Shown piece by piece: positions 1 through 64,000 of a DNA stretch of 64,000 bases; positions within the stretch are counted from its first letter, which is position 1; each line of letters opens with the position of its first letter. Source of the DNA: Leidyana gryllorum EB-2025a (taxonomy: Eukaryota > Protista > Apicomplexa). The stretch is from NCBI GenBank assembly GCA_048772705.1, contig JBLWGC010000021.1, positions 1 to 64,000 of the forward strand, in the 5' to 3' direction. The notes under the pieces are model-generated. The model saw nothing but the letters and a program-made list of their open reading frames with translations, was not told the origin of the DNA and searched no databases. The position numbers and the translations under genes are program-made.

Positions 1-230
1 AGAGGGGCCCTCCATGTGGATGCGCGGTCGAACGGCGACCTTGGGTGTGTGCGCAGGATATATTATTATGTTTGACCGGGTGTGTCACGGCTCTGTATAA
101 CGGCAGAGTGTGTAATACGCGGACAAATATCGTCTAGATGGATATAGGGGTCGTACAATGAAATTCAATTTAGGTTGGTCCTGCATTTAATCAAACAATC
201 TAAACTAAAAAGTTAAAGGATGTGTGTGTT

Positions 231-1307
231 TCAATAGACATAGCCCTTCTCGTAAAGGTTGCCAGCAGATGCAACACCTCCCTTATACTTGCCAAGCTGG
301 GCCTCGGAATTAGCTTTGGCACGAGCAGTGAGGGCTTCTTGGCCAGCGGCGAAGTTCTCCTGCTTGCCCTTCCAGGCGTCGAGGACAGAAGCCTGGAGGG
401 CTCGGCCGTATGAAAAGGTCAGAGCCCAGGGGTGTTGCTGTTCCATGGCGTTCATGGCGTTGAGGTTGAGGGAGGCGTCTTCCTCGGATTGTCCGCCCGA
501 AAGGAAGCAAACACCAACAAGGGAAGGAGGAACAGTGCGGCGAAGGGTGCGTACGGTGTAGAAGGCCACTTCTTCCGGAGTGGCCTTCTTTTCGTGCTGG
601 GCACCCTGGGTGACCATGTTGGGTTTGAGCAGAGCTCCTTCGAGGAGGACGTGATGATCATTCAACGCCTTGAAAACGGCAGCCAGAACTTCCTCGGTGA
701 CCTTGGCGCAGTGTTGGATGGAGTGGGCACCATCAGTGAGGATCTCGGGCTCGACAATAGGAACCAACTTGTTCTGTTGGCAGATGGCAGCATAGCGGGC
801 TAATGAGTGGGCGGTCTCCTGGATGGAGAGGGGGGAAGGCTTATTCTTGGCCTCGTCGATCTCGAGGACGGCGCGCCACTTTGCGAAACGGGCCCCGGCT
901 TCGTAGTACTTTTGGCATCGCTCAGCCAATCCGTCCAAACCTTGAGTAGACTTCTCGCTGTCGGTGCCCGGAAGAGCGACGAGTCCCTTGTCAACCTTGA
1001 TGCCCGGGATGATCCCGTTTGCCTTCAAAAGACTGACTTGAGTCTGACCATCATCCGTCTTCTGAAAGAGGGTTTCCTCGAACAGAATGGCACCAGAGAT
1101 GTAGTTGCCAAGATCCTTGGTAGAGAAGAGCAATTTGCGATAAGCCGCGCGGTTTGCCTCGGTGTTTTCCACTTTAATCTGGTCGAAACGCTTCTTTATG
1201 GTACCAGTAGACTCATCAGCAGCCAAGATTCCCTTGCCACGAGTGGCGATGGCCCGAGCGGTCTCAGAAAGCTCCTTGGCAATTTCCTGGGAGAAGTTGG
1301 CCGGCAT
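231..1307 (-). CDS. ALD: Fructose-bisphosphate aldolase, class I
   Basis: Intronless 358 aa ORF with [40 protein letters not shown] (Schiff-base Lys), FLSGGQSEE and TFSYGRALQ; ends LYEKGYVY as in apicomplexan aldolases. Confidence 0.98.
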
Positions 1308-4300
1308 CTTGATCGATCCAAAGCTTCAACAGAAGAAAAGAAGTGAGTGAGTGACTGACTGAGTCGTCGTGATTCAAATCTTGATGCTATCGCACACTGT
1401 CCCAAGGACACACGTCTTAACGCACACTTCAAGTCCAAAATTCCTATTGATAGACGCTTAGATCTGTCTGCCTTTGCGATCCGTCGTTCTTCGGGCGCCC
1501 CTGATGTTGCTGGTACAAACGTAGTTCAGATAAGTAGCATTCGTAAGCTGTCGTGGGTGGTAACGCGCAGGGAGCTGTTTGTTCGGGCACAGAGTTCGTA
1601 TTCTCTTTTTCTGCTCAAGAGCGGCCATGGGCCTAAGTTACGGAACTATAGCGATAACTGAGTCTATCGAGTGCCCGACTATCCGTCCCTGAGCCGTAAC
1701 CCACCGCCACACCCCATCTATCTTTTTGTAGATCCTAGCCTGCGCCACCTCCTGACTAGCGGCTGAGGTACGTCTCGGGTTCCAAAGCGCAGCGGACATC
1801 CAGTCGAATGTAACCTTTTGGAGACTATGGTGCATCAGGCGATTGGATCAGATATACCAAAAGTAGGGATCTTTTAGGCGGTCAAACGTAATTACAGCCT
1901 TGGACCTTCCGAAGGTCTGAAGATGTGGGGAACCGTTATTAAATGTGTTCGACGATGGTAGCCCGTGGAAGAAAACCCGGGTGGGCACGTGGGCACAACG
2001 GAGGGAGAGCCCGCCGGCCGCAATAACTCTTTGAACCTTCAATACTATCTCGCTGGAACCGACACAGACCGATTACGGAAGGACTTGGCTACTTTCATGC
2101 GTCGGCGGGCTGACACCTGACAATATTGCGAACAGCCGTATGGTGGCTCTCGTCGGACGAACTCCCAGATGTCACCAGCGTTTGCGACATCCGCTCTGCA
2201 AGTGCCTCAAGTAATCAGCGTCCTGAAATGTTTGCGAGTCATGCCCTCTACTCACGGCATAGGCCACCGTGATAATGATGTGACACACACAGACTTCCTC
2301 TGAGCATAGTGCATTTTTGCGGTGCCTGACATCACGAGGTCCTACGTGGGGACACGGAGAGGCAAAAGACCACCGAAATGATGTAGAGTTCCCGATTGAT
2401 GAGCTGTTATCATTGCTGTGGTTGATACGTGGGTGACGGTAACATAGCGCTAGTCAAGGACCTTATTCACGCAGACACTGTCTAATGGATCCATAGTGTC
2501 GTAATACATACCGTTGGCAGCGAATTCATTACAAGGAAGACGATATTTCGATGGCATTGTTCAATGCGGTGAGCGTTAATACAGCCGAACTGAACCTCAA
2601 GTTATTCTGCGCGCGTTTCCGGACCGGATCAAAAATATACCTGGCATTAACCTCCGTTGAGCCGAGGGTATGCGTTCTCCCTATCACCGGGCTCCATATG
2701 GCCATGATTAATGCGCAACACTACTCCCTGGGAGTGCGCCCTGTCGAATCCGCGTCAAGACTGGACTGGAAGCCCTGCGGCATGACTGCAAGACGTTGCC
2801 CCGCAACTTCATACAGTTCGCACACGAGTGTGCGCAAATTATGTCTTCGATTCTTGTCCGGAATGCTAACGGACCACATATGGGCCCCAAAATCCGGGAT
2901 TTCAACCGCCCTGGGAGCTGACAAGATTGGCAGGAGTCTCGAAACAGGTCCACAACATTCTTCACTGAGTATCCATTGTTCGTATCACGGGGACCTATCC
3001 TCTCCAAAGGACACTGGGACTGGATCCAACACGCATCTCAGTTTCAGTCATAGCTCCAGAGAAGGTGTCCGCATCTCAAATCGCTTTATTGATTCGCACA
3101 ACACACTAAAGAGCTCATCATCCTTGATCTATCCGTGAAGATGTGTCCATGGGGTCTGCCAAGGCTAGCGGAAATAACTCCCGGCGGATTGATGAAGAGT
3201 GGGGGCAAACGCCGTACTCTAGACTCTCACCGCCTAAAGTACTCAGCTTGAGACAGCTGAAAGAAGATCGATGCTCCAATATTGGAGTGTTTGGTCGTCA
3301 CAAGGCGGCAGCTTTTCTTCATTCGCCACAGTTGGCTGAGGCTCTTCGCCGAACTGTGGGAGGCGGACCGGTGACCGTTTCATTGCGGTGAGGCAACCGC
3401 AATTCAAGTTTTGGACAATCAAATGGGAGACGTCTTTTTGTCTGGTTGGTGAAAGTTCTACCCGTGGCATGGGAGGGGGAGTGGACGAGCGGCGATGCAT
3501 AGTGAAGCCACGTATAAATGGCCGAAGTGGGCCTGGGGAGGATTGCTGATGGGCTACAAGCGACATAGCGCACGGGGGCACAGAGACTCTTGGAGCAGCT
3601 CAAAAGACAGTGACCGATTGAGAGTGCCATACACCTGCGAGAGTTCAAGACATGGGACAGCGCTCCCCCTCGTGCATTCGAACTTTCGCGATCATTCATG
3701 AGCCTAAGTATGGTGCTTGAAGCAACCTTTCGTTTACAAATTGCTGCTTCCCGAGTATGGGCTTTATCGTTCGAAGTCTAAGAGTTGAGGTGCGCCAGAA
3801 ACGCTGCCGGTCCTCCGCCACTAGCTTGGCTTGCCGTGTATTATTACAGCCGTGAAGCGTCCAATTTGGCCCTGAACTCATGCATTTAGCCAACACACAC
3901 ACGTGTGTCAGGAATATTCCGGATGCATCCATCGTGCCGCCTTGCTCTTCAACTGTGGACGAGCATCGGATCATGTTGGGTCAGATTGACGATGTAGGCT
4001 GACAATCAGCTCCGACACGCGAATGCCCTGTAACCCACCGGATAGTAGGTATCAATTGCGCTCTCGTCCCCACACGTCCTGTAGCCTGGGCACCGGCGAT
4101 TGTCAGTGAGGCTCAGCTACTTTCGCACGTAATCGGCGTTGGGAGGTCAGGAGTCATTCCATCGCCTTCAGACTATATGCTGCAATCGTTCAAGTCCAGA
4201 AATGGCATGGTGGAGTATTCGTATCCATCAGAGTCAACCTCGAATGGCTGTGGTTGCGTAAAAGGTTGAAAGCAAGATTGCACTGAATTAAACCATCTGC

Positions 4301-4632
4301 CTACGAAATCCACTGCAATGACATGTTCGCCCATCCTCCGGTGCATCTGTCACGAAGCAAATTCGGGTGAAGACTCGAGGCTCCATTGGGCTAACCACTG
4401 AACTGTCATGGCCAACCTATTAGGCAGTCCCCTCAGAGTCTGAAGGAGGTTCGGGGAAGAATGGTGTTCGTTTGCTCGAGCAGAGTATTTCTGCTGATGT
4501 CTATTGGCAAGTGGTTGAGGCAACAACTTTCACAGCCTGGGAGCTCGAGTCTGTCTGCTGTCTGCAACCATCTGTGTTATTGATCCTTCAGCACTCGTCT
4601 TAATGCTCAAATCAGAAAAATCAGAATTTCGT

Positions 4633-5391
4633 ATGGAGGGAGATACGGAATACTCAAAAGAAGATGTTTGTTGCGCCAAATGCTGTGACGTTAGTCTGCT
4701 GAGAGCCGAACTGGCGCGAATGGAGGAAAGTTGCCAAGAAAACGTAGCCATGTTGAAGGCTGCTCTGGAAGCGTCGCAACAAGCGCACATTGATGCTGCT
4801 TACGAAGAGATCAATTTCGGGAGCTTGAACTTTGGTCTGCCGATGCAGAGCGCGTATGGTTGGTTCCGGGATTTGATATTACATTTGAGGCGTTATTTCC
4901 CCGACATGGCCGACATTCGCCAAGTGGCTGTCGCGATCGAGGGTTTGCCCCGCGAACACCAGCTCGCCATGCACGAAGCCAAGTGTGCTAACCTCACAGA
5001 GCTGCGGGATGCCTACTTGGGGCAATATTACCCAAACACATTATTGCTCCCGAAATACGTCAGGGAAATTAATGACTCGACGTGTCGATTCCCAAACTGT
5101 ACCGAAATGGCGAAGTGGGCGAATCATCAAGAACAAAACTTGCGAGAATCACTTGAATACGACACTGCTAATGGGGCTACTGTTGAGGAGCTGGTCAAAG
5201 GGATGTTGGTCGAAGTGCTGGCTTTGCGACTGCCCGAGGGTGCCTCTGCCCGCGAGTTCCGTTCGCTCATGCGTGGCTCAGTGTCCCCATCAGAAGCCCT
5301 GTGGGATGCTCAAGCAGGATTAGGCCCGAATGATGGAGTGCAAAGTTTTTTCCATCAACTCGGAAGGAAAATGTTCCATTGTGGTCGCTGA
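4633..5391 (+). CDS. Hypothetical protein, putative retrotransposon Gag/capsid-like, paralog 1
   Basis: Intronless ORF, ATG at 4633 (an in-frame ATG also lies at 4603). CxxC plus a coiled coil, then WFRD..QVAVAIEGLP..LTELRDAYLGQYYP. Clearly homologous to 6152-6844. The Gag assignment rests on motif spacing only. Confidence 0.55.
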   Translation: MEGDTEYSKEDVCCAKCCDVSLLRAELARMEESCQENVAMLKAALEASQQAHIDAAYEEINFGSLNFGLPMQSAYGWFRDLILHLRRYFPDMADIRQVAVAIEGLPREHQLAMHEAKCANLTELRDAYLGQYYPNTLLLPKYVREINDSTCRFPNCTEMAKWANHQEQNLRESLEYDTANGATVEELVKGMLVEVLALRLPEGASAREFRSLMRGSVSPSEALWDAQAGLGPNDGVQSFFHQLGRKMFHCGR

Positions 5392-6151
5392 TATGGATGC
5401 AATGCAAGAACTCCTTGAACTTCCTCAGCACGCCACCGACCGGCTCTCTAGTAAGCAAACACAAACTCTAATGCTTCGATTACGCTTCAAAACGGTATTA
5501 GTGGGAATCGGAAAGGTGTGTTGAGCGACGACTACCACAGACCGCATCGTGACATCTTAGCGCCCGATCATCAAATCTTTGTACACCCACAGCCACCAAC
5601 AATCAAAACCCGTGTGTAAAAAACTGTCTCTGCCCGACCGAGCTTGGCCGGGCGCCGGCATGCATTATTACGCCTAGGCTGGCTTGTTACTTTGGCTGCT
5701 GGTGTCTATCGGAAATAGACACAAGGTCACCTTTTACATCATGATTTGTGAACTGTTACTGTCTTGTCTAAGTGGCTCGAGCGCAGGTGTGCACGTCGGC
5801 TGGTTTTTGGTAGTTTGACCTGTTTGGTGCGTTGGAATGGTAGTTGGATTCATCTAGCTGTTGTTTTAGTTCGTTGATGTTCAATGACTGACTCAGTAAA
5901 AACGCGTGTGGGTAATAGTGTGTCTCCCCGGCCGGGTATGGCCCGGCACAAGGTGCTTTACTACGGCTAAGCTGCTTAATTCGGTGTCCTTGAGCTAGTC
6001 TTTGGGTCTTTAAGATGTCGCTCCTACTGCTGGGAGTGTCAATCAGAAATAGACACAACATCATTTCTGGATCACATCCGTAACGGCAAAGTGTTTTTGT
6101 CTCGTATTGATCATCAAGATAAGTTTTACTGTTGTTTTCGAACTCGAAGCC

Positions 6152-6844
6152 ATGTCGACGGAGGCCACATCTCATTCGGAAAGCCTCCACCATTGCAGTA
6201 AATGTACGAGTGAAGTAGAAACACTGAGGACGGAAATGGGGGAGATGGCGAAACGCCACCAAGAAAACATGTCAGCTGTTCTGGAAGCCATAAAATCAAG
6301 TCAAGCTCCGGTGGCCTACAAAGAACCGGAACTCAAATGGACCCAGCTCTCGAGCAGGATGACAGAGGTTTTTGATTGGTTCCGAGATGTCGAGTTGACC
6401 TTTATGATTCAATGTTTGGGAATGCCTTCAAGCCGGCAGGTTTCACTCGCCATTCAACGCTTACCCACAGAACGCCAGCACGCAATGCAAAAAGCCAATT
6501 GCTCGGACCTCAGAGAGTTGCGCAACTATTACCTGAAAGAATACTTTCCAAACAGACTGCTGCTTCCAAAATATGTCAATCAACTCAATTCATCAAGGCA
6601 CACACGATTCCCGAATTATATCGAGATGGCACAGTGGGCAAGCCAGCAAGAGAACAACTTGCTAGATGCCTTGGCATACGACACGTCGAACGGAGCAAGT
6701 GCCGAAGAACTTCTTAAAGGGATGTTGATCGATGTGATGGGCATGCGTCTACCTGAGAAGGCATCTGTTCGCGAATTTCGTGCCGCGATGCAAAGTGGTG
6801 TATCACCTTCAGAAGCCTGCTGGACTTTGGCACGAGAAGATTAG
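6152..6844 (+). CDS. Hypothetical protein, putative retrotransposon Gag/capsid-like, paralog 2
   Basis: Intronless, first ATG at 6152. Shares LLLPKYV, RFPNxxEMAxWA, YDTxNGAxxEELxKGML, RLPExASxREFR and VSPSEA with paralog 1. Confidence 0.55.
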   Translation: MSTEATSHSESLHHCSKCTSEVETLRTEMGEMAKRHQENMSAVLEAIKSSQAPVAYKEPELKWTQLSSRMTEVFDWFRDVELTFMIQCLGMPSSRQVSLAIQRLPTERQHAMQKANCSDLRELRNYYLKEYFPNRLLLPKYVNQLNSSRHTRFPNYIEMAQWASQQENNLLDALAYDTSNGASAEELLKGMLIDVMGMRLPEKASVREFRAAMQSGVSPSEACWTLARED

Positions 6845-7171
6845 GATAGGCCTGAGCAACCAGCACTGGTCTTCGTAGCTGACCTGATTTCGCAATTAGA
6901 TATTTGCCGATGCGTGTGAGTGGCGTAATGTCGCGAATTGAGCTGAGCTCTCAAATTGGACAAACAGGTGGCGCACACGTGTGTAACGAACAATTGGCTC
7001 CATTCGGAGATGATATCGACGGTGAATGGAACATACAGATGAATGGATAGTTCTTTGAGCTGTTCAGTAGTGACAAATTTAGCTTTCAATTTCGAATGAC
7101 CTCAGAGTCTACAATCCGCATCACGAAGGCTAGAAGTCGGGGTTCTGCGACGGACGCCACCTGGGTTTGGA

Positions 7172-7691
7172 TCAACGGCGTCCCGGCACCGGAAACTTAT
7201 TGGGCTTGACACTGGCAGCGGACGTTCGGGCGTTGTTGTGTTTCACTTACAAGCTGTGGTTCTTCATAGTAACCAATAGTTTGGGCGGATTAGCGACACC
7301 GCAGTGGGGGCTCAGCTGGCAAGCGATGGTATGGGAACGATATATGTACACTCTTACGTTCAGGATGCCTTTCCATTCGCCATTTGTACCAAAATATTGG
7401 TTCAGGTTAAGCCAGGCTTTACCAAAACAGTCAGATTTGCTGAGCAAATCGATGGCCAAATGGCTCGTACCATCCCATTGAAACGTCGCAGTCTCTTCCC
7501 AGCTGGCTTCTGGACCCGAATCCTTCACAGTACGGGTAGTATATTTGTCTTTCATCATCCACAGAATGACATATGGGCTCTGTGTGATTGTGGGAACGGT
7601 CACACATGGCTATTACCGTTTTATGAAGAGTGCCCATCTTCTCGGGCATGTTGGATGCTGCATGGACAGTAATGCTAATAGTTTGCGACAT
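7172..7691 (-). CDS. Small C2-domain protein, copy 1 (spliced)
   Basis: MSQTISITVHAASNMPEKM..SPYVILWMMKDKYTTRTV..WEETATFQWDGTSHLAIDL..CFGKAWLNL; ends VPGRR-stop; homologous to copies 2-4. Confidence 0.85.
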
Positions 7692-7799
7692 TTTGTATGA
7701 GGTAGAAAAATGAGAAAGAATATATATATGCTGACTCGGGACACACACCACGTACGGGCTTCGCGCGTCTTTATGCACTAACTATGACAGCTACGGATC

Positions 7800-9310
7800 T
7801 TAAAAACGGCCATAGGGATCAACGAAAGCGGCCTTCGCTTTCAAGTCTCTGAAGAGTTCGATGTGATCTGGAATCTGACCGTTTTCTTGGCCAGTTTCCG
7901 GGCACTTGTCAGCGTAACCTAAGTAGACATGGCTTGGGGGTCGCTGATCCACCGGGAGGTCGAAGAATGGTGGGTAGATTTCCCTGCCGTTCTTTAAGAT
8001 GACACCACACTCGTGTTCTTGTTCATAATCATGGGAATTTAGAACCACGTGCAAGGTCTCTTGATTAGCAATGCGTTTATTGTATAACTGTTGCGCTTTC
8101 AGCAACCGCAATCGTCGTTGTTGGGGACCGAAGCTGTCAATGATTCGGGAAACGTCATGTTGATCATAGAATGGGGAGTCCAGGAATTCTTGTTGGAGCT
8201 CAGCCAGCAGCTCTGATCTCATCAAACTCTGAGCGCTCATTGCTTTCAGTCGGACTCCCCATGACCTAAACCACGGAACAGCCAATGGATAGACGACAGC
8301 AATGCTCAGTTCCACCTTGGCTGGCCCGAGCTGAATCAAGTGGTTCCATGAAGACAACCGTCGTTCTGTTCACCTGCACAATGCCTTCAAAGGAGCGATC
8401 ATACTCTGCCACGGCGTGCCACTCGGGTCGGCGTGGCTTGTTAGATATTGAAGAGGTCAGTAAGTCTTCCAAGTCCAAATTAAACTCGCCCAACGTGATG
8501 TTCCACCAAGGGGAAGCGGCACTGGAACGTGTGTGTGTGTGTGTGAGAGAGAGAGAACAGCGTGGGGGCGGCTCACTTATTGAGTTCCAAAGTAAGATTT
8601 TCTTCTTCACTCATCCACTCCATACTCAGGAAACCAAACACTTGATGAGTGCCGCCAGCAGCGGCGAGTGGCGGCGAGTGTTGAGTGACTCCATGGCAAT
8701 GGGCAGTAAGGACGGGAACCTAATGTAGTGAAGTTCAGTAAGCATCCTTTTTCCAGTATCAGCTCACCACAATGGAATCCTCCCACTTTTCGGGGCAATC
8801 AATGATGCGTGTGATGATGATCTCGACTCGTCGACCCGCGGCGAACGGTATAACGCAGCCAGTGGGTACCATAGTGTGGTGTTCCATGATGAACCTGTCA
8901 GCTCTCGCCTTTCTGGACTGGAATTCCCTTCCCTTTGAGTGCGAAAGTTTCCTCATGGCCTCCGCAGCCTCGTTGTCTGCGGCCAGCTGCCGTGCGACAA
9001 GCTCGCGCAGACTCTCGACTCCTTCAGTCCCATGCACATAGAGTATATTGGTGGCCAGCATTGCTGGATCTCCATAAAATCTGGCATCCCGCTCCCGCTC
9101 AGCCGGATCGACCGTCTTGGGAGCAGTAGCCGGAGACTTCACCTCAGCACACTTGGCCTTGTCACGGGTCCCATAGCCAGGAGGCGAACTCGGTGAAAAG
9201 ACATCGGCCGGATCGTCAGAGTTTTGAAAGGTGATGTCATTGGAACTGTTCTCGGAAGTGAAAACAGGCGGTGATGAGGTCTCTTGAACACTTGACTCTG
9301 TGTCTAACAT
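7800..9310 (-). CDS. Larger divergent C2-domain protein with N- and C-terminal extensions (4 exons)
   Basis: Three GT-AG introns join the ORF pieces in frame: RVEIIITRIIDCPEKWEDSIV|VPVLTAHC..LSMEWMSEEENLTLELN|..ITLGEFNLDLEDLL..GIVQ|LGPAKVELSIAV. Intron positions parallel those of the small C2 genes. Confidence 0.65.
8529..8556. repeat. (GT)n(GA)n compound microsatellite within an intron
   Basis: gtgtgtgtgtgtgtgtgagagagagaga read directly from the sequence. Confidence 0.9.
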
Positions 9311-9501
9311 ATTTCGTCAAGTTACTTTGATGGTTGTTGCACGTATAACTACACTTTGTGGATCAGTTCACACGCCGCCTTGCTCATGATGGGGCTCAAC
9401 CTCGATCGGATTCAGAGCCTCCACAAGGATTTCTGCTGCTCGCGAAGTCACCTTCGGGGAACAGCAATTTAGTTGATCGAACTGAAAGACGCAAAAAGTT
9501 A

Positions 9502-10049
9502 CTAACGACGGCCTGGAATAGGCACCTTGTTGAGAAGTCCTCCTACAATACCGCCCATGGGCTTCTTGATGGTCATCCGGATGACGCACTCCTCCTTAAT
9601 TCCCTGGCCATTGAGCTGCGCAGAAAGCAAAGGGGATTGATCAATCGCCACCGCCTTACCCCCAACTCAGTAGTCACAGAGTTACCACGGCCCAACAGGT
9701 CATTCACGTTGTAGAAACCCTTGGCGAAACATTTGTCCTTACTGTACACGCAAGTCAGAGATCACCCGCTCTCCATTGCGGACTTACGAGTAGACGTCGA
9801 CGGCAAGCGAGCTGGTTCCGTCCCAGTCAAAGGTGGTGGATTCTTCAAAAACAGCCATCTTGCCGGGCTTCTCCAAGGTCTTGGTCTCCCATTTGTCTTG
9901 CATCATGTGCAGCACAACACGAGGTTGCTGTTGATCATCCACCATAGATCCAATATACACAGAGAAAATGAACGCACCATGGAGCTGAAAGTGCTGACCT
10001 TATCGGGAAGGTTGTTGACATGATGCACGGTCACAGTAAGGGAAGACAT
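9502..10049 (-). CDS. Small C2-domain protein, copy 2 (spliced)
   Basis: MSSLTVTVHHVNNLPDKVSTFSS..WDGTSSLAVDVYS..KCFAKGF; ends KVPIPGRR-stop; three short introns. Confidence 0.85.
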
Positions 10050-10417
10050 GTTGTGAGGAGTAGAAGAACGTGAATTTAATCTCAGTCAGAGTCGCACCAA
10101 ATCAACTTGATGGTTGATGAAAAGTTGAAAACAAACGAACTGGCCGACGCACACACAAAGACCACTGAGCTGTCCCATCAGTCCTCTGAAACCACAGGCC
10201 TTGAGCACCACCATCCCAGATCCAACACAGTCTGCAGCACACGTCTGTACTACTCTTTATTCCCTTGCAGCAAGCTTGACGCCTGCAAAGCTTACACGAT
10301 CGGTCCCGCAAAGGCAAGTTACGCAACAACTGATTCCGTAAAAGAAACACTCAATCGAGTTCGAGTAGGATGGGAAAATCTAATATCAAATAGAATCAAA
10401 ACCAAAAATGGTACAAC

Positions 10418-10988
10418 TCAACGACGGCCTGGCATAGGCACCTTGTTGAGAAGACCTCCAACCACACCGCCCATGGGGCCGCCCATCGGCTTCTTGATGG
10501 TCATTCGGATCACGCACTCTTCCTTAATTCCCTGGCCATTCAGCTGAGCGGGAATGAAGATAAGTGACAATCGCGTCCGATCACACAATCTCGTCGGCTT
10601 ACCCCGAGCTCAGTGGTGACTGAGTTACCGCGGCCCAACAAATCGTTGACATTGAAGAACCCTTTGGCGAAACACTTGTCCTTACTGTAAACCCAGTATA
10701 AACAATGCCCAGCCTTCGAGTATTCGCTTACGAATATAGATCAACAGCCAGAGAGCTGGTTCCGTCCCAGTCGAAGGTTACGCTTTCCTCAAACGAACCC
10801 ATCTTCCCGGGCTTGTCGAGGGTGCGGCTTTCCCACTTGTCCTTCATCATGAACAAAACAACACGGGGTTGCTGACAGCACATCAACATGCGCGCACCGG
10901 TGAATGATAGGCTTACCAAAGAGCTGAAAGTGCTGATCTTGTCGGGCAAGTTGTTAACATGATGTACAGTTACAGTAAGCGAAGACAT
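10418..10988 (-). CDS. Small C2-domain protein, copy 3 (spliced)
   Basis: MSSLTVTVHHVNNLPDKISTFSSL|QPRVVLFMMKDKWESRTL..WDGTSSLAVDLYS|KDKCFAKGFFNV..|LNGQGIKEEC..KVPMPGRR-stop; gtaagc donors. Confidence 0.85.
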
Positions 10989-11474
10989 GATATCAAATGT
11001 CTGTGAATTTGAAGTGAGGCAAAGTGGCTGTGACTGTGGTTGCGATGTTTTTATATGAAACCAGATCTAAGCTGATCCATGTCTCTCCGCACACGTGTGC
11101 AGATTCATGACAGATTTTAGTATGATGTGGAACTGTAGGGATCTTTTCTCCGGTGTATGGGGGTCTTCTCCGGTGGTGGTGACTCTCGGACCATGCTAGC
11201 TCACTTCGACGAGGAACTCTGAGTATTGACTTGGCCGCCCGAATACTGCGGAACCAGGTTTGAGTGCTTGGTGGGGCTAGCTCGTGAAAAGGATAGGTAC
11301 TGTACTTGACGGCGTTCCGGTATTCATGGAGCACTGGGTTTTCTATTTGAAGCTACTCACTCCCAATCGATTTCACAGATTGAATTGCACAACCCAGCGT
11401 CCATACGTTATGGATCAAATTGCATCACATCAAACCTGGTAGTCTCACACACGAACAGAGGGCCAGACGTATGC

Positions 11475-12234
11475 CTACATCCTGTGTCCAAAGCCCGGGT
11501 TGCCTTGTGGGGGACCGGCAGCAGGCCAGCCTGGCTGCTGGTAACCTGGTTGCTGGTAACCTGGTTGCTGGTAACCTGGTTGCTGGTAACCTGGTTGCTG
11601 GTAACCTGGTTGCTGGCCATAGCCTGGCTGAGGGGCTGGCGGGGGGCAGGCTCCACCGAATCCTGGCTGAGGAGCCGGAGGCTGATAGCAACCCGGACCC
11701 TGGTTGCCGGGGTTGTGGTGGCCTCCCGGGTTCTTGCGCGGTGTGCTGAGAGTGATCGATATGGTCACCTTTTCCTTGATACCTTGTCCGTCCAACTGGG
11801 CCGAGTGTCAAGTGAGTGTGTTTGGCAGGTTTCTTACGTTCAAATCGGTACGCACCGCGTTTTGACCTCTCAAAATGTCGTTTACGTTAAAGAATCCTTT
11901 AGCGAAACATTTGTCTTTGCTGTGATCGCGTGATAGCGTCAGATAGATCACTTCCATGAGTGGACTCACGAGTAGACATCGATGGCCAGAGAACTCGTTT
12001 CGTCCCAGGGGAAGGTTCTGGTCTCCTCGAAGACTCCGTATTGGCCAGGTTTCTCCAGAGTCTTAGTCTCCCACTTATCTTTCATCATGAACACCACCAC
12101 GCGGGGGTTCTGCACAGGCAGTATTGCAGATGATCGATCGATCGAGGTTCACTTACCGTCGAGTTGAAGGTGCCCACCTTGCTGGGCAAGTTGTTCACTT
12201 GGTGAATGGTTACAGTCAGAGAAGTTGCCGCCAT
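11475..12234 (-). CDS. C2-domain protein, copy 4, with Q/P/G/Y-rich repeat tail
   Basis: MAATSLTVTIHQVNNLPSKVGTFNST..MMKDKWETKTLEKPG..DGQGIKEKVTISITL, followed by (QQPGY)n. Confidence 0.85.
11531..11616. repeat. 15-bp coding tandem repeat (ctggttgctggtaac), 5 full units plus 1 partial
   Basis: Seen directly; encodes QQPGY repeats on the minus strand. Confidence 0.95.
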
Positions 12235-12428
12235 AGTCACAGAAAAAGCCAAATTATATGAAACTTCAAGTACGAAAGAGAAGGAGGCGATCCACTCTCG
12301 CACACAACGTCTCAGATACCCAAGCTTCAGACCGTCACTCTCCAGAACCACATGCTGAGACGCCACAATCGACACACGGTGCCGCCACGGCGTGCGTCCA
12401 ACCTGATCAAAAACAGACTTTACAAAAT

Positions 12429-14775
12429 ATGCCCAAGCCTGAAGAACGCATCGGTGGTCGTGCCTTGACTGGTAGAAGCTCATTCAGTGATGGCAGCAGT
12501 CGACCCCTTCTACTTCCATTGGATTTCCCCATCAGTCAAGACCCACCCGGCAGCCCCCCTACCACTACAGTGTCGCAAATGACTCTGGCCCATACATCAC
12601 ACCCTCTGCATCAGGAGGGCGGAGTTGGGGGCGCCTCTGCAACCGACTGGCAAGTCGTACTCTACCAAAATCGCAATATTGTTGTGTGGGATAATGCCAA
12701 TGCTCAAATTCAAATACGAAAGCTATCGCCCAAAGAAGTCTCAGTATTGAGAACTCAGTGAGAATTACACTCCGTGCCCGCAATTATCACACAATATATG
12801 ACATCAGGAGTCGATTCGCTAATTGTCCTATGTGTGGACAAAATGTCAACCTCGATCAATTCTCATTCGAGGCAGCCACTTATTTCAAAGTATTGGAGGT
12901 AAATTGCCCCCATTACCTCGTCATTGTCGTCTCAGGAAGCTGCGCGCGTATTCCACCAAAGACACAATGAGTTCGTCAAACGGCCGCGATCTTCCAGCGG
13001 GGCCTGCTGGGCTGCTCCCAACACGCCCGGACCAATGGTTGAAGTTAACGAGCTGCGCAGGAGTCGTCGGGCCTCAGAGCGCCACAGATCCGAAGAAGAA
13101 CCAACCAGCCCAGTTGGAAACCCCTATTTCTCAGAAGCGCGGACGTCTAGCGACATGATGGACAGTGATATCATGGATCTCAAAGTATGTCATCTCTTCT
13201 TCCGAAACGTCATGGCAAGTCTTCTTGTAATTCAAGGACATCCCCCCTCAACTTCTAGTCAATCAATATTATGACAAGTTCTTTATCCAAGACCGTAAAC
13301 TAGGTCGGTTCGGGTCTCTGGTCCAGCTATTGACACAAGCGCTGTCGACTTGTAGGGAGTGGAGCTTACGGACAAGTATATCTATGTCGACACAAACTGG
13401 ATGACTTGATCTTGGTATGCACACGACACGACAACCCCACGTTCACTGCTGCAACCTGGCCACAGGGACAATATGCTGTCAAGAAGATCCCTGTTGGGGA
13501 CAACAAACAGTGGTTAACCCGAGTAAGTGCTTCACGACTCAATCGCACGCGTGTGCGTGGCCGTGTCTCGCTCCCTTGGCGCACTGACGGGTCATATGGA
13601 TCAACAGATGCTCAAAGAGGTCAAAGTTCGTGAGCATCTCCATCATCAAAATATAGTTTCGTATAAACACAGTTGGCTGGAGGTAGGGTGGAGATGGGAA
13701 GCATTGAAGGATTGTGGTGTATTAACATTGCTCTCAGATGGCTAGTGCGAATCCCATGTGCCCCAGAGTGCCTTGGCTATTTGTGCTAATGGAGTACTGT
13801 GATGGAGGCGATCTAGAAGATTTGGTTCAAGGTGTGTACGCCAAGGGACAACATTTATCTGAAAGTGAAATCTGGTGGGCACTCATTCAGTCGTTGTGTT
13901 GCACACGGGGTGGCAGGAGTATATTCATTGACATTGTAGAGGGTCTGCAACATTTACATCATGCTGGAATCTTGCATCGCGATCTGTGAGTCGAGATTGC
14001 CAGTCGCAACGAACGTGTAATGGTTTGAACCTTATAGGAAACCTCAGAATATATTGCTTCGTTGCGACACGGAGACTTTAGGGGTGCGACGTAATGTAAA
14101 ACTTGCTCGCGCGGTTCTCTCAGACTTTGGAACATGCGAAGCTCTGGCCGAGACCCCTATTCGATCCGGATTCGGGTTTACTGGCACAGTGGAGTATACT
14201 GCACCGGAATTGTTGGTTTCGGATGAGGCGGTGAGGGATGGATGAGATTGGCGCTGCGATCTGCGGTACTAGGGGAAGTTTCTGGCAGATTACGACTTCA
14301 AATCGGACATGTGGTCCACAGGGCTATTACTGCACTACCTGGCATATGGATGTCTGCCGTTTGACACGAATGACGATCCAGCCGTGATGCGGGGTACTTT
14401 GATGACGTTTGCCAAGCAGCTGGCTCACGAGCCTTTGAGCCCGAGTAGACTACCTTTACACACAGCGGGACTGCATCGGTGGGTGCGACACACACGTGTG
14501 TGGCCCATTTGCGTTTGTAGGTCACTGGATCTGCGGCAGTGCATAGTTGCATTGTTATCGCCGGTGAGTTCTGGAACGCTGTCGGTGTATGTCGTGGCGG
14601 GTAGGTTGCCGAGTGGCGGCCATCATGTGATGAGCTATTGAGGACCCCATTGGTGCGGCGGCTCAAGGAAGACCTTTCCTATTTCATGGGTACAGTTGCA
14701 TCTGAGAGAGCTGCACATATATGGATGTTCATGGCAGAGCCAAGGATGTCATTGGCGGCACGGCTGCGATCATGA
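12429..14775 (+). CDS. Ser/Thr protein kinase, IKS1-like (multi-exon)
   Basis: N-terminal WQVVLY..IVVW, CPMCG and YFKVLE pattern, then split kinase motifs: GSGAYGQV, YAVKKIPVGDNKQWL, HHQNIVSYKHSWLE, MEYCDGGDL, ILHRDLKPQN, SDFG, GTVEYTAPE, SDMWSTG. Confidence 0.85.
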
Positions 14776-15053
14776 TTTTCGTGTGGGAGGTGAGGGGGGT
14801 TTCTTGACGACTCGTTTCGGCGACTTGGCTTCTGGGGACCTGGGTCGGGTCGCGCGGGGTTGGCGTACGACGACTACCTCGTCCTTGGACACGACGACTC
14901 TGTTGTTGTTGCCGACAGGAGTGGTCTGCTCCCACCAGCGGGGTTGGTCTCGATATACTGGTTCTTCCTGGGTGACGATGATAGGGTGTGGACTGTCTCC
15001 CTCACCTTGCAGAAGCCGCAGAGTCGAAATAGGGCAAAGGGATCAGCTGCCAT
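14770..15053 (-). CDS. Small hypothetical protein, 81 aa, 2 exons (absent from the ORF track)
   Basis: ATG at 15053; 38-nt GT-AG intron at 14968-15005; translation MAADPFALFRLCGFCK|EEPVYRDQPRWWEQTTPVGNNNRVVVSKDEVVVVRQPRATRPRSPEAKSPKRVVKKPPSPPTRKS-stop. Confidence 0.55.
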
Positions 15054-15068
15054 GGCAGTCCCGAAAAA

Positions 15069-18000
15069 ATGAATTCAGTGTGTAAGAAAGGTGCATTACA
15101 AATGCTCCCGGATCCGTGGGCTCGCAGACTCGAGGCGGCGGAACTTGACCTCACGACGGGGCAGCTTCGTCCCGTGACCGATGATGGTGACGCGGCGATG
15201 GCTGAGGCGGCGCCGAACGAGGAGTTCCAGCCGAGTACAGCGTTGGTGGTTCGACACAAGAAGAATCAAGGGATGGCTGCGTGCGCCATTCTAGTGATGA
15301 CTGGTGCATTCGATACGCCAAGAGATTGCCAAGGGTTGCCGCATCTCCTGGAGCACATGTTACTCACCGGGAGTGTGAAGCATCCAGGACTGACGGCTTT
15401 CAACGACTTTTGTAGCTTACATGGGGGTCGGGTGAATGCTGAGACCACAGATAGCCGTCAGTGCTTCTACTTCCAGATTCGTTCGGAACATTTCGAAGAA
15501 GGATTGGAGCGGTTCGTTGACAGTTTGTTAGACCCTCTGTGGCTACAGGATAAGGACTACGGCTTGGATGTGCTGGAGCGAGAGATTACGGCAGTTCAGA
15601 ACGAGTTTGAAGGAACTCTGAACGACACGGAGCCCCGCCTCCACCGCATCCAGAGTATCTTTGCCCACAAAAACCACCCATGGTCAAACGTCTTCTCAGC
15701 CGGCAGTCGCAAAAGCTTCTTGGAGGTACCAGTTAGCAGAAGTTTATCAGACGTCTTAATACTTTTGGAACACCACTATCGCACCTGCTTCCAAACCCGG
15801 CCGTATTACATAGCTGTTGCCGACAATCGGGATCTGGAATCCTTAGCCGCCATTGTGAAGAACAAGTTTAGCAAATGGCCACCGCAAGAGAGACGACAAC
15901 TGCGCTTTAACGCCTCGTATCCACCTGCATATGATCGAAGCACTTGTGGGTATCTCATAGACCTTCAGGCCTTACCAGATGAAGGCAACAGACTCGATCT
16001 ACGCTTCGTCGTCGAAGATCATCGCGAAAATTACCTTGACAGAGCGCTCTCAGTCCTCGTGGCCCTCATCAATGATGAGTACCACGGCTCTATCCGAAAT
16101 GTTCTCGTCGAAGCGAACTTTATTCGCTCTCTCAACGCCTGCCTCGGCTACCAGCTACCGGGACAATGCTTCCTCGACATAGAAATGTACCTCTCGGCCC
16201 AAGGGTGCACCATCGAGGGCGTCCACCGCATCATAAATGCCATCATAAGCTGGGCCCAAGTCCTTTCCACCAACAGGGACATCATTGAACGCAAATGCAT
16301 GGAATATTTCCGAAGCTTCAAACGAAAGTAAGTGACAGTCAATCGCCACTACATTACAATCCGCATAGCAATGTTCTCACTCCCCCCGAGCCTCCTCTCA
16401 CTCTCTGCATAGAACTATCCCGCATCATGTCCTTTATACCAGCGAGCATAGCTGTCGCGTCTAACACAATGAGCCGCCCCCCACGCCCAGATTTTATCAT
16501 CAATATGCTGGCCAATGAAATCAACTTTGACCACTTGCTGGCTTTCCGCAGCTCTCATAAACCCTTCATTGACACCAAGTACGACCCGTACTTTGACTGC
16601 CATTTCAAAGTCACCAAGTTTGACTCACGATCCAATCTCACACTCTTCCGCCAAGTCGCCTGGACCCAGCTAGGAATGCAGTTCCCTCCCGTAGTTGAAA
16701 CCCCTGACCCTTCTGACGTCTACCAGCCAGTTGATCGGAAGGATAGTTATTTTGACAGATTCGGCAACCCGGTCGTTCTTGACCTGCCGGACCTTCCAGG
16801 TGCTCTCGAGACTGTTCTGCACCGAGATAGCTCATTGACTGTCCAATATACACTTGCCACGGTGAGTTCAGTCATGCAATGGCTCAGGGCGCACACGTGT
16901 GTCAACCTCCTTTGTAGGTCCGTATATACATTCGGGCGTATGCTTTCAATGATCGGGACTTGACGACTTACTTCCGGAGCGGATCGGGAGTTTCACGTAG
17001 GAGGGGCCCGACTTTGCAGCAATGCGGTGTAGCAACTCGATGTGTGATTGCGTCAATCTTGGTTATGGCCGTGAACAATAGGATTGGGAATGCGCCTCCT
17101 CAGTTCCATGTCTGGACGAAACGAATGGCCATGCGTATGACTTCAATAGGTGGTGATGGAGAGGTGAGTTGTCTTTGATCCTTATCAGTGAGTTATGCGG
17201 CTGGTTATCTCAGATTGCGCTAGAGTTGACACTAGAAGGGGCAGACGCTTTGGTGAAGACAGGATTGAAATCTATGTTCAAGTCGCTGTTCGCCGGCGAC
17301 TTGGAGGAAAGGGAGATTGCGATGGCCATACATGAACTACGATCTAGATCGTACAACAAAGCGGAGGACGATTACGCTCCGAAAGAGAAGGGATTTATCA
17401 TGTTGAATCAGCTTATGGTCCCGAATGTGCTAACGCCGCAACAGGTGGTGTCAGTTCTGGACTCGTTGTCAGCCGCCGACATTTTGCAACTGCTACCTCA
17501 ACGGTCACAGCAGGCGTCCAACTTTGCCGAGCTGTTTCGAGATGCTAGGGTATGTGTGGTGCTTGGGACGGCTGGAACGTCTGTGCAACGCACTGTGGCT
17601 GAGTACATTCAGGACATCTTTGTTGACACTTTGAAAGAGCGTGGAGTGACTTTGGGTGTGGGCGAAAGTGTGCCGGATTTGATCACCACCAAGGCTCGCG
17701 TGATGGACGTTAATGCTGCATGGAGGAGCATTCGAGCGTATCTTCTACCCCAGAAGGTGGATAAAAGGAGAGGCAAAAGGTCTCCGGGATCTTCACCCCC
17801 CCGACCGACTGAGAAAGGGGGCCGAGGGAAGTCTCGAGGTGGTGTCGGCGGATGGTTCGGCAGGGGCATGGGACGGGGAAGAGGGGGACGCGGGCGAGGG
17901 GGAAGAGGGCGAGGAATTGAGCATTACCGCAGTTCTAGTGGCCTGGGGATGAATCCCGAGGACCCTACCGCCTTTGTCAAGCGGGAGCTGAAATTACTGT

Positions 18001-18911
18001 GCAGTTCATCCGAGGCGGCGACAAGTGATCGGGCGGCATTCCTGATGGTCCGTGATAGTTGGGCGGCTCCGAATCACCACTTCAACATGTCCATCCCCTG
18101 TGGAGACGTTACCAATCACAAGTTGTGTGCGATATCATTTGTTCTCGCATACCACTTGGATACCACTTGGCACAATCACGTCAGAGGAGCCCATGGGTTA
18201 TCTTATCATTGTTCGGCCAACATGCGCTATGTAACTGACTGTTTGGTTCTGTCATACCACTGTCAGACAAACGAGGACCCCGTGCACGTTTTGGACGTCC
18301 TATCGGACTGGTTGATGCCATATTTGGAGATGACCGAAGAGGAGTTTGAGGAACGCAAGAAGACTCAGATGGCACGCTTCACAGATTTAGGGAACAATAT
18401 GCAGGAGAAGCATTACAAAGTTAGAATGGAAGTATTCCTGCGACGTTTTGCATTTGGGGGGGCCAATGTGAATCCGATGGTGCAGGCCATCCAATCCCTG
18501 ACACTGGACGACGTCCGCAAGTTTTACCACGAACGATTCTACCAGTCACCTTGGATCATTTCGGTGGTCAGATCCATTGACTCCCTCCCACCTGGCCATC
18601 CCGCTCGTCGCAAACCCCAGTTCTCGTCGGGAGGGTTTGAACCTCCACCCCGTGACTTCTGCAGTGTGACCCTCGGAAAGATGGCTCGCCACAGCAGGGT
18701 GGCTTGGGTTCTTCTCAAGGAGCCACGATCTCTACACAAGTTCCTCCTCAACTACCAGGAACCAGCACAGACTTATAGACAGGCCACCTTCGCTATGGGG
18801 CTGAGTATGGGGGAACCGATAGAGGAGGGGGAGGGTCCACCAAACTCGGCGGTTTCCAGGACGGAGTCTGCAAGTGAGGCTGCTGCCGTTCCTTCCCCGA
18901 CCAGTAGTTGA
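15069..18911 (+). CDS. Insulinase-like M16 metallopeptidase (multi-exon)
   Basis: HxxEH motif GLPHLLEHMLLTGSVKHPG, GGRVNAET, downstream EREITAVQNEF, C-terminal M16 features (VRGAHGLSY). The start could be 15069 or 15102. Confidence 0.88.
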
Positions 18912-19022
18912 GTTCCGACCACTTCGGGACATTTCTGCCCCAAAGGCAGCACACTGATGTCCCAAGAATGTCTCACTCACGGACAGCAGAATTCGTACGC
19001 CCAGTATAAACCGCCGCTGTCC

Positions 19023-19919
19023 ATGTCCTCTCAAGACAAGATGACAAACACTGAGAATCCCGCTGGAACACTGCGATTGGTGTACCCCCAATGGCAGGGA
19101 GGGCTTATCTGCAATTACGTTGCTGAGCTGCCGCCTGACGACGCCTCTCGAGGGTACTTCTTGGGCTCGAAGCTTCTGAACTTTTTGGCACCACCCGCTC
19201 GAGGTCCCACTGCAGAGGTGCCCGTATCTCTGGACATTTCGGACCGCACAAGAGTCAATGGGGTTTGCTCTCATCGGGCCATTGCTTTGCAGAACAAAGC
19301 CGCATTGGAGGTGATCAGAGTGCATTCGCCCGAGCGAATTGTCACTCTGGGTGGAGAGTGCTCTGTGAGTGTGGTGCCATTCACATATCTGGCCTCACGT
19401 TACGGAGACGACCTGGCTATCGTCTGGATTGATGCTCATCCAGACATCACGTTGCCAGGCGATGCATACGAAGGATGGCACGCCATGGCCCTCACGGCCT
19501 GCATGGGGAAAGGCGACAAGGAATTGGTGGACGCTCTCCCTGCCAAGGTGGACCCATCAAAAGCATTGTTAGTGGGAGTCCGACACTGGGAAGAGGGCGA
19601 GGAGAAGAGGCTGGGGGAACTTGGGATTCAAAATCTGCCTCCGGCCCAAATTCGTGAGCATAAAGCATTAGTTACAGAATGGCTGAAGAAGACTGGTGCC
19701 TCGAAAGTGGCCGTCCACATCGATTTGGACGTCCTGGATCCTGAGGAGGTCATCGCTGGAGCGGGATGTCCCAAAGACGGGTTGAAGATTGCTGAAGTCG
19801 TTGGTGTGGTTCAGGAAATAGCCCACGGCTTCGACCTAGTGGGGCTCACTATTGCGGAGCCAATGCCCAGATGGGCCATCCACATACGCAATATGATGCA
19901 ACAATTGCCTTTGATTTGA
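19023..19919 (+). CDS. Arginase/ureohydrolase family protein, bacterial-type
   Basis: Intronless; LRLVYPQWQGG, TLGGECSVS, WIDAHPD, HIDLDVLDP, VGLTIAE. Alternative in-frame ATGs at 18957 and 19041. Confidence 0.9.
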   Translation: MSSQDKMTNTENPAGTLRLVYPQWQGGLICNYVAELPPDDASRGYFLGSKLLNFLAPPARGPTAEVPVSLDISDRTRVNGVCSHRAIALQNKAALEVIRVHSPERIVTLGGECSVSVVPFTYLASRYGDDLAIVWIDAHPDITLPGDAYEGWHAMALTACMGKGDKELVDALPAKVDPSKALLVGVRHWEEGEEKRLGELGIQNLPPAQIREHKALVTEWLKKTGASKVAVHIDLDVLDPEEVIAGAGCPKDGLKIAEVVGVVQEIAHGFDLVGLTIAEPMPRWAIHIRNMMQQLPLI

Positions 19920-20043
19920 TCAATCGATCTCAAACATTTTTTTGTTTGTCGCTTCACACGTAGTCGAACACAAAAGATCGTCATTGATTGCCGAGTCTAT
20001 TTACCCGGAGAAATTGGTGTTAGGCTATTGAATCTATGGCCGC

Positions 20044-20844
20044 TCAACGGCTGAATAGCAAGAACAGTAATATTAAGCCTCCAAGTCCATAGTTTTTGGC
20101 GGCCGAAGCTCTCCAACTTCGTGGTGGGAACGGGACCCAACTCCCCACTTCAACCGCCGCGCCCTCACCTGGCAGCCTCACCCAGTCGAGGCCACAGAAT
20201 TTGGACCTTAATGCCAGTGCAAATGGAGCCCGTAAGCCAACTATCAAACTCTTAGTCAATTTCTGACTGACTTTCACTTCCACACTGCTCGCTAATTGGG
20301 GAGCAATCTCCACCTGGACATCCTGCCAATCCGCACTCGGCAAGGCGTATTTGGGATGGACGGCACAGCTTCTTGTATGAGCGCTATCAGACGATTCATA
20401 ACTGCTGGGCAAAGCAATCGTAGCCACTTTGGGCTTGTCTGCGTCGCTCGCGTCAGAATTAGAGGTGCAGTTATCGGGAATTGCGGTACGATTGAAAAAC
20501 CACAGTGATACAGACGCGGTCTCGTTCAGCCGCAAAGCATCGTGATCGGCCTTCTCAATCAGTATCCAACTATAGTCACCAACATTGCACAGATCCATAT
20601 GTCGAGTAATCAATCCAAAGAAACCATATTGACAATGAATTAGTCCCGCTTTTGTCAAGCATTCGTTCACTTGTTCTGGAGTTCCACTACACGGAACACA
20701 GTGCTTCTGGCAATTTTTGCCCTCCAGGGTCTCGTGCTCAACATTCTCACAGTCTATGGTCACGAATCGCCACACAGCATCGGGCACCAGCTGCTGCCCA
20801 AAGGCCGCGCCCATCAGCAACGAACAGACTGTAGGGAGCCACAT
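20044..20844 (-). CDS. Cys-rich secreted/surface protein, possibly GPI-anchored
   Basis: Signal-like MWLPTVCSLLMGAAFG, Cys-rich N-terminal domain, hydrophobic C-terminus GLGGLILLFLLFSR. Confidence 0.65.
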   Translation of the reverse strand: MWLPTVCSLLMGAAFGQQLVPDAVWRFVTIDCENVEHETLEGKNCQKHCVPCSGTPEQVNECLTKAGLIHCQYGFFGLITRHMDLCNVGDYSWILIEKADHDALRLNETASVSLWFFNRTAIPDNCTSNSDASDADKPKVATIALPSSYESSDSAHTRSCAVHPKYALPSADWQDVQVEIAPQLASSVEVKVSQKLTKSLIVGLRAPFALALRSKFCGLDWVRLPGEGAAVEVGSWVPFPPRSWRASAAKNYGLGGLILLFLLFSR

Positions 20845-21118
20845 TAGACGAATTTGATACCAATGATAACAGAGGTCCAAAAATACTGGCCTACTGGGTG
20901 ACCCTCCTCACTCAGCTGAACTCTGGGTCACACTTTATCCTGAAGGGCTGTCGCCAGGCACAATGTCCGCAACTCTATTTGAGCCCACAACTGCTGCTAG
21001 ACGTATTAAGTACCGTGATATTGCACCGGCACGTACACACGTGTGTGGCAGGTCAGAATGACCTCAAATCTTCATGACCGAAGACAAGTGACCCTTCAAA
21101 CAAATAGGATGTGAGAAG

Positions 21119-21826
21119 ATGAAAATATTATTCTTGTTAGGCGTCTGGTTAGAAGGTCACGTTTGGAGTTTCAATTTGACACCTCTGGTCAGACCGACAT
21201 TTGAGGAAGTTCGTGTGGTGTGCTTACAGGAGCCTGAAGCATTGCCTTCTACGGGGCTACCACCAATTGAATTGTCCGGTTGCACTACGTACTGTCAACG
21301 TCTGTGTGGCGGCGTGCGGACGTCCTTAGAACTCAAGTGGTGTCTGGACGAGTATCAGAAGACTGGGTGTAGCGATGCTACCTTGGCGGTCGCTCGGCTA
21401 AAGTCCCACCCAGTGGCAGTCTGCACTTCTGATCTGGAAGATGTCGTTGCTGTGACCATAGAAAGAACACCCGAGCTCCTACGGGACTTGAAAAGCGCAC
21501 TGCGGCTGTACCTTTCGGTTGTGACCCTCCCACCAGGGAATATTGAGGCTGAAGTGGAGCAACAAGTCGTGGATCTGACATTGGTGTCAGATTCACGGGT
21601 CTTGTGGGATGATCAGTGCCGTCTTGGAGGTGATGACGATCGGATGGGTGAGTCGGTCACCTCAACACAGTTTCGGATCTCCCCCTGGCTGCTGGCGATT
21701 GAAATACCCTTAGAAATGGTTAACGCTCATTTGACTGGTCTACGCTGGAGACAGGCAGAACCTTCCCGTTTAGTGTATGAGGGAGTAGATGTCGGTGTGG
21801 GTTGTCTTGAGGTATTGGGGTTTTGA
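21119..21826 (+). CDS. Cys-rich secreted protein (may splice onward to about 22250-22410)
   Basis: Signal-like MKILFLLGVWLEGHVWS; Cys spacing similar to the 20044-20844 protein; an in-phase GT at 21812 and AG at 21850/21856 suggest further exons. Confidence 0.6.
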   Translation: MKILFLLGVWLEGHVWSFNLTPLVRPTFEEVRVVCLQEPEALPSTGLPPIELSGCTTYCQRLCGGVRTSLELKWCLDEYQKTGCSDATLAVARLKSHPVAVCTSDLEDVVAVTIERTPELLRDLKSALRLYLSVVTLPPGNIEAEVEQQVVDLTLVSDSRVLWDDQCRLGGDDDRMGESVTSTQFRISPWLLAIEIPLEMVNAHLTGLRWRQAEPSRLVYEGVDVGVGCLEVLGF

Positions 21827-22723
21827 AGGGAAAAAAAAGGAGGCGCTTAGTCCCAGTCGCTGAAGAAGGACTGGGTGTTGGTGCTCAACACCAGGAAGAT
21901 ACAGGCGTCGGCATCTCCCACCCCGCGCTCCTTACCGCAGGTGACTAGCCAAGTGGGTAATAATTTGTGCATTTTTACGTGTGGTGATTCAGCAGCAGCA
22001 GCAGCAGGGAAACCGAGCTGCAGACTCGACGGTGCGGCAAGTGCGAACGCCTTCGCCCCCAGGCGACTTAACTCGAAAGAGCTCAAGGGCCCTTATCAAA
22101 GGAGCCGTACTCTCGACGCTGGCTTTTTGGCGGTCCCCTTCAAAGGCGCAATCGAAGGAAGCTACTGCCCCGGTAATCCTACCATTAACGGCAGCCAATC
22201 TAGACAGTACAAGTGCTCTGCTTGCTGAAAAGGCGGAAGCAGCAAGGAAGTAAGCTTCTTCCCACTATCATTTCCCGAAACCCTAAGATATGCATTTCAC
22301 GTTATGTGTTGTCGGCAGCGAGGCAGCCGTCATCCTAGCAGAGGCTGGAGCATGAGCAAGGCTCCGTGCTGGTGTGTATCCTATGTGCATTGCGTGGTGG
22401 CGGCTGATTGAATCTGTGGTATGACACACACGTGTGTGCGGCGGGTGGTGTGGCTGGAGTTGTCGATTCGTACACTTGTGAGATATTTATCGATCCAACG
22501 AGTGCTTGAATGTTGACTGAGTGATTTAATGATCGGTGGTGGTCAGCTGACGCTACTGTGGGCTGAATGGTAGTCGTCCGGTTTTGCGTTGATGTATGGA
22601 TCCCAATGCCTTGATGTTTCACAGCCCAAATGGCTCCGATCTATATGCGTAATGTTTGCTAATGTGTTCAGGTCTCGACTTGGACGTTTTTGTTCCATCG
22701 GGTCAGGCGTTGAGAAATCGAGG

Positions 22724-23973
22724 ATGCAGCAGCAGCAATACACATCACAAGAAGGCGGCCGGGCCACAACCGAGCTTCGGATAGGCAACTCTGGTGGTTT
22801 GGGCAGCTCTGGGGGATTTCGTGTGGGAAAGAAGATTGGATGTGGGTCCTTCGGAGAGATATACATGGGAACTAACATTCGCACTGGTGAAGAGGTGGGG
22901 ATAAAGCTCGAGCATACACGAAGGCGGAACCCTCACTTACTTTACGAATGTAAATTGTACAAGATGTTGGCTGGTGGAGTGGGTATTCCGAACATCCACT
23001 GGTAGGTTCTTCGAGGGCGTGCTTCAACGATTTACGCTTATTTTTGTATGGCAGGTATGGCCATGAGGGAGAGTACATAGTGATGGTCATTGATCTGTTG
23101 GGGCCCTCCTTGGAGGATTTATTCAACTACTGTTCGCGTCGTTTCCAATTAAAAACGACGCTCATGTTGGCCGAGCAAATGTTGGATCGCATTGAATATG
23201 TTCATGGTGTGGGGATTATCCACCGGGACATTAAGCCACATAATTTCTTGACCGGCCGACGGAAGACCAGGAACGAAGAAACCGTCTTCATCATCGACTT
23301 TGGCTTAGCTAAACGGTATAGAGACAATAAAGGAAACCACATCCCTCCAAAGGAAGGCAAAAGTCTCACTGGGACAGCTCGGTACGTTCGCCACTACTGC
23401 CAACGCTCACTCCCTCTCATTGATAGGTATGTGAGTGTCAACACACATTTGGGGCTGGAACAATCCCGCCGAGATGATCTCGAAAGCTTGGGCTATGTGT
23501 TTCTGTATTTCCTTAAAGGCACCTTACCTTGGCAAGGGTTGAAGGCGACCAATAAGAAGGACAAATATGAGTTGATCATGGAGAAGAAGTCTACCACTCC
23601 TCTTGAATCTCTGTGCCGCGACTTACCAGAAGAGTTCCTGCAGTACATGAAATATTGCCAGAGCCTTCCGTAAGCGAAAATGACAACTTGGTTGTCTAAC
23701 CGACCACGCAGGTTCGAGGGCCAACCCGCATACAAAGATCTGAAGAGAAAGTTTCGAGAGCTGTTGGTAAAGGAAGGCCACATGTATGACTTTATATTCG
23801 ACTGGACATATACTGTGCTTGGGTCGAGCAGTGGGCAACGTCGGCAAGGGCAACAGCCCCCACGCGACCCGCAACAACCTGCATATCGGTTACAGCCAAT
23901 CGTCGAACGAGACCGGCCTCCTAGACAACATAAAGGAGCTGCTGAGGAGGAGTACATTGATCGCCAGTGGTAA
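22724..23973 (+). CDS. CK1: Casein kinase 1
   Basis: [80 protein letters not shown]; three introns. Confidence 0.97.
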
Positions 23974-24007
23974 TTGTCCATTTTTGAGTGCCAAAATATT
24001 AGTGCCA

Positions 24008-26123
<2,116 letters not shown>

Positions 26124-26138
26124 CACACGCGAGGAAGG

Positions 26139-29100
26139 CTACTTTCTATTGCATCTATGGGTGTTCGGAACTGCAGGGACCACTTCATCGTCCTGCGATG
26201 GAGCCACCTTGAACGAGATACGCGTACGCACTTGTCCAGCAGGGGCCTTGCAGGTAATCTGGAACGTGTATCGTTTCCAGAAGTACGCTGCAATATCTTG
26301 TGTAGCGTCTTTTTCTCCAGCATTTCGAGACATCTCGGGGATCTTTCCCATAATGGTTCCTGTAACCACATATAAACCCCACGCAGGCAGGAACACACAC
26401 GCGTGTGTATGGAGGAGACGCACCTGTGCTCATCGAGAATATGAGGCCGAAAACACTTGGGAGTGGTGGAGAGATCCACCATCGGAGAGTGCCAATATCT
26501 ACCCGCCCGATGACAACGGGTTCAAGACGAACAAGCTCCCCCGGCCGGAATGTCATTTGATCTTTGACATCCGACGCAGACGTCCGTAGCAGGAAGTAGC
26601 GAATCTGCAGAGGTTTAGCTCCGACCAATGCCTTGCCGACTTGTTCCTTTTCGGCTCCCAGCTTTCTGTCTAGATTCGCTTGTTGTCGTTCTTGGTCATC
26701 AAACATCATCTCGAAGTTGTCACCCAACAGAGTAGCCATTTTCTGGCGAAGTTCCCGTTCGACTGCCTTTGGATCCTTCTGAGCTCCACTCTGAAGGGAC
26801 ACGGCACCTCCAACAGCGACCAGTGCTTGAAGAATTGAGCCTGTGCTGCCAGAGGTGGCAGAGAAGGATCTGAAAGTCAGACCAACAAAGACGAAGAAGA
26901 TGACGCAGTAGAAGAGGGTGATACCCAATACTCGAAGTTGGCGACCCGTTGAGCAGCCCAAGCCATCGATGACCAACAGTGGGATGAAGTGGCTGAACAA
27001 GATTCGGAATCCGGACAAGAGCTCGCGCATATCCAAGCTCATGTCGTGATTGGTATCCATCAGAGCGAACATACGACGAATGGCACTGGGAGGCATGTTG
27101 ACCTTCATGTTTGTGACTACTTGTTCCAAGGCCGCGTATGCCATTCCTGCGCAACAAGAGGCAATATCAATTATTCGATGATCATCAAGCAGACTACTTA
27201 CCTTCGCCTTGTAGCGTAGAGAAGATGAGTTCCAACGCCTTTGGTTTCAACAGATAGTAATCATTGAGGAACTCTTCCCCACAGGAATCGATCGCCGTCG
27301 TGAGGTCTGACTGGGAGACAGTGAGCTCCACGTTCACAAAGAGGAGTGCGCTGATGCACTCAGGCCACAAGCCCGACATCAGCAACTTGGGGAGGCGTCG
27401 AGCAACTTGATTGATGCCGACGATTTTGCCCTGATAAGGATCCATGCAGGACGGGTCTGTGTCTACCGAAATGATGACACGTCCGTCGCGTTCGAGTTTG
27501 AAGCCAACATAGTGGGTCACGTCCAGCATGCCTTTTGGCAGGTTGGCCCAGAGAGCTCTGGCACCCTCGATAGGCACTGTGACGCCGATATTGGCGAGAA
27601 ACTTGACAAAGAATGGGAAGGTTATACAGCCGCTGTATGTTTCTAGCCCTGCGATTCCGTCGGTCGATGTCCAAGGGACTCCATTGGGGGTTCGGGGTTG
27701 CATGATGATTTTGGCCAACTCGCCTGCGACGATATCAACAGCTAAGCTCTGTTGCAAATCTTGGCCGAGCTGACTGCAGATCAGTGTCCACAGTAGATGG
27801 GAGTGAGTTTGTGAGACACTGAGTCTCAGTCTCATGGCAGCTTCATGGAACATTTGGAAAGTGACGAATCGCGATTCCTTTCTGTGTACCCCTGAGCCAC
27901 AGCTGACCAAGTCATCTGCGAGTGGGAGGCGGGGCGACGTGTGGAGTCGATAAGTGGCGCTTCCCGGCGCGGAGACACCGCGTGCTGATTGATTGTGGTG
28001 GTTTTTGTCGGCGGGGGAGAGGACTTCACAGACACTTCGGGTAAACTCGATCATTTGACTCTTCGAGAGGAAGTGTGAGTTTCCAGCTGTCAGTCTGGAG
28101 AACGTCATAGCGAGATTTTCGTTGAGTGTGGAGTCCATATAATAGAATGTCCAGTCGAGCAGATCCACGGTGCTTTCGGTGCTCGCACGCATTGCCAAGT
28201 GGTTGGTGATGCCGGCTGTGATGCCGAAGCCCATGAAGGCATCGTGGAGATCTTCAGTGCCAGTAGGTGCCTCGAGGCCGAGTTCCTGGAGACAGACGGT
28301 GGCGGCGGCAAAGTTCATTTGATTGTCGGTGAGGAGGAGAATAGCCTCATCAGCGAGATGGAGAGGTAAGAAGTCTGAGAGAGAGAGAGCGAGTGATCGA
28401 TGGTGAGTTGAGAGTGAACGTGGAAGACTTACGAGTGGAGCCGTTGAGCTGTTCGAATACACTGCGAACTTTGACCATATTGCTGCTTTCCAAGACTCGT
28501 TGAAGATAGATCTCTTGGAGATGGGCTTGGGCGATGTCAAGGGGTAGATGCGGGTTGGAGGGTACGGGTTCGGCAGCGGCCAAGTCTGGTTCGACTCCGG
28601 GGAGAGCTTCGACTTGGAGATTGACTCCGAGGAGTTTGATTAGGAGGACAAAGGCGTTGAGCCAAAGATAGTTTTCTGATATCCTCTCAACTATGGTGAT
28701 GGCGTCATCGGGCATCATGTGACGGCTGCCGACAACTTCTTCGACCATTGCCATTATAAAGTCCTCACAATAGACAGAGGTGGGAAGCAATAATCCGACT
28801 GAGGGACCGTTGAGAGTGATTTGGAATCCTGCGGTGGAGAGAATGTCATAGGTGGAGCGGTTGAGTTGATATATGGAGAGTGTGTTGGGTTGGACTTTGG
28901 TCTGGCAGTCCTGAGGGGACAACAGCCCTGACTGTTTGAGGATATATGTGACGACTGCGACTTGGAATATCCGTTCGCCCGCGCCGGCCCGATGGGTTAT
29001 GGAGCAGAGGCTCCGGAGATCCTCGTCTCTGTTGACGCGGAAATCACTGAGATGTCTTCTGAGAGAGAATGTGGTCTTGGGTGGGAATTTGCGTATCTCC

Positions 29101-32100
29101 TGCCAGTTTGCGGGATGGACCTCATCTTTGGCCAAGTCGACGTAGGGTTTCAGAATAGCCATTGCCTTCAATTGCACCTTCTCGACAATGGTTGTATCGT
29201 AAAAGTCACTGACACTCTGTGTGAGGGACTCGAGAGTGGTCATATGGCGATGAACCTTCTCCAACTCTTTGGAAACCAAATACTCCATGGATTGGTGGAT
29301 TTGTAAAAGATGTCGGACAAATCCGTCTCTGTGTCGGTAAAAAGGGCGATGGTCAGCAGACGGGTGGCTGGCTTACTTTGTCTGATTAGAAGCGGCTTCA
29401 TACAAAGTACTGATCCAGGTAGCTGTGCTCGTGGGGGCGGTTTTGGGAGACATCAGGGGAGATGTGGAGCTCATTCCCTGCTCCGGATACCCCATGACGG
29501 CTTCGAATCCGAACACTGGGATCAGCAGCTTCCGTTGAGTGTCGAGAATCTTGTCGGCCAGCAGAGAGCGATTGCTGAGGAGGACTTGCAGTACTCTATG
29601 AGGAAACAACAGTGGTTTTTCAACTGCTCAGACGGCAATGAAGACTCACCTGGACTCCCGAGTCTCGGCTGTGCGTTTGAATATAACCATTAGTTTCCGT
29701 GCATTGATATCAGATCTGATCTCATCAAACACATCGACTTCGGGGAGGCTCTCTTGTTCCGTCGAGTCACCGTCATCCTCGTCTTTGACAACGCCTTTCT
29801 CTGACGCCCGAGACGACATTCGACTCAGTCCACTGTTGGACTCGTCCGTCGAGTCGTCAATGTCTCTCTGTAATACGTATTCGGACGCCTGGCTGTTCTC
29901 CTGGTCCAGAGAGGCACAATCGTTCGCGTCATCTAACGCGTCGCCGCCGTTGTGTAGTGACGCTCCCTGAATACTGAAACCGTCAAACTCGTCATCGTCC
30001 CCTCCGTCTGTCACTGGGAACACTTTCCGATAGTCTATGTCAACCTGATTGGCCATGTGGAGGTACACACTATACACATCGCGCGATCGACAACCTGAAA
30101 TGGACGTGTGGACAATTAATTATCGTCAAAGACAGTGCGTTGCGCTGCGCTTACCCTCGACTTCGGCTATTTCAAAGTTCAGCAATTCATCAATCGCAAA
30201 CTGAACTCCCATTGAGTCTTTGGGGCGATCGCACACCTTAACCCAACGTGAGTACTCCTCTTTGCTCCAAACACCGTCTTGATCAGCGTCAAAGTGGTCG
30301 AATATAAGCCCCACTTTCTCAACTAGAGTCAATGATGCCGGATTGGGGTACTTGGGATGTGCCACCAAAGCCAAATCAAATTCGAGAGGTGTGTCCGCTT
30401 CCAGATGCTCAAACGACCAACGGGCAAATGTGTATCCTGGAGCTGTACTCGTCACTGTGATCGAACCTCCGTGTAGCAGAGCTGTCTCGCCCGGATCCAG
30501 TAGCGTTGCACACCGCTCTCCTCGAGCCATCGCTTCACTCAAAGATACCAATCGCCCTCCATTCTGGAACTCCCCGTCCAGCCCTGTCACCAAAGCAAAT
30601 CGGGTCACTGTGAACTTTGAATCCGATGGAGCCACAATAGCTTGAATTCGCCACTTCACTTCGTGCTGTGTCCACAGGCCAGAGGTCATCGGTACAAAGC
30701 ACTCTGTTCTTACCGCCGGTGGTCTTGTAGCACCCATGACCGGCTCACCAACCGTCAACTGATGCTGCGTTGGAGGCTTTCCTACTGTGGCCGACAACCG
30801 TCGTTTGTGCCTTGTCCAGAGGCCCCGATCCTTCGCCAACGCTTGCCGGGCTAAGGTTGCTTGTTGACGCTCGAGATTACGTCGCCGACGAAGGTGAGCT
30901 CCAAGTCTGTCTACTTCATCGCCTGTGCTCTCTACTTCTTGCAAGCGGAAATGTTTGTCATTCTCGAACCAGTAATCCAGCGATACGCCGAGCAGTTTTG
31001 GGAAGTTCTTGGAGATGAACGCATAGATCGTCTCCTGAAAGATCGTGTGTGCGCACACAGAATGCGAGTCATGTCTCCTACCCGTGCATTCTCAAAACTC
31101 TTCGTGATTGACCATCCGACGAAGGCAATACTGCCCAGCATAACACCCGCTGCGCAGATTGGGAGTTAAGACATTGCTTGGCGTGCCAAACTTACTCGGG
31201 GCGAATTCAGCAAAGTTGACCAAACCACTGACCAGGAGCCAACAACCACTTTGAATTAAGAGCCAGATGGCAGCCAAATAGCCAAGGAACCACATAGCTG
31301 TGAGGACACGACGCAAGGGATCAACGGGATAATTGAGCCATCCACGAACATAGGGACTTAAGAAGCTGTAGAGCAGTAGAGCCCCTGTGACAGTCAATGC
31401 AAGGGCATAACCCAAAGCCATATGCAAAGGCATCTGCCAGAAAAAGGCCATTTTGTGTTGTACGAAGACAATATCAGCCACAATTGCGGGATCCGGCTCC
31501 ATGACACGACCTCTTACAAACTCCTGCATTTTGAGTATGCGTGGTGACCAGCGTTTTGGCTGGCGGACTTACCCTCATAAGCATGTTATGGAGCAGAAGC
31601 ATTCCAACGAAAGCGATGGGGAGAGCCGCGGCAGCAGGTAGTCTGGTCAAGTCGGTGCCCAGTAAGATTTGTGGCACCAACATGTAGGTGAGCCATCGTT
31701 CGCTTTCGTAGCGCTCATTGGTCAGCCCGTGTACGATATAGCTGTAAGATATTGTCGAATTGCTCGCGGTATCGCTGGTCATTGCTGCTTACTCGTCGTC
31801 CCGAGGCTCTCTACAGAGGCGGAAGAGTGATCGGAAGATACCGTTGTGTGACAGAGACCAGGGGTGCATTGGCATTTGATTATTGATACAGAAGCGAATG
31901 TCAGGACTGGCACTCCACCAGAACGGATCGTAGTCGATCGACAGATTGAGAATGATCGGAATCTTTGCACTGATCGATCTGAGCAACGAAGAAAGAAGAG
32001 TGATCTGTTTGGGGGTGGTCTCCGACACTCACTTGTATACGTCCACACGTTCTGTGTTGGCCGCTGCCGACTCAAAAATGGCGTCGTCACCCCCTTTTGG

Positions 32101-35100
32101 GCCTTTGCCGGCGCGCAGGAGGGCCTCCACTGAGAGGAGGCCCGAGTCGTCGGCTTCTGCACTGAACCCCTCGGAAGTGATACCGCCTCGGAGAGTGATG
32201 AGGCGTGAATGTGAACTGGCCACACACTGTCCGGGACAATGCACGACGTCTTTATAAAAGTGTTCGAAGGGAAGGGGGCGTCTGAGATTTTGTATAATGC
32301 GAACATTGCGATTCTCAACTTGGACTTGATGGGTTCTGAGAGTTCTTTCTGACACATGTTGCATCTCGCAGCCGGTTGTGGAGCAGAAGGCTGCGTACGC
32401 GTACTCAAACTCGCAGAGTGTGAGTGTCCTCATGATGAAGAAGAGGTTTGAGAGTGCCAATACGGGCACCGGTTTCTCTCTTGTATATGGGACATCGGTC
32501 ATGATGAGGCTGACAACTTTGAACATTTCGGTGTTATCGCTGAAGGGGACATCCACGAGCCATACGAAACTCGATGTATTGGGAATTAGAGCGCCATTCT
32601 TCAAACTCGTCAGATATCTTCTTGTGTGGGCGTCGACAACGTGGATGTAAACTTGATTGGGGGGTTCCACACCGCCCTCACCCGCGTGCCATTGCCACCG
32701 CACCAAAAAGTCACACCCTTGCAGCAGCTGAGCCCCCGCAATGTCTGTCGCAGTCTTTGTGTTACAAACGGGTTTCAATGTCTTCTTACCATCGTTAAAG
32801 TACGGAGACCACGGGTTCCGATGGGACAGCAAGTTACGCTTCTCTATCAACGGCTGTACGGGGGCGACCGGGATCACTCCCTGCAGTGCACCCCACGGTA
32901 TACCCTTTGAGTCTTGCAGTGGAAGGAACACTTGTGCCTCGCTCGCTCCACTTACAGCGGCGTGCACCAGCGTATTGACAACATCCACAGTGCTTCCCCT
33001 CGCGGTAGCGAGCCACAGTGAGGAAGCAGTGTTGGTTACGAATATATAAAAGTACGGCTGAGTCAACAACTCCATCTCCAGCACCAACTCCCCCGGCATC
33101 TCCAATACATCGTGATATATTCCTTCGTGCAGCCGAGTCAAATCGTCATGTTGCCGCCGAATACCCGTCGCTCTGCTCGCGGTTCGGCATCGAGCCAGCC
33201 TCTCTCGGAACCGATGCTCCGCCATCTTCTCCGGATGGATACTATAGAGGTGAACTTGGACGTCGATATTGCCCTCCAATCCGTTCGCCACATTGGTCGC
33301 AGTGTGAATTCGACCCATATTCGCCTGATGCTCAATTATCAAACGCAAATTCTTCAACTTCAACTGAAATGAGAACGGATTCACCGGCCGACAGTATTTG
33401 TGAATGAAATACAGCAGCGAACTCGGCCGCCGACGCTGAAACATTCCCCCTGAAATAATAGAGAGAACCGAAAATCCTCACGCACCTCCCAATCAATACA
33501 CAAACTCACAGATCAAAAGAGGCCAATCAGTCATTGACAGTGGCCGATTCAGAGTCACCGCCTCCGACCACGACGATGCCATCACCAACCGCTGCACTCG
33601 ATCACACCCAAAGATACGTACACGATATCGACGGTCCGTCCGCAGTCTCCAGTGCTGCTTGTGACCACCCAAGAGGCCTCGGTCAGCCCCAGCGCCCCAC
33701 TTGTCAGAACTGCACGGAATTCTAATCTCCTTTTGAGGACCCGATAGTGTCGATATAATCTTCACTTTCTTCAGCGGAAAGTATAACAGGATTTCATCCT
33801 TCCGCAATGAAGCCCAACTCAAAGACGCCGCAGACTGACGCTTCGCCTTCGGCGCGTCCATATCCCGCAGAATACACAAAATGTAACTGAAACGACTCAA
33901 ATCGCCACCAGAAGTCCATCGAACCACAAATCCGCACGATGTCGAATGACTAATCAGACGCGATACATTGATGTGCCATTGCTGCGATGGCGGACGGCAT
34001 ATCGCGTTATCCAAACGCCACGATGCTGTATTTGTAATAGAATCCTCCAAAACGTACCCTTCAAACACAGAAAAGTGAAGTGACTTGAGCGTATGAGTCA
34101 AAAACAGCCACGCCCCCACCAAACTGATAGCAGCGTTCAGAACAATCGCCATCGCAAACTTCCACGTGTGCTGCAAAGTCACCCGCTGCGTCAGTATCGC
34201 GTCATTGTATAACTCAAATACAATGTCGTCACTGTCAAAACGGGATCCCTCTGACCACACTGCTGTCACTCCTCCAATACGCATCGATTGTAACGCGTGC
34301 CAAAACACACGATACTCCTGTTCGTGCAGCCTATCAGTACAGTTGTCGTAACCCAGATAACTCGGTGGCAGAAAGGTTCCGATCGTCTTCTCCGGGGCCT
34401 TCCAGGGCCAAAGCATTCGACGTTCAGCCGAATACCGACAATGCCGCGTCCTGTCCAGAGTTATCACACTCTCCTTGTCGCCGTCGCCCTCATCCGAGTC
34501 GTCATCTGTATCGTAATAATCAACCGCCAACCTCCGCGAATGTTCCCTCTCGGGCAACGTTCGCTTATTTAATAATTCATACAGTGCTTCCTCTTGTTCT
34601 GCGTTCGCAGGACAGTAAAGTCCATAAATATGCAGCTGAAAACAAAAATTGAACACAATGACACATTGCCAATGGGCTGACGAGGAAGCATCACAAACAA
34701 TAATCAAATAAAACGCAATATGAAAGCTCCAAGTAATCCGGGACAAACGAGATCGAAAGCTCAAATGATGAAAAGCTCAAATGATCGAAAGCTCAAATGA
34801 TGAAAAGCTCAAATGACGGAAAGCTCAAATGATCGAAAGCTCAAATGATGGAAAGCTCAAATGATCAAAGAATCGATAGATCGAAGATCAAACAAATTAG
34901 GGGCGAAGAGGATCGCACGGCCGAGGGAAGAAGGGTCGAAGATCAAACAAATTAGGAAATATTGAACGGCCGAGGGACGATGGATCGAAATAACAAATAA
35001 TTCATGGGGCGGGGAAGAACTCCAACGATCAAATGGTAAAGGAATTCGTGGCGGAGCTTCAAAAGACGATACAATAGGGATCCAACAATACACCAGAAAT

Positions 35101-37689
35101 CTGCAATGCGCAATATGTCTCACTTTCAGAGGTAAGATTCGGGGATCCAATGCTCCGCCAGCCAGAAGAATAGTGTCAATGTTGTGCCCCAGCAACGCTG
35201 GTGTGCTCACGAATTTCCACCGTCCCGTCGGCAGGTCCGGCCCTATCATGTCCGCCAGCACGATCCAAATCGAGTTCGGGGCTTCCTTGGTCCACCTCTT
35301 GATGGACTGGACTCGGGCCAAAGACATTTCGCTTAACTGCGGCAAACCACTCTGCCTTTCTCCTGCCCACGTATTCATAAGCTGCACCAAGTCCGTATGT
35401 CAGAATACCCATCAAGAGCCAAGTGTAAAACAAGTGGCTCAGTAGCCATCCATAGAGCAGTTCGGTGGTGGTGAGGGGTTTGACATAGTTCAAATCAAAG
35501 TAGGGACGCAGTTCCTCCATGCCAGTTGCGCGCGACCAGTCCGTTTTTATCATGTTCTGAACGCCTTGCAAAGCCGCTTTGTCCGGAATAACCAGCGGGC
35601 CCAGGTTCGGGTGGTCCCAGATCATTGGCTTGGCAGTTGTGGTCGTTGGCGGCACAACACCAGGCCAGAAGATCCTTCCCAAACTGCGATCGTAGAACGA
35701 TCGGCGCAAGTGACGGGCACCTCGGCCAGAAGCAGGCACTAACACTGGTGCTGGCGCTGGCACGATATGCGTAGCAGACGCAGGAACATCAAGCAGCTCA
35801 GCATCATCGGGGGATAGAAGGTCCACAAAGTTTTCATCTGTTCCTACCGTGTCCGAAGGCAAGTCCTGTGAAATCAAATGTTCAGCAGACTTGATATAGA
35901 AAGGATTTTCGGTCAATCCGGCCTCCACAAGGATCCTACGTAGCTCTGGATCCTCTTCGAAAGGCAGTGGAGTGACCAACATATCCCAAGTTTGTTCATC
36001 ATCTTCATGTTGTTTCAATTGAATGGACCCATCCGTCTGAGCCATAACACGGGCCCAATCCTCCTCTTCCGCGGTGATAATGAGGGGTTCCTCCGTCCGT
36101 ATAGTGGCAACGGCCACTCCGCCGTCGAAGCGAACCGTCATATTCCGTGGATCAAGATCTGCGCGTAAATGTAACTATCCAAATGTGTTGAGGTGCGGGC
36201 TCGAAGTTGTTTGTTTGTAAACACGTGTCTCCCTCCATATTTATTGGGGTAACCAGGATTGATGAATGATAATCATTGCGCACGCGCGCGCACACACTCG
36301 AATGCGCACAGTGACTTACCAGGTTGTCCGGGTGGCATTTTGGTGGATACCCCGAAGTCCAGGTAGCCGTCCTTAATGGACAAGTCGATTAAAGGTGCTG
36401 TAAGGGCCTTGATGAAGACATCACCGTCACTGAAGTCGGCGACTATCGAGGTGGCTGCTCGCAGAGGGGTCATGATGAATATGTCGCTGAATTCATCTGA
36501 CAATTTATATGTCAATGTGACGGTGTCGAATATATAGTCAGGTGCCAGATGTAAACTGATTGAGCACTGCGAAAGTCAAGTCCGTCTGAGAGCAAGTTCG
36601 GGTAGCGGTAAGGACGGCCTACCCTGAACCAGAACGATAGCCATCTGCGCGTGAGGCGAATGTCATAAGTGCCGGCATCCATATCGATGTTCTGAAAGGC
36701 TGTTGTGGATTGAAATATTCGTGGTGTGGGCTGTTATTGATAGACGTACAATTAGATTCTCGAACTAGTAGACTCATAGGATAGCTGAACCATGTCATCT
36801 GTTGGAGCCAGGCGCGGAGTACGATTGAAGACTGGCCGTGATCTTCAGGGCGTAGGGGTCTCGCATATATATCACAGATTTGAGCATTGATATTGAGCTT
36901 TGCATTGGGGACGAGTGGAAATGCTTCATCGATAACGATACGTCTAACCAAGCTAATGAATAGGCGGGCGCCAAACAGCAAGAAGAGGATAACAAGGATG
37001 AGATGTTTGATTGGGGGGGTCGTCTTGGTACGGGCGAGAGCAATTCCGACATCAGCAGGGACAGTTTGTCGCTTGAAGTCCCCTCCAGCAGTTCCTGTAT
37101 CCTCTTCCCCGGGTCGACTATCACGACGGTCATGCTCTCTGCTCGATTCAGCTGCTTGACCTTGACTAATTTCATGTGGATCTTCAGATAGGCGTCGAAG
37201 ACTGGGGGCCTGTTTGGCTTGACGGCGTCTGTGATGTATTTCTTCACTGACAGATTTTGGATCTTGTGCTGCTAATTGAGGGTCATTGCTGGGAATATTG
37301 CCTCCCAATTGTCGGTTGAACGAATTCCTCTGATCTGCTGGATACCTTCTGGACGTCGAGATGATCAGACTGGACTCAGCAGCCGCTACAGTCTCAAGAT
37401 CAAAGCCATAAGTACTCAATGCACTTTGAGCCTTTTGGATGACATTCACTGGCCTGGGGGCGAGTAGACTTTTGGTAATGTCATTCAGACCCCGCGCTGT
37501 CACCGCCCTTTCCCCTTCTACCTCTAATTCTGCTTGTTGATCTTCTTCCGCTATCTTCACCGTCGGAATGGTTATGGAGATGTGGGCTGGTTTCCCTCGA
37601 CTATGAACGTTGATGTTCTCATCTGGCACGAAACTACCGTCAGCCTCCAGAGAACCCACCACACTGCTGGTGTCGCTGCGGCTCCACAT
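26139..37689 (-). CDS. Giant multi-pass membrane protein with EF-hands and several Ig/FN3-like domains (about 15 introns)
   Basis: Successive ORF blocks are each bounded by canonical GT..AG introns. EF loops DADQDGVWSKEE and DTNHDMSLDMRE; several hydrophobic TM clusters; FN3-like YRVRIFG..SSWSEAV; He_PIG-like C-terminus ISPPLPS..GLIFSMSTG|TIMGKIP..YTFQITCKAPAG. Confidence 0.7.
34755..34866. repeat. 16-bp minisatellite (gaaagctcaaatgatc/g) x7 inside a 488-nt intron
   Basis: Seven consecutive units counted directly. Confidence 0.95.
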
Positions 37690-37736
37690 GCAATCTGGGC
37701 CTCCAAAACTGATCACAAAAAAAAGGGACCTTCATC

Positions 37737-40631
37737 ATGCAGCAACTGCGCCAAGCGCTTTGTGCTCCCTGTGAGGTTCTTACACCTCGTGACCCCGAGG
37801 CTACACCTTTACTCGCTGGAGACCGTCAGGGCTTCCAGCTCACTACCCATAATGCAGCTCGAAGAGAGATTGCCGTCGACTCTGGTGCGTTCTACACCAA
37901 TTTTCATCTTCCGAAACCGACATTATCAATGTCGCAGAGATCAGCCCCAAGCTGGATATGGAAACCTACAACGACTTTGATGTCTGCTACGTCTGGCCGG
38001 CCGATTCCGGCACCAAAAGCAAAGTCATGAAGCAAGCTCAAGTTGAGAAATTGCTGCTCCAAGTGTGTCGCGCGCGTGTTGGTAAAAGCGTGTCTGAGCT
38101 CAATCGCATTGATAAACTCCATCCTGTCTACGGGATCTCACGTGGCGACATCAGAGGTAATAATGGTCGTTTTATGGTCGCTGTGTACGCGTAAATCTGC
38201 CGCCTGCTCGACAGAGATGCAAGCGGCCGACTTTCGTCAACTCCTGCGTCGCATTTTTCTCCGCGTAATCGAGCATGTGGGTGCCACGACCACGCAAGAG
38301 CAAGGACGCGACAAGAATAAGAACATTTTCATCCGGGTAATGCTTTGTTGAACCCTTTTGTGACACACAACTTACGCGCGCGCGTGCATACAGGCCCGCT
38401 TGTCCGAAACAGGATGCCAAGTGATTGCGGACTACAAAGGCTATCCGTTGCAGATTGATCGGGAATGCACTCGATTCAAAGAATTCAAGTGAGTTCTCAC
38501 CCTGCGGTCGCTTTGGCCATTTTCTGCCTTCAGGAACGATCCCGAATTCGCTCCACCTTACATGGTGTACGAGCGTTCGATAGAGCTGTATCCTCGAGGA
38601 ACACAGCCGCCTCGTCAAATCTGGCAAAGATACGATCGGTTGAGCCGAAGGATCTACGGTACCCGAACGGGCGATGAAGAGGCATCAATTTTCCGTGACG
38701 TTGACCGCATCCGTCTGTTACGGATGGCGCTTTTTGAGTTCCTCAACATTGATTTGATGCTGAAGAACGGTTACATTTCGCAAGCGTTCGCGCTCAAACA
38801 GCCTGCTGTCGAAAAGGCTCTTGTGTCGCGATGGTGAGTCGGTACTGCCCTTTTCAGCGTGGATACGAAATATGCAGGGCCAATGTGAAGAGGATTTGGT
38901 CCTGGGAGCAGCCGATCGATGATGTGCGATCTTACTTTGGTGAGGAAGTCGCGATGTACTTCGCCTGGCTGGCTTTCTACGCGAAGGGTTTGATACTGCC
39001 GGCTGGTGCCGGCCTACTGACGATGCTGTTGGTGATGTTGTTCAAGAAACAAGACAAGCCTCGGCATTGGATCAATTTGGTTCGCGCTATCTACTGTATT
39101 AGTTTGGGTGTCTGGGGAGCTGTCTTCAATGCTCGTTGGAAGCGTCGAGAGGTGAGATGGATGCAGCGGCTCGATAAATAAAGTGCTATCAATCGCTTAG
39201 AATCTCTTGGCACTACGTTGGGGTGTGGAGCAGGCTAACATTAGCCGCACCGCTAAGGAGGAGTCGCCCTGGTTCAAACCTGACTCTTATGTTGTTGACC
39301 CCGCACGGCCAGACAAATTTGCCCGAAGCTTCTCACCCAACAAGAAACGGATCCGTCAGCTGCTGACAACAACGTTTCTCGTTGTTTCGACTGTGATAGT
39401 CGTCTTTTTGATCAACGATGATCTGAATGGTGGGCCTGAAATGTGTGACTGGGCTCTCTTCCTATCTATCGCTCCTGACAGGTATGGCGTACAAACTGCT
39501 GGTAGGCGGTGAGCACAACGGTCTGGAGAGTTGGTTTGTGAGTTTCTTCAACCCGTCGATGGCCTCCAAGGCAGCATACATTGCCTTCGCAACTTCTTTG
39601 GCGGTGAAAGGATACAATTCGGTGCGTCCAACAACAACAAGAGGCACTTATCATCTTCCCTTTGCAGCTCTGGAGCAGTCTTGTGTCCTGGCGCTTGGGA
39701 GAGTACGAGAATCACCAGTACCTCCAGGAGTACAATGACAGTGTTCACTTCAAGTTGTTCGTGTTCAAAGTGGCTAACTACTTTGCCACTTTGTACTACT
39801 TGGCATTTTTTAAGGTGAGTGGAGGGATGATGTGATAGATCAATGAATTTCTCGCTCGCAGAGCTCGTTGCAAGGCTGTTCGGGAAGCAATGGCAGTTGC
39901 ATTCCTGAGCTATCGAGTCAATTGAGATCTTTCTACATGTTGGATTTGCTCTCCACTGTGACGGGATTGATATCCCCATACGTCAGCTACAACATTGCTC
40001 GATTCCGAGCTAAACCTGAAGAGGGAATGCCAGCCTACCAATATCAATCATACCTCCAGGCATACGATGGGATGGGCTCTGCGGACTTTATGGACCGCAT
40101 CATCCAGTTTGGCTATACTGCTCTGTTCTCTGTGGCCTCACCTATCCTGCCGTTGCTTGGAATGTGCGTGAATATGGTGGAGCTGCGCACTGACGCCCTC
40201 AAACTATGCAAAGTTTACCAGCGACCTTTCCCGAGACAAGGTGAGGGTGCGATATATGGTACCGGAATCAAATTCGTTCCGTCGTTATGCAGCCGACAGC
40301 ATTGGCACTTGGGACGATCTCCAGAAGGCTATGACTTTCTTCGGTATCATTTCCAACGTTTTTCTGTGCTGTTTCGCCACTGTGGGCACCGAGCACTCCA
40401 CGAGCACACGGCTGACGGCCTGTTTGGTAAGACTGAGTTGTGTAAATAGATGTTTTGGTGTCGAACGTTCAGATCATGACACTATCGGCGCTGGCGCTCA
40501 AAGATTATGTGGAGTATAAGCTGCCAGGCGACAGTCCGCGCTACAGATTGATGAAGACGCGGATGCAAGTTGTCGACTATGAAGCCCTCTGGGGCGACAA
40601 GGAGATGGTGCACGTCAAGTCGGTGGAGTGA
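37737..40631 (+). CDS. Anoctamin/TMEM16 family channel or scramblase (multi-exon)
   Basis: QPIDDVRSYFGEEVAMYFAWL, WKRRE, DFMDRIIQFGYTALFSVASP, NMVELRTDALKLCKVYQRPFP, IGTW. Confidence 0.93.
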
Positions 40632-41106
40632 TCCTCCTCATTTTTCTTGTTCTTCTCGGACTTTGACTAACGAAACAACGGGGTTCGTGAGTCCCCTAAC
40701 TGACCTTTGATTGCCCAAATTAAATCTGAAACCTTTTGAATCTGGATTTCTGGAGAGCAGGAAGAGCGATCTGGCCCTTTGCTGCGCCTGGATGCTATTT
40801 TTAACTGACAGCGATATGTCCGCCCCTATTTTGACGAGCATAGTGCTGGGACCCCATAAGCCTCATACCGACACGGAGGATTGGTGGAAACAATTCTGTT
40901 GTTCCCAGTCATCTACAACAAAAGACGGAGATCTTCGAGTTACCTCCATCTCGAGAAGTAGCGAGAGACCAGCGCACATTAAGGAGTGGGAAGCTCTTTT
41001 GACAAAGGTGTCCGTTGGCCCGGTCGCATGAGGCATTGGGCGAGTGAAAGTGAAAGTTATAGATCACCAGTTTATATATGAATGACAGGAAAAAAGCCCT
41101 TAGCGA

Positions 41107-43546
41107 ATGAACCACACCATCAACTTAACTGCGACTACTGTGTTCGACAACAACAACAACAACAACAACAATAGACGGCCGAATGAGCCCTCTACTGCTC
41201 GGACGCAGCATCTACGGCCCCCGACAAATGGCAATCATCTGATTGGTCCATCTCCGGCCACTCCTGGCAATCAGAGCTCCAACTTGTGGCAGGAGCTCGG
41301 CCACCCTGCACCACAGAGACGCCTTGCCGCTGCCAGACTCTCGCCGGCCGCCCGACCGGAAGAAGATAATGTCGCGTGTTTCACCGCTGCTGTCCCAGCG
41401 AGGGGGGACCCGCAACAGCAACAGCAGCAGAGTGGACGCAGTCTTCCAACTGCGTTGAGGCCAGACGGCTCGGGGTCCCGATCACAGCAGCCGCGCCCAC
41501 ACCTGCGGGGCACTGCCCGCCCGCAGGCGCGGCCCTCGCAGTACACACACCCAAATACAACTACAGGTCCCAGGTTCGGAGGAGAAGATCAGTGGAGCCG
41601 GATACCCGAGGGGATGGCTCACAATTCTGTTAGACAGACACCCTCTCAGGTACCCCCCGGCCACACACAACGCGTCATCGACGCCGGCCCACCTCAACAG
41701 AACACTGCCGACTTACTCGAAGGTCTTGGCCACCTCATTGGCGGCTTATTCAATCTCTTCTCTGGTAACGGCCCCGATGGCGTCGATCGAAGTCCCTCTT
41801 CGCAAAGACGTCTAAACGAAATGCACGCGCGCCGCCATCAAGGTACCCCGTTTACTCCGCAAATTGCTGTTACTCCCGATAATGCCTCTCCGAGTGACAG
41901 ACATCCGGACGCTCACGTCCGCTTCAATTCCCAGGCGGGGAATCGCCCTCCGCCGCAATTCCATCGTGAATATCTGAGTCCTTCTCGCGGAGGGGGAGCG
42001 ACAAGAACCCCCAACCAATTACCACCAACATTTCCGTCACCCCACAATCACCTCAGTGCCACATCTCCCCACGGGATACGAACGCCCCCTTATTCGTCGC
42101 TTCGGACCCCCTCTGGTGATGGCCACTTCATGAGAAGCCCAACTACTCCCACTACCGCTCACTCGACACCTCCTCCAACCATTGTCTCTGTCCCGTACCG
42201 CAGACGAGAGAGTTCTCTTGATCTCACCAAGATTGATACGCTCCCTTTCCGCGTCGGGCGCGCCCGAGTGAACGAGGCGATCATGCGAGTCCCAATGCTG
42301 CCCAAACAAGCGGCCATCTACAACGCTCTCAAAATGCAGATCACCACTGATTTCGGTGCCGCAAGCAGACAATCCCCACCAGATGCTCAAGAGGCCCTCA
42401 AATGTTTGGTAGAACTTCGATTAGCTGCCAATTCCGAAGGTCTATTGTCATCGGAGACCAAAAGAAGGTTAAAGTCCAGAGTTGCGCAGAGCACAGTGTT
42501 GCAGCGCGCTCTTCCGGGTTTCGAGGAACTCTTCAACGAACAGGAAGGAGGAGTCGATGACGATGATACCTGCTCCGTGTGTTTAGATAGCGGAGTCGAG
42601 GTTTTGACACCCTGTCACCACAAGTTTCATCAATCCTGTATAGACGGCTGGCTGTCGATGAACCGTCAGACCTGTCCCATGTGCCGAGTACCACTGAGAA
42701 GGTCTGATCTCAAGCCATCGACAGTCAAGGACGACTATATTGAGAAGCTTGCAAATTTAAATCGCACTGTCCTGATGAGGCTGGACAGTGACAAGACCAC
42801 CGAAATCTTAAGTCACAAACTGACCACTGTAATGGAACTGCTTATGCAACAAACACAACGCAAAAGCGTCGTGTTCTCTCGCTATCGTCCTGTGAGTTTC
42901 GATCGATCATAATGTTTGGCGCACACGTGTGTGGTTGGTGGCGTGGGTCTTCTGCCTTATGGAGCTGATGGTGTTGGGCTCAATATTTGCGCGCTTTGGA
43001 ATTGAATAAATGCTGTGTGGCGTTGAGGTGTGTTACATGGCGATTGGTGTTAGTTTAGATCGTAATCTGGTTTTTGTTGACGACTCGGCTATGTATCAGA
43101 TGCTGATTTCCATGGCCGCGTTGCTCGAAGTACTGCAAATTCCGTACTACTGGTTATTGACACGTATGGTGAGGGTGCCAGGGAACGCGGTAATTGTCTG
43201 AGAGCGGTATTTTGTGTTGGCAGGATGCCCGAGAAGCCGGAGCACAGATCCGAGGGTTCATAGAATTTCCTGATCCGCAGGCCGTGCTGCTGGCGATGCC
43301 GATGGCGGCGTCGAACAAGTTTGTAAGAGTCCAGAGCGGTTGTTGAGCGGCAGAATTGGGTTTTAGGCGCTGACGTGTGTGAAAACGGTGATATGTATGG
43401 ATCCTTGGAGGGATTCGGACGCGGACAAGGTGGCTTTGGGGATGGTATTGAGGCAAGGACAGGCTGGAGTGATAGATGTGTACAAGCTAGTTTCGAAGGA
43501 TACACTGGAGGAGAAGATAGTATGTGAGGATCACATAAAGGAGTAA
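41107..43546 (+). CDS. RING-finger protein with a degenerate SNF2/Rad5-16-type helicase C-terminal domain
   Basis: RING CSVC..PCHHKFHQSCIDGWL..CPMCR, then SHKLTTVMELL..KSVVFSRY. In-frame introns at 42892-43099, 43169-43223 and 43323-43366 add ..VICMDPWR..RQGQAGVIDVYKLVSKDTLEEKI. Confidence 0.8.
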
Positions 43547-43653
43547 GTTTTGAGGAGAAGGGGGGTGTATGTTGTATATGTTTGATAGCACGAATGAGAT
43601 GACTGTAGATGTTCTTGCTAGCCGTCTAATCACTAGCTGATGGTTTTTTTGGG

Positions 43654-46176
43654 ATGGCATCTGAGATAAGTCTGCCGCCTCTGGTCATCCAGACGTGTTC
43701 ATGGTTATGTCGGGACCATGGAGGTCTGACGGGTATTTTACCGCGGAGTTACGATTGGGGGTTGGAGCACGAGAGTGTGGATGTACTGGAGCCGGAGAAT
43801 GCGAAGGACTGGACGTTACTGGAGTGTTTATTCCAGTGCGCTCGTCGTTCGGGTATTGAGGATGTGCTCATCAGCATTGGACTGGATGAGAGCAGCGGCG
43901 CTCCTTCGTCGCTGCGGTCACTTATAGACCGATTGGTGGCCTCAAAGAAGGGCGGCACCAAAGGGTTGCGTGTTCAGTTTGTGGACATCCGTCCCGATGT
44001 GGTGCGAACGCAGGGAGAATTCATGAGATATCTCCACTCCACCATTGGAGCGTCCGGTGTATTGAGTAAAGGTTTCTTTTACTCCCCGTTGACGACTCAC
44101 GTGTTGGGGGCCTCAAAGGACTTTTCGACTTTGCTCGACTTTCATCGCTCGTGTTCCAAGAAGGCTCCGGCTATTCTGTCTTTCTGGCCGTACCGTGCGA
44201 ACCCCAAATCGGCTGCGTTCGCCGGAAGCCACCGCGACGTGCTGGTGACCGACGCCAAGACAGCTGAGCTGTTGAGTTTGGTTCAGATCAATAGCTACGA
44301 GGTCGACAGTATCGATTGGAGTGCAAAGATTGACATGCAGAACGAGAGATGGAGCCCTCCCCCAGAGTCCATCAGTGTTCGGAGTGATCTTCAGATCCTC
44401 GACAGTTTCTTCTTTGCGTCCGCAGAGTTTCTCAACGTGTGTACGGAGAACTTTGACCATCAGACAATCCGTGAAGTCGTCGAGAATATTATAACTTCTG
44501 AAGTCAAACTCCACACTGTGGCCATTTACGACAAACATTTGCCCTCTTTCAAGAAATCCGCCGAGTACTCTTCCAACATCTGCACCGCTTACAGCGGAAT
44601 ATCGCTCGCGACTCCCCGGAATTTGTGGCAGTTCTGCATCTCAGAGTCAGAAATCAACTCTGACGCGGTCTACATGAAGGGCAAATCACCTCACTGGAGA
44701 AAGTATGACAACAATGCCGCTCGAATCCCCGAGCCAGACTCCCCTCAGCTCTCTAAAACCCGACAACCCAAACCCCCAACGTCCGCCTGTGTCGTCCACG
44801 ATACCGTCCGCTTCCCGGAAGACCCATCGGACAACAGCCCAATGGACATCAAACTCGACAATGTCCTCATTATGGCCAAAGCCAAACTCGGCAAATCCAT
44901 CACTCTCACAGACTCTGTCATTGGACCGTAAGTCTCTTTGCCCAATTTCTCTCCATCTCTCTCTCTCTCTCAGGAATACTGGTTTGGGAGACGGCGTCTC
45001 CTTGAGTCGGGTCATTGTATCGGGCGGAGTGCGTATCCCATCCGGTCTCCAACTCAACGGTCCCGCTTTCATCTGTCGCAAAGACGCCATTTTCGGCGAT
45101 GGGTCTCTGGAAGACACTATTTGGGTTCAGAGCTCCGCCATCACTCCCACTGCGTCCTGCAACTACGTCTGCTTGGTGCCCAAGACCGACCTGTCGGCCG
45201 AGACACTCAAAGCGCTGACTCTCGACCTGTTCCCCAACGTGGCCTATTTGACAGCCGTCAAGGTGAGTGGAAGAGTCATATTTGGTCGCTCTAAGATGAT
45301 CGATGTTCCCCCCTTTCCACACAGCCGCTCGTCAACGACGCCTCATTGGACCCCGACACATTGTTGGACGCTCTGTTCGACGAGTCCACCGGTCTGGAGG
45401 CCGGCCAGGCAGGCTCGAGCGAGATTGACGATCGGCAGCGCGACACCAATGTGGAGTCGATCTCGCATGGATCTGACGGCAGCTCAGAGGGCGAAGCCGA
45501 TAACGATGACGAGTTTGCTGAAGAAGTTCAGGGGATGTTACTGACTGTCATCAATGACAAGAGGACTATCGGCAACATGCAGCTCGAGTTGAGAAACTAT
45601 CGTCTGGGAGCTATGAAGAGAGACGTCGATGTTCTCACAGCCATATTACCGCTGGTGTTCGCCAAAACGTTCACCTGTCTCACCAATTATGTCAACGTAA
45701 GACTTGGCGGGCCATATCACACATTCTGCTTCTCCTCTGGGCAACAGGTGAACCAAAAGTTTGTCAAAGAGAACGGACTGTTGAGTTTGGTGCGGGATTT
45801 CTTGGAGTCCGGCCAACAGTCGAGCTACAATCTGTATTACGACGCGCTGTTGGATTTTGTCAATCGGTCCGATATGATCGATGTCAACAGTGACTCCAAC
45901 GTGGACGATCCCATTCGCACCATACCCAAGTCAAAGTATCCGTCTGCCTGTAACGTGGGACCCGACGAACTCTTCGTCCGTATCACGTGTGCCTTTGGAG
46001 AACTGAGTCACGCTACTTATCTCCCGGCCTGGGCTGAGGCTAAACGCGCTGAGGCTCCGCGAGTCCTCCAAACGCCACATATGGAACGCTATCTCGCCTT
46101 CTTGGAGGAATCAGATGACGAGGAGTCCGATGAAGACGACGACGATTCTTCCTCTTCTTCGTGCACTTCCGATTAG
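43654..46176 (+). CDS. Translation initiation factor eIF2B subunit epsilon-like (GCD6)
   Basis: NT-like N-terminal domain with SVRSDL..CTENFD (NF motif), short beta-helix-like segment, acidic linker, W2-like MQLELRNYRL, and FLEESDDEESDED tail. Confidence 0.72.
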
Positions 46177-46226
46177 TCACAGAAACTCGTTTGCGTGCGC
46201 GTGTGTGCGGGCACGTGTGTGTCTGT

Positions 46227-46790
46227 TTACTCTTCTTCTTTGGCGGCTGCTGTTATGGGTGGCTCTTGTTCTTCTAGGGTTAGAGGCGCGTCTTTGTCCT
46301 CCTTGGCGGCCGTTTTGGACGCTGCGAGTTTCTCTCGTTGTGCCTTGGCTCTCTGGATGCGTTCGGCTACGCCTTTGCGGTCCAACTTGGCAACTCGCAT
46401 TGTCATCCCTCGGGCAGCGTTATGTTTCTTGCCATTTATATGATCCAAGTAGCTTTGGCTGTCGGTCAGAACACAATTACAAAGCTCGCACGTGAATCCT
46501 CTGCGCGTCTCTGTGGCTTCCACAGTCTTTCTCTCACCGATGCGGCGTTCCAGATTCAGCTCTCCACTGCGAGCCTTTAGGTACTCTTTAGGGGTCTCGC
46601 CTGCCAGGAGCTTCCGACGCTTAGCGGGTTTGGTGGGATCTTCTTCTGCGGCAGCAGGCGTCTCCTCGATGCCCATTGCGCGGGCAGCCGCCCTCTGCAG
46701 ATACACTGTCTTGTCCCAGACCTGTCTACCCATGTCATCGGTCTTGACGCCCGCGCCCGCACCGGCGGCGTCATTGTTCTTCCGCTTCAT
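46227..46790 (-). CDS. ZMAT2: U1-type zinc finger spliceosomal protein ZMAT2/Snu23
   Basis: RQVWDK, LKARSGELNLE, GFTCELCNCVLTDSQSYLDHINGKKH..GMTMRV. Confidence 0.9.
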   Translation of the reverse strand: MKRKNNDAAGAGAGVKTDDMGRQVWDKTVYLQRAAARAMGIEETPAAAEEDPTKPAKRRKLLAGETPKEYLKARSGELNLERRIGERKTVEATETRRGFTCELCNCVLTDSQSYLDHINGKKHNAARGMTMRVAKLDRKGVAERIQRAKAQREKLAASKTAAKEDKDAPLTLEEQEPPITAAAKEEE

Positions 46791-46814
46791 TGGACTTATT
46801 GGGAGTCCAAAAAT

Positions 46815-49234
46815 TTACCACCCATGCAACTCCTCCTTAGTTTTCCTCAACGCATCCAACAGATTAGGAGGCGTCACGATGGATGTGGACCCTGAATGAG
46901 AGGCAGAAGGAGAGTACTGACGCGCTTGCGGGCGTAGCCTACCTATGTATACATCAGCTCCGCTGCTACGCGACACGTCGTAGGCGGATCGGATCTCAGC
47001 AAAGGTCATTCCACCGATCACAAAGACGATCAGACGTTTACGTCTCCCCTGACCTCCACTGAATATAGCGTCAGTCATCTTTTCTCTGCCGCCCTTCTTT
47101 CCCGACTTTTCTCCTTCATTGCCAGAAGTCCAATTCCAATCGAATTTTGTCGCCCGAACCCGTCCGTTTCGACCCCCTTCTTCACTGTACGCCGCCACTA
47201 TTCGGCCCTGCCGATCGGGCTCGGACACATATGTGAACCGATTGTTCAATTTATTTGCCACGGCCAACTCCATCACGTCCTTGACAACCGGTTCGTACCG
47301 ATCGGTCTCGTACTCGGACTCTCGCGCCTTGCGTTTGTAGAAGGTGTATCGCTCCTTCTGAGAGTCAGAGTGCAGCACATGGGTGTGCACGACCGTCGCC
47401 CCGGCAGTCTTGGCGGCCTCCACGTCGGCCTGAACGTGCAGACCCACTGTTGGCAACGAGAGAATGGGATGAACTTTCTTTTCACTAAACAACAACTTAC
47501 GGTTGAGGAAATTGTGCACCGCATTGATGCTGTCCAAACTCAGACCCGCGAGGTTGATCATCTGAAAAATGAGGATCACACGGAGGAGGACGGGGCATTG
47601 GGAGGATCACACACAGAGACCGTTAAAGGCTCACCTTCTTTCTCTCGTCCTCGTGGACACCCAACATGTTGACAAAGTAGAGTAAGAGTAGTCGGGCGCG
47701 TTCAGCGGTTTTGACTCCGCTCTTTTCGGCCACCAGTTTGCCCAGAGTACTCAAACAGGACATCACTTGGACCCCTTTGCCCTCTTTGTCGACACCGGTG
47801 GCCAAGTCCTGTTCCAGAGTGCCGCCCGCAAAGACTCCGTGTTCCTTGAGAGACTTCATACAGCAGTCAGTGAGAGTGAGATGGGCCCAAAACTTGAGCA
47901 GCATCTCTTTGTACTGTGGGAGCTGCCGGATAGCGTTGGCAATATCGCGATCCGATGTATTACTGCCCCCAGCCGCCCGAGCGGCTGCGTACTGCGCCGC
48001 GGCGTTGTCTTTGCTAAAGTGACGGAGCTCTTCCGCCACCTTGCGACTGACAGTGGTGATGTGCTGATGGCGGTATTTCACGAACAGATCGTCCTGCTCC
48101 CCCAACAACACTGTCTGCACTTCCTGACTGTCCAGCAGCCTGCGCGAAAGGGATCGGAATCATTTCGCGCACCGGAAGGGCGACTCACTGATAGGTGTCA
48201 TCAGGCGGCAGATCGTCCCCCGCCTTCTCGCGCACATCCATCGGTGTGCAGCAGGGGATGTGGAGGACGTCGTAGCAGAGGGCCTGATAGGTGTACTCGT
48301 GGACTAAGAGGCCCGAGACGTCGATGGACCGGTCAACGATGAGCAATTCCGTGTCGCCAGATAACGACATACCCTGGCAGACACTGTCTTGGGAAGCGCG
48401 AGGCAAAACGATTTTACCTGAGGACTGGCCTCTTTGAGGTACGACTCGAGTTGGGTCGCTAGAGATTCGCAGAGACCGCGCTCACTCTGGTGGAACCTAA
48501 TTTTCGGCCGCTCGCCCAAAGTGATACAGGCGGTGGCCAGTCGCACTGTCATCTCTCTCAATGTCGCAGCTTTCTCTGAATTGTTGTCTCCGGGAAACAG
48601 TTTGAAGAGGGCGTTGGGCATATCCAAATGGAACGCTCGCGACTCATAAGCGACAAAGTGAAGGTTAAAGTCAACCACAGACTTGATGCGAGGAAGGATC
48701 GGATTCGCATTGGCAATTATTTTCAAAACCTCCGGGTTAGCCGCAACCGAAGTGGACCAAAATATGAATGCATTGCGGTACTGAGGTTTCTTGTCCAACT
48801 TGAAATCCTTCACAAGGAGCTCTGCGGACTCGTTGGTCGGAGTCAAAAAATAGATTGCGTCCAGATTCGGCAACGCCTGACGACTTTTACTGATCAGCTC
48901 GACCACTGAAGGCAAACTTCAAGTCAAAGAGCGGTCGCTGCCCAACTCGGCCTCACCAGCTACACCCGCGTCCAAAGCGTCATACACCTTGGAACATGAG
49001 GATAACACTCGCAACGTCTTGTCGTCGGTAATAAGTGCGCAATAAGCGGCTGCAGACGCGAATTTGATGTCTGGCGAATAATACTCACTTTCTTCCGAGC
49101 GTCTGGGGCCAGTCATAGCCGCTATGGCCCGCCGGGTTTGACCGAACATTTGTTCGATCACCCCTAACACACATCATAGAGACGGCCCTCAAGGCACTTT
49201 GCTCACTTTCACTGCAGATTTCTCGCAAAGACAT
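46815..49234 (-). CDS. Sec1/Munc18 (SM) family protein (multi-exon)
   Basis: MSLREICSE start, RQALPNLDAIYFLTP, LLIVDRSID..LVHEYTYQA, LPQYKE, EQDLATGVD, RLIVFVIGGMTFAEIRSAY. Confidence 0.93.
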
Positions 49235-49289
49235 TCTCCTCAACCTGCTTCAGACTTGACCATAAATATATTGGATGCGTTGCTGTTTT

Positions 49290-50635
49290 TTATATGTACA
49301 GTGGTTCGCTCTGGAGGTGCACTATTTCCTTCACCTGAGAGCATGTGATTGCAACAAACCCAACACGACCGCTACCTACGTAATACGGCAGTTCTGGTAT
49401 TGAAGGCCGGTATTCTACCGCCATACTGCTAACCAATTCTCGTGGCTCACTCTCAGAACCCGTCGCAACCCATCCATCCGGCGTTTTTGCAAACGCGACT
49501 TCGCGGAAGCTCAATTGAAATAGAAAGGAAGGGAAAGGCACTTTCCCCAAACTCGTCTTTTGATCTCCCCGGCTCAGATCACGCTGAAGCTCCTTGGGAA
49601 AATGCGTGCCTGAACGAAGTCGAGCTTTACTATATATATCAAAACAGTCACGAATGCTACCTTTCCACTCAACCTTCAGTACTCCCAATAATCGCTGTGT
49701 ACCTTCGCATGTAGGCCCAAACGTCTCTTTGGGTGCGTCCACGGCAGATCGGAAGGTCGCGCGAGCAGACTCAGAACAGTGCTGGAGAGGGAGACAAACT
49801 TGTCAACGCGCACACGCGCGATCAACCAAAATACACAAACCTACCCGCGTTAACCAACGCTGACTCCATTTCTGGTCTTGCGCGTTTACAGCCAACAAGA
49901 GCACCTTCAGGAACTCGTTTTCGAACCCAGTCAGAAAGTCGGAAAGTAGGAACTCGCGATTGTTGGTTTGTCGGAGCCACTTTAGCGCCAAGTAGGTCGG
50001 ATTACGATGCAACAATGGGCCCAGGAATGGTGTGCCTGCACGCGATGCATCAATTACTTAGTCGCCAGGAATCGTTATTTAGCGCGCGCACGCACACACA
50101 CTCGTCACGTAACGGTGTCGAGTAGTTGCTTACCGAGGGCCAATTGGTGTGCCGTGCGAATATAGTCTCTGCATTGTAGCCGGAACCGTTTGATTAGTGA
50201 CAGAGGAGAGGGGACAAGCCAGTCAATGTTTGACACCAGTATTTCTTGTTGCGCTTGGTCGGTAGCTCTGGCCAGCCTCCGTCGACGGGCGGTGGCCAGG
50301 GAGTCGGAGCCCCAGTTTGTTAGCTTGAGGGTGTAATTAGCGACTTTACGTCCGTAGCCGAGTGCCGAGTCGACAATATTAAAAGCCGGGAGCTGTATTG
50401 AAGATGGCTCATACTGAGCTCTAAAGGCCAAACAGCGGTCAGCGGCTCGGAGAAATAGGGAGTCCAGCGCTTTATCACACATCCGAATTCCATACAGCGG
50501 CTGACGAGTTAGGACTTCTTCAACTGCTTGAGGTACTCTGCGGTCTTGGGCCATTTTGGCCCGCCACTCCTCGCGGAAGTGTAACCTCCATGTGGTACCG
50601 AAGTGCCGAGACTGAGCTGACACTGGTAGCGGCAT
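49290..50635 (-). CDS. Tim44-like mitochondrial import protein (spliced; start uncertain)
   Basis: Introns 50036-50133 and 49782-49844 join the ORFs. EFLLSDFLTGFENEFLKVLLLAVNAQD..WLTRHCSESA and FREVAFAKTPDGWVATGSESEP..MAV resemble the Tim44 C-terminal domain. Confidence 0.6.
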
Positions 50636-50802
50636 GGCTGCCAAAACGCATGGCAAAAAAAAGGTCGGGGATGAAGGCTGAGCGGTGGTGTTGGATGTGT
50701 GGAGTCAATCAATCATCCAAAGACGCGTCAAATTTTGGCGCAGGTGGGGCATGATCGAGCAGCAGCGGAGACGAAAGCGGCGGAAGAGCTCAATTACCAC
50801 TA

Positions 50803-53321
50803 ATGTCGAGAAGACTTTTGGCGGAAGTGGACAAGGCTCTAAAGGAAGCTCGAGCCACAATCGAACAGTACGATGAACGATGGCGTCAATTACGGCGCTT
50901 CAATCAAACTCAAGTCGGTGTAAAAGAACGGATGTGGGAGGAGTCCAGACGCGAGCAGATGCGCGGGAAGAAACACGCGGTCCGAACCGCGACATTGGAG
51001 TTGCTCGATTTCAAGGTGAGTGGCCCTATTTCTTCTCGCAGCATCAAGTACTGATGCTTGCAGCACGTGTGCGATAACAAGGCGAAAATCGAGACCGACA
51101 TGGAGACTCTCTTGCGAAAGCTCCATCGTCACCGACAACAACTGACGGAATGGCTCACTGTTGGTGAGCTTCGTACACAACAAGACGAACTGAAAGATCT
51201 GCGCAGACAAATCGAACTCAGGTAAGGAAGGACTCCTCGCCCACAGCCCGCCATACATACGCTGTACAACACAGGTATAAGCGCGGTAGAGTATTCTATT
51301 GCTTGGGACAGTCGAGCGAAGACGCCGAAGATGGGGACAATAGCGGCGGACAGCACTCCGCGTGGATATCCAACTACATTGAGAAGCTAAAGCAGCAAGC
51401 TGACCTCTGGGAAGCAGACATTGAGGCTCTTGCCAAACAGATCGATAATGCCGAAAAGGTCTCCCATCTTTACGATCGAAGCGCCCAACTTGAAGCTTTT
51501 GTGGAACTTCACAAGATGCACGTCCGCAAATTGGAAGGAATGCTGCGCGCGATCAGAAGCCACTCTTTATCCGTAAGAACCCGCGTGTGTGCACACACAT
51601 CTATCTCCCCGACCATTTCAGCTATCCGAAACTCAAGCAGAGGAAATTCAGGAGACGCTTCGGAGTTATATTGAAGACAATGACGACCTAACCATTGTTG
51701 TCGCGGATGAGGTGTACCACGATATTGACTTCCCCACTTATGGTAAGTCGACAAGGGCCCTGCCACTGCCAACAATGCTCCTTACCCCGCAGAGTCAGGC
51801 GAGGACAATGATTCGGTCAGCGAAGCTCCTTCCCCCATTGGTCAAGGCGGTTCTGTGTCTCGCCTCGCTAGTTCCGGTGGCAACGATGGGACCACTTCTC
51901 CTCAAACCAACGAGAGTCTCAAATCGCCTAAGGAGACCAATCCCTCGTCCCCGCGAACACTGTCTGCTGCCAAGACCACTCTGCCGAAAGTCAAAGCTGT
52001 GCCCGCAGCCGCGGTGTCACCTCCGCGACCCTCGCAATCCCTCCAACAGCAGCAAAACCGAGCCACAGCCTGGCAACGCAAGACCCGCAACCCCGCGGAT
52101 ACGCGAGAAGCTGCCCCTGCTGCTACCGCTGTGGTTGCGTGTGCTACTGACAGCACAGCCGCAGCGGCAACAACAACATCAGCTGCGATGACAACGACTA
52201 CGACGACTACTATCCATCAGATGGTTGCAGCGGCCGAAAGTCCGTCCAGTACGGCTGCCACTCAACAACTGCCGGCCGGCCAAAGCCTTCAAAGAGGGAC
52301 GACTCCGTCTCAGCCACAACAAACCGGGGGGCCCACGGCTCAACAGGACGGCGATGCGGCAGCAGTAGCAGGCGGTCGTCGTCAAACTACGAGCACAGCC
52401 TCGACTGATGGGCCTCGTCATTTGGTGATAGCCGAGGACGTGGCTGCGTATGACTGGGAGTACACGAGCAAAGGGTCTGGTGAAACCGCTTCAAGCAACA
52501 AGACCTTAGAAGTCCGGTGTGGCCAACGGCTATTGATAGTACGGATAGACCCCTCAGGCTGGACGTTTGCGTTCATCGATAGACGGGACACTGTTCCGGA
52601 ACCGTTGATAGTGAACGAAGACGGATCGAAGCAGCTGAGTGCTGAGGCCAGTCGAGTGTTGCCTTCTGGGTGGTTTCCGAACACAGTGCGTGCGTCCGTG
52701 AAAGCTGCGAGGAAACAGAAACGCGTTGAGGAGAGCGGACGGCGGACTTCGAGCACAACGGAAAGCTCCAGCAACAATGCGCTCTGGGACCCGTCGTGGT
52801 GGGATGCGTCACCAGGTGGGATAGAGGAGTCGCCATCGTTGCTGCAGAGGCTAAACTTGATGCCGAGTCTGTTGGAGCTTCCTCAGTGCAGTCAGTCTTC
52901 TATAGAGATGGCAAAGTCGATCGATCAGTGCAGATGGTGGTGGAGGGCGCTCTGCCACCCATTGCGGGTCGGCACAGTACGTGTGGTGCATTTAGCCTGG
53001 CAAGGACAGTTACTCCAGCGTTCCTGCTGCACATGTGCGGATCCCAACTCATTCCTTCAACAAGGCGATTTTGATCCCGAGTTGCCCGCACATGATCTTC
53101 TCTATGTATCTGTGGGAGACAGGCTGTTGGTGGAAGAGGTGAGCGCAGACTACAAGTGGGTCTACGGCCATCGAGTGTCTAGCGACCGGGTTTGCTCATT
53201 GCGAGGGTGGATTCCTTCCTATCTGCTGACACATCCGTCGGTCCTAATGCAGAGGCTGGCGTGCCACTTAACAGCTTTCGTCGATTTTTCCATTCCAACC
53301 AACCGACCACTCAAACCCTGA
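50803..53321 (+). CDS. CNOT3/Not3-5 N-terminal domain protein fused to two SH3-like domains
   Basis: RRLLAEVDKALK..EQYDERW..KAKIETDM..KLHRHRQQLTEWL..RRQIE..WISNYIEKLKQQADLWEADIE..HKMHVRKLEGMLR..IQETLRSYIE..VYHDID aligns with the Not3 NTD. SH3-like segments VAAYDWE..LEVRCGQRL..GW..GWFP and LYVSVGDRL..WVYG..RGWIPSY follow. Confidence 0.8.
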
Positions 53322-53337
53322 CCCATTTTTTTCTGCT

Positions 53338-55601
53338 ATGGGGGACCCCCTCCTTCAAGCTCTCACACAGGAGGCCTGTACGTTCTTCCAATCCCAACCG
53401 GTTCACGAATGTCTATCGGAATCCTCCAAACTACTGCTCCTCGACTCGCAGGTCTCATTATCAGTGGCTGTAAAAGCCCTCGACCAATACAGTGAGTTTG
53501 ACACTCGATTGCTTCTGTCTCCGTGTGTGCTTGCGCTCGCGCAATGAGTTGGCATTGTGAGAATGAGCCCAGTAGTGCTGCTTATTACTCTCATTATCCG
53601 GAAGCACTGTGTAATTGTGTCTGTATAGACTATCTGGCGTGCGTCGCGCGCCCACCAGCAGGCATTCGTAACACATTTGTTTTCAGAGCGGCCATTCGCT
53701 TGTGTCTTCGCCCCCCGAGTTCCTGAATTCACCTATGTATTCGACGCGTTTGACGTGGTGGCCTTCGCCATCCACGTCTATAAATACTACACTGACACAC
53801 AGTATCTGGGCCAGCTGCACGACGCGTTGTGCTCGGTGATCCAGAACAGTAACACCTTTGGGGACTATCTGTGCTTGGTGGAAGGGGATGGAGAGCCGAT
53901 CACGGAGGAAGTGAAAGAGAATCTCGTTCGCGACTTGGACACGACGCTGGGGAGCGTGGCGGACACCTTTAGCCTCCGAGACTTTGAGAAGGAGGAGCCG
54001 TATCTTGGGCATTCGTATACGGCTCTTCTCTCCTCTGGTGGTGGTGGCCGTACCACTGTAGACACGGCTGCCGAAGAAGAGGAGAAAGACGCTCTGAAGA
54101 CTCCCATCCACGCAGTATTCTCCTCGACTACCGAGGACCGAACGACGGCAACGACACTCAACACAGATATAACTCCCGAAGATTCTGGAGACCCCCACGC
54201 CCTCTCAATTAGAAGAAGAATAGAGCTCATATTCCCGCCCCCCTGGGCCTATGACTTGGAAAGATGGAACAGTGAGCGCGCTTTACCCTCTGAGCTGGTT
54301 CAAATCTTTGGTGTTGGCAGAGTTGAACGCACGCGCGTCCGCCCTTCCCCACTTGTCGATAGTGCACACCGCTCTCGATGCTGCCAAATTGTTATTGGAG
54401 TGCGAGTGAGTTGTGCATTGGATTTGATTGGCAATAGTCAAATGGAACACAGGCGATCGCGTGTGATTGTGTGGGATGACGCCCGGGCAACGCCCTTTTC
54501 GTTTCTGACAACAACTTCATTGTTGGCGCATATGATTCAGCACGTGAGTGGTTTGGAGCGGTTCTGTGCGTAAGTTTGACCGCCGCTGTTCAGTTCCGCA
54601 GCCGTTCCGAGATTCTCGACAAAAAAGTACTGTCCGAGTTGCGAGTGGGAGTGAATTGCAACGATCTTATCGTTGCCCCTCACACGACTAAATTTGTCAA
54701 GGTGAGGCTATAGGGCTGTGATGTGTGTTGACAGTGGGCGGGGGGCGGTATTCTTCAGGTTCTGGAGATTCTGAGAGGACGGCGCTGGTCTGCGGTGCCC
54801 ATAGTAGATGCCGAAGACGGATCTTTCATCGGTTTATTGTCTGTATCACACGTGACCTTCTTGGTGCTGCGGTCACTGTCTGACTCAGAATTGAAGTGGC
54901 ATTGGGATGACGAAGTTGGAGACATTTGGGAGGTATTGGTGAGCACCGGTGCGGCGCATTCAAAGATGGTTCGTCACACGTATGCGCACACAAATCGAGC
55001 GAAGCAGCCGACGGCGGCTCCAGAGGTCCCAGCTGCAACTACATCTTCTCGGAGAGCGATAACATCGAAACACGGGGGAGCGTTTCTGGCCAAACTGGGG
55101 GATATGACCACTGACGAGAAGCAGGACAAAGTCACCGACACGGCCCCGGAGGATAGCGGCGGCAAGTGTTCCGATCTCCCGGCGCTGGTGGAACCGTTGG
55201 AAAGTCTCGAGTCCCCACCATTGAGTCCTTCAGATTCTCATCAGCCCTCCACCAATCCCTCAAGTGCCACAAGCGCGGTACAAAATCTCGTTAAGAACAT
55301 AACATGTTCTGCGATGGTGAGTTTCATTCATTCATTCATCGCTCTCCATCCGTCTACGCTGCTGCGTTGCAGGTGATGGATGAGGATATGACGCTGCGAC
55401 AAGCCATTGCCCATCTGGTACTCACAGATGACAGGCGTATTGTCTTTGTTGACTCTGACACGTAAGCCCGGCGGTGTCAAGCTTGTACACGATCGAAAGC
55501 AGTTTGGTTGCAGCGGGCGAATCAAAGGCTACATCACACCCTCACAAATCATGTCACTACTCATTAGATATTCTCTACCGACCGCAGCCGCCTCTAACTA
55601 G
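53338..55601 (+). CDS. AMPK gamma/SNF4-like CBS-domain protein (divergent, multi-exon)
   Basis: FFQSQPVHECLSESSKLLLLDSQVSLSVAVKAL resembles the AMPK-gamma N-terminus; CBS motifs AVPIVDAEDGSFIGLLSVSHV and RIVFVDS..RIKGYITPSQIM. Confidence 0.7.
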
Positions 55602-57101
55602 CGCTCTCTTTCGAGCTGTTGCAGTTTCAAACGCAATGCCAATATTTCAGTACCAGCTCGATGTATCAACCTCGAATAAATCGCATGACTTCTTTGATTC
55701 ACAATCCGAGTCTCATTCAGCATCGCTTTGTATAACTCCAAATCGTTGTGCTCCAAACTTGCCGTATCACCACTCCCACCAGCAATCCGGTTCTCCAACG
55801 CCTTGCGGGTCTCCTGCTCCAACTTGAGATCCTGCTCCATCTGCAGCAGCCACCATTGAATATTTCAAGCGTCAATCGGAACCTCAATTTCGTCAACATT
55901 GGGCTCATCACGTCAGAGTGAGAGTGAGAGGGAATTCACACTCACACTCCTCATCGCACACTCGCACACTCACCTTTCCGAGACGGCTCATTGCCTCTTT
56001 GGAAGCTTCCAGTCTGCGTTCCAGGCGCTTCACTTCCAACAGCAAGTCTTCCTTGGAGCGTTCGTCCTCGCCCAAGGACACTGCGACCACAGAAGGGTGC
56101 TCGCACGAGAGATCTCACTCACTGACGTCTTTGGGCTCCTTGGTGTCGAGAGCCGGGCCGGGCATCAGGGGTCGCGAAAGTCTGAGATTTAAACAACAGG
56201 AACAGATGTAACAACAGAAAGCTGACTGGCTGACGGACGGACCGACCTTTCATCCTCCAGCGCCTTCCGCAGCGAATCCCGCTGATCTTCCAGAGCCGTC
56301 ACCGTCGCCTTGACAGCAATGAGCGCCGCGCGCTGGGCAGAGTGACAGTGGAAATTCTCTGAATAGCATCTCACCAGTTCGGCGGCCTCTTTGCGGGTCT
56401 CATCAGCCGCGTTGCGCAGTTCTGCATTTTTCTCCTCCAGAGTCCGCACCTCGTCTTCTCTCTCGACCAGGGTGGAGCGGGCCACCTGGAGGTCGGCTGC
56501 TCTTTCCTGAGCCTCCTTTAGCTGAGTCTTGTAGCGGTCGACCTGGGCCACCAAAGACACGTGCTGATCCTGGTACTCTCGCAAGTTGTTAATCTCCTTT
56601 TGCATGCTGAAAGGATGGTGGGCATTGCGGTATCACCGCCGGCTGGCTGGCTGGGTAGCTCACCTCTCAACACGCTGCGTGTGGTCCTTCTCCGTCTTCT
56701 TACGGTCGGTTTCTCGCTGCTGCGGGGGATTTGAGGAGGGGGCGCGACTGGAGGGTGCCAAACCTGAAGCTCTTCCTTCAGTTTGCTGATCTCATCGCCC
56801 AATTGGTCATTCGCGGCGCGCAACTTAGAGATGTCCTCGTTCTTCCTCGCGCGCAGATCGGCGTACTTGCGCTTCTGCTCTGCCAGGTCATTCTCACGCT
56901 GAGCTAATTCTGCTTCAAGGGTCTGTACATGTTCCACGAGGTCCTGATAGTGCTGTTCCCAAGTTTGCTCCTTTTCATATGAAAAGTTAGGATCTGAAGC
57001 AGGTGCGTGAGGGGTACCTCGGCGGCAGATGGCTGTTCATCTGATGATCTCTGTTGCTGTAGATTGTCCAAATTCAGTGGAGGGGGTGGTGGTTGCGACA
57101 T
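55598..57101 (-). CDS. Coiled-coil hypothetical protein (multi-exon)
   Basis: Successive E/K/L/Q-rich heptad exons separated by GT-AG introns; ATG at 57101, stop at 55598. Confidence 0.7.
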
Positions 57102-57128
57102 CAATTTTTGTTTTGAATACGCGAGTCG

Positions 57129-58472
57129 ATGCTGCTCCAATTCAGTGTGGTGGCCTTCGTGTCCGGCGATCGAGAGCTAGGTGTGGTGGGAAGCCACCCC
57201 GCTATCGGCGGATGGGACCCGCGGAAGGCTGTCCCTTTGCGACCCTACCGAGGTGGCACTCTTGGATTCACCTCAGGAACCACAAACATCCCCAAATCAG
57301 TCAGCCTCAGCGGTCGAGAGATCTCAGACAGCTGTCCGACGTTCTTTTGCGGCTTCGCCGAATTACCCGACGTCCAGTACGTGCCCCAACAACCGTTGGA
57401 ACCCGGCGCACAGCCGCAAGATGTGCGCTTCACCACTACTCTGAGCGCCCCCATCCAGTACAAATACATCACTTGGAGGAAACGAGGACGTACCAGTGCT
57501 GCTACTACACGTGAGGCCGACCACTTCCCTCTCCCGCCCATCCCTGGAGCCACGCATCTGACTCCCGACGGCTTTCTCTATACCTCCGCGGAACTCTCGC
57601 TGCAGGACCCTGAGATTGTTGAGCCTAATGAGTCCGAAAAACCGGAAGACTTGGTGACATCGGATATCTTGTGGGAAGGACGAGGACCATCCGAGAACCG
57701 CTACTTGTACGTAATAGGTGGGGATTTTGGGACGGCAGAGTCCGAAGCGGACTCCGCCGGTCTGCGGCACGTAATGCGCGGACAACACCTCGTCATTGGC
57801 AAGGCAAGGACTTATTACGCCTTGCCGCCCGCTGACTTCATTATGCCCTACCACGATCTCACCGAACAGCGCTCTGAACTAACACACACCACACGTTACT
57901 ACCAGCGCGTCAAGGAACTGCGAACAATTCACTTCAACTACATACTGCCTCGACTTTACGCGGGAACCTGTCCAAGACGGCTCGAACACGTCGACCTGCT
58001 GCGCGACGTCTACGGAGTTGGAGCCGTTTTCAATTTCCAAAGTCTTGAGGACTTGCAGAACAATTGGATCAACAATGCAGATCCAGTACATGAGCGAAAC
58101 CCGCTCACTCTGCACGCTATCTACAGCCAAAAGGAAGTCCAGCTCATTCATATTCCCACTACAGATATGTGCACTGAAGCGCGCGCAGGAATGATGGCGC
58201 AGGCCGCTTGGCTACTGGCCGGCTTTCTGGTAGCCAACCCAGACAAAAACGTCTACGTTCACTGCAACGCTGGCGTCGGAAGAGCCATCGCAGGTTGCTG
58301 TGCCTTCCTCCACTTCACGCTCGGAATGAGTGAAGAACAAGCAAAACTTCTCGTGCGAAGACAGCGTCCTGTTGCTTACATCGATACATTAGCAATCCGA
58401 TCAGGGAAGAAGGACTTCGATAAGAAGTTTGCTAAAGCGACTCTATGCCTGCCTCTTGTGGATTTCAAATAA
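57129..58472 (+). CDS. Laforin-like glucan phosphatase (CBM20 + dual-specificity phosphatase)
   Basis: LGVVGSHPAIGGWDPRKAVPL, QYKYI, LWEGRGPSENR (CBM20); FNYILPRLYAGTCPR, IPTTDMCTEAR, VYVHCNAGVGRA (DSP). Intronless. Confidence 0.92.
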   Translation: MLLQFSVVAFVSGDRELGVVGSHPAIGGWDPRKAVPLRPYRGGTLGFTSGTTNIPKSVSLSGREISDSCPTFFCGFAELPDVQYVPQQPLEPGAQPQDVRFTTTLSAPIQYKYITWRKRGRTSAATTREADHFPLPPIPGATHLTPDGFLYTSAELSLQDPEIVEPNESEKPEDLVTSDILWEGRGPSENRYLYVIGGDFGTAESEADSAGLRHVMRGQHLVIGKARTYYALPPADFIMPYHDLTEQRSELTHTTRYYQRVKELRTIHFNYILPRLYAGTCPRRLEHVDLLRDVYGVGAVFNFQSLEDLQNNWINNADPVHERNPLTLHAIYSQKEVQLIHIPTTDMCTEARAGMMAQAAWLLAGFLVANPDKNVYVHCNAGVGRAIAGCCAFLHFTLGMSEEQAKLLVRRQRPVAYIDTLAIRSGKKDFDKKFAKATLCLPLVDFK

Positions 58473-59015
58473 ACATCCGCGTGTGTCCATGGTGTGTTGC
58501 ACTGGAGACACACAACAATGCCCATCGCTGGGGTAGCGAGTTGTGCTTCGTTACTTGCGGAAGCGTGCCCGCCCATCTCCAACAACCATCCGACGGCAAT
58601 CAATAGGAGGCATCCGATCGAATCAGTACATTCATTCCGCAGGGTACGTCAGCCATACCATGTCCACCTCCAAGCCCCAAGTCCGCATCGGGAACCCACC
58701 GGAAGGCACAGAACAGGTCTCATCTTGCCCTCTTTGAGTCGTTCAACTAGACTTGTGGCTTTGACAGCGTGTGGTGTCTGTGTGTACGCGTGTGACTAGT
58801 TTGATAGACCTCCAATACTCTATTCCTTTTCAGGGTCACTTTCATAATACTAGGGCAATGGGGATCCAAACACCAATTGTCCTTCGCGAAGAACATCTCC
58901 GCAAGAAAATTGAAGTAGGCAGTGTTTAGCTCTCTGATTTGAAGTCTTGTGACAGGAAGCAACAGGACTTCCTTTTGAGAGCTCTCCTTCGCAGACAGTC
59001 AAACCAACTGTCTCG

Positions 59016-62000
59016 ATGCCGGAAACGATACCTCAAGAGCCATGGTGTTCACAAGTAGGGGTAACACATCGCGGCACGTCCAACCACATGATCTCTGTGC
59101 AGAATGAGACCAATCGATCTAGATGGGGAGCTGCGTCAGGGAGTGATGAGAGGCAGGAGACCGAGGTAAGCACGCAGTACCCCTTCTACGCACAAAGCAA
59201 TCTAACTCCTCAGAGTGCTATCAGGCTCATGTATGAACGTCTAAGGCGTTTCCTTCAGCGTCGAGAACAAGCAGACCCGCAGCTCCTGACCCGGGCCCGT
59301 CAAGAAGTCGCGGAAGCGGGACAGGGAGCAAGTACGTCCAGAGGCACGTCGGCAATCCCGCCCTTGGAGCACAGAGACGCACCACAAAGTGTCGCCAACT
59401 ACGCCAAAGTTGTGTCTGGGATGATAGATATGGTGACCTATCTTGTGGAGTTCGAAGCGGCTTCCAAACAAGAACTAGAGGGAACGCCGGACACCTCGCC
59501 ATTGCGTCCCGGTCAGGCAAGTGGCGCCGGCGGCTGTGGAGGAAAGTTTGAATCGGAGAAGAAAGCTCTGGAGAGCGTAATCAAGGAGCAGAAGCAAAGT
59601 CTCGCTGACAAGGAAACGGCGATCAATGAAACACGGATGCAAGTCTCTAAACTTTCACTAGAGCTGGAGAAAATGCGATATCAAATGGAACATCAGCGGA
59701 ATATGATGTCCAAGTATAAGGAGAGATGTGACGAACTGGAGAAGCAGAAGTCCAAGCAAGATAAGAATCAAGACTCTGACTGGCTCAGAAACCGTATATT
59801 CAATGAGATTAAGAAGCAAGAGGAGTTGAGTGCCGAGATTAAACTCAGAGACTTGGAGTTGGCTACAAAGAATGAGGAAGTGCACAAGATAACGGAGGCG
59901 ATTACAAATCGGAATGAGAAGATTAAGGGGCTTATGGAGCAAGTTGATCAACTTGAAGAAACTTTGGATTCAATTACCACCATCACCAAGCACCCGCTGG
60001 ACCCTTACTCATCTCGAAACTTGCTCCTCGAGAGGATTCCTTGCGCACAATCACCTACATATGAGATTTCGCCAGAGGACGACCAGGTTGAGGTAGCTGA
60101 AGCCGTAGCCGAGGGGAAAGCATCGGCATTGAAATTATTGGATGGGAATGTGCGTGCCATAGTGGCTCAATGGCCCGGATTGTTGGCTGATCCGCCCTTC
60201 GAGCGTGAGGAGCTTCGGGGAGTTATTGGATTTTATTACCCTTCTGGACGCGCGCCACCTCGCGACTGGTACCTTCACGAGATCCATCAGATCACTCGAG
60301 GACAAGGAACTCGAATGCCACGCGAGCTGGGTTGTCGAATCGGTAACGAGCGTCATGAGCCATACAGACTTATGTTGGATGACTTACGGGCCGCGCTGAC
60401 TAGGGATCCTTCAGCGCCTACACGCACCCCTCCGCGTCGCGATAGAGGTCTTGATGAGGACGAGGAGATGAATAGTGGAGATCGCTTATATATGGTATCT
60501 GGATCACGTAGTGTGTCCCCAGAGGTCAAGAACAAACGCCCAGCCGATTCACAAGCTGTTCCGAGATCAATCGACACCACTGATCCGCTTCCACGCGACT
60601 TTGTTCAAGACCAAATGGACCAGCTCGCACAAGAGAGAGAGCGCCGCATCAGAGCTCGCCGTGCGCTGCATGTGGTGCTTCCTCGCGACCTCCCCGTAAG
60701 TGTTTGTCTCATGCATGGTACTCTAGTGTGTTTGATCTCAACTGCTCTAATTTCACTTCTTCGCTCTCTATTGTCTCATTCGCTATATCCTATGCTCCAC
60801 CCGTATGCGGTATTGTCTGCGTTCTCATGGATCCCTCCCACCCTCTGGAAAGTGCGTCACATCATCCCCCTTTGGGAGACTTGTCATCATTGCTTCTTTG
60901 ATCAAACAGAAAATACACCGACTTCGTCAAGCCGAAGGACGGGATCGGAGCGAGGCAGAAACTCAATCTGTGGAGGAACTTGCGCAGAGCAGAGTTGAGA
61001 GACAACAAGAGTTGGCGAGGAAGATCGTGACCGCTCGCCAAGCTATCCGCGAGGGCACAACATTCCGAAGAGCTAGTGTGGAGCGGTTGCACCCACGTTC
61101 TCCTCCAGTAGTCGACGAAGGCGACCAAGCTGAAGAAGCACTTCCTGGGGAGTCGGGTTATGACACGGCGTCAGAACTCGCACCAGGTGACCGTCGTCAT
61201 GGCACGGAGGGGTACCTCCGCGAGCCTGAAGGAACTGAAGAAGAGATCAGCGAAAGAGACGAGGAGGACGAGGAGGCTGATGATGAGAATGACGATGATG
61301 AGGGAGGCAACAGGAAACGCAAGCGCCCTGTAAAGGCGGAGAATGAAATCACTCCCAGCCCTGAACACTTCCAAGCCCGTCAGCGCGATCTCTACCTCAG
61401 ACATCAGCAAAGTGCAGAGTTACGCAACCAGAACTGGCAAGGGGCAGAACAAGGCAGCATCGAGTGGCGATCGCAAGCCCACGGGGAGGAAGAACACGCT
61501 TCCCTGGATGCAGACAGTACCACAGCGGTCGGAAGGCCTCGGTCGAAGTTTCCACACCTTGGATTTGCTCACACGCAGCCGCGTACACACCACCTGCTGG
61601 CACGTGATCGACCATTGGAAGCTCACCGATTACCTGCCAGCCAGGAAGCAGGGATGGGGCTCAATGATTTGGAGGAGTACAACTTCTTACAAACCCAGCT
61701 CAATAACTCTCCTCCCGAGTCTCGTCCTCCTCGTCCCGAAAAGAGCGCTCCTGTTGCCGAGGCACGGAGTGCACAACATGGGTCTGGCCGGCACGCCAGG
61801 TACTACCTCAATCCTGCAAAAGACATGGATCGCGGTGAAGTAGAAGCAAATACATATGAGATCTTGGAAGCGACCAAGCGTAATCTCTATACTCAATACC
61901 CTCCGCCTCTTCGTTCCCTTGATCCTGGTCCTGAGGCACCGATGACACGGAAGGAACTCCACAACCGCGGGCAGCACACCGACGTCAAGCCTTCAGCCAC

Positions 62001-64000
62001 TCCTCCGCGCAATCCCTACACTAGACCTGTGTACGCCCCAGAAAGCGAGCTGGTGACCAATCCACCCACCCCGGTGCTTCTTGGGCATCAGGAACCGGCA
62101 CGGCTTATCGTGAGCAACGCCATGGTCGCCGCTGAGGCCCCCCCAGGCACACCGCCAGACCGCGTCGGGAAGGGGGCACTGAAGGCAACAGGTGGAGTGG
62201 CCAAGGATATGGTGCGCGCCCTGCTGGAGACCCAAGATATAGCCACTGCGGTATGGATCATCCTTGATGCAAACCTCCGGCTCACAGCTAATCCGACCAC
62301 TTGCCTTTGCAGCTGACACGCTGCATTATCTCCACTCTTATCTCTGTGCACTTTACCCTCTGCTGTGCTCACTATTTCCCACTTTCTTCTTTTCATCGTC
62401 ATGCACGTTCAATTCTTTCAGATCGACTCTGCTTCCTTCGAGCAGCCCGAAGAATCAATTCCCCCTCAGCAAGCGGCCGCTTCAGGTCAACATATCACAA
62501 AGGTGCGTTTCAGATCTACCCCAGAGATTTTCTTCCACTCCCGGAACTCTACTCCCAACTCCCATCCCCATACTCCCTCTTCTAATGCCGATTCCCCCTG
62601 TGGTACGAGTATTCCACAAAGAAGTGGGGTCATGCATTGGCTTAACAAAGCACTTTGGCTGGTTGGGGTCCGATCGCCCCGCACATCGACACAAGATCAG
62701 CAAGACGCTGATGATGTTGGATCAGAAACCTCGAGGACAGAAGGTACAGAGTTGGAGTCGGAGCAGCAAACCCGAATGGACGATATGGAGTCTGCTACAC
62801 CAAAGTTGCGCAAAAAGAATCCACCAGACAACCCAGTGGATCCACAGAGCCCTGTCACTCCGGCCAAGCAGAAACGAAAATTGCGATCCAGTCTTGACAC
62901 TCGTGCTTATCAAGCGAAAAGACGTAGGACTAGAAGTCAGGGTACTGTTGACTCCGAACCTGAGGGAGTCAAGACGGTGGGCGAGTCTTCCAATCCCATG
63001 TCGGCGGAGCTGAAGAGTCCCCGAAACGCGGCGCGTCGAAAAGGTACCCCAGATCGTGATGAAGACATTTCTGAACCCCTGGTGGAGATCCAATCTGAAG
63101 GCCAGGATGTCTTTTATGTCCCTGCTGTTCATAATCAGGGTGAACAGATCCTATTGGAGCCCGGCATTGTTACTATTGTGGATCAAACACCCATAGACGA
63201 TAAGTCGGAGTCGCTGCATCGTCCTCTCACCCGGCATCAGTCGGCAGACTTGGGAATAGTCCTTAGTGAAGTCCCTGCTAGCGAAGTTGTTGAAGTATTG
63301 GGACGAGCTCAAGCATCTTCCCCGACAAAGGGATCGATGAGTGGGGATCAAATGGTCGATGCCGAGTCCACAAATGTTGTCCCTCATGATTTGGAAGAGA
63401 TTACTGCGAATTTCAAGGAAACCACGGAGAAGCTCGCACGTGTCAGCCTGAACGTACTGGAGGTTTCTAGTCAGCTTGGCCAGGCGGCTAAACGGATGTC
63501 GCAATCCGGGGGTACAAGAAAGTCGAATTCGGATGACATCCCGCAGGAAACGATGCTGGCGATAGAAGATGCTCGCGTGGAATTGTCTGCAGTTGTGAAT
63601 GAGGCTGCTGAACTGCCGAAGGCGTCGCGTGCTTTGAGAGAGAATGTTACACTCCTGATCGAAGATCATAGTGTTCTACGGGATCCCGACAACGTGTTGA
63701 ACACTGTGGACAGCCATTTGCGCGAAACGAACACTATTCTGAACGACTTGGCGACGAGGGTGCTCGAAATTTCCAAAGTTGAAAAGCGAGTGTCCAAGGC
63801 CAAACCGAATATGGGAACTCGTCTGTCACAAGCGGCCGAGACCTTGGAGCAAGCTACCATGACCCTCATGGAGACTACTGCAGATCTATCCAATGTTGCT
63901 TATACAATGGCAGACACTCGTGAAAAGCTTTGGCAAAGAGGAGAAGATCGCCGTTTACACCAGAGTGCTCGACAAATGCACAAGTCAGCGTCTCGCTCCC
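59016..64000 (+). CDS. Large coiled-coil/low-complexity hypothetical protein, runs off the end of the window
   Basis: Phase-0 introns 60696-60909 and 62251-62421 join three long ORFs. The last frame (62422 onward) has no stop to the window end and is therefore absent from the ORF track. Confidence 0.65.

What the first reader, a model, noticed from the sequence alone, without database searches (positions are those of the whole stretch)
50803..53321. CNOT3/Not5 ribosome-sensor domain fused to two SH3 domains, NOT-box missing
Seen: the spliced N-terminal region aligns helix by helix with the Not3/Not5/CNOT3 NTD. It has an insertion of about 40 aa and lacks the KTKAYSKEGL-type motif. A T/A/Q-rich linker follows, then two SH3-like domains with long loop inserts (about 52440-52690 and 52970-53230). 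No NOT2/3/5 box appears before the stop. Established: the Not5/CNOT3 NTD enters the vacant ribosomal E-site, and the C-terminal NOT-box region tethers it to CCR4-NOT. Inference: this paralog may sense slow ribosomes but recruit different, proline-rich partners, i.e. a rewired translation-surveillance adaptor.
Basis: partly seen in the sequence, partly recalled or inferred. Interest (0 to 1): 0.8.

Follow-up and report, generated by a model that had tools for sequence, protein, structure and literature searches.

The report
Not5-type ribosome head joined to SH3
This gregarine gene joins a modified copy of the ribosome-binding head of the mRNA-decay subunit Not5/CNOT3 to two SH3 docking domains instead of the part that anchors it to the decay complex; the same unstudied design is conserved across Toxoplasma relatives, gregarines and chromerid algae.

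Summary
Window 50803-53321 (+) is a five-exon gene, 772 codons by the unjoined exon model.

- **N-terminal domain.** Exons 1-4 match Pfam Not3 (PF04065) colinearly, and also match human CNOT3 and yeast Not5 from ribosome structures.
- **C-terminus.** Exon 5 holds a low-complexity linker and two true SH3 domains, shown by profile searches and by AlphaFold2 plus Foldseek. There is no NOT box (Pfam negative; hhalign probability 0.2%).
- **One gene.** The exon junctions fit a Blabericola protein exactly. In a syntenic relative, one open frame holds both the N-terminal domain and the first SH3.
- **Not unique.** About 20 clusters share the design: Neospora, Besnoitia, Cystoisospora, Porospora, Blabericola, Digyalum, Polyplicarium and Vitrella. 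Database names are automatic, and five full-text searches found no study. A second copy lies on contig C169; the scan noted it separately (s1-587174).
- **Function.** The ribosome-sensing idea is only partly supported. Not5's tRNA clamp motif is replaced by RYKRGRVFY. A conserved insert of about 37 residues lengthens the helix hairpin whose tip touches 18S rRNA in yeast. Only about 5 of 15 listed contact residues remain.
- **Ubiquitin hint.** Some relatives carry a UBA or a RING domain.
- **Side finding.** This genome has Not1, Not2, Not4, Caf40 and a Not3/5-type NOT box, but no canonical N-terminal domain was detected.

The parts
50803..51015 (+). Exon 1: start codon, helix alpha1 of bundle a and the first half of the family-specific insert (conserved block EQMRGKKHAVRTATLELLDFK).
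   Evidence: Pfam Not3 profile 2-49. Matches yeast Not5 residues 2-62 in 6tb3. 77% identical to Blabericola P0002 residues 3-72. Alignment A5.
51064..51221 (+). Exon 2: second half of the insert, then helix alpha2 (keeps the residues matching CNOT3 R57 and R59) and most of alpha3. It ends in a split codon.
   Evidence: Pfam Not3 profile 38-83, 26.6 bits. 73% identical to P0002 residues 73-124. Alignment A5.
51275..51572 (+). Exon 3: the RYKRGRVFY motif (the R is the split codon 51220-21 plus 51275; YKRGRVFY is 51276-51299), which stands where the Not5 tRNA clamp motif would be. It is followed by the first two long helices of bundle b.
   Evidence: Pfam Not3 profile 114-194, 42.2 bits. Motif scan. 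Alignment A5. Matches P0002 residues 126-233.
51622..51742 (+). Exon 4: last helix of bundle b and the conserved tail (VVADEVYHDIDF).
   Evidence: Pfam Not3 profile 195-230. 65% identical to P0002 residues 234-273.
51793..52418 (+). Exon 5, first part: S/T/A/Q/P-rich linker of about 208 aa, taken to be disordered, with one PPRP site.
   Evidence: Translation. No Pfam hit. The linker length varies widely among relatives.
52419..52682 (+). SH3 domain 1, with an insert of about 30 aa in the distal hairpin (a structured beta-hairpin plus a short helix in the model).
   Evidence: Profile A2 hits only SH3 chains in the PDB. AF2 pLDDT is 91-97. Foldseek hits are all SH3. hhalign against SH3-2 gives probability 97%.
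52683..52970 (+). Inter-SH3 segment: a basic/Ser-rich stretch, then a conserved SLLQRLN-type helix (about 52890-52952) and a WWW motif leading into SH3-2.
   Evidence: AF2 helix at model residues 171-191. The motif is conserved in P0001, P0002 and P0006.
52971..53231 (+). SH3 domain 2, with an RT-loop insert of about 30 aa that carries a conserved CxC.
   Evidence: Profile A3 hits 161 solved SH3 chains, best E 3.4e-10. The orthologous domain in P0002 passes the Pfam SH3_2 and SH3_1 cut-offs. AF2 and Foldseek.
53235..53321 (+). C-terminal amphipathic helix (53235-53288), a short tail and the TGA stop (53319-53321).
   Evidence: AF2 helix at model residues 286-303. The helix and the stop position are conserved in the syntenic ortholog L010.

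Best explanation
**What is shown.** The locus is one gene. It encodes a member of an old family found in apicomplexans and chromerids, and possibly more widely in alveolates. The family descends from Not3/Not5/CNOT3.
- It keeps the two-bundle N-terminal region that, in yeast and mammals, plugs into the empty ribosomal E site.
- That region is remodelled. The alpha1-alpha2 hairpin is about 37 residues longer and rich in basic residues. The tRNA clamp motif is replaced by a conserved RYKRG(R/K)xFY motif.
- The NOT box, which ties Not5 to Not1 and Not2, is absent. A disordered linker and two SH3 domains stand in its place.

**What is inferred.** The head still binds the translating ribosome or its tRNA/rRNA, but in an altered pose. 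The SH3 domains dock proline-rich partners, so the protein couples a ribosome state to effectors outside the NOT module. Relatives that carry a UBA domain (Vitrella) or a RING finger (unnamed transcripts) between the head and the SH3 domains point to ubiquitin signalling at the ribosome. That would parallel the Not5/Not4/eS7 pathway.
For: **One gene.** The exon pieces are exactly collinear with the Blabericola protein P0002. In the syntenic ortholog a single 456-codon open frame spans the N-terminal domain and SH3-1. TransDecoder- and MMETSP-style source names of P0004, P0011 and P0020 indicate transcripts with both parts.

**Head domain.** Pfam Not3 matches on all four exons. It matches CNOT3 and Not5 chains from ribosome structures. 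The AF2 model of the ortholog head (pLDDT 86) finds CNOT3 in 9c3i, 8bhf and 9c3h at E about 5e-6, and Not5 in 6tb3 at target TM-score 0.77; the next hit has E 0.6. Residues matching CNOT3 R57, R59, E70, E147 and R188 are kept (their roles from PMC7615087).

**SH3 domains.**

**No NOT box.**

**Family.** Among 57 N-terminal-domain relatives, NOT box and SH3 never occur together. The RYKRG clade has 96% SH3-aLRT support, and the SH3 label needs only one change on the tree.

**Ubiquitin hints.** UBA in Vitrella P0006. A RING finger in P0034 and P0052.
Against: - No expression or binding data exist for this organism; no RNA run was found.
- The tRNA clamp motif, described as a tight interaction in the yeast structure, is missing, and its positions are now Ser or acidic.
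- By the alignments, the equivalents of yeast K50, K64, K101, Q8, S40 and H41 are not kept.
- The lengthened hairpin sits at the tip that faces the 40S subunit. Since Not5 'precisely spans' the gap between 60S and 40S, the canonical pose may not fit.
- The head model was made on the ortholog P0002, not on the window protein, because the exons were not joined.
- The SH3 partners are unknown.
Confidence: 0.6

Rival explanations
1. Split Not5. The protein is still a working part of CCR4-NOT, attached non-covalently: its SH3 domains dock on proline-rich segments of Not1, Not4 or the NOT-box-only Not3/5 homolog. In this gregarine, the sensor and the anchor of Not5 would then sit on separate polypeptides.
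For: No canonical Not3 head was detected in the 15.5-Mb assembly. None lies within 6 kb upstream of the Not3/5-type NOT box on C36. The genome does encode Not1, two Not4-type RING loci, Caf40 and a Not2-type box. Just upstream of the C36 NOT-box exons lies an 813-codon frame with four repeats of a motif that contains TPAPG.
Against: Coccidia keep a canonical head-plus-NOT-box protein alongside the SH3 form, so the family did not arise as a replacement. Completeness of the assembly is unknown. The C36 gene model is unresolved. No interaction data exist. The link between the repeats and the SH3 domains is pure conjecture.
Confidence: 0.15
2. The head has been put to another use. The Not3-like helical bundles no longer bind ribosomes and serve as a coiled-coil or dimerisation module, or as a different RNA- or protein-binding module. 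The protein would then be an SH3 scaffold in an unrelated process, such as RNP granules, trafficking or the cytoskeleton.
For: The tRNA clamp motif and about two thirds of the listed contact residues are lost, and a long hairpin is inserted at the 40S-facing tip. Pfam scores for the head are low: 52-85 bits in full-length relatives, against 270 bits for canonical Toxoplasma.
Against: Both bundles, their order and several ribosome- or tRNA-contacting residues are conserved from chromerids to coccidia. The insert and the RYKRG motif are themselves strongly conserved and basic, as expected of an RNA-contacting surface. The RING-containing relatives keep a near-canonical head of 201-220 bits, with most of the clamp motif.
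Confidence: 0.22
3. Gene-model artefact: two adjacent genes, a Not3-head gene and an SH3 gene, read as one.
For: No RNA data exist for this organism. Genes here are packed very tightly; the next ATG is 16 nt after the stop.
Against: Exon 5 is a single open frame that runs from the tail of the head domain to the stop. All junctions match P0002. The ortholog has the head and SH3-1 in one uninterrupted frame. The same fusion occurs in more than 10 species.
Confidence: 0.02
4. The C-terminal barrels are a diverged NOT box, whose core is also a small beta-barrel, and not SH3 domains.
For: NOT-box cores and SH3 domains are both small beta-barrels.
Against: hhalign against a NOT-box profile gives probability 0.2%. 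There is no PF04153 signal. Profile and fold searches return only SH3 domains. The orthologous domains pass the Pfam SH3 cut-offs.
Confidence: 0.01

Closest known systems
Not5 / Not3 (yeast) and CNOT3 (human), the NOT-module subunit of CCR4-NOT
   Same: The N-terminal region has the same two three-helix bundles in the same order. It matches Pfam PF04065. CNOT3 and Not5 chains from ribosome complexes are the best sequence hits, and they are the best fold hits of the ortholog's head model. Residues matching CNOT3 R57, R59, E70, E147 and R188 are kept.
   Different: There is no NOT box and no recognisable Not1-anchor region. The tRNA clamp motif (Not5 K103-L110) is replaced by RYKRGRVFY plus an acidic/Ser stretch. 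A conserved insert of about 37 aa lengthens the alpha1-alpha2 hairpin. The C-terminus is two SH3 domains.
Database-only relatives with the same design: Neospora caninum 'CCR4-NOT transcription complex, subunit 3, related' (CEL68452.1), Besnoitia besnoiti BESB_054440, a partial Cystoisospora suis model (PHJ18099.1; head only, no SH3 in the model), Vitrella brassicaformis CEM07038.1, Porospora cf. gigantea KVP17_003671, Blabericola migrator EP01053_P003015
   Same: They share the same insert, the RYKRG(R/K)xFY motif and one or two C-terminal SH3 domains with a GWFP signature. The gene here is the ortholog of the Blabericola protein (65-77% identity in three of the four head exons, 47% in the third).
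   Different: Coccidian members are much longer (1650-1700 aa). The Vitrella member carries an added UBA domain. The paralog on contig C169 and its relatives have RHRRGKVY and a single SH3. None has been studied experimentally as far as my searches show.
Tandem-SH3 adaptors such as p47phox, sorbin/vinexin and STAC
   Same: Two SH3 domains in tandem. The p47phox, sorbin and STAC2 tandem-SH3 structures align over both barrels in Foldseek. The conserved Trp, Gly, and Gly-Trp-x-Pro positions are present.
   Different: The two SH3 domains are about 95 residues apart and carry long loop inserts. The ALYDY-type motif is degenerate (AAYDW in SH3-1, HLAWQ in SH3-2). The N-terminal partner domain is unrelated.

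Membership tests
Not3/Not5/CNOT3 (canonical CCR4-NOT subunit) | N-terminal Not3 domain (PF04065; helical bundles a and b) | tested here: met
   All four exons hit PF04065 colinearly; exons 2 and 3 score above the 25.8-bit cut-off on their own. PDB sequence hits are to CNOT3 and Not5. The ortholog model matches the CNOT3 N-terminal region at E about 5e-6.
Not3/Not5/CNOT3 (canonical CCR4-NOT subunit) | tRNA clamp motif (KTKxFSKEGL type; Not5 K103-L110) | tested here: not met
   A regex scan finds it in 22 of the 57 relatives (19 of them NOT-box proteins) and in no member of the SH3 family. In alignment A5 its positions hold RYKRGRVFY and then Ser, Glu and Asp.
Not3/Not5/CNOT3 (canonical CCR4-NOT subunit) | C-terminal NOT box (PF04153) that pairs with Not2 and binds Not1 | tested here: not met
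   No PF04153 hit in exon 5 at E<=10. None on contig C21. hhalign probability 0.2% against a NOT-box profile.
Not3/Not5/CNOT3 (canonical CCR4-NOT subunit) | Physical membership of the CCR4-NOT complex; binding to the E site of 80S ribosomes | not testable with these tools
   This needs IP-MS, polysome gradients or cryo-EM. No RNA or protein data were found for this organism.
SH3 domain superfamily | Sequence-profile match to SH3 domains | tested here: met
   Profile A3 hits 161 solved SH3 chains at E<=0.01, best 3.4e-10. Profile A2 hits only SH3 chains, best 6.9e-4. The window sequences alone are below Pfam detection, but the orthologs pass the cut-offs.
SH3 domain superfamily | Five-stranded SH3 beta-barrel fold | tested here: met
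   In the AF2 model, pLDDT is above 90 in the SH3-1 core and mostly 84-93 in the SH3-2 core, lower in its RT-loop insert. The top 50 Foldseek PDB hits are all SH3 domains, probability about 1.0 for single-SH3 hits, target TM-score 0.6-0.82 for single-SH3 hits.
SH3 domain superfamily | Intact proline-peptide binding surface (ALYDY tyrosines, the conserved Trp, and the Pro and Tyr of the 3-10 helix) | tested here: inconclusive
   The Trp and the Gly-Trp-x-Pro are invariant in the family. The ALYDY equivalent is AAYDW in SH3-1 and HLAWQ in SH3-2. The final Tyr is kept in SH3-2 (SYLL) but not in SH3-1 (NTV).
Apicomplexan/chromerid Not3-head + SH3 family (unnamed; 'RYKRG family') | Insert of about 37 aa between alpha1 and alpha2 holding the RGKKHA(V/I)RT..LEL block; the R(Y/H)(K/R)RG(K/R) motif; C-terminal SH3 domain(s) with GW(F/I)P; no NOT box | tested here: met
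   All four features are present. The closest relative is Blabericola P0002. The clade has 96% SH-aLRT support in a quick tree.

The most novel reading that the evidence does not exclude
In gregarines the ribosome-sensing head of Not5 has been separated from the NOT module. The NOT-box protein carries no head. Two head-SH3 proteins are the only carriers of the sensor, and they re-attach through SH3/proline contacts, either to CCR4-NOT or to a ubiquitin ligase or reader. More generally, Apicomplexa would run a second, CCR4-NOT-independent branch of ribosome surveillance built on a remodelled E-site probe.
Probability: 0.15. Interest if true: 0.8.

Novelty: new variant of a known kind. Interest (0 to 1): 0.6.

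Why it matters
The Not5/CNOT3 head is the only known protein probe of an empty ribosomal E site, and so far it has been studied only as part of CCR4-NOT.

A conserved family in which this head is cut loose from the NOT module and wired to SH3 domains (plus UBA or RING in some relatives) would have two consequences. It would show that the probe is a portable module. It would also point to a second read-out of slow or stalled ribosomes in Apicomplexa, a group that leans heavily on post-transcriptional control.

Orthologs exist in Neospora and Besnoitia, close relatives of the tractable Toxoplasma. The idea can therefore be tested by tagging, polysome profiling, proximity labelling and cryo-EM.

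The remodelled contact elements are a natural experiment on what the E-site probe needs: no clamp motif, a new RYKRG motif and a longer basic hairpin.

Tried and rejected
- **Pfam on the window's C-terminus.** It gave no SH3 hit, either for exon 5 as a whole or for the two pieces. The SH3 call therefore rests on family profiles, orthologs and fold.
- **Word-index protein search with the C-terminal third.** It found a single relative, P0001. The exhaustive representative search was needed to see the family.
- **RNA evidence.** The run search returned one DNA-type run holding 7% of the words and no RNA run. Read laying was therefore not used, and expression and splicing are unconfirmed for this organism.
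- **A canonical Not3 head in this genome.** Three searches found none: PF04065, the canonical Toxoplasma protein, and an unfiltered local hmmsearch over the loci around both NOT boxes. I do not treat this as proof of loss, because assembly completeness is unknown and the first-look search scores only the best candidates.
- **Taxon of the MMETSP and Logan relatives.** The contig look-ups gave sample ids only, so I claim no named host group for the RING variant.
- **Literature.** Five full-text searches and the 2025 CCR4-NOT review (no occurrence of 'SH3', 'Apicomplexa' or 'Toxoplasma') gave nothing on a Not3-head/SH3 protein.
- **Rejected explanations.** C-terminus as a diverged NOT box. Two separate genes.
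- The spliced protein was never joined. All searches used single exons by reference, and the head fold was predicted on the ortholog P0002 rather than on the window protein.
Full report
**Gene model.** The stretch 50803-53321 on the + strand reads as five exons: 50803-51015, 51064-51221, 51275-51572, 51622-51742 and 51793-53321. The four introns are GT..AG and 48-53 nt long. Two codons are split across introns. The stop is TGA at 53319-53321, and an in-frame stop lies 17 codons upstream of the ATG. Every search used single exons by reference, and the total of 772 codons is a sum of the pieces.

The model is supported in three ways.
- The five exon translations are exactly collinear with the 817-aa protein P0002 of the gregarine Blabericola migrator: exon 1 residues 2-71 match P0002 3-72, exon 2 residues 1-52 match 73-124, exon 3 residues 1-99 match 126-233, exon 4 residues 1-40 match 234-273, and exon 5 residues 5-495 match 276-778. 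No residue is missing at any junction.
- In a syntenic locus of a related organism (L010, from a public assembly), the equivalents of exons 2-5 form one uninterrupted 456-codon frame that holds both the N-terminal domain and the first SH3 domain. The stop falls at the same place.
- No RNA run exists for the organism itself, so its own splicing and expression are unconfirmed.

**The head.** Each of exons 1-4 hits Pfam Not3 (PF04065), in order: profile positions 2-49, 38-83, 114-194 and 195-230. Exons 2 and 3 pass the cut-off alone. Exon 1 matches yeast Not5 residues 2-62 from the ribosome complex 6tb3. The ortholog matches human CNOT3 residues 52-233 from 8bhf and 9c3h.

An AlphaFold2 model of the ortholog head was built from P0002 residues 1-285 with 36 aligned rows (pLDDT 86.4). 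It has six long helices: residues 2-55, 57-103, 109-135, 147-183, 190-228 and 236-251. Its only significant Foldseek matches are the CNOT3 chains of 9c3i, 8bhf and 9c3h (E about 5e-6), and yeast Not5 aligns at target TM-score 0.77. The next hit has E 0.6. Both helical bundles of the CNOT3 N-terminal region are therefore present.

**How the head differs from the canonical one.** Alignment A5 shows two family-specific changes.
- An insert of about 37 residues sits between helix 1 and helix 2. It is strongly conserved (block EQ-L/M-RGKKHA-V/I-RT..LEL..D.KH) and basic. In the model it lengthens both helices of the hairpin by about 22 residues each.
- The KTKxFSKEGL-type motif is replaced by RYKRGRVFY followed by Ser, Glu and Asp.

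The Not5 ribosome paper (preprint 10.1101/854810) names that motif the tRNA clamp motif (K103-L110). It grips the anticodon stem of the P-site tRNA, together with the eS25 tail and 18S G1575. The same paper places the alpha1-alpha2 loop (S40, H41, K44) on 18S h23/h24, and states that the domain precisely spans the 60S-40S gap.

I mapped its listed contact residues through the alignments. The window protein keeps the equivalents of R4, K44, K55, K58 and R60. It loses Q8, S40, H41, K50, Q57, K64, K101 and the clamp residues. In bundle b, the equivalents of CNOT3 E147 (eS25 contact) and R188 (uS7 contact) are kept; their roles are from PMC7615087.

My reading is that the fold and part of the RNA-facing surface are kept, but the canonical E-site pose cannot be assumed.

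**The tail.** Exon 5 begins with a low-complexity linker of about 208 aa. Pfam sees nothing in the rest, but relatives settle the matter.
- A profile of the family's last domain, with the window sequence as first row, hits 161 solved SH3 chains at E<=0.01. The best is p47phox at 3.4e-10.
- A profile of the first domain hits only SH3 chains, best 6.9e-4.
- The two domains match each other at hhalign probability 97%.
- An AF2 model of window 52380-53318 has pLDDT 91-97 in most of SH3-1 (lower in its RT loop) and mostly 84-93 in the SH3-2 core, lower in its RT-loop insert. All 50 best Foldseek PDB hits are SH3 domains, and tandem-SH3 structures span both barrels.

SH3-1 is at 52419-52682, with a structured insert of about 30 aa in the distal hairpin. 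SH3-2 is at 52971-53231, with an RT-loop insert of about 30 aa. A conserved helix precedes SH3-2 and another follows it.

The C-terminus is not a NOT box. There is no PF04153 hit, none on the whole contig, and hhalign probability against a NOT-box profile is 0.2%.

**Distribution.** An exhaustive search of 1.84 billion cluster representatives with the ortholog found 57 proteins at E<=0.001. About 20 share the insert and the RYKRG motif.

Named members:
- Blabericola migrator
- Porospora cf. gigantea
- Polyplicarium
- Digyalum oweni (SH3 form, but the scans found neither the RYKRG motif nor the insert block in its head)
- Cystoisospora suis
- Besnoitia besnoiti
- Neospora caninum
- Vitrella brassicaformis

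Pfam finds Not3 plus SH3 domains in the full-length ones and never a NOT box. Across all 57 proteins, NOT box and SH3 never occur together.

Canonical Toxoplasma and Cystoisospora proteins have a Not3 head (270 bits in Toxoplasma); a NOT box was confirmed for the Toxoplasma one. So coccidia have both forms.

In a quick maximum-likelihood tree of the head, the RYKRG family forms a clade with 96% SH3-aLRT support, and the SH3 label needs only one change. The root, and the place of two long branches, are uncertain.

Two variants bear on function. Vitrella has a UBA domain between the head and the SH3 domains. A group of unnamed transcripts (P0034, P0052) has a near-canonical head of 201-220 bits, a C3HC4 RING finger and two SH3 domains.

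**This genome.** It is 15.5 Mb in 237 contigs and most likely belongs to a gregarine. The nearest named relative of this protein is Blabericola, and other agents of the scan reached the same view independently.

A second head-SH3 gene lies on contig C169, minus strand (locus L007, about 5478-2578). It has RHRRGKVY, one SH3 domain, and an intron or gap of roughly 900 nt. This is probably the scan's note s1-587174.

The genome also encodes Not1 (C159), two Not4-type RING loci (C104, C15), Caf40 (C43), a Not2-type NOT box (C143) and a Not3/5-type NOT box (C36).

No canonical Not3 head was found by three searches: the Pfam model, the canonical Toxoplasma protein, and an unfiltered local search of 6 kb upstream of the C36 box. 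This may be real loss, a very diverged head, or a gap in the assembly.

**Mechanism.**
- *Shown:* one gene, a Not3/5-type two-bundle head, two SH3 domains, no NOT box, and conservation from chromerids to coccidia.
- *Inferred:* the head still engages the ribosome or its tRNA/rRNA in a modified way, with the basic hairpin and the RYKRG motif replacing lost contacts. The SH3 domains recruit proline-rich partners outside the NOT module. The UBA and RING variants suggest ubiquitin signalling, by analogy with Not5/Not4/eS7.
- *Rivals:* a non-covalent 'split Not5' still attached to CCR4-NOT (0.15); a head put to another use that no longer binds ribosomes (0.22); a gene-model artefact (0.02); a diverged NOT box (0.01).

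**Novelty.** The architecture is visible in sequence databases under automatic names. Five full-text searches and the 2025 CCR4-NOT review gave nothing on it. I rate it a new variant of a known kind. The window's gene is one ordinary member of an unstudied family, not a one-off.

Noticed in passing
window 53319-53340; L010 7584-7610: The next gene, a CBS-domain gene that another note calls AMPK-gamma-like, has its ATG at 53338, only 16 nt after this gene's stop. The same tight stop-to-start spacing is kept in the syntenic relative. The 3' UTR of one gene must overlap the start of the next, or the two are co-transcribed.
   Followed up: partly
G000 contig C36, locus L008 2766-5204 and 5222-6431: Just upstream of the Not3/5-type NOT-box exons lies an 813-codon frame with four repeats of a motif of the form W-Y/F-Y/F-NDG-x-RD-W/L-TPAPG-L/F-L/M-D and a long Thr/Ser-rich tract. 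Its stop lies 17 nt before an ATG that may start the NOT-box gene. Whether it is the same gene is unresolved, and no Pfam family hits it.
   Followed up: partly
whole genome G000 (C21, C169, C36, C143): No canonical Not3 head domain was detected anywhere. The two NOT boxes (C36, C143) and the two Not3-type heads (C21, C169) all lie on different contigs. The gregarine Not5 homolog may be headless.
   Followed up: partly
proteins P0034 and P0052 (locus L014); P0043: A further architecture occurs in unnamed transcripts: a near-canonical Not3 head (201-220 bits, partial clamp motif ELKTKAFS), a C3HC4/TRAF-like RING finger and two SH3 domains. This amounts to a Not5-like head and a RING finger, the domain type of Not4, on one chain.
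   Followed up: partly
protein P0006 (Vitrella brassicaformis CEM07038.1), residues 583-623: The Vitrella member carries a UBA-like domain between the head and the two SH3 domains. Its database name ('UBA domain-containing protein') hides the Not3 relationship.
   Followed up: no
L007 (G000 C169:141000-147000), minus strand, about 4830-3890: The paralog has a gap of roughly 900 nt between its first coding block and the next. The introns of the window gene are about 50 nt. What this long intron contains was not examined.
   Followed up: no
window 53040-53060; L010 about 7320-7335; P0002 about 665-670: The RT-loop insert of SH3-2 keeps a CxC pair (CCTC here, CKC and CQC in relatives), plus a nearby upstream Cys. 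This could be a small metal or disulfide site. pLDDT is low in this part of the model.
   Followed up: no
L010 7220-7253: The ortholog's only intron inside the SH3 region is 35 nt long (GTAAGA...CCAG), which is very short. The window gene has no intron there.
   Followed up: no
protein P0061 (Neospora caninum CBZ51143.1, 2268 aa): An older Neospora gene model fuses the head-SH3 protein to an actin-family domain (residues 1808-2260). The newer 1655-aa model lacks it, so this is probably a merged neighbour gene.
   Followed up: no
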